A stretch of DNA of 63,676 bases from assembly GCF_001194135.2 (NCBI RefSeq), contig NC_068992.1:53915723-53979398 (forward strand), written 5' to 3'. A program made the position numbers and the translations under genes. The stretch comes from Octopus bimaculoides. Taxonomy: Eukaryota. Below the pieces are notes generated by a model that saw only the letters and a list, made by a program, of their open reading frames with translations, made no database searches and was not told the DNA's origin. Position 1 is the stretch's first letter. Each line of letters begins with the position of its first letter. Shown here piece after piece: positions 1 through 63,676 of this stretch.

Positions 1-70
1 GTAGCAAGTTTTCGGTCTATCCGAGGCTACAGTAAAAGATACTAACCTAATATAGAACCGCACTATCTCA
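1..70 (-). mobile_element. SINE family B fragment (octopus-type, 5' portion)
   Basis: ccgaggctacagtaaaagatac resembles the 'ccgaggctatagtagaagacacttgcccaagg' segment of a cephalopod SINE recalled from memory; degenerate and truncated by the window edge. Confidence 0.5.
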
Positions 71-74
71 AATG

Positions 75-1600
75 TTTTCACAATAGCATTTTCCTTTGTA
101 TATGTATTAAGACACAAATTAAAATTTTAATGTCTCCAACAGGCCTATTACTAGAGATATTATTTCAGCTTTTAGATCCCCTCATTTTGGCTTCATCTAT
201 TTCTAGATATTCATAGTTTAAGAATGGTTTAAAATGTTGGTACAAGGCGAGCAATTTAGGTGAAGGGATAAGTCAGTTGCGTCGACCCAAGTACTCAAAT
301 GCTACTTTGTTTATCAACCTCGAAAGGATGAAAGGCAAAGTCGACCTCAGCAGAATTTGAACTCATAACTTAAAGACCGACAAAATGTTGAGCGGCATTT
401 CTTCCGTCTTTTTGTTAGCAATAGAGAATCCCCTTCAATCAGAAATTACTTTCTCTTCACGCGGACCTTGAGAGAAATATCCGGCAGTTAGCCTCCATAT
501 CACACTCTATGTAGATTGATATGACCCAGATTAAGTTCCTTGAATATATCTGTGGTGCCTTTCTCTTCTGTATTGGCATTTCGCAACGCCAATTCTGTCG
601 TTTCCGTAGATATTTACCTTGTTGGCGTAGTAGTCAAAGAAAATACTGTTAAGAGTTTCTCCTCTCTCTCGTCATATTCGTCACGTAATATAGTCTGCAT
701 CGTTATATACTTTTGGCGGTTTATGATAGACAGGCTTCGATAAATTGTTGCAATCAAAAACGCTCCTCGCACTTAACATTGTGGCCTGCAGTTTTACAGC
801 TTATACGGTGATTTTTTCGCCTACTTCTATAAATAATCTTTATCCTCAAGTATTTACCATATAAAGGCTTCCCTACTCATCGTTTCACAATAGCACTCTG
901 TAGCTCCATTTTAGCTTAGTCCTTAGATTTTTCCGGAATTTCTTCTGTTACTTCGCCTCTATTCTTGTTGTGACCTTTTGACATTTCATCCTCTCTTGTA
1001 TATATGTTGACTCCTATGGAGACAGAAGACAGGTTTTTTTTACTTGTTTTTGTCTGTACTGTATAATTATTTGTACAAGATTCTAGTTATTCTTTGTTAG
1101 ATATTTATGTAATTCTTTACAAAAAAACTCCGATGGTTTTTGAAAGCCATTTGTGATAAAAACAATTTTCCTCTTCCAATTTGAGTATATTGCATTCGAA
1201 ATACAGGTCATTGTGTTTCATTCTTTCTTGTATACTTTTCTTAATTAATTTAGCTTCTAGTTAGGAATATTATAACTATAACTAATTACTGGAATGGCCA
1301 TACTATTGATGTTTATCATCTGGGTTTACTCTGCAGTTAGTTCTGTTTAAGTATTAATCTGACGCGTCTGCATTACTCTCTAAACTTTTCTTTCGTTTGC
1401 AGCTCATTGATTCCTAATTACTCGTGAGTTTGTGTTTGTTATAATTTTTTTTTTATCTCGTTTCTTTATCTAGAACGATATTTTTCTTATTAATTACTTT
1501 TCTTCTCTTCAAGTATGCCTTGCAGCATATCTTTTTGTTTTGATTTTTTTTTTTTCTTTTCCAAATTCAAGTTTGATTACAAATCTAAAAATGAAGCCGT
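75..1600 (-). mobile_element. Decayed R4/Dong-clade non-LTR retrotransposon (RT C-terminus, thumb, CCHC region, restriction-like endonuclease), split by a SINE at 224-420
   Basis: Colinear minus-strand peptide remnants with frameshifts: LEFG (1560-1571), LGINE (1403-1417), RRVRLILK (1346-1370), INSMAIPVISYSYNI (1266-1313), KPLYGKY (850-872), RCRL (691-702), PDISLK..FLIE (434-484), LEI..KM..IISLVIG (140-210). Confidence 0.75.
224..420 (-). mobile_element. tRNA-derived SINE family A (tail type i) with fold-back 5' end
   Basis: Diagnostic core gaaaggatgaaaggcaaagtcgacctcagcagaatttgaactca; B-box-like GAGTTCAAATTC on the minus strand. Confidence 0.9.
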
Positions 1601-1799
1601 GTATAATCTATAAGGATACTTATAGTTTTTTTTTTTTTTTATCCTCGGACTCTGATTATTATTGTATTTTCGAGTGTTTTATTTGAGTCTCTAACGCACT
1701 TCCGTATTGTGTAGTGCCGTGATGCGTGTAGTATGATATATCTATGGTACATATATGGCTTAATTGTAGCGTTTATTTTGTTGTTTTCAATACGATTTT

Positions 1800-2100
1800 A
1801 TTATTTCATCAGTTGAGTAAAAGAGTATGGGTTGTTCTATATTGTTAGGTCGTTTTATTTTAAGTATTTCATATATGATGCGGGATTGGTGTTAAGTATT
1901 TTAATAATAGAAGTTCTGTTGTGTAGAATATCTATTGTCTTTGGCTGTATTCTGTTACCCGGTGAATATTGAGATGAAAGTGATCTGTGTGGCATATTGA
2001 TATCATAACATCGATTAGAGATTACGCATAAGTATTGCGTAGAATGTGTATTCTCTTATATGTGTTGCCGTGATCATAATATCGAGGAATCGGTGTTCTT
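1800..2100 (-). mobile_element. Possible Penelope-like element RT C-terminal relic
   Basis: Minus frame reads RFLDIMIT..TFY..SIFTG*..RYSTQQNF, loosely like the PLE pattern FLDI..YRKPT..SIPYGQ..RICS; many stops. Confidence 0.3.
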
Positions 2101-2174
2101 GAGAAAAATTTCACTTTACCCCACGTCTGCCTAACCAGTTATATGTGTACCAAGCGGATGCTGCTAAATAAACT

Positions 2175-2178
<4 letters not shown>

Positions 2179-2261
<83 letters not shown>
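2179..2261. repeat. (TC)n microsatellite
   Basis: Pure dinucleotide run. Confidence 0.98.
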
Positions 2262-2264
<3 letters not shown>

Positions 2265-3429
2265 ACTATTCCGCTCTTCCGTTCCGGATGTGCCACTTCG
2301 TCGTGTGTTAGGGAGCCGAAAGATTTCCTATGTGTACTTCAATACATAATCACATGAAACAACCGAAATATAGTGCGTGTCATCAATCCATATTTGATTT
2401 GCTCACAACGAATGGCTGTTTGTACTCAGTCCACAGCGGTGATAATTCCTCTGTACATTGCGCATCAAAACGGTCAGTTTAAATTACTCCGCAATTGACA
2501 AAACAGCACAATACACCTATTAGAATTCAAATCTATATACACTCGCTGAAGTAATATCACAATGCAGTTTAGATAAATTATTTACGCCCTGAATGTGTCA
2601 ACGAATAAAGGTCTTTTGACTACAGCAAACCAAAACCACGATTCAGACCTAAACATAACGCATATGGTCAGCATAGCCGCGCCTGTGTCCTATTTCACTA
2701 GTAAATTGTAGATAGCTATAGTTTCTAGATAGCTGGCCTGAGCTAGCTCGTCATAAGCTCTTTGGCCAATAATATATACTTGCCTCTGCTCACGGAGATT
2801 GAAATGTTTTTAAGTATTTTTGCATATTTTTGCACCTGTGTTAAGACATGTTTATATAATTTCTTTATATATTCCTTGGTTATCATTTTCGATGAATTAC
2901 TGATGGGCTGAGAGATAGATGGCAAAAAAAAACAACCAATGTATTTCAAAACATATAATATATTTATAAATATCATCTTCAAAATATTCATTCTTTTTCT
3001 TTTGTGTAAGTTACAAGTAGAATATTTCACGTTCTTACACTACATTAATACACCGCGCCCATATAAGTGGAATACCACACGTTTTTATACCACATTAATA
3101 CACCACACCCTCGATACTGACGTTACATATATATAATCTTCATGAAGCAGCTGTTTCACCATTGTTCTTTCAACAAAAGAAAGGTACAAGAAATTCCATT
3201 AAGTATAGATGAATATCTCACCATCTTGTGCATAACATAGATTGTCAGTTGACGGTTTTGGTGAGAGTATCAGATATTTGCAGATTCCCTCAGCTATCAT
3301 CACAACAAACAGACCCATTTCACACCATCATGCTGATATCATCGCGAAGACCACCCTTATTAAATAACTACCGAATTCTACCAGATAAGAACGAAGCAGC
3401 AAAAGACTTGATATCTGATTTCTTGATGT

Positions 3430-3615
3430 GCTGAAATTATCGGCTACATCTTTTTCGTATGGCTCCTTAATGTCTAAAACCACGAGAACACATGGGATAA
3501 TATAATTATTGATATACTGTTCTTGAGAAAAAAAATAACTTATGATTGTCATCGTTGAAGTATCTTTGAACTTAGTTCTGTTCGATCGGAGCTGATATAT
3601 GGATACAAAATAAGA
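3430..3615 (+). mobile_element. Degenerate SINE family D copy
   Basis: Weak match to the copies at 34345/39205 (cacat-ggataat..tgatc/gaactt..ctgttcgatc) ending in an A-rich tail. Confidence 0.4.
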
Positions 3616-3876
3616 AAAAATTAAAAAAATAAAACCAAAACCGTAAGTTGAATTTTAAGTTTGAGAGATTATTCGATGCTGTATCTAGTATATCAGGATA
3701 TCACATAGAAAATATGCTGTTGGTTCGAGTTTGCAAGTAGGAACCAACACTGACAACCCATTGAGTAGATTGAAGAAAATAGAGTTTGCTAAGATGAAAT
3801 GATGAATGATTGATACAAACTTACAATTCAATAGTTGGGAAAGAAACCACCATTTTACAAACAACGGCCATTACAT

Positions 3877-3908
3877 TTCTCTCTCTCTCTCTCTCTCTCT
3901 ATCTCTCC

Positions 3909-3948
<40 letters not shown>

Positions 3949-3955
3949 CTATCTC
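3877..3955. repeat. (CT)n/(ATCT)n compound microsatellite
   Basis: Direct inspection. Confidence 0.97.
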
Positions 3956-4365
3956 AGTTTATTCCCCTTTCTGTTTATTTCTTCGTTTTATATCTTCTCA
4001 TGCACGACTATATGGATATTTTCGTATTTGTAAATACGTATGTTTAAAAGTGTGCGCGTGTGGGTGTCTGCGTGTGAGCGTGAGGGAGAGTGGTCTTTGT
4101 GCGCTTGTAGATACATAAATACTAGCAAAAACATGCACACACAGTAATTATAGAAAATAGGGGTTCAGATGAGCGGCCGAGTAACCTCCTTAGCTGTGCA
4201 CAAAGACACGGTATATCAACCCACTACCAATAAATGAATATCGAAGAGATCAATATTCATAAATAACTGATTTTTGGTGGAATACAGAATAACCTTAAAA
4301 CAGAACATTGTTAACGCACAGGTAATTCATTAACTGAACTTGCAGGAAATATAGAAAAATAAACA

Positions 4366-4546
4366 GACCGTCAGTCCTACGGACGGACAGACTGACGGAC
4401 GGACGGATAGACAGACAGGCAAGCAGGCAGGCAGATAGACAGATATACAGAGAGACAGTCAGACATACAGACAGACAGACAGACAGATAGATAGATAGAT
4501 AGATAGATAGATACGGAGAGAGAGAGGAAGAGAGAGAGAGAGATGA

Positions 4547-4596
<50 letters not shown>

Positions 4597-4680
4597 GAAT
4601 GGATGGAGAGACAGAAAGACAGAGAAATGGAAAGTGAGAGAGGAGGGAAGGAGAGAGGAGGGAAGGGGAAAGGAGAGGGG
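4366..4680. repeat. (GACG/GACA/GATA)n compound tetranucleotide repeat plus GA-rich purine tract
   Basis: Direct inspection; gagaggagggaagg occurs twice in tandem near 4637-4666. Confidence 0.95.
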
Positions 4681-5069
4681 ATTTTAAGTATGGCAACGAA
4701 TATATTGACACAACTTTTAATAGAATACGAAGTTTAAGAAATGCCGGCAGCATAGATGGTATTCAACTATGTATCTCCTTCAACGAACGTGACTGTTCTT
4801 TAAAAATCACCATTGTTAAAACTCAGCAAGGTCTTTGATCATAGAATCATACCAAAAATTATAGATTTTTTTTTTTTTTTTTTTACTGATCTCCGATAAA
4901 TTTGCATTGCGAATACACTTTACATGTTCTCGTCATAAACATATTCGTTAAGTTAGTGTTAACACCTTTAATACAGGCAGATGTAAAATGTTAACTACAC
5001 GTAATTATGTGGCGAGGGTAAGGAATGAAAAGAAAACACTAGTCGCTAACTAAAGTTTTGAGGTGTTAT

Positions 5070-5103
<34 letters not shown>
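5070..5103. repeat. (CAT)n microsatellite
   Basis: Pure trinucleotide run directly 5' of a SINE. Confidence 0.97.
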
Positions 5104-5104
<1 letters not shown>

Positions 5105-5108
5105 TACT

Positions 5109-5225
5109 AAGGCTGTGTGCTTGCAGAATCGTTAGCACGCCGGGAGAAATGCTTAGCGGTGTTTCGTCTGCCGCTACGTTCTGAGTTCAAATTCCGTCGA
5201 GGTCGACTTTGTCTTTCATTCTTTT
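5109..5225 (+). mobile_element. SINE family A, 5' half
   Basis: gcagaatcgttagcacgccgggagaaatgcttagcgg...gagttcaaattccgtcgaggtcgactttg: A-box/B-box-like tRNA head. Confidence 0.9.
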
Positions 5226-5424
5226 GTCCTGTTTTCAGGCCCGGATTTTATTTTTAAGATTTTAAGGTCAAGTCTTTTGCATACTTCTTCCGATGTATAT
5301 GAAAATAGTGGATGATCGACTTGTTCCATCTTGTTGTACCTTATATCACAGTTAAAGTTTGCTCTACTCTGAATTTCTAAAACACAAATTGTTTGTTTCT
5401 TGGATGGATCTCAAAATTATATTT

Positions 5425-5504
5425 ATATATATCTTCATTTATATATATCTTGATTTATATATATCTTGATTTATATATATCTTGATTTATATATATTTTG
5501 ATTG
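5425..5504. repeat. 16-bp minisatellite (ATATATATCTTGATTT)x5
   Basis: Three perfect central units, two degenerate outer units. Confidence 0.95.
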
Positions 5505-5863
5505 AGCAAAATATATGATCAAATGAATTCTAAACGGGACCATCCCGTCTGTATTTTTTTTGTTCATAACGAATGAGGCAATATTATTGATTGTATTGTC
5601 CCTTTTCAGCTTCCAATGTAATTTGTGAGAGCCTTGGCGCTTAATTTTACTCGGAAAATTCCAACCTGATGTTTCCCTTCAAATGTCACATGCTAGACTT
5701 TCCACTCTGTTCACAGAGTAATAATACAAGGGGAAATATTTTAAGCGCCTTAGTTTGGTGCTTTATCATGTGTGATAACTCAGCAGTACACCCTACTTGA
5801 AGTTACAGAATAGACTTTAATTCTGTTTTAGATTTGATATTTTGACAACATTAGAAAGATAAC

Positions 5864-5864
<1 letters not shown>

Positions 5865-5927
<63 letters not shown>

Positions 5928-5951
5928 ACGTGCGTGTGTGTGTGTGTGTGT
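5865..5951. repeat. (TA)n(TG)n compound microsatellite
   Basis: Direct inspection. Confidence 0.97.
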
Positions 5952-7029
5952 ATCAACTACGGTTTATCAAGAGTTAAAGCAATGAAGGTCAAATGAAAAG
6001 CACACAAAACTGAAACCTAAACCAGCTCATTGATTCTGCTAAAGGAAGATTATCTCAACTGTAAAATATTTGCTATGAATTGAAGTATTTTATATTTCTT
6101 TTACAGCTGTTTGCATCAAACCTTTCTCTTTATTTAACCAGTAGATCTTATGCGTCTCTGTATTTGATTCTATATTTAAAACGCTACAGCTTATACTCGT
6201 ATTCACTGCAATACGTAGATAAGGTTTACAGCCAAAATGTCACAAGTTCTGTATCATAACCTCGATGATTTACATTGATGTCGCCCACGTCAGAATCATT
6301 TAGGCTTTAATATAATGTACGTTACAATAAGATATCTGTTGTTCGTATGCCAAATTCAACTGACTTTTATCCACATGCTTTTCATTGACTTCCCTCTATC
6401 TTTTGTTCAAAGCCACTATTTCATTCAGAGGTTAACTATATTGAACATATAGTTTATCTTTTATTCTGGTATCTATCAAATTTCAGATTGACGGATCCTT
6501 GTTTGACTTAGTCATATAATACACAATCAAAATTATAATACTCCTTGCAATAATATCAAGAATGACCTCATTTTCGTATCCAAATTATCAGTTATCCGCT
6601 AAAGTATTCATATTTATCACACCATGTTTTGCAATTATATCAACTACAACTATTAGCAATCACTAATATATCCCATTATCAATTCTGACAATGCATAGCC
6701 GAAGGTTGATATTCCAAAACCTTTCATACATTCTATAGATACAAACACTATAATCCCTTATATTATCTCAAATAACGAAAACTATCCATCAAGAAATATA
6801 CTCATATCATATTGAATGTTGAATTGTCAGAGACGATAAAACTAACGGACAACTGGTATTATAGATAATTGACTTCGTCTATACTACTTCCAATATCCAA
6901 TTGCAGTTGTGCTTGAAGCTTCATTTCAGCCTTGTTGACGTACATAAGATGAGATCTAATAAATATTTTACTTGGGCCCATTCAAACAATGTAACCTCAT
7001 AAAACAAATGCCTGCAACCGAAGAAAGAC

Positions 7030-7146
7030 ATATATATATATATANNNNNNNNNNNNNNNNNNNNNNNNNNNNNNNNNNNNNNNNNNNNNNNNNNNNNNNN
7101 NNNNNNNNNNNNNNNNNNNNNNNNNNNNNNNNNNNNNNNNTATATA
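7030..7146. other. Assembly gap (N 7045-7140) within (TA)n
   Basis: N run flanked by TA repeats. Confidence 0.99.
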
Positions 7147-7383
7147 TAAAAGATAATAAGAGTGAAAAAACTACAGAAGGCTTGTGTTACATGGTTAAAG
7201 TATATATTTAAATTATGTCAGAAAAATGTTATAAAATTGTTTGGATATATAAACATTGTATTTGGAGAAATAACCGGTTTCGTGTTGTTTTTTCAAATTT
7301 CTCTACTTCATTGTAACATGTGTTCGCTCCCTCTCTCAATACAAATAAGTATATGTACGTATGTGTGTTAGTGTGTTGGTGTA

Positions 7384-7405
7384 TGTGTATACGTAAATAG
7401 ATATG

Positions 7406-7444
<39 letters not shown>

Positions 7445-8103
7445 GCATATATATATGTATATATATATATATATGGATATATGTGTGTGTGTGTGTGTGT
7501 GTGCGTGCGTGCGTGTGTGCGTGTGTGTGTGGAAAGTAGATGAGAGAGGAACTACTAATGTTCTTTTTCATTCTTGGGCTCATTTAAAGAACTTTACTTT
7601 TACTGTGCAATAATACTTGCGCCGGACGAAATCCTTATATATATTCTTTACATACAACATTTACATTTGAAGTAATATCCTTCATTACGCTCATAATACG
7701 AAGATGGCGCTCTATCATTTAATACAACAGCCTCAAATTTCTATCTACATCATACGAATACTGTTCTCTCGTATACACGCTTCATGTGCATAATACACAT
7801 TGACATAACTAGATATAATTGCTTTATATAATTGGTTATTGGAGATTTAAAACATCGACACTTCATAGAATATTTTACAATAAACATCCATGCGTAACTC
7901 AAAATAAAAACTAAATGACTCCATTTATATATATATTTCTCTACTCCATTTTGTTTCTTTTGACACAAGATACACGCTTCTCTATCTCTCAAGCGTCACT
8001 CTCTACTATCTCTCTCTCTTCGTAATATATATGAATATACATATATATATATGCATATATACAAACATATATATATGATATATATGTAAATATATTTATA
8101 TAC

Positions 8104-8145
<42 letters not shown>

Positions 8146-8378
8146 GCACACACACACATACATCTCATTTGTTTGGAATAGTTATATAGTGAAGATCTTA
8201 CTAAACATTAAATTTCGTTCCACGAGCGATGCCTACATATAAAAATATATTCAAATATTCAATCGCATACGCTAGTACATACACACATACACACACACAC
8301 ACACATACTCACGCCCACACACAAATATAAACTTAGCAGTCCTCAGTGCGTATAAATTTTGTGTGCGCGTATGTGTGC

Positions 8379-8421
<43 letters not shown>
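7384..8421. repeat. Cluster of (TA)n, (TG)n, (CA)n, (GA)n microsatellites (7384-7530, 8025-8160, 8280-8421)
   Basis: Direct inspection. Confidence 0.93.
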
Positions 8422-8424
<3 letters not shown>

Positions 8425-9339
8425 ATCACTAATGATATTTTAAAGTGAGACTTTTCGATTTGTCTCTATATGTGAAAGCGTGCAGCGATTCTCTACTAAA
8501 TTCATATTCCCTATTCTTGAACGACCTGCCCTCACATTGAGCCTCAGCAGATGATTTTAAAAGGTTTAACGCCCACCAATTGCAATTGTTTATTATAATA
8601 CTTCAAATGTGGAGCTGTGGTCCTTGCCTGCTTATTTAGTCAAGACGATTTGCAGCTCTCTAGATTTGAACAGCATGAAATAAGTGACACGAGGTCACGG
8701 GTTTGTCGTTTTAATAGTTGGAGGCGAGATCTATGATGAATGACCACGTTGGCCATGTGCTGTTTGACGCAATATAACGCCAGCGGAACTAATGCGAGTC
8801 GGTATAGATTAAACGAATATACTACTTATATATGCGTGTTTATGGAAGTCAGAATATCTATCTGTCTACCATCTAACTTCTCTTCACACAGACACACTCT
8901 CTCTCTCACACACAATCACACACACATATATATATATATATGGTTCTTGCATATGCGAGTTTGGCGGTGCGTATCATGTATTTGTGTGAGTATATATGAC
9001 TAATGCTCACAGGTGTACTTTGTAAATTAAGTTTCAAAGCCAATCTTGTTATTGCGTTACTGCAATCGTTGTAGGTAGCCGTAACTATAAAGGTGAAAGG
9101 AGGTCTGTTAGTTCGTATTTGTCAATGTCAGCTATTCCTTTAATGATGACTTAGGAAAGGTGTTAATGCTATAAGTATAATCTATGGACTCTTGTATTTC
9201 ATGCAGTTTCAGTGTTATCCGACGCTCTGCAACTGTTTCGACGCAAATTTCGAACTAATATGTGAATGTATGATAATTTCTACTTGCGTACAATATCCTA
9301 CTTTCCTCATAGGAGATTGTTATCTTCTATCTGTTATCT

Positions 9340-9430
9340 TTTGCGTGTTTCAGTCATTGGACTGGGGCCTGCTGGAGCACAGCCTTGTAAATTTAACTCG
9401 AACAAATTCACCCCAATATTATTTCCTAAT
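9340..9430 (-). mobile_element. SINE family B 3' fragment
   Basis: tgtttcagtcattggactggggcctgctggagcac matches the copy at 26835. Confidence 0.65.
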
Positions 9431-9689
9431 TAACTTTTCGAAAAACACTTCAATGAGTAAGGTCTTCTCTATCCTCATTCTGGCCTTTAAACGCCCGTAC
9501 GATCTAAACAATTCAGGCTGTTCTCCGAATCAAGCCGTATTTTTTTTAAAAGCTGTTAAATATATACTACATGTTGAGTTCTCTAATCTGGAGTGGTATT
9601 ATTCGGATTTAAAGGATACGAAATTAATTTCAATAACAAAATCAACCACAGCAAAAAGTTTAAGCATCTGTAAACAGTGTACTGGAGCC

Positions 9690-9850
9690 ATGAGAAACGT
9701 TTGGATATTACGATCGTCTGTCTTTACGTTCTGAGTTCAAATTCTGCCGAGATCGACTTTGCCTTTCGTCCTTTCGGGGTCGAATTAAGTATCTGGGGTC
9801 GATCTAATCAACTGGAAACCTCCCCACAAAAATTCAGGCCTAGAAAAGTA
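9690..9850 (+). mobile_element. SINE family A (tail type ii)
   Basis: tctttacgttctgagttcaaattctgccgagatcgactttgcctttcgtcctttcggggtcga core. Confidence 0.9.
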
Positions 9851-10562
9851 TGTTGTGACAGTTACAGAATATAGAAAATGTTAGGAAACTAACATGTGGG
9901 AAAATAAATTAAAACTGTAAAGCAAAATAAAAATAATAGAAGTAGTAAGGAATGGTAAGAACATCATTTCAAGGTGCTATCATAATCCACGGTGTTGCAT
10001 GTTATGGTAAAGAAAGTCCCTTCCAGTAGAAATTTCCGCAGGCTGTGAGGGTTACATCGCGTTTCAATTATACCGGGGAAATTACGAGGGTAAGACGTTG
10101 TGGAGTGAGTTTAATGGTATGTTCTATGTCATAGGGGCCAGAAGTAAGAGGCTCACTGCTATTTAATAGAACATCATAAAAGGAATTGGCAGAATTAACT
10201 TAACTTGAACCTTTTTGTGACAATTCAATACATAAGTGTATCAATGGAAGAAAAATTAGGTAAAACCAAGGGCGATGTTATTACTTGTTACTTATGAACA
10301 GAAAACTAATCCATAGAGGTATTGGGATTAGGGTAGAACCTCATGGTACACATAGCTGTAAGAGTTTAGTATTTGTACATTCATTTGTTCTTATTTGTTT
10401 ATTTTCATTTATCAATTTATTTACTTATTTATTTGCTTATTTCATTCGTTTATTTGGATCACTTGAACATATGATTATAATCAATTAATAAATAGATATA
10501 ATGGATTGTTTACAGGGTGATGTTTGTCGATTATTTACCTTCTCCGTTTTCTTATTTGCCTT

Positions 10563-10690
<128 letters not shown>

Positions 10691-12419
10691 ATAAGGATGC
10701 CTCTGTGTGTGTGCCTGTGAGTGTGGGTGTAAGTAATTGAAATGTATCGAACCGCCTACATACAAATCTATCGATTGCTATAGTAACTACGTATTGTATT
10801 ATAAGGTAGATGTATGTGTCTTCTTATTTGGCACTTCTATGTGTGGTCTGAGAAACGATTGCGATAAATAGAAAATGTGTTCCGTGAAGCCGGAGCATTG
10901 AAGTGTGTGTAATGTAGCTGGTTGTTTCACTTCAATAAGTATGCCAGTCGTTCACGATAACCCGCTGAATATCATTAAATTGATATACTTGCTAACATTT
11001 CTCTGATAATGCATTTCTGCTCCACCACCATTTAATTTTCCAATAAGCCCAAGATGTCTCCTACGCAAACACTTGCAAATGCCTAATTTATGTATTTTTG
11101 CTCCCTCTTTCTCCACCCTTATCTCATCACACATTAATCAATAGCGTTGTTCCTTTAATTTGCTTACATTCGCAATTGATTTTGAATTCATCGATACGTC
11201 TTCAGCAAAAGGAATTGTTCTTAGAAGGATGTTAGAATGAGGAAGAATCGGTAATATTTTCAATACAGTTGTAATCTCTACTCAACGAGGAAGGACGCTG
11301 TTTATTGCTATTCGTTAATGCATTTATATACGTATATATAATATGATATGCATATCGCATCTTTCTGAAGCTACTGTAACGAAAGAACATTTGAGATTTA
11401 ATACCAATATGTGGACCGTTATTGATTAAATCGTGAAAGGTGCATTGTTGCATCTTTATAGAATAACGCAAGGTATTGATAGGATATACTTTTCTCTATT
11501 CATGTTCCTTTTCATTTAAATTGCTCATATTATTAAACACGGGCGTCATTGACGTACGATTAGACAACGAATCTTCATGTATAATATCTGTGCTCTTTGT
11601 TTTCTTTTATATATCTAAATATTACACAAAAAGCGTTTGTCATAAAAGAAGACATTATATCATAGGGTATGTATTTTAAATATCCGACTGTTGTAGTAGT
11701 AGTTGTTTTTGTTGCATTAGCTATCCAAATACATAATCTCACATTTCGTGAAAGCCGTCAAAGAATGTGAATATATAATTAGCTTAGAAATATAAGTTTC
11801 GAAAGTTAGATGTGTCAGCTAAGAAATAATTGACACACATTATCGCTAGAAACTAGTCTGAACTACATCCGATCCAATCCAAACACAAGTCTTTCTGTCA
11901 CATTACAATGCTTATATTTTGCGGGGAAAGGGAAAGAGAACGATTTATCAGCATTTTGAACCCATTGAGTTTTGTTACTGGCGAAATAAGTATTTCTACA
12001 AAGATTGGCAATATTTATTTCAGCATCATGAATAAACTTATATCAATATTTGAATGAAATACAATACATCAGAGCAGTGAACAAGATAATAATAAAAAAA
12101 TCCTTTTTAATACTCTATCAACAATATGTATGTAAACTATTAACAGTTCTATAAAAACATCATGTATGTACAATAAAAGGGACAACATTAAAAGGGAGAT
12201 TCGAAGGCCTATTAACTGATGATTGCAATCTATAATCCTACTAAGGTCACCGACAAATTCTATATAATCTAAATATGCTTCTTCACATTTGCAAAAATAG
12301 GTATAGATTTTATTTATAAAAGTAAATATGTAATTCTACCGCCAATATTCATTTATTTATGACATCGCATGTGTGAAAAAGGTTGGACTGTCCCGTCGAA
12401 GAGGATGTGCCAGAGTTCA

Positions 12420-12657
12420 GATTTTTCTGAACGACCAATACAAATGATTTTTATAGTGATCAACTACATGTGCTGTACGATAACTCATTCCCTCCATCAA
12501 ATCGACTTGCCTGAACAGGTGCACGGTGTGCCACGTGTCAAGTGTCGCAGGACAACGTGAGATTAAATGTGTTGCTCAAGAACACACTGCACCAACCCTT
12601 CTTGGAATTAAAACTACGATCACACAATCGTGAGTGCAACACCCTAATCACCCACCA
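12420..12657 (-). mobile_element. tRNA-derived SINE family C (CORE-SINE-like)
   Basis: Minus strand reads a tRNA-like head then gtgttcttgagcaacaca, resembling the CORE domain; alignable to 19785-20102. Confidence 0.75.
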
Positions 12658-12660
12658 ATT

Positions 12661-13285
12661 AATGTCTGAATAGACGATTGAAGATTGAACGAAGATTTCT
12701 TGCCTTTTGCATATACGACGGCGTAAGTAGTTTGAGAGAAAACCTGGATATACGTGACAACAGACATACCATGGTCTGGTATGGCCATGTAATGCATATG
12801 GACGAAGATGTTTGCATCAAGAAGTGTCTATCTCTAATTGTAGATGGAAACGTGTGGTAGGGGTAAACCCAGGAAGACGTGGGACGAATTGGTGAGAAAG
12901 GATCTACAGACATTAGGACTCGTAGAGGTGATGGCAAGGGAGTGAGACTCCTGCCAGTTTGCTGTACTTGAAAAGATACGTCAAGCTAAGTACAAGCACG
13001 GTTACCCTTACATACAACCCCCTCTAGCTGAGCATCCCTAACCTTGCGGGCTTGTAGGTGTTGGTTCTACGTAAAAATTCCCCGGCCCCGTGCTGTTGCG
13101 TAAAAGCACCCAGTACACTCTGTAAAGTGATCGGCATTAGGAAGGGCATCCAACCGCAGAAAGCATGCCAAAAAAGACATGATGTCTCAACGACCCTTCA
13201 GCTGTTCAATTCCTGTCAGATCGGTTAATCCTTACCAGCATGGAAAACGGATGTTAAACGATGATGAGGAGGAGGATGGGGAGGA
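12661..13285 (+). mobile_element. 5'-truncated RTE-clade LINE: end of ORF plus 3' UTR and tail
   Basis: WYGHVMHMDEDVCIKKC then (frameshift) CGRGKPRKTWDELVRKDLQTLGL, a typical RTE C-terminus; UTR with ggcattaggaagggcatcca and the tail ccagcatggaaaacggatgttaaacgatgatga. Confidence 0.85.
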
Positions 13286-14327
13286 ATATATTCAGTATCG
13301 TTGTATTCATTACAGATTAAACAGCAGCGTTTGTTCTTTAAAAAATAATTCAAAACAATATATATATATATATATTTAAATTAAATAATTTATTACCCAT
13401 AATTATAATATTATATTGGTAAGAGGATTACGAAATCATGACTCATGGTGATTTTGAAATCCGTTGCTGTGGACGGTATCTTTAAACAAATCAGTAAAAG
13501 AAAATAAAGCGCCTTAGAAACAATTTTAACGTTGAATAATTACGCAACCAATTTGTATGAACAATTAAAACCTCAGATAACCATCGTGAAAACGTATTGA
13601 AAAATGTTATTTTTGAGTCATAAATATTTTAAGTGGTATAATCATTGGTTGAAAATCCAGGATCAAAATATTCGTAGTTATTTAGAATATTAAGCCTCGT
13701 GTTAGTGCATGTTTTAAAATAAAACGGCATTAATAATTAAACAGCATCAGTAAAATTCCTGTAATCCTTCTTGGCAAGAAAACGAGGGATACTAAAATGA
13801 GATATTTTGCTGTTTTATTGTTCAGTGACAATTTTTTTCAATAGCAAAATCCATGTTTACAATATTGAAAAATTTTGGTTTTTATTTTGATCGTTTTGGA
13901 CATCGCTTGTTAATAATAAGCGTTAATATACAAATTAATGCTAATATTATTAATAGCCGTTAAAATATTAATGCGTTTTAGAATAAAATTTTTGTAACAA
14001 CTACTTTTATTAGAAATGAATTTCAATTTTGTAAAATTTCTTGTTTCCTGACATGTAAAATATTTAGCACGTGGTATCGATTTGAGCGGCCACAAAGGCA
14101 GTTAGGTTATTGTAACAAATATCAGTAAAGAACTTTCTATGAACTCGGTCAATGAGCTAAATAGAGTAGCCAAATCATGTTTTATCATGCTAAAAACATT
14201 GAATGTCTGTATGTAAAGAATATTGCATCTGAAAATCCTGAGAATAGGTTATATTTGATCACGATCAAGGCTAATATTTTGAGGATAAACCAGAAAAGGA
14301 ACTACGAGTAAACTTCCTGTCAGTACT

Positions 14328-14331
14328 GGTA

Positions 14332-14365
<34 letters not shown>

Positions 14366-14392
14366 AGCTACTACTACTACTACTACTACTAC

Positions 14393-14426
<34 letters not shown>
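14328..14426. repeat. (TAC)n(TGC)n(TAC)n(TAA)n compound triplet repeat continuous with a SINE tail
   Basis: Direct inspection. Confidence 0.95.
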
Positions 14427-14603
14427 CCTTTCTACTATAAGCACGAGGTCTGAAATTTGGAGAGAGGGGACTAGTCGATTACATCGACACAAGTGTTTCA
14501 CTGAGATTTAATTTCTCGACACCTAAAGGATGAAATGCAAAGTCGACCTCGGAGGAACTTGAACTCGCTTCAGGCGAAATACAGCTAAGCATTTCGTCCA
14601 GCG
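14421..14603 (-). mobile_element. SINE family A (tail type ii)
   Basis: aataatcctttctactataagcac...aaagtcgacctcggaggaacttgaactc...gctaagcatttcg. Confidence 0.88.
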
Positions 14604-14621
14604 AATAATAACAACAACAAC

Positions 14622-14682
<61 letters not shown>
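14604..14682. repeat. (AAC/AAT)n microsatellite
   Basis: Direct inspection. Confidence 0.97.
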
Positions 14683-14685
<3 letters not shown>

Positions 14686-15859
14686 GGATGTGCTCCACCG
14701 GGCTCTCCATTCAAAAACAGATCTAATCTAATAATATCGGTGGAATAGGATAAAATAACATGTGGAAGACTTGAAGGAAGCAGCTTTTTAATGAAAATAA
14801 TCGCAAAAACGAAATTTCAATGCCATACAAAGCACAGTTTCTGCCGTGCACCACATCTCAATGAAACATATGCGAAACGCCAAATCAATATCGGAAATCT
14901 TAGAAATTATAAAATATAAATTGAACAAAAGATTAAGTACGCAAAATGATTAATTAAGCATACTCACGAATGTCTACATTATCATATATACATTATAGTA
15001 CCCATAGGACTACACATACATCTCAATGTTTACACAACTACGTGAAATTTACACAGCTATGTGAGTTTAGAGAGTGAACAGTTCATAAGTTTAAAAACAC
15101 CACAAAAAACTATGCCCGGAGATAGATCTATCAACAAATAAAAATGCAGACGAATACAGATCTGTTAGCCTTAAGAAGTTATGTTACGAGCAATGCTTTC
15201 ATTCAGAGAACTTGAAGGCGTGTTGTCTCAAAAATTTAACCCTAAATAGACAGATCCGTCCCCTAATGTCGACGTCCAAGCTCATCATGCCTCAATGATA
15301 AAAATGCAAAATACAAACCGCATCGCCGTCACCAGTATCACGAAGGGCCGGGTACTGGTTCAAATCTTCCCGACACAAAGGAGCTTGTTATATGGCACCT
15401 TAGTCATATCACCAACTTGAATTTCTAAATTGTTGTCTGCTGAGGTCTCTGGGTGAGAGTTGAAGTCGACTTGTACAAATACAAAGCAAACGTCCAACAT
15501 ATAGTAATAATGAAATTAATGTTGTATTTGTGAATTTTTCGAATACGAAATCAAGTATAGACACCACTCGAGTTCAAGATGGAGATTCCTTTCATTCACT
15601 AGCAAAGTTTCAGAAATATTCATGGATATTTAAGCAACTTGATTTTCTCAGATTGAGTTGACAGATTTATTTTTTCACTCACAATCAAACAGCCCCCAAA
15701 AATCGCATATATACACGCATGCACTCGTGTAAAAATATGCTAAATGTATAACGTGTATTACCTGCCATTCGTACAAAATTGCATACATGTGTGAGTGTGT
15801 ATGCGTAGCGAAAAACTGGACAAAATGGTCAGTTGAAGACATTAATATATCTGAGTGCG

Positions 15860-16562
15860 TGTGCGTGTGTGTGTGTGTGTGTGCGTGCGTGTATAAGTGC
15901 GCAAATATGCGTGTATATGAATACATACATACGTTTATATATANNNNNNNNNNNNNNNNNNNNNNNNNNNNNNNNNNNNNNNNNNNNNNNNNNNNNNNNN
16001 NNNNNNNNNNNNNNNNNNNNNNNNNNNNNNNNNNNNNNNNNNNNNNNNNNNNNNNNNNNNNNNNNNNNNNNNNNNNNNNNNNNNNNNNNNNNNNNNNNNN
16101 NNNNNNNNNNNNNNNNNNNNNNNNNNNNNNNNNNNNNNNNNNNNNNNNNNNNNNNNNNNNNNNNNNNNNNNNNNNNNNNNNNNNNNNNNNNNNNNNNNNN
16201 NNNNNNNNNNNNNNNNNNNNNNNNNNNNNNNNNNNNNNNNNNNNNNNNNNNNNNNNNNNNNNNNNNNNNNNNNNNNNNNNNNNNNNNNNNNNNNNNNNNN
16301 NNNNNNNNNNNNNNNNNNNNNNNNNNNNNNNNNNNNNNNNNNNNNNNNNNNNNNNNNNNNNNNNNNNNNNNNNNNNNNNNNNNNNNNNNNNNNNNNNNNN
16401 NNNNNNNNNNNNNNNNNNNNNNNNNNNNNNNNNNNNNNNNNNNNNNNNNNNNNNNNNNNNNNNNNNNNNNNNNNNNNNNNNNNNNNNNNNNNNNNNNNNN
16501 NNNNNNNNNNNNNNNNNNNNNNNNNNNNNNNNNNNNNNNNNNNNNNNNNNNNNNNNNNNNNN

Positions 16563-16612
<50 letters not shown>
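15860..16612. other. Assembly gap (N 15944-16562) with TG/TA flanks
   Basis: N run. Confidence 0.99.
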
Positions 16613-16614
<2 letters not shown>

Positions 16615-17168
16615 CACTGCATATATTATACCGCCATTTCGTGTCCTCGCAAAATATAAGCTAGATTAGCTGCTGTTACGTTACTTTGTTCTTTATTATA
16701 TACTGTACAGCATTTATATTTATTTTATAAACCACTCATTTACTACTGTTACGTTTGTCTTCATATATGATCTGTTCCATTGTTTTACCATTGAGTTTTG
16801 ATAATACTGCTGAAAAGCATTATATTTTGCACGCTTCTTATTATTATTACCTCTATTTTATAACCTTGTACTATCTCAAAATAGCATTATTCCCTATAAC
16901 CTGTCATTTTTTTAATATATACCCATATGCATACAAATATATATATATATATCTATATTTTTACTTGCGTTTTAGTTCTTTCTTTGGAGGATACAGGTAT
17001 TTATCATTCTTTATATTTTATGTCCCTATTCGTCTGTCGCTGTTCGGTATTTATTAACTGATATATGTTTTAATATCTATATTTGCTTGACATAGTTTCA
17101 TATTTTCATGTAGTGTTCTTTATTTTTATTTTCACAATTCTTTATATGCATGGGCGAAAGATCTGTGC

Positions 17169-17297
17169 AATAATAATAATAACAATAATAATAATAATGA
17201 ATGACAACAATATAATAATATAACAACAGCAACAAAAATATTAATAAAATGACTATTATCATCATCATCATTATTATTATTGTTGTTGTTGTTGTTG

Positions 17298-17373
<76 letters not shown>

Positions 17374-18074
17374 CGTTATTATTGTTTCAATAAATTGGGT
17401 AGAGTCATAGCTTGAGATAACACCAAATGTGAAACAAAGGAAGTTGTGGCATATATCAGAACTCTTATATACGAAAAGCAAGATGAAAAAATATCAAAAT
17501 ATCAAATATAAAAATACTTGATAATTTGCATGTTGTAATTCATATACATTATATATAAGTGTGCCTGTGTGTTTGTGTGTATGTGTATACATCTATTAAT
17601 CGTACGAATTATAATTTGGGGCGGAAAAACTAAAGCGTGTTTCATATTTTCTTCTATATAGTTTACCTAAGCTTGACTATTGCTACCAAAGTTATCATTG
17701 CTTAAATGTAACCCCACAGTTTTTAGATATTTGTATATTACATTGACAACACAGTTAAATTTTGTTTGTGCTCTGATCGTGGTCTATATTCTAATACTTG
17801 TTTTATTCGATATCATTTCGACTGTCTTTTCGATAGCATTGACTGGGCGTATGTGATATATTTATGATATGTATATTTTTCCAGATTTTTTGTACTCACA
17901 GCCACAATTGATGGCAGTTATTTAGGTGCATATACTGCCTAGATCTCTCGTGCTTCTGATTATATTCATATATGACTACTTTCACGACATTCTTAGTAAT
18001 AGGAACAACAGTAGTAGTAGTAGTAGTAGTCATTATTATTGGAATTAGTATTATTACTTTTATTATTATTACTA

Positions 18075-18166
<92 letters not shown>

Positions 18167-18170
18167 CAAT
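17169..18170. repeat. Two compound triplet microsatellites (17169-17380; 18010-18170)
   Basis: (AAT)/(ATC)/(ATT)/(GTT) and (GTA)/(TTA)/(TCA) runs. Confidence 0.95.
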
Positions 18171-19784
18171 ATATCCTATTAAATCCTCCTGTGCAATCAC
18201 AAACGCATAAAATACCACAACTACCTCCAAGCATATTCTATAGAATTACCACCAAGTAACATAAGACAACACGTGATTTCCACACTATTTGAAAAATAAA
18301 TATTCTTTTCTGGCACATCAAAGCAAACTTCATGCTGCATAATAACATAATTCTGTATCCCTAAATGAAATATTGCACATACACCGCAGGAACAGAGAAT
18401 TGTACTACTGTCATAGAAGACGCTCTCACAAAATTGATGAAAACGTTATGATAACATTTATATCAATAATAAGAAATATCTAACCTGAAAACAGGACTGC
18501 AAATGTCATGCTAAGGCGATACCACAAAATACCTTTGTAGATAATATGTGGTAAAATTAATCAATGCTAAAATACATAACGAAAACTGAAATCATGGCTA
18601 TAAAGCGAATGTTTTGAAAGCTGCACCGAAGTATTTTTATTTGTAGCAAAAAATCCATCCCAATGGAAACTACTAAACATATATGAAGCAGCATACAAAT
18701 ATTACTGAAGATTATGGAAACAGTAAATTGTATTGTCTTTGACAGATAACAAGCAAAAGCACGCTTAAAGATAGCATATGCATGAAACTCGAGACGCCTA
18801 CGGGAGAAGTACATTAAAAATAATACGCTATAGTTTTATTAAATAATCTCTTTTGATAACAAAGTAGTATGTTTGAACATACGTAAGTACGCATGTACAT
18901 CCTTTAATTCCTTTCAAACGATGATCAAATTGACAATTAATGACGTCATGAAGAAATACTTACTGCAAATACATTATATTAACTTAAGCTTCACACAATC
19001 GTAGAGAATGAGAAAGTAAGTAAGCTCTAGGATATGCGAATTTATTGAGGCATTGAAGCTAAAGAAAATCTACTGGATGCTTTTGCCAATTAACCACAGG
19101 ACAGAATATGTCTCCCAACTTTTGTATGAGTTTCGTTGAAATATAGTGTATCTCTAAAACAAATTGATAATTTAATTCAAAATTGAACAAATAAAAACTG
19201 AGATACCAAATTATGAAATACTTGAAATATTGTAAGCATAATCAATACGTGTAATAACAGATATTTTGAAATGATTAACACCAATGTTACAGACACAGAC
19301 ATAGCCTAAATTCTAGATGTTGCACTTATACGTAACATGCAGATTCTAGAACTGCTAGACATTATATACAGCTTAACTAGTGTATTTTTAATATATGATA
19401 ATTAAACACAACGAAACACGAAACAAGGCAAAACACCCCACCTATCCAAACATAAAATGCAGCTTTGAGTTATGCAGTAAAATCATATGTAAACGCAATA
19501 TGATGGTTTTCCTGTTAAATGTGTGCAATCGATTATATCGGCCCAGTACTTGCGCTTGTTTTCGACCCAGTAGGTATGAAAATCAAAGCTGACACTGACG
19601 AGGTTTGACCCAACAAATTAATGTCACTTATAGAATAAAACTTTATTTCTGTCGTACTGATTCCTCATATTCACTGTCTGAGGGGAGGAATAAGAGAGGT
19701 GTCGGTCTATGTGACTGGATTTGAAATCAGAATGTAAATACATTTGCTTATATATATATGGTAGTATCTTGTAGTCCGAGAAAG

Positions 19785-20102
19785 ACCGTTCTGCAATTTC
19801 TTGCTGAACAACTTGCACAAATGATTCGCTTATAGTGATCAAATCTATGTACTGTACATTGGCGAACTTCTTCCATCAAATGATTCGCTTATAGTGATCA
19901 AATCTATGTACTGTACATTGGCGAATTTCTTCCATCAAATCGATATTGGCTGTATAGGTGAACAGTGTACCACACGTCGGTTCTTGAAGTGATCGCAGAG
20001 CAACGTGAAAGGAAGTGTTTTGTTTAAGAAGACGACGCATCACCTGGTCTAGGAATTGAAACCACGATCTGGCGAGTAACACTCTAATCACTAGGCAATG
20101 CG
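19785..20102 (-). mobile_element. SINE family C with internal 59-bp tandem duplication
   Basis: Alignable to 12420-12657; head seen as ggtctaggaattgaaaccacgatc...aacactctaatcactagg. Confidence 0.8.
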
Positions 20103-21860
20103 CTCTCGACTCATTACTTATATACTGTACTCTCTTGCATGACTTCCTACAATTTCTCCTACCTTACACGCAAAGATGGAATCTGAAATCGTGTCTTTAT
20201 TTAATATTTCAGTGTCAGCTTACGTAAATATCTGAATATTTTCTGATCTCTTGCGCAAATTAAAAAAGCAAAAAAAAAAGCAGTAGTGTATTCAAGAATG
20301 TGATCTAATGAAATTTCTCAAGAATATCCGAATACACATGAAAAATACATTTGAACACGGATTTCTATTAAATTAAGCATATATGAAGCAAATATTAAAT
20401 TGCATTTATTATACACACCGAAATATATAGCTGAACTGAAGCATTTAACGCACGGACATGTAGACATGCGATATCATGTAATGTTCCGTTCCACACGACG
20501 ATGAAGTTGATGATGATGGTGTTGGTGTTAGTGTTGGTGATAGCAATAATGATATTAAATTAGGCATACGTTATATTAATTCATTTTTAATAAGACAATC
20601 TAAATATATATCTAATATTTAATATGCTCATGCATAGAATGTACACAGATTTTATTATAGTGTAGTCATGAGGAAAGGTATGATGCATGACTTTTGCAGG
20701 CTCATAGAAACTGGAAAGGTTAATATTCTGTTTCAACATCTGTAAGACGGCAACCGCTGAAAATAATGTGAACGTGAAGTGATTACGAGGTGGTTAACAT
20801 TCTCGAAAGAAATAATTCTGTAGGTGGATAGTCGGTGACTGGAGGGATAGGAGTAACATTATTAGCGCACTGAATAAAAACGATGGGTTAATCGTGTGGT
20901 ACCAGGCTGCATTTGTAAGCAATTGTCTGCTTTTGAGAAGCATAAACGTTTGAAATAATAGTATAATGGATCGAGAGAGGACTCTGCAATACTTGGAAAA
21001 GATGTTCACGCTAATATATTTTTGCTCAAAGTTAGCCATGATCGAGTAAATCTATGACCAGGGAGTTTTTACCCGTGGCCATCCTCTTTTAACTCTTATG
21101 TGGTTGGAACCCAGGAACGTAATATCCACCGTCTTTTTCTAAGTCGAGTGATCATATGAAAGTGTCTCAGAGGGCATACAGAGGGCTCGGTAATAAAGAT
21201 TGTAGTATATTGGTTACTGTACATCTGCAAAACAATTAATTGTTGACATTTTTGGTGTAATAAAAGGCATTAAAATACGTTAAAGAACATCAATTTAAAA
21301 CAGGAAAAAATGTGGTAACACAATGTATCAAATTTAGCTTATGACAACAATCCGGCTATCATCATTTGGGACATGCCTATCCCGACTGTGAACGCATCAA
21401 AGCAAAGCTTTCTCGGGTCAAATTTTCGATCAATGTAATATTCTCTTCTGCCAATCACATCGAAGCTCTCTCTTTTCCCTTAAAGCGGCTTATATCGCGA
21501 TGATCATTGACTCAAAACATGGCTCAAAACACAACTAATTCAAATTCTCCAATAGTTCTCACATACAGAACAACCGCCAAAGGGACATTATAAAATATAT
21601 TCCTAGTGACACAACAAATTTTAAACAAACATCATACAAAGGATAAAATTCACATAGCATAGATTCTACAACAGAAACAAACAAAACAGATGAACAACAT
21701 TACTATAATCCTGCTTATGTAGTACAACCAAAATCCTTCACTAAGAAAGACCAAAGTTGTATAAAAATATAATGATAGAAATGGTGGTGACGGAAAAGTT
21801 GCTATAGATTTGTTGAAAATAACCGGGAATACTATATATCTATATTACTTTCTAACATAT

Positions 21861-22055
21861 AATAATCCTTCTATATAGGCACAAGGCCTGACGTTTATGG
21901 GAAGGGGCTATAGAATGAGACTTATTTTATTGAACCTGAAAGGATGAAAGGCAAAAACAAATTCGGCGGAATTTGAACTCATAAACATATGACGGACAAA
22001 AAACAAAGCCTTAAAGCTTTTGCCCGGCGTGCTAACGATTCTGCCAGTTCGCCGC
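21861..22055 (-). mobile_element. SINE family A (tail type ii), near full length
   Basis: Ends in ttgcccggcgtgctaacgattctgccagttcgccgc (reverse complement of the head). Confidence 0.92.
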
Positions 22056-23164
22056 TATATTTCTAATATAAATGATGCCACTTATTCTCGAAGAAGGTAC
22101 AATCGTATATTATCGACCTCGCTACATGACATTCATATTAGCGACCTTGCAAACATAAAAGGCAATGTTATTCTCGTTAGGATTCGAAGTCAAAGTGAAA
22201 AGTGACAAAGCACCACAATTCGTCCGTTAATCTATCGAATTTGTCAGCCACCCAATAGCAACAGAAAGAAAAGCTGGTAACAGTCGAATTAGCTAAATTA
22301 GAAATCAATAAATTTTCCGATATTTTATTAAACATAAATCAATTTTATGTATTTTATGAAACATGAATTTAATGACATAAATGTGGTGTTTTCCATAGAA
22401 GGACACAGAAATCCTATCTATAATAATTTTCTATAAATTTGGCACAGAAATCAACAATGTTTATATAGGTGGTGCAAGTCTTACATATATATATATATAT
22501 ACTATTAGATGTACGGAAATTATTTAAACAGCTTACTTTTAAAAAAATTAAAGACCCGGCTATGAGTATAATCATTTTGATTCAATATTTATTCTTCCTT
22601 AATAGTCGTCATGGATTATAAAGACCAAAAACATTACTATGTATTTTAGCAATGCAAAGCCTTCTTCGTCAACTTTTTAATGAATTTAGAACAATAGAAC
22701 AATCTTTTCAGTTTTACAGTCGGCATTAAAGGACGAAGGGAATAATGCTGGAACTGCTAAAATCGTCATCGCCGGATACTAAATTCTTTAATATTTAACT
22801 AACATTCATTCAATAGTTTATTGCGCCTGCGCTAAATATGTGCGAACTTGTCTGTGCTAGGATATGCGTACATCTATACACACATACATACATATATATA
22901 TATGTAGGACATTTATAAGTAATCACTACAACTGTTTTCACGCTACATAGCTCTCCAGGCTTGCACGAATTTGGTTTTGTAACCGTTTTACAAATAAATG
23001 TCGAGCTGTACTATTTGTTGACACCAACATATTCAATTATCCATTCGCACACTACAGAAGCCCCAACGCAAACCTGGCCATGTGTATGATACTGCTACTT
23101 CACAACACCTGTGAAATCTGAAGGTGGATGTGCTTCATACAGGACTTTATTACGCTCTTAACAG

Positions 23165-23218
<54 letters not shown>

Positions 23219-23735
23219 CGTACACACACATACACGCACACACATACACACATATACACACTCACACGCAAATATAAATGTTCAAAAAACTTTTACGTAG
23301 AAAAAAGCTCGAAATGTTTTACATTTTTTTATAACCGTATTAGCTTTGAAACTCATCTTTCAAAAGATTTATTTCACATTCTCGAAGCTTCTACGCTTTC
23401 CCGATGTAAACATATGTACGCACCTGCGGTGCGATGTCTGCATCGCAATGTAAGGGCTGTGAGATATATTAAAAATATATGTTACGCAAATTAAGAGCTA
23501 TCATAGACAGAACTCAATACGCTGCATAGAGAGAATAGACAGGTCGTGAACAGCCGAGCCCAGCGTGAAACTCTGAGTAGACTGCCAAAGTTTGCAGTAA
23601 TAAATACATCAACACAGATATATTCACATATACATACACACACACACACACATATATATACACACANNNNNNNNNNGTATATATATATATATATAGATTG
23701 ATAGATAGAGAGATAGAGAGATAGATACATATATA
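23165..23735. repeat. (CA)n and (CA)/(TA)/(GATA) microsatellites with a 10-N gap (23667-23676)
   Basis: Direct inspection. Confidence 0.93.
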
Positions 23736-24205
23736 TGCGTGTTTGTGCTTATACATCCTGCCACGCACCGGCTTCCCGCATAGAAATGTATATATACCAC
23801 AGAATCCAGGATATAGGTCTTATGATCTTAAGGCTCGGGAAGGACTCTTTGTGTATATGTAGTGTAGAAGAGTATATGGTATAGAGAAAAGTACATATTT
23901 CTGAATAATTTCAGTGTATAAATTGTATAGTTAATAAAAAGAACATCAATATATGATTTTCCCCAGTTCCCAAATTTAATTTCGAACAGAAGTAAGCTTC
24001 ACTATTTTCTTAGATTTTCTATGCATTTTACCACTAAACATATTCCTTTATATCAGCATATAAAATGCAATTTGAGCCTTTTATTGATTAAGCACGATCT
24101 ACATCTGGCTTTTATGTTCGTGATTTAATACGTGATATATTTTACATTTCCATGTTAGTGTATCAGTGCTAAGCCATCACCAGTGTTTTTAAATAATAAT
24201 GGAGA

Positions 24206-24253
<48 letters not shown>

Positions 24254-24930
24254 NNNNNNNNNNNNNNNNNNNNNNNNNNNNNNNNNNNNNNNNNNNNNNN
24301 NNNNNNNNNNNNNNNNNNNNNNNNNNNNNNNNNNNNNNNNNNNNNNNNNNNNNNNNNNNNNNNNNNNNNNNNNNNNNNNNNNNNNNNNNNNNNNNNNNNN
24401 NNNNNNNNNNNNNNNNNNNNNNNNNNNNNNNNNNNNNNNNNNNNNNNNNNNNNNNNNNNNNNNNNNNNNNNNNNNNNNNNNNNNNNNNNNNNNNNNNNNN
24501 NNNNNNNNNNNNNNNNNNNNNNNNNNNNNNNNNNNNNNNNNNNNNNNNNNNNNNNNNNNNNNNNNNNNNNNNNNNNNNNNNNNNNNNNNNNNNNNNNNNN
24601 NNNNNNNNNNNNNNNNNNNNNNNNNNNNNNNNNNNNNNNNNNNNNNNNNNNNNNNNNNNNNNNNNNNNNNNNNNNNNNNNNNNNNNNNNNNNNNNNNNNN
24701 NNNNNNNNNNNNNNNNNNNNNNNNNNNNNNNNNNNNNNNNNNNNNNNNNNNNNNNNNNNNNNNNNNNNNNNNNNNNNNNNNNNNNNNNNNNNNNNNNNNN
24801 NNNNNNNNNNNNNNNNNNNNNNNNNNNNNNNNNNNNNNNNNNNNNNNNNNNNNNNNNNNNNNNNNNNNNNNNNNNNNNNNNNNNNNNNNNNNNNNNNNNN
24901 NNNNNNNNNNNNNNNNNNNNNNNNNNNNNN

Positions 24931-25017
<87 letters not shown>
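24206..25017. other. Assembly gap (N 24254-24930) with TA/CA flanks
   Basis: N run. Confidence 0.99.
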
Positions 25018-25019
<2 letters not shown>

Positions 25020-25124
25020 AATCCATCCATCTTCGTCACCCACTATCCCTGGAAGTCTCGCGGTAGTAGAGCCCAGAAGGAGCTCCTCCGTATGGTCCTA
25101 CCAGAAACGTAAAGATCGAATCCT

Positions 25125-25335
25125 GGAACTGGCATATTACTGTGCCAGCAATTACAATTCTAGCCTTTAATGTAGTATCCTGCCTTCCATTACTCATGAA
25201 TACGACTCCGAGATACTTAAAATTCTCCACCCCATTCAGTGATGTTGCACTAACATGCAGTGTGTAGTAGGACGTATTTGTTGAGAGCACGAATGTGTCA
25301 GTCATCGTAACACTAATTCTCATCCTTGATTTACA
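25125..25335 (-). mobile_element. RTE-clade LINE reverse-transcriptase fragment
   Basis: MRISVTMTDTFVLS..VENFKYLGVVFMSNGRQD..ARI: the distal RT FKYLG motif and following helix. Confidence 0.8.
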
Positions 25336-25560
25336 GCACTGCACACTGAGCCCACTCAGTGCATGCTGGAGTCACTTTCAGATGGATCAAATAACACCTT
25401 GACGTCTGCAAATATCAGCCGACCGCTTGTGGAAGCTCTTTTACACTGGCAGAGCATGTCAATCCAGTTCATAAAAAAATTATGAAAAAGAACTGTTTCG
25501 ACATAGCACCATCTATCCTAAAACAGACATCTGGGCATTCATAAAAGGATTTCACCCCGC

Positions 25561-25562
25561 CA

Positions 25563-25593
<31 letters not shown>

Positions 25594-25680
25594 GCGCAAA
25601 ACAGCAACAAAAACAACAACAACGACGACGACGATCACAACCACACACGCACACACATATACATGTACGTGTGTGTGCAC
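25561..25680. repeat. (CA)9(CG)9 plus (AAC)/(GAC) and CA/TG repeats; Z-DNA-prone
   Basis: Uninterrupted cgcgcgcgcgcgcgcgcgc at 25579-25597. Confidence 0.95.
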
Positions 25681-25889
25681 GCCAGGTCCGTGTAATGTTA
25701 CTGGTGACAAGTAATCCAATGCAACCATTTGCGTGGGCGAGTCGTCGGCAATTAAACGGGCAACCGTATGGAGCATGCTTGGTAAGAAGGGCCATTTTTT
25801 GGACACACTGCTTGATGCAAAACAAGATCTGTCAATAGGCGGAAGAACTCCGTTGAGTAAACGATCATCCAGTGTGGTCAAGTGATGAT

Positions 25890-26212
25890 GGTGCTAATTA
25901 GCCGCAATGGAGGCAGTCCATCTAAGAGATGAAAATCTCTGAAATAAAAACCGTTCAGCGAACACTTGCAACCAGCTGATTCTAGTTTGCACAGAAATAC
26001 TATGATATGAAAATGTCTCACACCATTGGCCTGTCTGAGTTATTTCATTTAAATCTTTTTTTCGTTTAGATTATGCAAATTACTAATTAAACAGAACAGC
26101 ACAATTAGAAATGTTCCTTGCTTGCAGACAAAACCAGACTGGCCTTTCGTTAAATATGCAAATTAAATCGAGAAATTAATTGTTAATTTATTGAAATCGC
26201 CTTAATTAAGCT
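25890..26212. promoter_or_regulatory. Candidate enhancer: POU octamers plus homeodomain TAAT cluster
   Basis: ATGCAAAT at 26073-26080 and 26156-26163; palindromes GCTAATTAGC (25893-25902) and CTTAATTAAG (26201-26210); TAATTA at 26084; E-box CAGCTG at 25974. Confidence 0.4.
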
Positions 26213-26329
26213 TTTAGTGCTACTAACACTTGCCACTAGAACATAAGTATTTATCCCGTCATATACATGGCAATAATTCTGTTCTGCATATATGCCGGTT
26301 TAGCATTACATGCAAACATACGAATGTAC

Positions 26330-26335
26330 ATTCAT

Positions 26336-26374
<39 letters not shown>

Positions 26375-26541
26375 NNNNNNNNNNNNNNNNNNNNNNNNNN
26401 NNNNNNNNNNNNNNNNNNNNNNNNNNNNNNNNNNNNNNNNNNNNNNNNNNNNNNNNNNNNNNNNNNNNNNNNNNNNNNNNNNNNNNNNNNNNNNNNNNNN
26501 NNNNNNNNNNNNNNNNNNNNNNNNNNNNNNNNNNNNNNNNN
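26330..26541. other. (CA)n plus assembly gap (N 26375-26541)
   Basis: N run. Confidence 0.99.
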
Positions 26542-26780
26542 NGTTAGAGCGTCGATCGTGAGGTTGTGAGTTCAAATCCTGGACCGGGCTGCGTGTTGTC
26601 TTCTTGAGTAAGACACCTTATTTCACGTTGCTCCAATTCGCTCAGCTGTAGAAATGACTTGCGACGTCACAGGTGCCAAGCTGTATCCGGCTTTCCCTTT
26701 CCCTCGCACAATACTAGTGGCGTGGAAAGGGGACTAGTACCTGGGGTTTACTTTCTAGGTGCACTCCTATGGTCGGTCAC
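26542..26780 (+). mobile_element. SINE family C-related (tRNA head, CORE-like centre, different 3' body)
   Basis: Perfect B-box GTTCAAATCC followed by gtgttgtcttcttgagtaagacacc. Confidence 0.8.
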
Positions 26781-26834
26781 GACCGAAGTGGGTCGCAGCA
26801 TATATATATATATATGTATATATGTTATTTTATT

Positions 26835-27060
26835 TTAGTACTTGTTTCAGTCATTTGAGAGCCGCCATGCTGGACCATCGCCTTTAGTCGAACAAAGTGA
26901 CCCGAGGAGTTATTTTTTGCAAGGCTAGTATTTATTCTATTGGTCCATTTTGTCGAACCACTAATTTACGGGAAGGTAAACACAACATGGGTTAACAAGC
27001 GATGGTAGGTGGACAAACAACACAGGCACATAAATACATACATATACATACATATACATT
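26835..27060 (-). mobile_element. SINE family B, 3' body
   Basis: cttgtttcagtcatttgagagccgccatgctgg...cgcctttagtcgaac...gtaaacacaac...ggacaaaca. Confidence 0.8.
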
Positions 27061-28192
27061 GTGACCGAAAAGTAGGTTTACAATTATTCAATTAACTTTT
27101 TTTTAATTCATATATTAACAGGTTAGATTTTAATTATAAAAAACATATGAAACCGTTTTTCTATGCTAATTTCGTTAATTGTAAGATAGAAATTTAAGTG
27201 TGCTGAAATTTAAATGTAATAAATTACCCAGTAGAAATTCATGTGATATGAGAGTGGGAAATATTTATAATGCAGCTGTTGTTTAACCATTAACCATACC
27301 AAACGCGCAGACATATAATCGAAGCCATTCTCGTTGTGACCATCCAATTCCATCTTTTCTAATGCACAAGAATACGAGTGCTTGATCATGCACGATGCTT
27401 CACAGTGGGATCGAACAAAGGGCCAAGTAGATGCGAAACGAATTTAATCATTTAAGTAAAACAGCCCCTATACCCATATTAACCAGTTTTAGAATTAGTT
27501 CGAACTCGAGGCGGAAAGAAATGAGAAAAATTTATTTAACTATACCGTAAAGATTCAAAGCTACCTCATTGTTGTACATAAACTTATTATACAGCAGAAT
27601 TACACATGTCGGAAATCTCCAACCTCACCCACCAAATAACAAAAAAAAAAGGGTGAGAGCAATCCTGCTTTCCCTCGAAAAATGCTGGTCAGTCCGATTC
27701 TATTTTAGAATACGCGATACACGCACGCATCTGATCGCTGTCATACATATCTTGGCTCCATAAATTATTCCTTCAGTAAAAATATAGACATAATAAGATA
27801 TTAATATAAGAAAAGCAGTTTCTATGATGGTAAATTGCAGCTGTGCGAAATAAATAATGCAGCGTGTATGGCGTCTATTTTATGTGCGCCTAATTCACGT
27901 TGATAATAGCATAATTGAAACAAATTTTACACAATAAATCAATAAGGGAAAATGAATGATAATAAGTTCTGGAGTTCATGTGTTTTAGTAACTCCTTAAA
28001 ATTATCTTAAGTCTAACAGAAAAACTGTCGAACAACAACAGACGACCAAAAGCTCACACTAAGTAAAATAGAAAGCATATTCTCTCATTGAAGTAATCTT
28101 TGGAAGAGTTAATATGTTTGTTAAACAATCTATGTCTACATTTCGGATGAATATAGCAAATATAAATGAAAAAGAAAGACTACAATAAATTT

Positions 28193-28398
28193 TGGTTTCA
28201 AATTTAGGCACAAAAGCCGCAATTCCGAGGGCGGTGGTGAGTCGATTACATCGGACCCAGTAATCAAATAGTAATATATTTATTTTATCGATCCTCAAAG
28301 GAGGAAAGTCAAAGTCGGCCTCGGTGGAATTTGAACGCAGAACATAAAGCTACTAAGCATTTTTCCCGGTTTACTAACGATTTTGCCAGCTTGCCGCC
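28193..28398 (-). mobile_element. SINE family A (tail type i), copy 1 of triple array
   Basis: ttggtttcaaatttaggcaca...ctaacgattttgccagcttgccgcc. Confidence 0.9.
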
Positions 28399-28411
28399 TT
28401 TTAAGGCTAAT

Positions 28412-28610
28412 TATTGGTTTCAAATTTTGGCACAAGGCCAGTAATTTCTGGGACTGAGTAACTTGGTTATATCGACCGCGGTGCTCAACTGGTACTTATT
28501 TTATCGGTTCCGAAAGAACAAAAGGTAAAGCCGGTCACAGTGACGTTTAAACTCAGAAGTTAAAGACCGATGAGATTCCGCAAAGCATTTTTCCCGGAGT
28601 GCAAACGATT
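28412..28610 (-). mobile_element. SINE family A (tail type i), copy 2 of triple array
   Basis: attggtttcaaattttggcacaaggcc...cccggagtgcaaacgatt. Confidence 0.88.
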
Positions 28611-28612
28611 GT

Positions 28613-28817
28613 TTTTCTCTATCTAGGCACAAGGGCCAAAATTTAGCGGGCAGGGGTCAGTCGATTAGATAGCCTCCAGTACGACACTGGTATATAATTT
28701 ATCGACCTCGAAAAGTAAAGTCAACCTCGGTTGAATTTGAACTCAGAACATAAAGACAGACAAAATACTGCAAAGCATTTCGCCCGGCGTGCTAACGTTT
28801 CTGCCAGCTCGTCGCCC
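28613..28817 (-). mobile_element. SINE family A (tail type ii), copy 3 of triple array
   Basis: ttctctatctaggcacaagg...gcccggcgtgctaacgtttctgccagctcgtcgcc. Confidence 0.9.
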
Positions 28818-29328
28818 ATAAACAATGAATAAAAAGTAATTCTTAATTACTTTTTCTTCATCTGTTTCGTGGGGTTTTTTTTTATCCATCAGTAAAACAT
28901 GAACGTTTCATCAAAAGTGTTTGAATTAACTACGGGAATGCTAAAACAAAATAAACTTATAATATTATGCTTTTGTGAGCAGTGAAGATTTCGAGAATTT
29001 GATGGCTTTTATTTGGAAGGTGTTAACTCCTCATCTGATCAATGATACTTAAAGCAGATGGAACAGAACTTATCTTGTCAAGGCTCAAGTGTTAAACAGA
29101 ACAGCTGTGTTTATTACAAACAATCTGCGCACTTTCGCTTGAATAATTTATGACAACTATTTCCTAAATTCAAGAAGGGTGAAAAACAAAAGTCGCTGCG
29201 TTAAAATAGCAAACGGAAAGAATTGAGTTAAGTACTCAAGAAACAAACCAAAGAAACGATTTATTACAAATGCACTAAGAAATAGGCGATTTATATGACA
29301 TAAATAGCATTTTGATGATGAATATTAC

Positions 29329-29352
29329 CTTTGTCAAAAGAGGAAACACTAA
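29329..29352 (-). other. Candidate 24-nt micro-exon
   Basis: Minus strand: CTTAC branch point (A about 28 nt upstream), ttttccttttcttttcactgttttAG acceptor, TTAGTGTTTCCTCTTTTGACAAAG, then gtaata donor. Confidence 0.3.
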
Positions 29353-30342
29353 CTAAAACAGTGAAAAGAAAAGGAAAACGTAAGTCGACTGAAGTGCAGA
29401 ATATTTTACATCATTTATCTAACATCCATTCCTTTTCTAGACTAACAACTTTATAGTATCCAATCAATTTTCTTAGCAAGAACATTAATCTTCAATTTTT
29501 ACTCCTATTTCTGCATTCTTTTCTGCACGCTGTAACGAACAACCATGTTATTTCTGTGACTAATGCCTACAGACATTTTACATCAATCTTCTCAGTGTTT
29601 ACACCTAATGTTTCACGGAGAAATTTTAAGCATTTTGGTTATAAGTGTAAAAAGAGGTTGTTATGGAAAAGATATCCAAGGACAAAATAATAGATTTACT
29701 AACCGGAAAGACATGCTAGTTGTAGGGCATTGCAGTATTTTGTTTTATGAAATTATTCCTTGGGTAAAATTGTTTTGAAGAGATATTCAAAACTAATGCC
29801 AAAATAGTGACAGTAACAATATTAGTAATGAAGATGACGAATAAGAGAAGAAGAATGAGACACAGACGAAATAAAAGTAGAACAGAAGTATAATGATAAA
29901 AGAATAATTATAGTAATTCAGAAGCAGAGATTTTAAGAATTAGAAAACACTGAATATGATGTTACAGTATTAATAATTTATCAAATAGCATTATCGCAAA
30001 CATTCTAACAAACTGAGGATGACCGTTAAAGAAAATAATTTGCCAAGAAATTCGTAAGATGGCTTAAATGTCTTAACCGCAAATAAACAAATTCGACCAC
30101 AGCTTAGTGTCCAAGTGTCGTTTTAATTCTTGATAGTAAGATTCTTAACATGTCCATAAAGCATTAATTAGTGATTTATTAATTATCTTCATACAAACAA
30201 GCTTTAGATCACGTCTAATGTTATGATACAAAACTTCGCCGTATAAAGTGTTTCTATACAGAGTTAGACCATTAGTTCGATATCTATGTAGAAAATTTTG
30301 TTATTACCAAATTCTTGTTTGATAATTGGTAATGTTTCTAAT

Positions 30343-30551
30343 GCGGTGAGCTGGCAGATGTCTTAGCACATTAGGCGAAATGCTTAGCGATATTTCGTAT
30401 TTCTATACGTTCTGAGTTCAAATTCCGCCGAGGTCGACTTCCGGCCTTTCGGGGTCGATAAATTAAGTACCAATTGCATACTCGGGTCGATCTAAGCAAT
30501 TATCCTTCCCCACAAAAATTTCTGGTCTTGTACCCAGAGTACAAAAGAATA
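30343..30551 (+). mobile_element. SINE family A (tail type ii), full length
   Basis: gcggtgagctggcag head, gagttcaaattccgccgaggtcgac, cctttcggggtcgataaattaagtacc. Confidence 0.92.
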
Positions 30552-30564
30552 TAGATAAATATTT

Positions 30565-30570
30565 GTATGC

Positions 30571-30612
<42 letters not shown>

Positions 30613-31533
30613 ATACACACACATACATACCTACCTACATATATATATACATATACATATATATATATATATATANNNNNNNNNNNNNNNNNNNNNNNNN
30701 NNNNNNNNNNNNNNNNNNNNNNNNNNNNNNNNNNNNNNNNNNNNNNNNNNNNNNNNNNNNNNNNNNNNNNNNNNNNNNNNNNNNNNNNNNNNNNNNNNNN
30801 NNNNNNNNNNNNNNNNNNNNNNNNNNNNNNNNNNNNNNNNNNNNNNNNNNNNNNNNNNNNNNNNNNNNNNNNNNNNNNNNNNNNNNNNNNNNNNNNNNNN
30901 NNNNNNNNNNNNNNNNNNNNNNNNNNNNNNNNNNNNNNNNNNNNNNNNNNNNNNNNNNNNNNNNNNNNNNNNNNNNNNNNNNNNNNNNNNNNNNNNNNNN
31001 NNNNNNNNNNNNNNNNNNNNNNNNNNNNNNNNNNNNNNNNNNNNNNNNNNNNNNNNNNNNNNNNNNNNNNNNNNNNNNNNNNNNNNNNNNNNNNNNNNNN
31101 NNNNNNNNNNNNNNNNNNNNNNNNNNNNNNNNNNNNNNNNNNNNNNNNNNNNNNNNNNNNNNNNNNNNNNNNNNNNNNNNNNNNNNNNNNNNNNNNNNNN
31201 NNNNNNNNNNNNNNNNNNNNNNNNNNNNNNNNNNNNNNNNNNNNNNNNNNNNNNNNNNNNNNNNNNNNNNNNNNNNNNNNNNNNNNNNNNNNNNNNNNNN
31301 NNNNNNNNNNNNNNNNNNNNNNNNNNNNNNNNNNNNNNNNNNNNNNNNNNNNNNNNNNNNNNNNNNNNNNNNNNNNNNNNNNNNNNNNNNNNNNNNNNNN
31401 NNNNNNNNNNNNNNNNNNNNNNNNNNNNNNNNNNNNNNNNNNNNNNNNNNNNNNNNNNNNNNNNNNNNNNNNNNNNNNNNNNNNNNNNNNNNNNNNNNNN
31501 NNNNNNNNNNNNNNNNNNNNNNNNNNNNNNNNN

Positions 31534-31572
<39 letters not shown>

Positions 31573-31747
31573 GATGTATATATGTATATTTACCTATATG
31601 CCAATATATATAGCTAGATATATGTGTTGGATACATGTTTGTCTATACACACACACACACACACATAACACATATATGTGCATATATACGTGTATATACA
31701 TGTGCACGTATGTATGTATGTATGTATGTATGTATGTATGTATGTAT
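30565..31747. other. Assembly gap (N about 30676-31533) with TA/TG/GA/TATG flanks
   Basis: N run. Confidence 0.99.
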
Positions 31748-32359
31748 GGCAGTCTGTTCTTTACTCGTTGTTCTCTTTGGTACAAATTTTAACCCATTTT
31801 CTTTCTCAACTTCTCAATGTCTAACTCGATATTCAAGGTAGACTTGGAAAGCAATTACTGGAAGTTCGTTTGTTTTGTTTACTGTGAACTAGAGAATGGT
31901 AACGTTTCTCACTAAATCTGGTTAAACGTGCCTCTTCAGAGCTTTGTCTTTCTACGTTTATAACGCAAATATTTAGCGTATACGTACACGTTTATATAGA
32001 TGTAAGTGCATGTGAGTCTTGCATTCATGTCTCTTATGCATACATTTATAAAAATTAAGGTAGGTATTCATGTATATAATTATATAAGGGGGAAATGCTT
32101 CATATGCAGTGTATAATGTTGCCTTTCTTAATTTATTAATTCTACATATACGTTCGTATTTTCTTAATTATTTTTACATTTCAATCGAAACAAGCTCATT
32201 AATCGTATAGCTTACACACTCACATACACACACATATAGATAGAGATAAGCATAGAGATATATGCGTATTAGTTTATACGTGTGTGTGTCGATATACCTG
32301 TATTATACAAATATGAAAATATGTATGCCAATTTACATATTTGAATATATAGAATATAC

Positions 32360-32437
32360 ATGTGTATATATGTGTATATAGACTCACAGACACATACACT
32401 CACACACAGACACATATATATGTGTGTATATATATAC

Positions 32438-32476
<39 letters not shown>

Positions 32477-32486
32477 NNNNNNNNNN

Positions 32487-32517
<31 letters not shown>
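32360..32517. repeat. (TA)n/(CA)n with a 10-N gap
   Basis: Direct inspection. Confidence 0.95.
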
Positions 32518-32520
<3 letters not shown>

Positions 32521-33469
32521 CTTGCCTGTTTTATGATATTTAGAAAAGAATTATTATTATATATTTTTATTTTAATATTCTGTACGGTATTATTTGATAT
32601 TTACTATACTAATATTGCATAAACTAATGCAAATATCTGATATTCGATATTTAAGAGGAATGTTGATAACTGATATACAATATTTGATAGAAGCATATTT
32701 ATTTTTATTTCGTAATGTTCTATTTGGATATTTTTAATAAATGGTATTTGGAAAAACGAATGTTCATATCTGATATCGAATATTTGGCAAAGGAAGTTTC
32801 TATCTATGACAAATTATATTTTCCAGCGGATGTGTTGATGTTTTATATAAATTTAGCAATGAAAAATCTGAAATTCAATAAGAAATATAGCTAAATTTTC
32901 ATATCTAATATTTATTACTTAGTGATTTCGCAACATACTTCAAATATAATCCCCTATAGAAGATAGCAATAGAGTTACAATATTATGTTAGTGATCTGCA
33001 TTTTATTTATTTAATATTTGTTATAACATATAAAACTAATGATTAATCTAAAGTATTAGACCATAGAAATGTTTAGAAATGGAGAAAAAAGTCTTTTACT
33101 CATTTACTGGTTTTAGATGGCGTATAGCTAAATTTTTTGAAACGTAGGTCGAAATGGCGGAACTCTGTTGGGAATAGATAATCTAAGTATGCTGTTGTAT
33201 ATTTGCTCCTCAGCAGGAGAAGATAATGCTTGTTTATTTATTGAGAGAAATAAAATATATATTTACCAATCACATCCCTTCGTTATTTAACTGGAAAGTA
33301 TACAGAACTGTTGAAAATTCTGGAATCTATAACTTCATTCACGACATAAAATGTCTCAATACCAACCAAACACATGCTGCACAAGTGCATCGAAGTGTAT
33401 GTAGTATGTATATTCTTATTATCAACTGCACTCGAACATTTAATAAGTATGTACAAAGTTTGGAGAGAA

Positions 33470-33651
33470 AAACACGTCAGTCTCAAGGCTATTAGTTTTG
33501 AAAGTAGGGGATCAGTCACTTACATTGCGATGAAAACAAATTTGTCTTTGGCGGGAATTAAACTTAGCATATATAAAGCTGGAACAAATGCTAAAAGGCG
33601 GTTTTTTATGGGGTTTTTTTGTGAAACTAAGAATTCTGCCAACTTACCCGC
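33470..33651 (-). mobile_element. Degenerate SINE family A copy (first of tandem pair)
   Basis: ttggcgggaattaaacttag...ctaagaattctgccaacttacccgc corresponds to the SINE head in reverse. Confidence 0.65.
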
Positions 33652-33653
33652 AA

Positions 33654-33810
33654 AATAATCATTTCCAGTATAAGCACGAGTCCTGAAATTCTGGGGAAAT
33701 GAGTACTTAATTGATACTTATCTAATCGATTTAGATAGGATGGAAGGCAAAGTCTACTTGGGCGGAATCTGAACACAAAATCTAAAAGTCAACGAAATGT
33801 TGCTGGCAAG
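33654..33810 (-). mobile_element. SINE family A (tail type ii), second of tandem pair
   Basis: aataatcatttccagtataagcac...ggatggaaggcaaagtctacttgggcggaatctgaac. Confidence 0.8.
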
Positions 33811-34344
33811 GGAAAAAAAACGATATAAGACCAGTATTATCAATATAATACAATAATGGGAACAACAATAACAATAATAACAATAACATTTACATATTAT
33901 TAATAATAATGAGATTATAAAAGCCCTGGAGTGAATGACAAAAATAAGGGACATAATGACAATGAACAGCTCCAGACTGAATAGCATCAACTGTGCTGGA
34001 ACATAACAGACAGAAACAAAACGAAAATCAAAACAAAAAAATGCAATAACATTACCGTCTCGAGCGAAGTGCATAATTATCCAGCCAAGTAAATGACTAT
34101 GTTATTCGTATCTTAATTAAATATAATTAATTCATGCTTGATGTTTTCTTTTTACTGTTTTTCTGATTATACACAAAATTTACTGTTTACAGTAATATCA
34201 ATATATGATGTCAATATATGTTGATATCAAACAAGAACGTGATACAAAGGAAACAAAAGCAACACAGAATAACATATCAACCGTGCCCCACTATACATAC
34301 ATCAACAACTAGTATACAGTAAGGAACCATTATGTGGGTGTTTT

Positions 34345-34690
34345 GATGAGCTAGAAATAGTAGCCACATTTCAGTCAAATCACAACTCAACTTTTTATAA
34401 AATAATAGGGAATGATACGTTGTATAACGTAGCCCTAGACAGTCCCTAAAACAACAGGTTAATCGTGGCTGGCGTACCTTTAATTAATGCTCTGCTGTAT
34501 CACACCGTTCCAATGACGTGATATCTATGTGCGTGCAAGAAATAGCAGCGAAATATCTCTAAAAACAATTCTTGGTTTTTAAAAAAAGCAACAAATTGGA
34601 TAATATAGTCTTAGATCCCCAAGGTCTAAAACCTGGATGAGATATTAACGACTAAAACACCATCGGTCATATATTTTGTAGATCAGTGCA
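34345..34690 (+). mobile_element. Two tandem degenerate SINE family D copies
   Basis: gctagaaatagtagccac (34350) and gcaagaaatagcagcgaaat (34535), each followed by t-ataa-gtag-c-tag. Confidence 0.55.
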
Positions 34691-34979
34691 TATCTGTAGT
34701 GAATCAACTGCAGAAGAGAAAACGCAGGATTTATGAGGTATGTCAGAGTTTGATTTTAATGTGATCGTACTTTGAGATATATTTAACATAAATACCAGCC
34801 TTGGCAATTCTTTGAAAGATTTCATCTCTGTCAAGACGGCCATTTTACTACCACCTGAACTTATGAAAATAAGCCAACTTAAAAACGAAACTTGGGTGAA
34901 AAAAACATATTTTACAGCGCTACGAAAGTATAATCAGAATTTAGTAACAATATCGTGTTGGTCTTTAGTCTAACATATT

Positions 34980-35260
34980 ACAGAATGATTTCTCTAACAC
35001 AGTTAAAGCATATAGGCCAACATTACACTCGGGAGGAGATCGATAAGTTATCTAAATATAAAAGAACTCGAAGTGGGAATAGGCGAGATATTGAGTGTGA
35101 CAGTAAAATGGTAATAAAATAACTACAGCCAAGGTACGATAGAAAAGGAAAGAACGCGATAACAAATCCTCCATATTTAGACGTAAAAATCTTCTGACAA
35201 CTTCAAAAATATCTTATCATGCACAGAACGCACTCTACAAAAAAACGTACTTAATTCAAT
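34980..35260 (+). mobile_element. R4/Dong-type LINE 3' (RLE C-terminal) relic
   Basis: EIDKLSKYK(x)ELEV and later LQKI..LSCTERTLQK, matching the KEIEKLSKYKDLEIE..LQKI.L.GTAHIL pattern. Confidence 0.55.
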
Positions 35261-35774
35261 ATAAAATACTTCCATGCTGCACATATTATACGCCATCTTT
35301 TCTTGACGCAATGAAACACTAAAATAACAGAACAAGAAACAACATTCCCCGTTACAAAAAAAATATCCGACATCACAGCAAATTGAATGTAACACCTTCC
35401 CACTTTACGAAAGGACAGACAATATTACACACTTCCGAATATAGAGTTGCACCTGGTGATGCATTGAAGAGAAAAAAAATACTCGCAGGAATCTACAGAA
35501 AACTTAATTTTAAAATCTTCAGAAAATTTCATAAAAAGAAGCCAAGACGTAAAGTATAACCTTTTCACCCATTGATAACGTACTTTATATATAAGGTGAA
35601 ACTTTCTATACATTGCATATTGATAAAATAGCTTATTTCAAAAGTAACAAAAATCTCGGTAGACATTTCCTCAGAGGAACTAAGAGTTGATATGAAATGT
35701 ATCAAGTTTGTCAAAAACTATATGAGAAAATTTATAAGTTATCAATTGTTGAGAAAATAAATGTAGATATTAGA

Positions 35775-36158
35775 TATATGTGTGTACGTGTGTGTTTGTA
35801 TGTATCTACATATATATACACACACATATATATATATACACACATATATATATATATANNNNNNNNNNNNNNNNNNNNNNNNNNNNNNNNNNNNNNNNNN
35901 NNNNNNNNNNNNNNNNNNNNNNNNNNNNNNNNNNNNNNNNNNNNNNNNNNNNNNNNNNNNNNNNNNNNNNNNNNNNNNNNNNNNNNNNNNNNNNNNNNNN
36001 NNNNNNNNNNNNNNNNNNNNNNNNNNNNNNNNNNNNNNNNNNNNNNNNNNNNNNNNNNNNNNNNNNNNNNNNNNNNNNNNNNNNNNNNNNNNNNNNNNNN
36101 NNNNNNNNNNNNNNNNNNNNNNNNNNNNNNNNNNNNNNNNNNNNNNNNNNNNTATATA
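35775..36158. other. Assembly gap (N 35859-36152) with TA/CA flanks
   Basis: N run. Confidence 0.99.
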
Positions 36159-38120
36159 AGAACAGAGAGAATTTATCTGGGGTACTAGTCGGGCTTCTGC
36201 AAACTGGACAACTTCATGAAAAGTCCAACTGCTAGTTTCACAAAAACGAATTGGAGTTGAGGTCAAATTGAGGTTAACTTGAAATTTTCCCATGTATTTA
36301 AATACATGACTGATACAATGTGTCAGAATCCGGTGAAACTTCGTGCGAATTCATATCTTCTATATTTAGGTACATTACAAAATACATCAACAGACGAAGG
36401 CACAGCTGTATTCAAAGCTATCTATGTATCATTTTTCAAGAAATTCTTATATCAAGAAATTCTACAAATACATTAAAGTTGATAAGAGGGATATATGTAA
36501 GCCTAGCATGCATAAATTATGATAATTGTGTCATATTGCGAATGCACCAAACCGGACAGAAGCCAAGGGCCAAGTCTTTCGGCTGTTAAACCTGATGGAA
36601 AGAGTAGCGAAATATACCACACATCATCATACCATAAGGCACTATTAACAAAAAGAAAAACGCAGTTGATATTGATACCTCAGATTCCATTTGACGATGA
36701 GAATGTTGAAATGGTCACGCTTGATACACCTTTCATTATAAAGTCTTCACGAAAGGGAGACCTGAGGTCTAGCAACAAAAACAATTACAATTTATTATCA
36801 GAGCGTCTCTATTATGCTCTCCAAAGTAATAAAAAAACGTGCATATTTAGAGTGAATGAAAGAGCGATAACTCCTTTTCTACCGTCATTCCTAGAAAAAC
36901 CTCTAAATGGTACAAAATCATTTCTCAATCATGTCGCAGGAAGATAATTGTAATAATTCAGTAGTAAGCTTTACTAAGATACAACCGTAGGATGAATAGA
37001 CCAACGTCTGTGATGACAGTAGCGTTAAACTTTATCAGCCGCATTTCCTCAGGACAACATCAGTGGCCTTGAAGGAGCGAGTTTTTCATGCATTGACAAT
37101 TGTCAGATTTTCAAGGCCCGTAAATTAAATTCTTAACACTCTAAAACAGCACGTGTCTAATGATCATTGAACATTAAATATTTTCGGAAAGAAATCTGTT
37201 ATCACTTGAATACGACAAAGGAGCTTGATATTGTATGGTAATAAATACAGACCTTGCCGGCATAAAATCTGGAGGAGATTTGAAAGGAGTATTATTTCTA
37301 GATAATCCCGCAAGAAGGCAAAAAATTAAACGAGAAAAGGCAAAGTAAAAATAGTTCCAGGAATTTCAAATAATGAATTCGTAATCGGAATGAAAATTCT
37401 GCAAGTATACAAAACGGATTTAGTGAAAGCCATAAATTGAAGAGTAGTTCAGTTACATAAGCAGTTATAGAAATGTTGGTTGGAACATTTAACGACAACC
37501 CTATACAGGAATCTCTTGCTTGACAGACAAACAATTGACGTTATGCAGAAGAAAAGAGGGAAAAGCATCAAGTGAATATAAGCTTAATATAAGGGAACAA
37601 AAGTTAGAGTGACATGTTACATAGCAATGGGAAAGTGTGAATGTATAAATACTGCAGGGAAGAAAGGGAAGAGATCAGGTAATAATACTGTTCTATTAAA
37701 GGAGAAGCTTCAGAGAAGAAGTACACTTTGTTGATAATCAGAATGAACGGAGAAGAAATTAATGAGTCATGGAGAGAAATATGATGGAGCCTAAAAATGA
37801 AATTACAAAACGAGTCAGAAAGAATTGAAGTCTCAACAGTATAAAGATAAAATTCTATAGAGTGGAATATTTAAGAACTTAGATAAAAAAAAAAACTATG
37901 GTTGGTTTAACTGCAATTTAGATTTTTCATTAACTAAAAGGAATAGAAGTGCCATCAACCTTGTAAAAGCTATGGGAAGAAAGGAGAGAAAGGTTTCACC
38001 ACCTGCTGATGTGATGGAAAGCACCTTCAAGGAATGGAATCTAAAATACGTACCATATATTAAGAGTTTTCAGTAGTGTGCCTGTAAACAAACTCATTCT
38101 TGGCTGCTACTAAATAAGGA

Positions 38121-38330
38121 ATTGTTTCTAATTTAAGAACGAGGTCAATAATTTTGCGGGTAGTATTTTAGTCGATAAAATAGCCCCCAGGAATTAACTG
38201 GTGCGTTCTTTTATCGACGTAAGTGGGAGGCAAGGCGAAGCTGACCTCGATAGAACTTGAATCAGAACATAAAGAACTGTAATAAGTACAGGAAGACATT
38301 CAGTTCTCTAAGATTCTGTCAACCCACCGA
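38121..38330 (-). mobile_element. Degenerate SINE family A (tail type i)
   Basis: attgtttctaattt...ttttatcgac...gctgacctcgatagaacttgaatcagaacataaag...agattctgtcaacccaccg. Confidence 0.75.
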
Positions 38331-38521
38331 TCTTCTACGTATGATAAGAACAGAACAAAATAAATCCTACATATCCTAAGAGATTGACATGAAATTTTTC
38401 ATGTGCATTATTCAAACAACAAGCCACAACTGACTCCTTTTCTGGTTATCTATTCCTTGAAAATGTTAACTATAACGAAATGCATTGCGATTTCTCACTC
38501 CGCATACCCACACACACACAC

Positions 38522-38707
38522 GTTAGTTTCAAATTTTGGCACAAGGTCACTAATTTCGAGAGTAGGAGGTTAGTCGATTATATTGACCCTGTGACTCAAC
38601 TGATGCTTATTTTATAAACCGTGAAAGGAAAAAAGACAAAGTCGACCTCCGTTCATGTTAAACTAAGAAGGTAAAGACGGACAAACTAGCGTTAAGAACT
38701 TTGCCGT
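38522..38707 (-). mobile_element. SINE family A (tail type i)
   Basis: gtttcaaattttggcacaagg...acaaagtcgacctc...gtaaagacggac. Confidence 0.85.
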
Positions 38708-38709
38708 TT

Positions 38710-38741
<32 letters not shown>

Positions 38742-39204
38742 CATATATATACATATATATATTAAAGACATAATCTATCCAGTGTCTTGTGCGACAATAA
38801 CAGTATATTTACAATATTCAGGAACAGTATTCTATTTGTTATATCTGCAAATATGAGAGCGTATTTAATATAAATCTACAGTGGCTATCAAAATCTACCA
38901 GAAATTAAATTAACTGTAAATAATTAACAATCTAAACCTACTAAATCGTGCCAACATATGGGTACGCACATATGGTGTGATGCACTCTAATTACATATTT
39001 ACAGATTCTGTGCAAATAAACTACTCTTTTCATGACATTTATTTTATAAAAATGTTTGTAGCGGAAAAATTTATAAAATAATCATTAATGCTACCAGAAA
39101 TTATCATGAAGTTAATGGGTTTATAATGATGTTGCTAAATCCCTAGAAACTAAATACTAATTACATAGATAAATCTACAGGAATTAATTGACTACAGGAT
39201 ACTC

Positions 39205-39380
39205 TTATATGGTCACTCAATCGACCTGATATAACAGCTAAATTTCCATCGTATCACATTCTGCAATCTTTAAAGAGGAAGAATACAATTGATAATGTAG
39301 TTTTAAATACACTATATTTGAATAAAATATGGAACGGGTGTTCCTAGAAGTTTCTTGATCATAGATCTACAAAGAAAGAT
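39205..39380 (+). mobile_element. Degenerate SINE family D
   Basis: atataacagctaaatttcc...tgataatgtagttttaaatacact...ttgatcatagatct. Confidence 0.55.
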
Positions 39381-41744
39381 TCAGATTTATCAGATCCACT
39401 ATCCAGCCTGAATTTGTTACTGTCTCTAACTTTATAAGCTTTTCACTTGTGTCTAGATGAAATATAGCTTTCTTAGAATCCTTCAAATTATCAGAGTGCA
39501 TTTGATCTTTTATTATGGTAGGATCATGAAAATCAATATAATTGATCTATTGTAAGATGCAGTCACCCAGCAGAGTCAACATGTCATCGATTCCGTTTGA
39601 TACGATTTAACATCTTGAGGCTACGAATGTTCAGAATTGACAACTATTGGTTGTGGCCGGTAAAACAAATATCTGTGAATTGTAGTGTATCTTGTAATCA
39701 GGAAAACTGTACTTTCAACATCTACAGGCTGTAAGCGGTCTAGAGATCGATAGATTGATCAAAGTATTGCCAAGCGTGCACAGATCCACAGACACGCATA
39801 CAACATACAAGCACACACTTACATATATAGGGACTACTCTAACTGGGGTCTATAGATCTTAAGGGTCTTGAATACATCTATACAAACACGTACATATATA
39901 TATATATTGCTACTACTGTTATTGAAGTCTATAGAGATTTTAAATTATGAATTTATACATGTGTATGTGTGAGTGTGAGGGTAGGGAGAGGGAGAGATAT
40001 TTGTTTATATATATAGAGAGACAGAGAATGAGAAAGAGACAGAGGGCAAAATGAGAGAGTGAAAAAGAACGGGAGAGAAAAAGAGAGTTTGTTTTCGTTT
40101 TACGAATTGTAGCATTATGGTAGCTGTTTTGATGTTATGATCTCTCTATTTGAAAACAAAAACTAATTAATTGACTTATTATATTTATTAACTATATTTT
40201 TATAAAGAAGTCTGGATTCTTTAATGTTTCTTTCGAGATGAAGAGAAAACCAAAGCTATTTAATACGATAAAGCACATAGAATATAGTCGTCTTCCTATT
40301 GTATTATCTTGTAAACTTGTAAACTTTAAATAATAACATCTTGGTTTCTTTTTTGATATTGTTTTCCAGTTTCATTTCTGATATGAAAACAAAACTACTT
40401 TTCCTCTAAGATATCTTTAATGAGAAATTGAATTTCTTTACCTTTTGTCTTTCAAGATACAAAGGTGAATGCATCATATCAACTTCCCAGTTTTTCAGAC
40501 AATTCACGTTACTATCATTCAACAATGAATGGCTTCTTAGATCTTAAACTGCAGATTATCTCTCATCATCCTCCTTCTCACTTACTCTTTCTCTCCGCCA
40601 CTCATCCCTTTATCATTTCTCTCCCTCCAACCCACCTCCCTATCTACAAGACATATTCACATATACAAATAAATGCACGTACACATATTTTAACCTTTAT
40701 CGAATGTAAATATCTAAACGATACAATCACATTTTCTTTATTAAAATTTCCTTTTCAAAAGAATAAAAACAATTCTTTTAATTTTTATACCATTTTATTC
40801 AAACGGTTTTATATTTTCGTCTCTTTGCGTCTCCATTTTTCTCTTAGTATTAAGCTTTTTATTATATTTTCATTTATTTATTTATTTATTTGACTGTTTC
40901 CTATTTAAAAATTTTTTAAAGCCGAAAATTAATTTCAGTCTTGATTAGCTGGTCAATTTAATTTTTCACGAAGAATAGAAATATGGAGGAATGAATAGTA
41001 AAACAGAAGTAAAGAAACAAAAATGCACAAAGAAAATACTAAGAATATTTAACAACAATATGACAGACTAGTGAAGAATTACATGAAATAATTAAAATAA
41101 ATATATAAATAATAAAGTGCTGATATTTTGAGTGCGGAGAAAATGAAATGAAGATTTCTGAAGAAATAATAATTCACTGTGTACATTTAATAGTCTTTTT
41201 ATTAAAACGAAAATTTCATCAATTTTTAGCCATTGCTGGCAACACTGGAAGCATCATTAAATATCTATAATCAAATTTATTAATGTTATTAAAACCTCCT
41301 GCTGGTTGGTTAGAGTTTGAAAATAGTCTAATGTACTTCCGTTCCGAATTACTGCCGAAGCAGATGTGTTTTAAACATATATTCTGCCAAGTTTAGACGT
41401 TGGAATCGTTATATATTTAGTCTGCTAAGAACGTATATTCAATTGAATTATCTATTCGTGTCTACAATAAGCAAAATCTAACAACGTTGTTTCTTATTGT
41501 TGTTGCTGTTGTTAGCTCTATTTATCCCCAGGATAATACTGATCAAGCAGACAAGTGCCATGTACTGTGTTAGTACTTGCGAAGAGTTGACATTATAAAA
41601 CTTTTTTAACTGCTTAGGCCATCAGCATTCTGCTCTTATTCAATGCAAATCTTTTATCAAATATTATATTTATTAGCAACAAGTTTCAGTGATTTAACAA
41701 TAAAAAATAGCTTAAATTTGGTAATGGATTGCATGCCGTAGTTA

Positions 41745-41772
41745 GATAGATAGATAGATAGATGGATGGATG

Positions 41773-41843
<71 letters not shown>

Positions 41844-41871
41844 GGACGGATGGATAGATAGNNNNNNNNNN

Positions 41872-41909
<38 letters not shown>

Positions 41910-41918
41910 GGATGGATG

Positions 41919-41960
<42 letters not shown>

Positions 41961-41967
41961 CAGACAT

Positions 41968-42012
<45 letters not shown>

Positions 42013-42017
42013 TAGAT
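41745..42017. repeat. (GATA/GATG/GACA)n with a 10-N gap
   Basis: Direct inspection. Confidence 0.97.
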
Positions 42018-43577
42018 AATGCTCAACATATTTTCTGTTTAGTTTGACTGAGGTAAAACAAATCTCGTTCTGATTTATCATTAATACATAACTTTTAAAT
42101 TCGGTATAGACAGAACTTAGCACTGAAGACTGACGTATGACATCTTCATTTTGAAACTACTCTGTATTTAACAGACGAATATTTTCAATCTTCATTATTC
42201 ATACAATAGAGTGAGGACAACGAACCGCTTAGTTAATCTTAAAGTGGTAGCCACATTACAAAGAGCAGTGCCTCGTTACAGAGATAGTTTATTATGTGAG
42301 ACCATTCAGAGGAATCAATGAGCCACGTACCTTTGAGACATGGACAGAGAATACGTTACATTCTATAACATGTACAACAAAAGAATTCCATTACGAAATA
42401 CACTGGTTGATGGGACGGTATATTCTATTTCTCAGAATTACTTGAGCATATTTAAAGGGCTGTTGCAGCGAGAGATGAAGGTTAAAAAAAAGGGTTAACC
42501 AGATTTAAGCACTCTAAGGTAATATTTACCTCCATTCAGTCCGGGAAGAAATATGATAAATTGATATTTTCCCTCTCTATTTCGTGCGTTGGTACTGACT
42601 TAACTCGTAGGAATGAAGCTGTTTGTGTGTGCGTAGATGTATGTACACACACACGCGCACACATTATATATATATTGGCTATTTTAATACGAATGTAAGT
42701 TGTGTATCACTAATTCCTCGAAAGCAATGTTAGAATATAATTGTTAATCATCGTTCAAAAATTTATTAATCATAAAACCACCATTCATAGGCTAGCAGCT
42801 TATATCTCTCGTAGATTACGTCTGATAATATAACGAATATTTATGTATTACTAAGTCCCAGTAACAGGCATGCCTTTAGCTGTATGGAAATATTTTTATG
42901 AAAATATTTACCAAACATGCAAAATAAAAAGAAAGAAAGAAAAAACTGAGTAATTATTTCTAATCGATAATTTTTCTTGCATTCTTAAACTTGATCTCTA
43001 ATTCCCAGCATTATTAATATCAATCCAAGTGTAAATATACCAGGGAAAATTTAGTGCTGATGTGCTTAAGTTGTACTCTTGTAAGTTGTTGGGAATTGTT
43101 TGGGATTATCATTACAAAATCAATCACAATGTGTTACAGCATTTGTTGTGACTCTTAAAATTCTCAGTTCAAATCTTGTTTAGGTCAAGTGTAGCTTTTC
43201 TCCTTCTAAGGTCAGTATACTATAGAAGCAGTAGAACACTGGGGGTTACCTTGCGCCATATTTGAGACACTGTGCTTTTTAAAAAAGACATCCGTTCAGT
43301 AAGAGGGTGTTCCCGTTGTAAATGTTGCCGTTGCTATTACTACTGCTGCTGATGATGAGTTAGAGGGCTACTAATTGGCAAACCACTGATCAAAGTTGTT
43401 CGTCTTGTAAGAGATCTCGAATTGCCTTATCTATGGTAGTAATGAGTGCCCTACAAATACAGAACACCAATAAAAAAAATCATAAAAGATCCTTCTGTCA
43501 TTTAATTTGAACGGATCACAACGAAGAGACTCCTTGGTTTCAATTCTTTCCAATATGTTTATTCTTGAATAAGATTA

Positions 43578-43605
43578 TTGCTAACGTTTCTGCCAGCTCG
43601 CCGCC
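43578..43605 (-). mobile_element. Isolated SINE family A head fragment
   Basis: tgctaacgtttctgccagctcgccgcc, near-consensus. Confidence 0.75.
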
Positions 43606-43839
43606 ATAGTTACAGAGATAATATGTACACACTAATAAGCACACATACGGTCCCACAGACGCACATACACACACACGCACATATATGTATGTATGTGTTC
43701 ACGTATATAAGTATGCATAAACCAAGTTACTTATTTTATGACATTAGAAGGCATTAAAGTAAACTAACGTAAGTTCATGTTCCTATATTTTATTTAATCA
43801 TGTACATACGTAAATACATACACTGGGATTCACACGACT

Positions 43840-44114
43840 ACGTATATATATATATATATATNNNNNNNNNNNNNNNNNNNNNNNNNNNNNNNNNNNNNNN
43901 NNNNNNNNNNNNNNNNNNNNNNNNNNNNNNNNNNNNNNNNNNNNNNNNNNNNNNNNNNNNNNNNNNNNNNNNNNNNNNNNNNNNNNNNNNNNNNNNNNNN
44001 NNNNNNNNNNNNNNNNNNNNNNNNNNNNNNNNNNNNNNNNNNNNNNNNNNNNNNNNNNNNNNNNNNNNNNNNNNNNNNNNNNNNNNNNNTATATATATAT
44101 ATATATATATATAT

Positions 44115-44176
<62 letters not shown>

Positions 44177-44243
44177 GTGTGTATTGATATATGCACATGT
44201 ATGTATTTCTGTAAATATATATACATATGTACAATATGTACAA

Positions 44244-44304
<61 letters not shown>

Positions 44305-44935
44305 AGTATATATAATGTATGGTATATACATGTGTCTCTATGTGTACCTCACGTGTGTGAATACCGAAATTTCGTTACCATTTATATATTTTTTTTTCAA
44401 TTTATGCAAAATGAAGAAATAATTCGATGAAGTATATCGATAGATCTGGACATTTTCCAATTTGAAATACAATTAGCTAAAGACAACAAGTAACAGTGTG
44501 TTGAATAGACATTTCCTTAATATGGATTGACAGTTTCTTGGAGAAAAAAATAGACAGACTTTAAAAACTGAAAATGGGGAGAAACCAATACACAACGAAA
44601 TAAATGAGTCAATGACAGAAAATCACAACGAACAAGAGGGTTACTTTTTCCCAACACACTTCCACTACTGCCGACACTTGTAAGCAGTAATTCACTTTAG
44701 TTTCAAGTCGCCTTGCAGAATCATGGTTATTTATTTTATGTTGGGTTATTTCAAGAAATTGCTTTCTATCGGATGTCCAAGCGATGAAATACGCTTACTT
44801 CAAAAATAGTTTAAGTTTTATAGGAAATTTGCGATGTAAAATGGAATTACCAAACATTCCAGCCGAACCTTATCATTTCAATTATTTTAACATTACAGAT
44901 AAAATTTACCAATTCAATTCATTGTCAGTACACAG

Positions 44936-44987
<52 letters not shown>

Positions 44988-45150
44988 GCATATATGCATA
45001 TATATATATATATATATGCATACATATATTATATGTACATATATATACGTACATTTATAAACCCGCACTCAGAAACAAACATACGGACATACACAAATAT
45101 ACACACACGGAAACATTATAGACACACAAACATACACACACACAGAGGAA
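43840..45150. repeat. TA/GATA/TG microsatellites around a gap (N 43862-44089) and a second TA/CA block (44938-45150)
   Basis: Direct inspection. Confidence 0.93.
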
Positions 45151-47397
45151 CATATTAGATTTAGTTTCTATTGTTACCAATTCCTGGCTATGTATTAAGC
45201 AATTTCTACTTTTCTTTTATTACATTATGTATTACTATTCTCATTTGATAAAATGTATTTAATGTGATATGATTCTTGAGTCAAAGTGAGCCACGTAAAC
45301 AATTATCAATAATATAATCACAATTTAAAAAGAAAGGAAACTAATTTCACGTTCAATAATGTTGTGAGACCCTATAGAATTCTTAGCGTATATATGTGAA
45401 CATAGTTCCATACACACGCACGAACACACACACAGACACATATATATATATATATATACGCATATGTGTGTATGTGTGTGTGTCTGTGTGTGCGTGTATT
45501 CATTGTAGAACCGAACAAGATGAATAATTGTGTAAATTTAGACGATTTTGTTTTGCGAGTTCTTCGGAGCCGCGAACAATTCTTTACAAATTCAGAATTT
45601 CAGACGTTCGTTCACCTTCTTTCTTGCCTGACTCCTTCCAATTACTTGTCATCTGTTTGCAGTATTCCATACAGATTTAGTAAAACAATTTCCTGAATTA
45701 CGTCCTGTTTACTACCAAAAACAACACAAACATGTTTTCTTTATAGATGTGAGTTTCTCTTATAGAAATCGTGTCTAAGAAAAAGTAATAAAGAAATAAG
45801 TTAGGGTTAAAAAAAATCAGCGATATGATGTTAGCTTCCTTTAAAAATTAATAATTTATTAATAATTGTATATCTGTACATCTTAATCAATTCCGTGTAC
45901 GAAAAGATTTATGGTGTCCTACTTCTAAAAAGTAATTTTCTGATTAAAAATTCTTAGAGGGAAGGAAAACTTATTCCTGGCAATCAATACTTTGCGATAT
46001 GGACTTGGCTGACATCAGATTAAATATAGCCAAAACCAAGCCTCCTCTCATGAGGTTATAAATGATCTATTGATATTCTGTACTTATTTACAGTTGGTGT
46101 AAGTTTGACAAGAAATATGGTGCAATAATTTATTAATGCACCATACGTCAAAATCAATTATATATATGAAAGAAAGTTTAGTCCAGCAGCACAGTTTTGT
46201 TGATGTTAAAACTCCAGGTTAAAAAGAAAGAGCGGGGAAACTCAGAAACTATATACACTTGGCAATAGAGAAGTTGTGATTCAGTCTTAGATTCTTCGGT
46301 GTGGATATATATATATATACATACATACGTATGTGTGTCTGTTTGTTTATGTGTCTGTGTGTGGCGTGTGTGTATTAAACTTTGTTTAACATTGGGTTGA
46401 AAACAAGCTATAGATACATATGAAACAAACTGCTGATATTAATCCTCCAGATTAAGTTCTATACAACATACGTGACAGTAATTATACAAGTCTGTACTTC
46501 AGTTACACATGCATAAATGCTATTGCCTATTAATCAAAAGTTTTGAACGGAGAGTAATTTTAAGCCATTATACATCTGTGGTCCATCTGAAATTTATTTG
46601 GGGAAATTTGTATAAAGAACTCGTATGAAAGAAAATCATGCATTAGATTTGGTTTAGATTCTCTTTAATTGCGAAGTCCATTTGATACTACTAGTCAATT
46701 ACAGTAGTAAACTCTTACAGATGCCATTGCAAACAATATAGAATAGGAGAAACATTTTTCCAACTTAAGTTTGAGGAGCCAGTTCATGTGTGATTGAAAC
46801 CTTTTCAATTCATTTAATATGATAATCGTTCTTCTGGTTGTTGTTGTTGTCAAGGACAACAGATTTTACAAACATGCGATAAAAGACGTTTCAGACGTAT
46901 GCACAACAATTTAAAGTGTGAACGTAAGGTTTCAAGTTAGAACATAGGTGATAAGATTAAGACTCATCCCAAAGACATACGCTGCGTAATTCAAGAAAGG
47001 CATTACAATAGAACCGAAGGGTCATGTGGAACAAAAAATTAAAATTTGAGTTAGTGATTAAAAAGCATTCCTGAAAAAGACTATTTGTGATTCAGTATTC
47101 TTCTAAATCAGATTAAGAAATGCATGTTTAGCAGCATTGTCATGCTATATAGAGAACACTTTAATATAGGTAAAAGTTGAATTATGGAGAAGCCAGAAAA
47201 TTTCCAGTGCGGAAGTATTAACTATCTGTAAAGAGGAGACCTTCATTTCTATTAATGTGTACAAGGGTCTGTCGTTTGTGTTAGCTCTTGTTGGAGCAAA
47301 TAAAAAAGATGATTGTAATTCGTTACATTATATGTGCGGGTGTGTATTTTTTGTGTGTGGTTGTATGTGTGAGTATGTGTTTATTTCTGTTTATTAA

Positions 47398-47513
47398 CGT
47401 ATATATGTATATATATATATATATATCATACATATATACACACACACACACACANNNNNNNNNNNNNNNNNNNNNNNNNNNNNNNNNNNNNNNNNNNNNN
47501 NNNNNNNNNNNNN

Positions 47514-47563
<50 letters not shown>

Positions 47564-47855
47564 GCACACACATACATACATACATATAGTAAATATAATA
47601 GTGTGTAACACATATTTCTATATAGACGTTGAAGTATGCCGAGCGAGTGGGTGGGAAATCTTTCCTCTTTATATGTTGCAAGCTATTTGGCGCGTATATC
47701 TCCAAGCGTAAACTCGCCTGAAGATTGCAACAGCATAAAATTCTAAAATATAAAGTAGAATATAACTGGGAATTGAGATCTTTTTCTCCTGCTTTTAGAA
47801 CAAAACAGACACTCACACAGATATATAAATACGTAAATATATATATATGTGTAAA

Positions 47856-47892
<37 letters not shown>

Positions 47893-47925
47893 TATACACG
47901 CATACATACACGCATACGTATACAC
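47398..47925. repeat. TA/CA microsatellites with a gap (N about 47455-47513)
   Basis: Direct inspection. Confidence 0.93.
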
Positions 47926-49589
47926 ATATGAACTAAATAGTTCCTGATATATTGGCACAAAAATATCAGTGTGTGCGTGTAACGACAGAGTTTAGGAACT
48001 GAAAATATATTTTATATGTAAATCTGCAGCGGTTGACATGTCAAGCAAACACATACATACACCCACTCACACACAAACATACACATTATTTATTTATTTG
48101 GTTATTTTATACTTACATTTAGTCATATAAGCGTGAGAATTTTTTTTTTCGTGTATATGTATGTGAACGCATGTATATAAACATTCATTGCTCTTTTACA
48201 TATACGTATGATATAATCTAACGTATTTTCTTCCCATACTTATGTCAGTTGTGTGTTAGTTGAACATCAATGATCAGATAATATAAATTGTTCCCAAAAT
48301 GGCTTCCACACTCTTTATTGTAGCAAGAGTAAAACAAACACTAAATGCAGCCATTGAAAAAGATTTATCTGCATTTAATAGGATTCTGTGCAGATTGTTT
48401 TGTATTTTATTTTATTTTATTGCACACTGCATGTATGGATAGAACGATCCTTCGTCTGGTTTTATGCTTCCGCAAACAAAATATAGAGAAATGTTAAGTA
48501 AAAAGATTTGCCTTTATGATAAGACGAGATAATCTCTTTTCATGTGGAAGTTTTATTTATTTTCTATTTTCGATATTGTTAATTGTTTTTTCTTTTCTTC
48601 TTAAGAATTTTAACCTCATCGATTGCTTCGAGGCATACAAAATGCATGGTTAAAATGACCTTTTCAAATATTCAGTGTTTCGTAATTCAAATCACATGAA
48701 TAGTTTGCTATAGTAATAAAGAAAAGATGACGATAAAATCTTTAGGTGAATGAGTATATAAAAATATTTGAGTAAAAAGGTCGAAGCTACTTAAAAATTC
48801 TAAAAGGAGAAAATCGTAGGAAAACTCCAGGCAAAATAATTACATCATTTTTAGGTAAACTATGAGAAGTATATTTGAAAATATAATGAAAAATGTCCAA
48901 CATTACGAGAAAGATGTAAGTTTTAAATCAAATATCATTTTATTTAATTCTCTAAATACATTTTTATTACTGTTTCTCTTTCGAGGTCCCGTGAAACAAA
49001 TATTAGATATAACACATATATTATTTTCTGCTACAAATGTTTCAAACGCTGCTTTTGGAGTTCAAAAACGCCACGTTCGACCTCACTTGTAACCTAAATG
49101 GGATTGTTAAAATATGCACTGATTCAACGCAGCCAGTTTTACATCTCCCGCTGCGTAAATTTGCCTTGTTAAAAGAAATCTATGTTATTTTCTTTTCATG
49201 AGCAACATTACCGGAAATCTTCGTCGTTGGACATAATAACTTATAATATGTACTTACTGTACATTGTGTTCTCTAGTTGAAATCTGGTTGGCGCCGAGCT
49301 GTATATCGTTTTTATTTTCGCTTCATTTTTCTGTACTTCATCATTTCAGATAAGTTAATTCAGTATACAAATGTATTTCTTTTCTATATATAACGTAGAT
49401 AAGATTCGGCTATTATTGGCTCAGGCCATATTTAAATTAGGAAAACCACCAGAAGATTTCCATCCAATCATGTCATGGGACACATAGGGCAATGAAGTGA
49501 TGAATCGTTGTTGACTGAAATGTATTTAGATATTGATGGTTTGTTCCGTAGATATTCATGGAATTTCTTTGAGTGCGAACAGATATCTC

Positions 49590-49836
49590 ATTTCTGTGTG
49601 TGTGTATACATACGTATATGTATACATGTATGCATGTATATAATATATATATAGATATAAGCACGTATGTATGTATATATATGTATGTATTTACGTATGT
49701 ATGTACAGATGTATGTATGTATATATGTATGTATGTATGGGTGTACGTGTGTCGCAATAAAACCAAAGATTTTCGCTATACAGATATTTAGTTCTCATTC
49801 ATTTGCTGCTCATTGCCATATATTTCATATTTGTTT

Positions 49837-49910
<74 letters not shown>

Positions 49911-49921
49911 ATAGTAGTAGT
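49590..49921. repeat. Degenerate (TATG)n and pure (TAG)n (49838-49921)
   Basis: Direct inspection. Confidence 0.95.
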
Positions 49922-50199
49922 AAAAAAACAATAGGGTCGTTATCAGCAGCCGAGAAATTTCGAAAAGAAAACAATAACAATAATTGTTAAAAGAAGAAAA
50001 AGATGCAACTAAGTGGCTCCAAAACATCAGCCTTGCATTTCTTCTTTTTCTCTGTATCTTATTTTTGTCATATATTTAATCGGGGTCAATGGATTTTCAA
50101 TAAATCTCAATATTTTCTTCCATTTTGCGTCTCAGATGATTGCAAGAAATTGTCAGAATATATTAAATGTATAGAAAATGAACGGTGCATTTGTGTTTT

Positions 50200-50568
50200 T
50201 GTATAAATAAACACACATATAAATCCACATATTTACATACATACATGAATATATATATNNNNNNNNNNNNNNNNNNNNNNNNNNNNNNNNNNNNNNNNNN
50301 NNNNNNNNNNNNNNNNNNNNNNNNNNNNNNNNNNNNNNNNNNNNNNNNNNNNNNNNNNNNNNNNNNNNNNNNNNNNNNNNNNNNNNNNNNNNNNNNNNNN
50401 NNNNNNNNNNNNNNNNNNNNNNNNNNNNNNNNNNNNNNNNNNNNNNNNNNNNNNNNNNNNNNNNNNNNNNNNNNNNNNNNNNNNNNNNNNNNNNNNNNNN
50501 NNNNNNNNNNNNNNNNNNNNNNNNNNNNNNNNNNNNNNNNNNNNNNNNNNNNNNNNNNNNNNNNNNNN

Positions 50569-50617
<49 letters not shown>
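50200..50617. other. Assembly gap (N 50259-50568) with TA flanks
   Basis: N run. Confidence 0.99.
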
Positions 50618-50618
<1 letters not shown>

Positions 50619-51084
50619 TCTCATAAAATTAATAATGCGTGTCTATCTGTCCGTGGGGGTGGCCGTGTAATTTTGAGTGTGTGTGAAAATTGGGAAAAAA
50701 CGAGAAATTCTGTGTAACGATGCATTATATTAAAGGTACAAATGTGTGGGGAATATTCAGCCATATACAGATTAATACAAAAAGTAGAAAGCTCATTTAG
50801 ACGAAATATTGGAATGCCGGTCGTAAAGAGAAAATACACAAACACACACTCACAAACACATGTATACATATGTATGTATGTGTATGTGTGTGTATGTATG
50901 TATCTGAGTATCTATGTAGGAACGTAGCCATACATCTTTCAGTTATTTACGCATTTAATCACCAAGAAACAGAATGAATGCTCTTCCCGTTTTCTCGTAG
51001 ACTCACAGAGCCGTTCCTTGGATTCGCTGACGCTTATGCTCCGCTACCTTGCACAGGGCACCGATACATCTCCAAAAATACCCA

Positions 51085-51215
51085 TTCTTGCAGATGAGTG
51101 GAATGAATTTTTTTTTTTTTCCAGAACACACGCATCTCCCGGTTCATGGATCGAAACCACAATCTTACGATCGTGAATCCAGCACTTCTAAACACAAAGC
51201 ACATAGCCAGGTGTC
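51085..51215 (-). mobile_element. SINE family C head fragment
   Basis: agaacacacgc..ccggttcatggatcgaaaccacaatcttacgatcgtgaatccagcac. Confidence 0.7.
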
Positions 51216-51297
51216 ACCACACATACAATCTTAGACATAACCATTAAAAACTCCGTATATATATTTATGTAGGCACAGGTGAATGCATGCATGCATG

Positions 51298-51348
<51 letters not shown>

Positions 51349-51749
51349 TCACACACAAGCACTCACAAACAAACAGACATATATCTATGCAAAATCTGCG
51401 TATATCTGCGTCAATGTATGTATTTTCATATGCGCGCATGTGTGTGTGTTTACATGTGCATGAAGGGGCAATATGTATGTACAAGGCAGATATAGTCTTT
51501 AAAGTATAAATATAACTTCCATATAATTCAGACTAATATTTGGGGAAAAGAGGATGGAGGGGTATATGAAAAGCAACTTGTGACTTCTATTGTCTCATTT
51601 TCTGATTTGGAATCCAATTGACTTAGTTTCCTGTCTGCTTGTTCGGAGAAAATATTTAGACCTATATTTGATGAATGGTAGTATCCCACTTCAATACCGA
51701 GCACACACTAACTGGATTATTAATAAATACTGCCAAAATAAGAAGACAA

Positions 51750-51801
<52 letters not shown>

Positions 51802-51839
51802 GTAGTAGTAGTAGTTATAGCTGCAGCAGCAGCAGCTAC

Positions 51840-51891
<52 letters not shown>

Positions 51892-52040
51892 AAACAAAAA
51901 TGATAGCGACAATAATAAGAAAAGTATAATAATATCAAATGACAAGAATAAAAAATACAACACAAACAACAACAAAAGTAATAAAAATGACGATGATGAT
52001 GATGATGATTATTATTATTATTATCATTATCATTATTATT
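51750..52040. repeat. (AAT)n(TAG)n(CAG)n(TAG)n and (GAT)/(ATT) compound triplet repeats
   Basis: Direct inspection. Confidence 0.96.
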
Positions 52041-52134
52041 ATGAGTAAAATGTCATTATTAAGTGAAGAAGAAAGAAAGAAAAAGATGAAACAATTACAA
52101 AAACGTCTCTGAAGAGCAACCACAAATGTGAATG

Positions 52135-52198
52135 TATGCATTTACATACATACATACATACATATGTGTATATATACATACATACATACATATATATG

Positions 52199-52281
<83 letters not shown>

Positions 52282-53050
52282 NNNNNNNNNNNNNNNNNNN
52301 NNNNNNNNNNNNNNNNNNNNNNNNNNNNNNNNNNNNNNNNNNNNNNNNNNNNNNNNNNNNNNNNNNNNNNNNNNNNNNNNNNNNNNNNNNNNNNNNNNNN
52401 NNNNNNNNNNNNNNNNNNNNNNNNNNNNNNNNNNNNNNNNNNNNNNNNNNNNNNNNNNNNNNNNNNNNNNNNNNNNNNNNNNNNNNNNNNNNNNNNNNNN
52501 NNNNNNNNNNNNNNNNNNNNNNNNNNNNNNNNNNNNNNNNNNNNNNNNNNNNNNNNNNNNNNNNNNNNNNNNNNNNNNNNNNNNNNNNNNNNNNNNNNNN
52601 NNNNNNNNNNNNNNNNNNNNNNNNNNNNNNNNNNNNNNNNNNNNNNNNNNNNNNNNNNNNNNNNNNNNNNNNNNNNNNNNNNNNNNNNNNNNNNNNNNNN
52701 NNNNNNNNNNNNNNNNNNNNNNNNNNNNNNNNNNNNNNNNNNNNNNNNNNNNNNNNNNNNNNNNNNNNNNNNNNNNNNNNNNNNNNNNNNNNNNNNNNNN
52801 NNNNNNNNNNNNNNNNNNNNNNNNNNNNNNNNNNNNNNNNNNNNNNNNNNNNNNNNNNNNNNNNNNNNNNNNNNNNNNNNNNNNNNNNNNNNNNNNNNNN
52901 NNNNNNNNNNNNNNNNNNNNNNNNNNNNNNNNNNNNNNNNNNNNNNNNNNNNNNNNNNNNNNNNNNNNNNNNNNNNNNNNNNNNNNNNNNNNNNNNNNNN
53001 NNNNNNNNNNNNNNNNNNNNNNNNATATATATATATATATATATACATAC
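52135..53050. other. Assembly gap (N 52282-53024) with TA/TG flanks
   Basis: N run. Confidence 0.99.
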
Positions 53051-53599
53051 ATATTTGTCTGTGTAGGTTCGCATGTGTTTGTATGTGTACACATAGTCGT
53101 GAACCTGCATTTTCTCCGGTGTTTTTTAACTATCAATATGTCTGCTTTGTAGGACTTGTATTTACATTTTTGCATCGATATTATCATTTTATATAGGAAT
53201 CTCCACAAATAGCAAAAGATGTAATGGGTTAAGAGATAAACAAATTTGCTTTGGCACGCAGGTTAAATATATATGAGTGTTTGTATGTGTGCGAGTTTGT
53301 TTGTACGGGTATGAATGTGGCTATCATTCCGTATATGTGTTTATTTATATAGTGTGTACACACGGACAAAGAAATATATACACGTAGTCTGTTAATAAAT
53401 AAAAAAACCTGATCAAAGTGGAATTATATATGTGTAAATATAAATATAGTCCGGACACGAGACCATGTTTCTTATAATCTTTATTTGGCCCAACAAACCA
53501 CCCAACTATCTGCGTCATCACCAAAAGCAGACTAACGGAAAAACGAAATTATTCATAGTACTTAAATTGGCGACAGTCTAGTCATGTGATATTAAAATT

Positions 53600-54060
53600 T
53601 GTTTAATATACCTTTAACTTTTGACGCATCCATGTACAGTGGTACTAAAATCACCAGCGCATCATCCATAGCTAAATAAAACCTTCGTAAACACACACAA
53701 ACTTACATCAACCTTAATTTATTTAACAGCAAATTCCTTTAAAGACAGATTTACTCAACACATTAGCTCATTCAGGAAGCTAAATAGGAAGAAAAAGCCA
53801 CAACTCCCTTATCGTTACATATTTAGCTCCTGTAGAATTTTAAGATAACTATAATATTGAATGGAATGCCAGACCATCAACTAAAGTATACCTATGAGAT
53901 TAACTTCTCTAAACTTAATCTAAATGACAAACATACCGGACTTTACTTTTCCTTGCGAAAAAGCATGCTCTGGTACCTGAAATATGTTAAACGCATCATA
54001 TTCTATAACCAATAAGCTTTTCCCAGCATCTATAGACCCCTCAAAATTTACAATCAGATA
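53600..54060 (+). mobile_element. Penelope-like element GIY-YIG endonuclease relic
   Basis: QTYI (about 53696), FKDRFTQHISSF (53738 on), TPLSLHI, YNIEW: the YIG..FK.RF..H..SF..T.LS.HIW..I.W pattern, with frameshifts. Confidence 0.6.
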
Positions 54061-54164
54061 TCACCATACTATCACCAATGGCCTAGCAGCCCCTCTTAAT
54101 TATATCTCTACATAAATGTAAATGCGTGTTTTCATATTTTTTTAATATATGCTTATATATTTAC

Positions 54165-55560
<1,396 letters not shown>

Positions 55561-55885
55561 GTAATATAGGACTGCACCTCTAGAGTGAAATTTAAGTCGT
55601 TCTTCCATTCAAACGCACACTCCTTTGTTCCGCAGATTATAGTTTCTACTCATTGATGCTTTCATAATTGTTCTGATCTTTCTCAGGTCATCTCTTCTCA
55701 TTTTTAAAAGAGTTAAGAATGTCTGTGACCTTTTAGTTAGACGCTGCTGTGAAACCAGTTACACCCATTTAGGTACGTTCAAGTATACATGCCGCTTATG
55801 TCACGCCAAACGTTACATCAATTGTACTATAATAATCTCTCGTCTAAAATCCCAGTACAAAATCATCGAAATTTATTTGCCGTTA

Positions 55886-55977
55886 ATCTTTCCGAGGTCG
55901 GCACTGGGATTGACGTAATCGACTAGCTAACTCACACAAAATTCAAGTCTCGTGCCGATAGTAGAACGGATTATTAT
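55886..55977 (+). mobile_element. SINE family A 3' fragment (tail type ii)
   Basis: cactgggattgacgtaatcgactag...tctcgtgccgatagtagaacggattatt. Confidence 0.7.
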
Positions 55978-56492
55978 AGCTTCCATTAACTTTCGTCTGT
56001 GTGACTTTATTCTCAGTGGCGTATGATGGTTGTAATGGGTGTGCTGCCACATATCACAATGCCACACTATTTCAAGTAGAAGTATAAGAAAAGCTTCCTC
56101 TTAAGAACTGGGATTAAACTGATATGTAAGGTTAATAATATTTATAACGAATTTGTCAAATTCGATGAGTGTGCAGGGCACACATTGCACGGCTGAAATA
56201 TACACCCCTGAATCACATATGTGTTTATGCCTAAGTAACGTGCATATATATATTTATAAATCAGTTGACGAACGTGATATATTAATACATTTGCTGATAC
56301 ACCTTTTCTTGCTGCCCCTGCAATTTAGAATCAAAGTATCCCTACCTCACTGCTCAATTAAAACTTGTCTTCCGTTATCTTCAAACCCACTCAACTATTT
56401 TATCTCTATTTCACTCACTCTCAAATTCTCTTCTTTCTTTCACAGATCACTTGCGTTCAAAACATTCACAGTTGCCAACTTACCCAACTTAC

Positions 56493-56525
56493 TTTCACTT
56501 CCTGGTGTATCCAAGCTCGCGTGAG
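56493..56525 (-). other. Candidate 33-nt (or 42-nt) micro-exon with two tandem GTAAGT donors
   Basis: Minus strand: gttttttctttctcAG, CTCACGCGAGCTTGGATACACCAGGAAGTGAAA, gtaagttgg, gtaagttgg; exon is GC-richer than its flanks. Confidence 0.4.
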
Positions 56526-57343
56526 CTGAGAAAGAAAAAACATCTCAGTCTCTCTTTTTCTCCCTGTCTCTCCCCACTATCTCTCTCTCTCGTTTTGTGT
56601 ATCAGTCTTCACATTTACATTCTCACTAAGATTTCCATGTGTATGTGTCTGTTGTATGCCTACGTATTTACTTAAGAGAATTTCTATGTATCAAATACAT
56701 GTCCCCCACTTACCACTTCACATTACTCCACATAGCTTAGACAACATACGTATATTTGCACTCTCTTTCGGTGCTTTTAATTCTACACAGAGACAGTAGG
56801 AAGGGAAAAAATTCCAAGTTTTAACAGCTAGACGGAATGACACTGATTGATTCTGTCCTTCGTACGTAAGGCCAATTGTTGAAAACACTGAATCATTCCA
56901 ATTTTGATAAACGTTTGTTTCAATCAGCCGAGCAGCAGATTGACAATTAGAACATGTGTCACATAACCTCTGCCATTAGTTTCATTAATATCTATTCAGT
57001 TATGCACCAGAAAATAACGACATCATTTTCTGAATTCATACCAACTGATTCCTAAGTACATACAAGCAATCTTAACATGCTTTCGTGCGTATAGAATTCA
57101 TAGTAAATTCTCGACGTAGCTAGCAAATACTGAATTACAGTGTTATTTTATGAAATACTTTTTTTTCTTTCTTTTTTAACAAGCAAGTGCGGAAACGCCT
57201 ACTTGGCTTTCCGATGTGTTAGAAACAGCAGTCAAATTTAACTGAAATTTTACCCAACTGCCTATGTATCTACGTATGTATGTATGTATGTATGTATGTC
57301 ATAATTCAGTTTATTTCAAGATTTCTTGCCAATACACAATGAA

Positions 57344-57453
57344 ATCCTTTCGGGGTCGATAAATCAAATACCAGTTGAGTACTGCTGTCGATATAATCGA
57401 CTATCTCCCTCCCCCGAATTTCTGGCCTTGTGCCTATAGTAGAAACGATTATT
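57344..57453 (+). mobile_element. SINE family A 3' half (tail type ii)
   Basis: tcctttcggggtcgataaa...ctggccttgtgcctatagtagaaacgattatt. Confidence 0.88.
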
Positions 57454-57681
57454 ACATTTCTCGGTATAACCACCAGTATCTGTTGTTTGACTCTCGTACA
57501 ACCTTAAACCACATGTATCACAAATACGTGTTTTCTTTCTTTCTATGTACCGGAGTATAATTGAAATAAAAGCTTTTTATCTATTCCTTGACCCTCATTC
57601 TTCAATATAATAGAGCTTTTATTGCTGCGAGTGAATTTTTCAGTTCAAGGGAAGTAGATGTGTAGTGTTTCTTCTATTTAT

Positions 57682-57876
57682 TATTGGTTTCAAATGTTGG
57701 TACAAGGACACTAATTTCGGGACAGTGGGGAAGTCAATTAAATCGAACACAGAACCCAACTGGAACTTGTTTTATCGACTCCGAAGAATGAAAGGCAAAT
57801 TCGACCTCGGCAGAATTTGAACTCACAACTGTTAAGCATTTTGCCCGGCGTGCTAACGATTCTGCCAGCTCACCGC
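57682..57876 (-). mobile_element. SINE family A (tail type i), first of tandem pair
   Basis: ttggtttcaaatgttggtacaagg...gcccggcgtgctaacgattctgccagctcaccgc. Confidence 0.92.
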
Positions 57877-57892
57877 ATTTTTTCCAGTAAAT

Positions 57893-58105
57893 TCTGGTCT
57901 CAAATTTTTGGTACAAGGCCAGCAATTTAAGACGGAGGTGTAAACCGATTTCATTGACCTCAGTAATTCAGCTGGTACTTATTTTATCGATCCCGATTTG
58001 ATGAAAGGCAAGGTTGATCGTGGCGGAATTTGATCTCAGAACGTAAAGACGGACGGGGTACTGCTAAAGATTTTGCCCAGTGTGCAAATGATTCTGCCAG
58101 TTTAT
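57893..58105 (-). mobile_element. SINE family A (tail type i), second of tandem pair
   Basis: tggtctcaaatttttggtacaaggccagc...cagaacgtaaagacggacg...gattctgccag. Confidence 0.9.
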
Positions 58106-58239
58106 CGATGTTCTTGCAGTTAATATTGCCGACCAAATCTTACTCAAGGCATTATTTTGAGACATTGTTTGCTTTTAGTGTTTTTTTTTTTTTTTTTTTT
58201 TTTTTTACTGAATAATGTAGATATTATTTTACAAGAAAC

Positions 58240-58320
58240 TATGCTAATGGATGGGACGTCTTCGATTCCTGGTCAGTTCGAACTCAGGTCTGACAAGGGC
58301 CAAACAACAACAATAAGCAA
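58240..58320 (+). mobile_element. SINE family D 3' end with (AAC)n tail
   Basis: ggatggga..ggtcagttcgaactcaggtctgacaagggccaaacaacaacaat. Confidence 0.45.
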
Positions 58321-59134
58321 GTTCTAGAGTTACAGTAAACTTAACATTAATCTATTACCGCCATAGCTTTCCTATTTACCCATACATTCAGAGGGTATCA
58401 TTTCATCTAGATTATTAGAACCAGTTTAAAGTTGAATGTTTATCTATGGATAGACCCACTGTAGAGACAATTTAGTAAACCTATGCATTTTAAGTCAGGT
58501 TCGTTTTTTACTAATTTCTTTAAAATTATTCTCCATTAGGTCACTTTCTTTACTTTACTCAGAATATGTTTAGAAAATTTATTTTTAAATAAAATTCTTT
58601 TCCAGCGAGAAAAAATACAGTGATTACTTATTGATATGCAGATATTTTTTTTTTCCAGATAGTCTCTACTTTTAGCTCAAATACTGACAAACTGTGACGG
58701 GAAGGTGTCTACAAAACGGGTCGGTATAGATTGAATATACCATAAATATTAAAGTAATACATTCCACTGGCAACTCAGCGTTCTGTCAAATTACTTTTCT
58801 CTGAATATAATAGCCACTGCTGTGAACACTTGAACAGACACGATTTTAAGAACGTCGACTGTTCAATGAAAGAGTACCGGAATTAGGTAACACGGAGTAT
58901 GGTGTACATGTGGTCGATCTGGAACATTGCATCGATATATATATTACCACTATTACACATGGATAACTGGCTGGTCGTATTGAATATTCATTGATTCCAC
59001 GAGCAGAATGTATATTGATTGATGTAATTATGAAGTAAATTGCTAGAACGTCTTCCGTTTACAACGAACAATGGTGACTATAACTCCCATTAATTTAGGC
59101 AATGATCACATACTTGAGATCTCCCCAACTCCTG

Positions 59135-60410
59135 ATATATAAGTGTGTGTGTGTGTGTTTGTACGGGATAGAGTGTATGTGTGTGTGTGTAAGCGTATGC
59201 ATGCATGTATGCATCTATGTATGTTTAGTTCTTTGTGCATGTGTCTTTCTCAGTGCATATGTGTGTGTGTATACATAAATGTGATGGTGGAGGTGATTTC
59301 CATTTATGTCGATAACGTTTATTCTAGCATACAAATATAAATCTACTCGAACGCATACACCCACCCACACACAGACACGAAGGAACACATACAGACACAC
59401 AGCGACAAATACATACACTTACATATATATTAGCATCTACACAAATATACAGATTTATATATTCCTTAAATGTATGAATATATACATATATATNNNNNNN
59501 NNNNNNNNNNNNNNNNNNNNNNNNNNNNNNNNNNNNNNNNNNNNNNNNNNNNNNNNNNNNNNNNNNNNNNNNNNNNNNNNNNNNNNNNNNNNNNNNNNNN
59601 NNNNNNNNNNNNNNNNNNNNNNNNNNNNNNNNNNNNNNNNNNNNNNNNNNNNNNNNNNNNNNNNNNNNNNNNNNNNNNNNNNNNNNNNNNNNNNNNNNNN
59701 NNNNNNNNNNNNNNNNNNNNNNNNNNNNNNNNNNNNNNNNNNNNNNNNNNNNNNNNNNNNNNNNNNNNNNNNNNNNNNNNNNNNNNNNNNNNNNNNNNNN
59801 NNNNNNNNNNNNNNNNNNNNNNNNNNNNNNNNNNNNNNNNNNNNNNNNNNNNNNNNNNNNNNNNNNNNNNNNNNNNNNNNNNNNNNNNNNNNNNNNNNNN
59901 NNNNNNNNNNNNNNNNNNNNNNNNNNNNNNNNNNNNNNNNNNNNNNNNNNNNNNNNNNNNNNNNNNNNNNNNNNNNNNNNNNNNNNNNNNNNNNNNNNNN
60001 NNNNNNNNNNNNNNNNNNNNNNNNNNNNNNNNNNNNNNNNNNNNNNNNNNNNNNNNNNNNNNNNNNNNNNNNNNNNNNNNNNNNNNNNNNNNNNNNNNNN
60101 NNNNNNNNNNNNNNNNNNNNNNNNNNNNNNNNNNNNNNNNNNNNNNNNNNNNNNNNNNNNNNNNNNNNNNNNNNNNNNNNNNNNNNNNNNNNNNNNNNNN
60201 NNNNNNNNNNNNNNNNNNNNNNNNNNNNNNNNNNNNNNNNNNNNNNNNNNNNNNNNNNNNNNNNNNNNNNNNNNNNNNNNNNNNNNNNNNNNNNNNNNNN
60301 NNNNNNNNNNNNNNNNNNNNNNNNNNNNNNNNNNNNNNNNNNNNNNNNNNNNNNNNNNNNNNNNNNNNNNNNNNNNNNNNNTATATATATATATATATAT
60401 ATATATATTA
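59135..60410. other. Degenerate TG/CA repeats and assembly gap (N 59494-60381)
   Basis: N run. Confidence 0.98.
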
Positions 60411-62104
60411 ACAGAATGAGATGAAAATCCAAGGCTGTGAAAGATTTCAGAACATTTATAAAGAGAAGGTCTTACAGCTGTTTCCGGGATATTTTATATA
60501 TCCCTTCATCGGAGACGGTGTGAGAAAATGGTTACGCATTCTGATATATGACCTACGTTGGAATCCCCATTCGCATAATCACCGAACCTGGAGCTTAACT
60601 ATAGTCTGTCCATAGCACTTACTCAGCATTACCTGACATCTTCGGGTATTCTTGACACCATTATCTCTCATAACCCCCCCTCTCTCTCTTTCTCTCTCTT
60701 CATTATCTCCTGCTTCATTATTGTTGACTCGAGATTAAACAATAACAATAAACGAAAATTGCTACTAACCCACCTTTTTGTCAGGACACACGAAATTATC
60801 GTATTTTATGAATGATATAGAAATGGTCTCGTTAAATTGTAAGATTGTTATAAAATATAGCGGAAGAAACTTGAAATTTTGTATATCTAAATATGAAAGA
60901 TATAAAATTCAATCTTAAATCTTTCTCATTTCCAAATTTCTCATGAAATGGAGTGTCTTTGGTCTGAAAAGAATTTATTAAAATAATCTTCTCATAATTA
61001 AACTGTGATTTTGTATATAATTTAAAATGAGATTGCGATGAAAGGTTTTAATTTAAATTACTTTACCTAAGAAGTACGTATCTTAGAAACAGGTGCGGTC
61101 TTAGAAGGATTAGTATTATAAGGAGAAGAAAATCCTTAAAAATATAAATTTTCTGCATAATAATAGATTTATAGTGGACTTTAATACATATTTATAGATA
61201 CACAACTTGCCTACCTGATATTGTAACTAATAACAATGTGATGTATGGTTGGTCTGAACGGTTACTTTTCACCTGCTCAGTTCACCGTAATATGCATTGC
61301 TAGTAGTACCTGTAGCCTGCTCAGACACCGGCATAATGACGCTAGGTCTATAAATTTCTGTTGACTTCTGTAAAGTTAGAAGCAACAGTAATACTATAAA
61401 CAAAGATACAGTTCTGTCTTTCCTGCAATAAACATGATACGAGACGGGAGTTTTAAAATCATTGACTTACATTCACAAAATGAAAATTGAATTTAGTTGA
61501 TACTGATTAAATAAACATGCGAAATATAGTGAGGTATTTGGTTTCGTTTTGAGTATTTATAAATTGAGAATGCAGATCAAAATGACAGCGTATAGAATCT
61601 GTAAAATTATCAGGTTCCAAGGAAGTAAGTCTGGGACAAAGTTTTTATTCTTAACTGGAGTTAAACGTTATCACCTTTCTCTGGCGCCAGTAATATCAGG
61701 CGTGTGCGCACGATTTGTTTGTGTGAATTAACGGGATCTAGGAAATTTATTTGTCCTTGACACCTTGGATTGATTCCAAAATTTCAGTAATTCCATATAC
61801 CTGATGTTTAAAAACAAGAGTTAAAACTTGCAGGTATAAAGTGATAGGTTTTGTTGTTGCTTTTTGTTCGCTTGTTTTGTTTTTTGTTGTCTTTTGTTGT
61901 TGCTGTTTTTAAATTTAAGTTAATACGTTCTCTGAAAAGTATCACTATCATGATGTAAATAATAGCTTTTATTAAATAGACTGAAATAACGTTTTTTTTT
62001 TAATGAAATCCTATACATCGCTAAATCCAACAGAAGACAACGGATATTTGAAATAATCCCGACGCATGCTTCTGGAATATCAATAGATTATACGAACCCA
62101 GATA

Positions 62105-62127
62105 CACACATATAAGAATATACATAC

Positions 62128-62167
<40 letters not shown>

Positions 62168-62230
62168 GCATTGTTATATACACACACACATACACATATA
62201 TATATATAAATGTATAACAATGTATACATT
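62105..62230. repeat. (TA)n/(CA)n microsatellite
   Basis: Direct inspection. Confidence 0.95.
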
Positions 62231-62753
62231 GAAACACAAACATTCTCTCTATATATGTTTGAGAGATACTGTACGTGTGCGTCTGTACGTATTTACGTAA
62301 GGACGTGTGTATTAATGTGTGAACGTTTATGTAACAGGCTAAATTCTGTATGAACCTACCCACGTGTTTTTTATAGCGACACTTCTGATCTATATGAATA
62401 TGTGTTTGTGTAGTATATGTGTGTGTGCGTATGTTCATATTTATATATATATATGTGTGTGTAAGTAAGTGTGTATGTATGTGAGTTATGTAGTGGTGAA
62501 TGCATGTATATGTGTATAGTTGTTATGCGCGTAGAATAATAAAATCTTGTCAGAGTAAACAAGTGGGAATAAACAAGGAGCAAAGCATTACTTTTCATTT
62601 TATATCTTATCGTTCTCGTATATGTAATTATACTCGGTATGGTGTGTTATAATAATGTTACTGTCAGTGCTGACATTGCAAGTGATTCTGTGTTGTTTTT
62701 ATTTGTATCTCTTACATATATATTGCTGTGCTTTCAACTACTCCACTATTTTT

Positions 62754-62761
62754 TGACGTCA
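62754..62761. promoter_or_regulatory. Full palindromic CRE (TGACGTCA), putatively in intron 1
   Basis: Exact motif about 620 bp downstream of the proposed TSS. Confidence 0.35.
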
Positions 62762-63278
62762 TTTTTTATTCATCATGCATTAGATTGTGCTGTTTTGAAG
62801 TAGGTGTGAACGAATTTTATTATGTGACGGCAGTTTGAAATAAGCTCTTTATTATTTTTTTTTTAACACTTGGTGTAGAGTAGTGAATAATGTGAAATGT
62901 TTTCGCAACACATGTCGGTTGGTAACTTATGTAGTACTGCCAATAAAAGGGTTGTAGTTTTTTCACTTATTTATCTACACACGGTGTGAACTCTTGTACT
63001 GCAGATAATTAAATGCCAGTTTCCATTCTTTATTTTACTACTTTGTGTCTGCTTCTATGGTTTTTGTTTTAGGGTAAAGAATTACCTACGAATACTTTAT
63101 TCTGATATTGAAGGAAACAAAAAGTGAATATATTCTTGTTACTGATTCTCTAAGATATCTAGAATACAGTTTTACAAATCCCGTTTAAGAACTTCATTGT
63201 TCTAATTGAACTCATGTTCCCTAATTTCAATGTTGAATATAATAATAACGAGGCCGAAATATACGTTGATAGACTTAC

Positions 63279-63376
63279 TAACTGTCCTATATTCGATGCA
63301 CCAAGAGATAGACTAAGAGAGAAAGTGCGAAAGAAACATATATAGAGGAAAAGACAAGCTAAGCTCATTCGTCAAT
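63279..63376 (-). other. Candidate first exon (98 nt) of a minus-strand gene
   Basis: Starts at the Inr A and ends at TTA then GTAAGT (63278-63273); contains an ATG at 63368 in frame to the donor (30 codons). Confidence 0.45.
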
Positions 63377-63431
63377 GAATATTCTTGAAGCTCCAACTAT
63401 TATATAAGAGCATGACGTCATGAGCAGATAA
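63373..63431 (-). promoter_or_regulatory. Candidate core promoter: GATA - CRE - TATA - Inr
   Basis: AGATAA at 63426-63431; 12-bp palindrome CATGACGTCATG at 63411-63422; TATATAA starting at 63406 (-30); TTCATT (BBCABW Inr) with A at 63376. Confidence 0.55.
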
Positions 63432-63676
63432 AGAGCGGACACATACTCCCTTCTGTAACTCTACTTTAGTTTTCATAGCTTACGTCTTCAACTGGTTTCA
63501 GTCATAGGCTTGGGGAATGTTGGGATGCCACGTTCAAAGGTTTTCTCCATTTACAATTACGTCTATAGGCATCTTCTTGAATTAAAGATCAAGACAGGAA
63601 ATCAAAAGATTCTCTAGAGATTTAGCGTCTTAGCACACAAACTCACGTTAACTCGGCTCAATAGCTGTTATATATA

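What the first reader, a model, noticed from the sequence alone, without database searches (positions are those of the whole stretch)
63279..63431. CRE-TATA-Inr promoter with exact spacing, followed by a spliced first exon (minus strand)
Seen in sequence, reading the minus strand: a GATA site, a perfect 12-bp CRE palindrome (CATGACGTCATG), TATATAA 6 bp later, an Inr TTCA(+1)TT with its A exactly 30 nt from the first T of the TATA, and a perfect GTAAGT donor 98 nt later. Established: a full CRE just upstream of a TATA box is the classic architecture of CREB/cAMP-inducible immediate-early and neuropeptide genes. Inference: this is the 5' end of an unannotated inducible gene whose introns make up the rest of the window. 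Caveat: TATATAAG is also a perfect TATA on the plus strand, but that orientation puts the CRE between TATA and start and has no Inr match.
Basis: partly seen in the sequence, partly recalled or inferred. Interest (0 to 1): 0.7.

Follow-up and report, generated by a model that had tools for sequence, protein, structure and literature searches.

The report
Promoter-like motif cluster, function unproven
A cAMP-response element, a TATA box and a splice-donor motif do sit together at the end of this window with textbook spacing, but nothing I could test shows that a gene starts there, so it is either a chance motif cluster or an ordinary inducible promoter.

Summary
All the motifs exist at the stated coordinates on the minus strand. 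They are a GATA site, the 12-bp palindrome CATGACGTCATG (63422-63411), TATATAA (63406-63400), an A at 63376 exactly 30 nt from the first T of the TATA, and TTA|GTAAGT with an exon end at 63279. There are corrections. The TATA starts 4 nt after the 12-mer. The "Inr" fits only the loose BBCABW consensus, not YYANWYY or TCAKTY. The exon side of the donor is non-consensus.

By this window's own background rates the whole composite is expected about 1-3 times per 1000 windows. That is rare locally, but it means tens of chance copies in a Gb-sized genome. Four other TATA-Inr-donor look-alikes lie in the same window; only the CRE sets this one apart.

New points in favour: a second full CRE lies 659 bp away (1 of 400 simulated windows have such a pair), a half CRE lies at +3, and the first ATG opens a hydrophobic 30-codon frame that runs to the donor.

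Points against: the leader is 8 nt with a poor start context, no homologue exists for the ORF, no coding exon was detected anywhere in the window, and there is no compositional promoter signature.

No transcript or cross-species data were reachable. My estimates are chance about 0.55, real CRE/TATA promoter about 0.27, other regulatory element about 0.13.

The parts
63426..63431 (-). GATA-type site (TTATCT on minus, AGATAA on plus)
   Evidence: Read directly. WGATAR occurs 289 times in the window, so it is uninformative.
63411..63422 (.). 12-bp palindrome CATGACGTCATG containing a full CRE (TGACGTCA, 63413-63420)
   Evidence: It is the only exact 12-mer in the window. The 8-mer occurs 3 times against 0.79 expected.
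63400..63406 (-). TATATAA (TATA-like; TTATATAA is a palindrome and reads TATATAAG on the plus strand)
   Evidence: It is not inside a (TA)n run. There are 356 TATAWAW sites outside (TA)5+ runs in the window.
63374..63379 (-). Inr-like TTCATT with the A at 63376, 30 nt from the first T of the TATA
   Evidence: matches BBCABW only, not YYANWYY or TCAKTY. A BBCABW falls in the +28 to +33 slot at 7% of random positions.
63370..63374 (-). Half CRE TGACG at +3 to +7 of the putative start
63279..63376 (-). Putative 98-nt first exon. ATG at 63368 (+9) opens 30 codons, MSLACLFLYICFFRTFSLSLSLGASNIGQL, in phase 0 at the donor.
   Evidence: The leader is 8 nt, with C at -3 and A at +4. The segment is CT-rich and contains an acceptor-like pyrimidine tract plus TTAG (63336-63313). 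The RNA is not structured.
63273..63278 (-). GTAAGT splice-donor motif, preceded by TTA
   Evidence: There are 18 GTAAGT per strand in the window.
63159..63368 (-). 69-codon read-through ORF that continues past the donor. AATAAA lies 58 nt after its stop (63101-63096).
   Evidence: No homologue and not on record.
62754..62761 (.). Second full CRE TGACGTCA, 659 bp from the first, inside the putative intron 1. A further half site CGTCA lies at 62825-62829.
   Evidence: Two full CREs within 700 bp occur in 1 of 400 simulated windows. The flanks are unrelated to those of the other CREs.

Best explanation
The most likely single reading is that no transcript starts here. A rare but chance CRE palindrome lies in unique, AT-rich, non-coding DNA. 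In such DNA, TATA-like heptamers, loose Inr matches, GTAAGT hexamers and open CT-rich reading frames are all common enough to be found next to it. On this reading the cluster does nothing that depends on the claimed spacing, and the "first exon" is ordinary intergenic or intronic sequence.

Shown: the motifs exist, and each core element has a high background frequency in this window. Inferred: absence of function. This is only slightly more likely than not.
For: - The window holds five TATA / Inr(28-33) / GTRAGT(30-300) composites outside (TA)n runs. Four have no CRE.
- Background rates are 0.12 for a TATA within 40 nt, 0.074 for the loose Inr, 0.07-0.125 for the donor and 0.15 for a first-ATG ORF of at least 30 codons.
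- These rates give a composite expectation of about 1-3 x 10^-3 per window, which is roughly 50-125 chance copies in a 2.7-Gb genome.
- The Inr fails both classical consensus definitions.
- The ATG sits 8 nt from the proposed cap site, with C at -3.
- The ORF has no relative and is not on record.
- None of 291 ORFs of at least 48 aa gives a significant Pfam hit.
- None of the 122 most protein-like ORFs matches anything in the protein database.
- No RNA family matches.
- GC and CpG o/e at the site equal the window average.
- The same CT-rich stretch reads equally well as a splice acceptor.
Against: - A second full CRE lies 659 bp away. Only 1 of 400 simulated windows has two within 700 bp.
- A half CRE lies at +3 to +7.
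- The TATA-to-A distance of exactly 30 nt is the functional optimum (PMC1779604).
- The CRE lies 6 nt upstream of the TATA, as in inducible CRE/TATA promoters (PMC5740062).
- The first ATG's frame is the only open one. It runs to the donor in phase 0 and begins with an uncharged hydrophobic stretch. That combination occurs at 0.18% of random positions.
- The region is single-copy and not part of a repeat.
- The database negatives are weak because the organism is barely represented.
Confidence: 0.55

Rival explanations
1. It is a genuine minus-strand CRE/TATA RNA polymerase II promoter. A CREB/ATF dimer on the palindrome at -44 to -37, helped by the +3 half site and the CRE 659 bp downstream, recruits CRTC/CBP and TFIID to the TATA at -30. 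Transcription starts near 63376. The 98-nt first exon is spliced at 63279, or the transcript runs on unspliced to the AATAAA at 63101. The product would be an unannotated inducible gene, either coding (a 30-codon signal-peptide-like start) or non-coding.
For: - The motif order and spacing are those of inducible CRE/TATA promoters (PMC5740062; PMC1779604).
- The CREs cluster.
- The composite expectation is only about 1-3 x 10^-3 per window.
- With the ORF and signal-peptide-like features the expectation falls to about 2-4 x 10^-5.
- The sequence is unique.
Against: - There is no transcript, homologue or downstream exon.
- The Inr matches only the loosest consensus.
- The leader is 8 nt and the start context is weak.
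- The ORF continues 39 codons past the donor, so the frame does not mark the exon end.
- A first intron longer than 63 kb, or an undetected exon, has to be assumed.
- The supporting features I added were found after the fact, among about eight that I looked at.
Confidence: 0.27
2. It is a CREB/ATF-bound regulatory module that is not this promoter. It would be an enhancer or intronic element made of the two full and two half CREs between 62.75 and 63.42 kb, or a promoter firing on the plus strand towards a gene beyond the window end. The TATA, Inr and donor would be incidental.
For: - Homotypic clustering of CREs.
- The TATA core is a palindrome and reads TATATAAG on the plus strand.
- Only 270 bp of plus-strand downstream sequence are visible, so a plus-strand gene cannot be excluded.
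Against: - On the plus strand the CRE would lie between the TATA and the start, and there is no Inr-like CA at +28 to +33.
- At least 6 half-site hits in 800 bp are reached in 3.5-10% of simulated windows.
- No occupancy or conservation data are available.
Confidence: 0.13
3. The promoter-like block comes from a mobile element or a small-RNA gene. It would be an LTR whose U3 carries the CRE and TATA, or a polymerase III type-3 (U6-like) promoter.
For: - LTR U3 regions and type-3 promoters both carry a TATA at about -30 with upstream activator sites.
- A purine-rich run (AGAAGGGAG) precedes a TG at about 63441-63450.
Against: - 62001-63676 has no second copy in the other 62 kb, and local terminal repeats are absent.
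- The window's interspersed repeats do not overlap the site.
- No coding sequence is visible in the 235 bp upstream.
- No Rfam family matches at E <= 1.
- A TTTT run at +24 to +27 would stop polymerase III after about 27 nt.
Confidence: 0.04

Closest known systems
Proximal CRE/TATA promoters of activity- and cAMP-inducible genes (c-fos, Nr4a1, Nr4a2, Dusp1, Ptgs2; somatostatin-type neuropeptide genes)
   Same: A full palindromic CRE lies a few nucleotides upstream of a TATA box, further CRE full and half sites lie nearby, and the TATA sits 30 nt from a CA start dinucleotide. PMC5740062 defines CRE/TATA as a TATA within 300 bp downstream of a CRE and shows that such promoters are the inducible ones. 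The somatostatin comparison rests on my own recall that its CRE lies at about -48 to -41.
   Different: Those promoters have mapped start sites, bound CREB/CRTC, conserved CREs and known transcripts. None of that is shown here. No gene product was detected.
Focused TATA-Inr core promoters
   Same: The TATA start is at -30, within the -31/-30 optimum reported for tissue-specific TATA promoters (PMC1779604). The start dinucleotide is a pyrimidine-purine CA.
   Different: The Inr matches only BBCABW. YYANWYY and the arthropod TCAKTY both fail at +4 and +5. The eighth base of TATAWAAR is T.
Chance promoter look-alikes in AT-rich non-coding DNA
   Same: Four other TATA / Inr / GTRAGT composites occur in this window (TATA starts at 61561, 56258, 55285 and 15941). 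The CRE at 18941 also has GTAAGT motifs within about 75 nt on either side.
   Different: Only the flagged site combines the core composite with a CRE, a second CRE nearby and an open first-ATG frame.

Membership tests
CRE/TATA inducible Pol II promoter | [quoted passage not shown] | tested here: met
   The CRE core is at 63420-63413 and TATATAA at 63406-63400, 6 nt apart on the minus strand.
CRE/TATA inducible Pol II promoter | An experimentally mapped transcription start 28-33 nt downstream of the TATA | not testable with these tools
   No CAGE, RACE or RNA-seq data for this organism are reachable. Only a loose Inr match lies at the right distance.
CRE/TATA inducible Pol II promoter | A transcription unit downstream (an exon with a product, or a known RNA) | tested here: inconclusive
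   The ORF from the first ATG has no homologue and is not on record. No Pfam or homology signal exists for any ORF in the window. There is no Rfam hit. The database barely covers this organism.
CRE/TATA inducible Pol II promoter | CREB/ATF occupancy and induction by cAMP or Ca2+ | not testable with these tools
   This needs ChIP and a reporter or endogenous induction assay.
CRE/TATA inducible Pol II promoter | Conservation of the CRE between species | not testable with these tools
   No related eukaryotic genomes are available. The exact 23-mer is absent from the metagenome and prokaryote genome collections, which says nothing either way.
Initiator element | Match to YYANWYY (mammalian) or TCAKTY (arthropod) with A at +1 | tested here: not met
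   The context is TTCATTGA. The G at +4 and A at +5 break both patterns, and only BBCABW is met.
U2-type 5' splice site | MAG|GTRAGT consensus and use in a transcript | tested here: inconclusive
   The intron side GTAAGT is perfect and the exon side TTA is non-consensus. Usage is untestable. GTAAGT occurs 36 times in the window.
Signal-peptide-bearing precursor, first coding exon | A start codon in usable context followed by an n/h/c signal peptide, with a recognisable precursor downstream | tested here: inconclusive
   The hydrophobic core LACLFLYICF scores a mean Kyte-Doolittle value of 2.7 and an SLG|A-type site is present. However the leader is 8 nt, -3 is C, 18% of open first-ATG ORFs in this window pass the same crude test, and no precursor-like ORF lies downstream.
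LTR of a retrotransposon | A second LTR copy or many genomic copies, with adjacent internal coding sequence | tested here: not met
   There is no second copy in the window, no terminal repeats and no coding sequence in the flanks.
Pol III type-3 (U6-like) gene | A TATA at -30 followed by a known small RNA that ends at a T run | tested here: not met
   There is no Rfam match at E <= 1. A TTTT at +24 to +27 would give an RNA of about 27 nt.

The most novel reading that the evidence does not exclude
The block is the working promoter of an unannotated, activity- or cAMP-inducible gene in a cephalopod-like invertebrate genome. Exon 1 would encode the signal peptide of a small, lineage-restricted secreted peptide with no detectable relatives. 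Alternatively the 69-codon ORF would be expressed unspliced and end at the AATAAA 58 nt after its stop.
Probability: 0.12. Interest if true: 0.4.

Novelty: not a real feature. Interest (0 to 1): 0.15.

Why it matters
If it were real, it would be one more CRE/TATA promoter, a well-known kind. Its modest value would be as a sequence-defined handle on activity-dependent transcription in an invertebrate with a complex nervous system, and as a pointer to an orphan secreted peptide or non-coding RNA.

If it is chance, which I think slightly more likely, it is a useful calibration point. In 33%-GC DNA, a textbook TATA-Inr-donor layout appears about five times per 60 kb. Only the upstream activator site carries real information.

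Tried and rejected
1. **Repeat or mobile-element origin.** Self-BLAST of 62001-63676 against the rest of the window found nothing beyond 13-25-nt chance matches. Local direct, inverted and tandem repeat searches were empty. The window's SINE-like repeat does not overlap the site. Rejected.

2. **Small-RNA gene.** Rfam at gathering threshold over the whole window found nothing, and so did the tRNA scan. Rfam at E <= 1 on the last 1.3 kb gave only microsatellite miRNA-like noise. The exon RNA folds worse than shuffled sequence. Rejected.

3. **Looking up window ORFs in public assemblies to obtain flanking DNA or transcripts.** Three ORFs were tried and none is on record.

4. **Exact and gapped DNA pattern scans.** The viral collection returned two unrelated viral contigs from the gapped pattern. 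The metagenome and prokaryote-genome collections returned nothing for the exact 23-mer. As expected, none of these collections yielded DNA from this locus.

5. **Identifying the organism through a LINE reverse-transcriptase fragment.** There was a single 49%-identical hit, on an unnamed 525-kb ENA contig. The organism remains unidentified.

6. **A weak Crust_neurohorm Pfam hit.** The ORF at 15095-15295 (+) scored 20.2 bits against a cutoff of 25. This raised the idea of a neuropeptide gene in the window. A full HMMER search of 1.84 billion representatives found nothing. Rejected as chance.

7. **CpG-island or GC shift at the site.** None was found.

8. **Shared origin of the three CREs.** Their flanks do not align.

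9. **Neuropeptide-precursor-like ORFs** with repeated G[KR][KR] or dibasic sites. None was convincing.

10. **Technical failures.** A first Monte Carlo run timed out and was replaced by empirical rates and faster simulations.

Full report
**1. What is in the sequence**

All positions below were read on the minus strand and checked by script.
- The GATA-type site is TTATCT at 63431-63426.
- The CRE palindrome is CATGACGTCATG at 63422-63411, with the core TGACGTCA at 63420-63413.
- The TATA is TATATAA at 63406-63400.
- The proposed start is the A at 63376, in the context TTCATTG, exactly 30 nt after the first T of the TATA.
- The donor is TTA|GTAAGT with its G at 63278, so the putative exon 63376-63279 is 98 nt.

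- The TATA begins 4 nt after the 12-mer, which is 6 nt after the 8-bp core.
- The "Inr" satisfies only the loose BBCABW pattern. It fails YYANWYY and TCAKTY because of G at +4 and A at +5.
- The exon side of the donor is TTA, which is non-consensus.

The TATA core TTATATAA is itself a palindrome, so its orientation is set only by the neighbouring motifs.

**2. Context**

- The window is a draft eukaryotic assembly. It has 14 runs of N (4,970 bases), 33% GC, and abundant TA, CA and TCTA-type microsatellites.
- It carries LINE fragments and about ten fragments of a SINE-like interspersed repeat.
- It has no tRNA gene and no Rfam family at gathering threshold.
- CpG o/e is about 0.9 throughout. 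Neither GC nor CpG changes at the window end.
- The last 1.7 kb is single-copy within the window and has no terminal or tandem repeats around the site.
- I could not identify the organism. A reverse-transcriptase fragment from the window found only one 49%-identical protein, on an unnamed ENA contig.

**3. Is it more than chance?**

I measured each motif's rate in this same window.
- TGACGTCA occurs 3 times against 0.79 expected. Three of 100 dinucleotide shuffles reach 3.
- The 12-mer with at most one mismatch occurs twice against 0.14 expected.
- A TATAWAW starts within 40 nt downstream of 12% of positions.
- A BBCABW falls in a 6-nt slot at 7.4% of positions.
- GTAAGT lies at +30 to +300 of 7% of positions, and GTRAGT at 12.5%.

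Multiplying these rates gives about 1-2 x 10^-3 expected composites per window.

A more direct count agrees. Five TATA / Inr(28-33) / GTRAGT(30-300) composites exist in the window outside (TA)n runs, with TATA starts at 63406, 61561, 56258, 55285 and 15941. The chance that one of five has a CRE within 40 nt is about 3 x 10^-3.

So the core-promoter-plus-donor layout is commonplace here, and only the CRE is informative. The full composite is rare for one window, but it is expected some 50-125 times in a 2.7-Gb genome by chance alone.

**4. Additional features I looked for**

Features in favour of a real element:
- A second full CRE lies at 62754-62761, 659 bp away. In 400 simulated windows under each of an order-1 and an order-3 Markov model, only one had two full CREs within 700 bp.
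- A half CRE (TGACG) lies at +3 to +7, and another at 62825. The 800-bp total of six half-site hits is reached in 3.5-10% of simulations.
- The three full CREs share no flanking sequence, so they are not copies of a repeat.
- The first ATG (63368, +9) opens the only open frame. That frame runs 30 codons to the donor in phase 0 and begins MSLACLFLYICFFRTFSLSLSLG|A, which looks like a signal peptide.
- Treating every position of the window as a start, the first ATG's frame stays open for at least 30 codons at 15% of positions. It stays open up to a GTRAGT donor at 1.2%, and is also hydrophobic at 0.18%.

Features against:
- The leader would be only 8 nt, and the ATG has C at -3 and A at +4.
- The ORF continues 39 codons beyond the donor, so it does not mark an exon boundary.
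- The stretch is CT-rich low-complexity sequence of the kind that produces "SLSLSL" ORFs all over the window.
- The same stretch contains an excellent acceptor-like pyrimidine tract plus TTAG (63336-63313). This shows how easily splice-like signals arise here.
- An AATAAA at 63101-63096 allows yet another reading, a 300-nt unspliced mRNA. It also shows how many alternative readings are available.

**5. Tests for a gene**

- The 69-aa ORF is not on record in public assemblies and has no relative among 5.8 billion proteins, even at E <= 10.
- Of 291 stop-to-stop ORFs of at least 48 aa on both strands, none gave a Pfam hit above noise. The two sub-threshold hits were traced to their ORFs.
- The Crust_neurohorm-like ORF at 15095-15295 has no homologue in 1.84 billion representatives.
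- A concatenate of the 122 most protein-like ORFs (4,759 aa, ranked by amino-acid composition) produced 2,926 word-sharing candidates and no hit at E <= 10^-3.
- No neuropeptide-precursor-like ORF was seen.
- No RNA family matches the last 1.3 kb at E <= 1, apart from microsatellite noise.
- The putative exon has no RNA structure, with a z-score of +1.3.

These negatives fit "nothing is transcribed into a known product". They are weak because the protein collection evidently holds almost nothing from this organism. A non-coding or orphan gene would also escape all of these tests.

**6. Weighing**

The layout is that of cAMP- and activity-inducible promoters. PMC5740062 defines CRE/TATA promoters by a TATA within 300 bp downstream of a CRE, and shows that these, not CRE/TATA-less promoters, recruit CRTC1 and are induced. 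PMC1779604 shows that TATA starts at -31 and -30 are the positions most tightly linked to context-specific transcription. So if the site is used, the mechanism is clear and conventional.

The open question is only whether it is used.
This assumes tens of real CRE-adjacent TATA promoters per genome with matching Inr and donor features, against 50-125 chance composites.
- The second CRE raises the odds several-fold.
- The ORF features and the implausible 8-nt leader roughly cancel each other.
- The failed gene tests lower the odds slightly.

My final estimates are:
- about 0.27 for a real minus-strand promoter;
- about 0.13 for another CREB/ATF-type regulatory role or a plus-strand start;
- about 0.04 for a mobile-element or small-RNA origin, which is largely refuted;
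- about 0.55 for chance.

These numbers are soft. Plausible inputs move the promoter probability anywhere between 0.1 and 0.6.

**7. Verdict**

The motifs and distances are right. The Inr and the donor exon side are weaker than stated. The statistical excess is real but modest.

For the interpretation, I cannot tell. Even if it is true, this is a new member of a thoroughly known kind of promoter, and no reading that the evidence leaves open is very surprising.

They are capped 5' ends and junction reads at 63376 and 63279, the scaffold annotation beyond 63676, and alignment to related genomes.

Noticed in passing
window 62754-62761 and 18939-18950: There are two more full CREs. One is 659 bp from the flagged one (AATGACGTCAAA). 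The other is at 18.9 kb (AATGACGTCATG, one mismatch from the 12-mer), with GTAAGT motifs about 60 nt upstream and about 70 nt downstream on the plus strand. The total of three full CREs compares with 0.79 expected.
   Followed up: partly
window 15095-15295 (+): This ORF has a C-x3-C-x8-C pattern and a sub-threshold Pfam match to the crustacean CHH/MIH/GIH neurohormone family (20.2 bits, cutoff 25, E 5.6e-4 among 291 ORFs scanned). A full HMMER search of 1.84 billion representatives found no relative, so it is most likely chance.
   Followed up: yes
window, TATA starts at 61561, 56258, 55285 and 15941 (all minus strand): Four other TATAWAW / BBCABW(28-33) / GTRAGT(30-300) composites lie outside (TA)n runs. 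All five composites in the window, including the flagged one, are on the minus strand. I did not explain that bias.
   Followed up: no
window 25039-25371 (-) and about 12300-13450 (+): These are LINE-type reverse-transcriptase remnants in the two most GC-rich patches (0.45-0.47). One carries an FKYLGV motif and the other a WYGHVMHMDED-type tail. The first has a single 49%-identical relative, on a 525-kb ENA contig (ERZ25067576).
   Followed up: partly
window 225-370, 5109-5223, 9715-9783, 22012-22062, 28410-28529, 28767-28810, 30340-30437, 38523-38558, 57680-57880, 57987-58100: About ten fragments of one SINE-like interspersed repeat, 77-91% identical to each other, lie on both strands. Their translations share SSNSAEVDFAFH-like peptides. 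The family was not identified.
   Followed up: partly
window: 14 N runs, e.g. 15944-16562, 24254-24930, 30676-31533, 52282-53024, 59494-60381: The assembly gaps total 4,970 N, and nearly all are flanked by TA, CA or TCTA microsatellites. The assembler evidently broke at simple repeats. Long "ORFs" and giant "repeats" reported across them are artefacts of the Ns.
   Followed up: no
window 63478-63485 and 63557-63565 (minus strand): Two copies of AGACGTAA, a CRE-like variant, lie at about -110 and -187 of the putative start. AACGTGG lies at about -157. AGACGTAA occurs only five times in the window, and another pair lies at 35179 and 35545.
   Followed up: partly
window 63336-63313 and 63101-63096 (minus strand): Inside the putative first exon there is a 20-nt pyrimidine tract ending in TTAG, which looks like a strong splice acceptor. 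An AATAAA lies 58 nt after the stop of the 69-codon read-through ORF. Both allow alternative transcript models.
   Followed up: no
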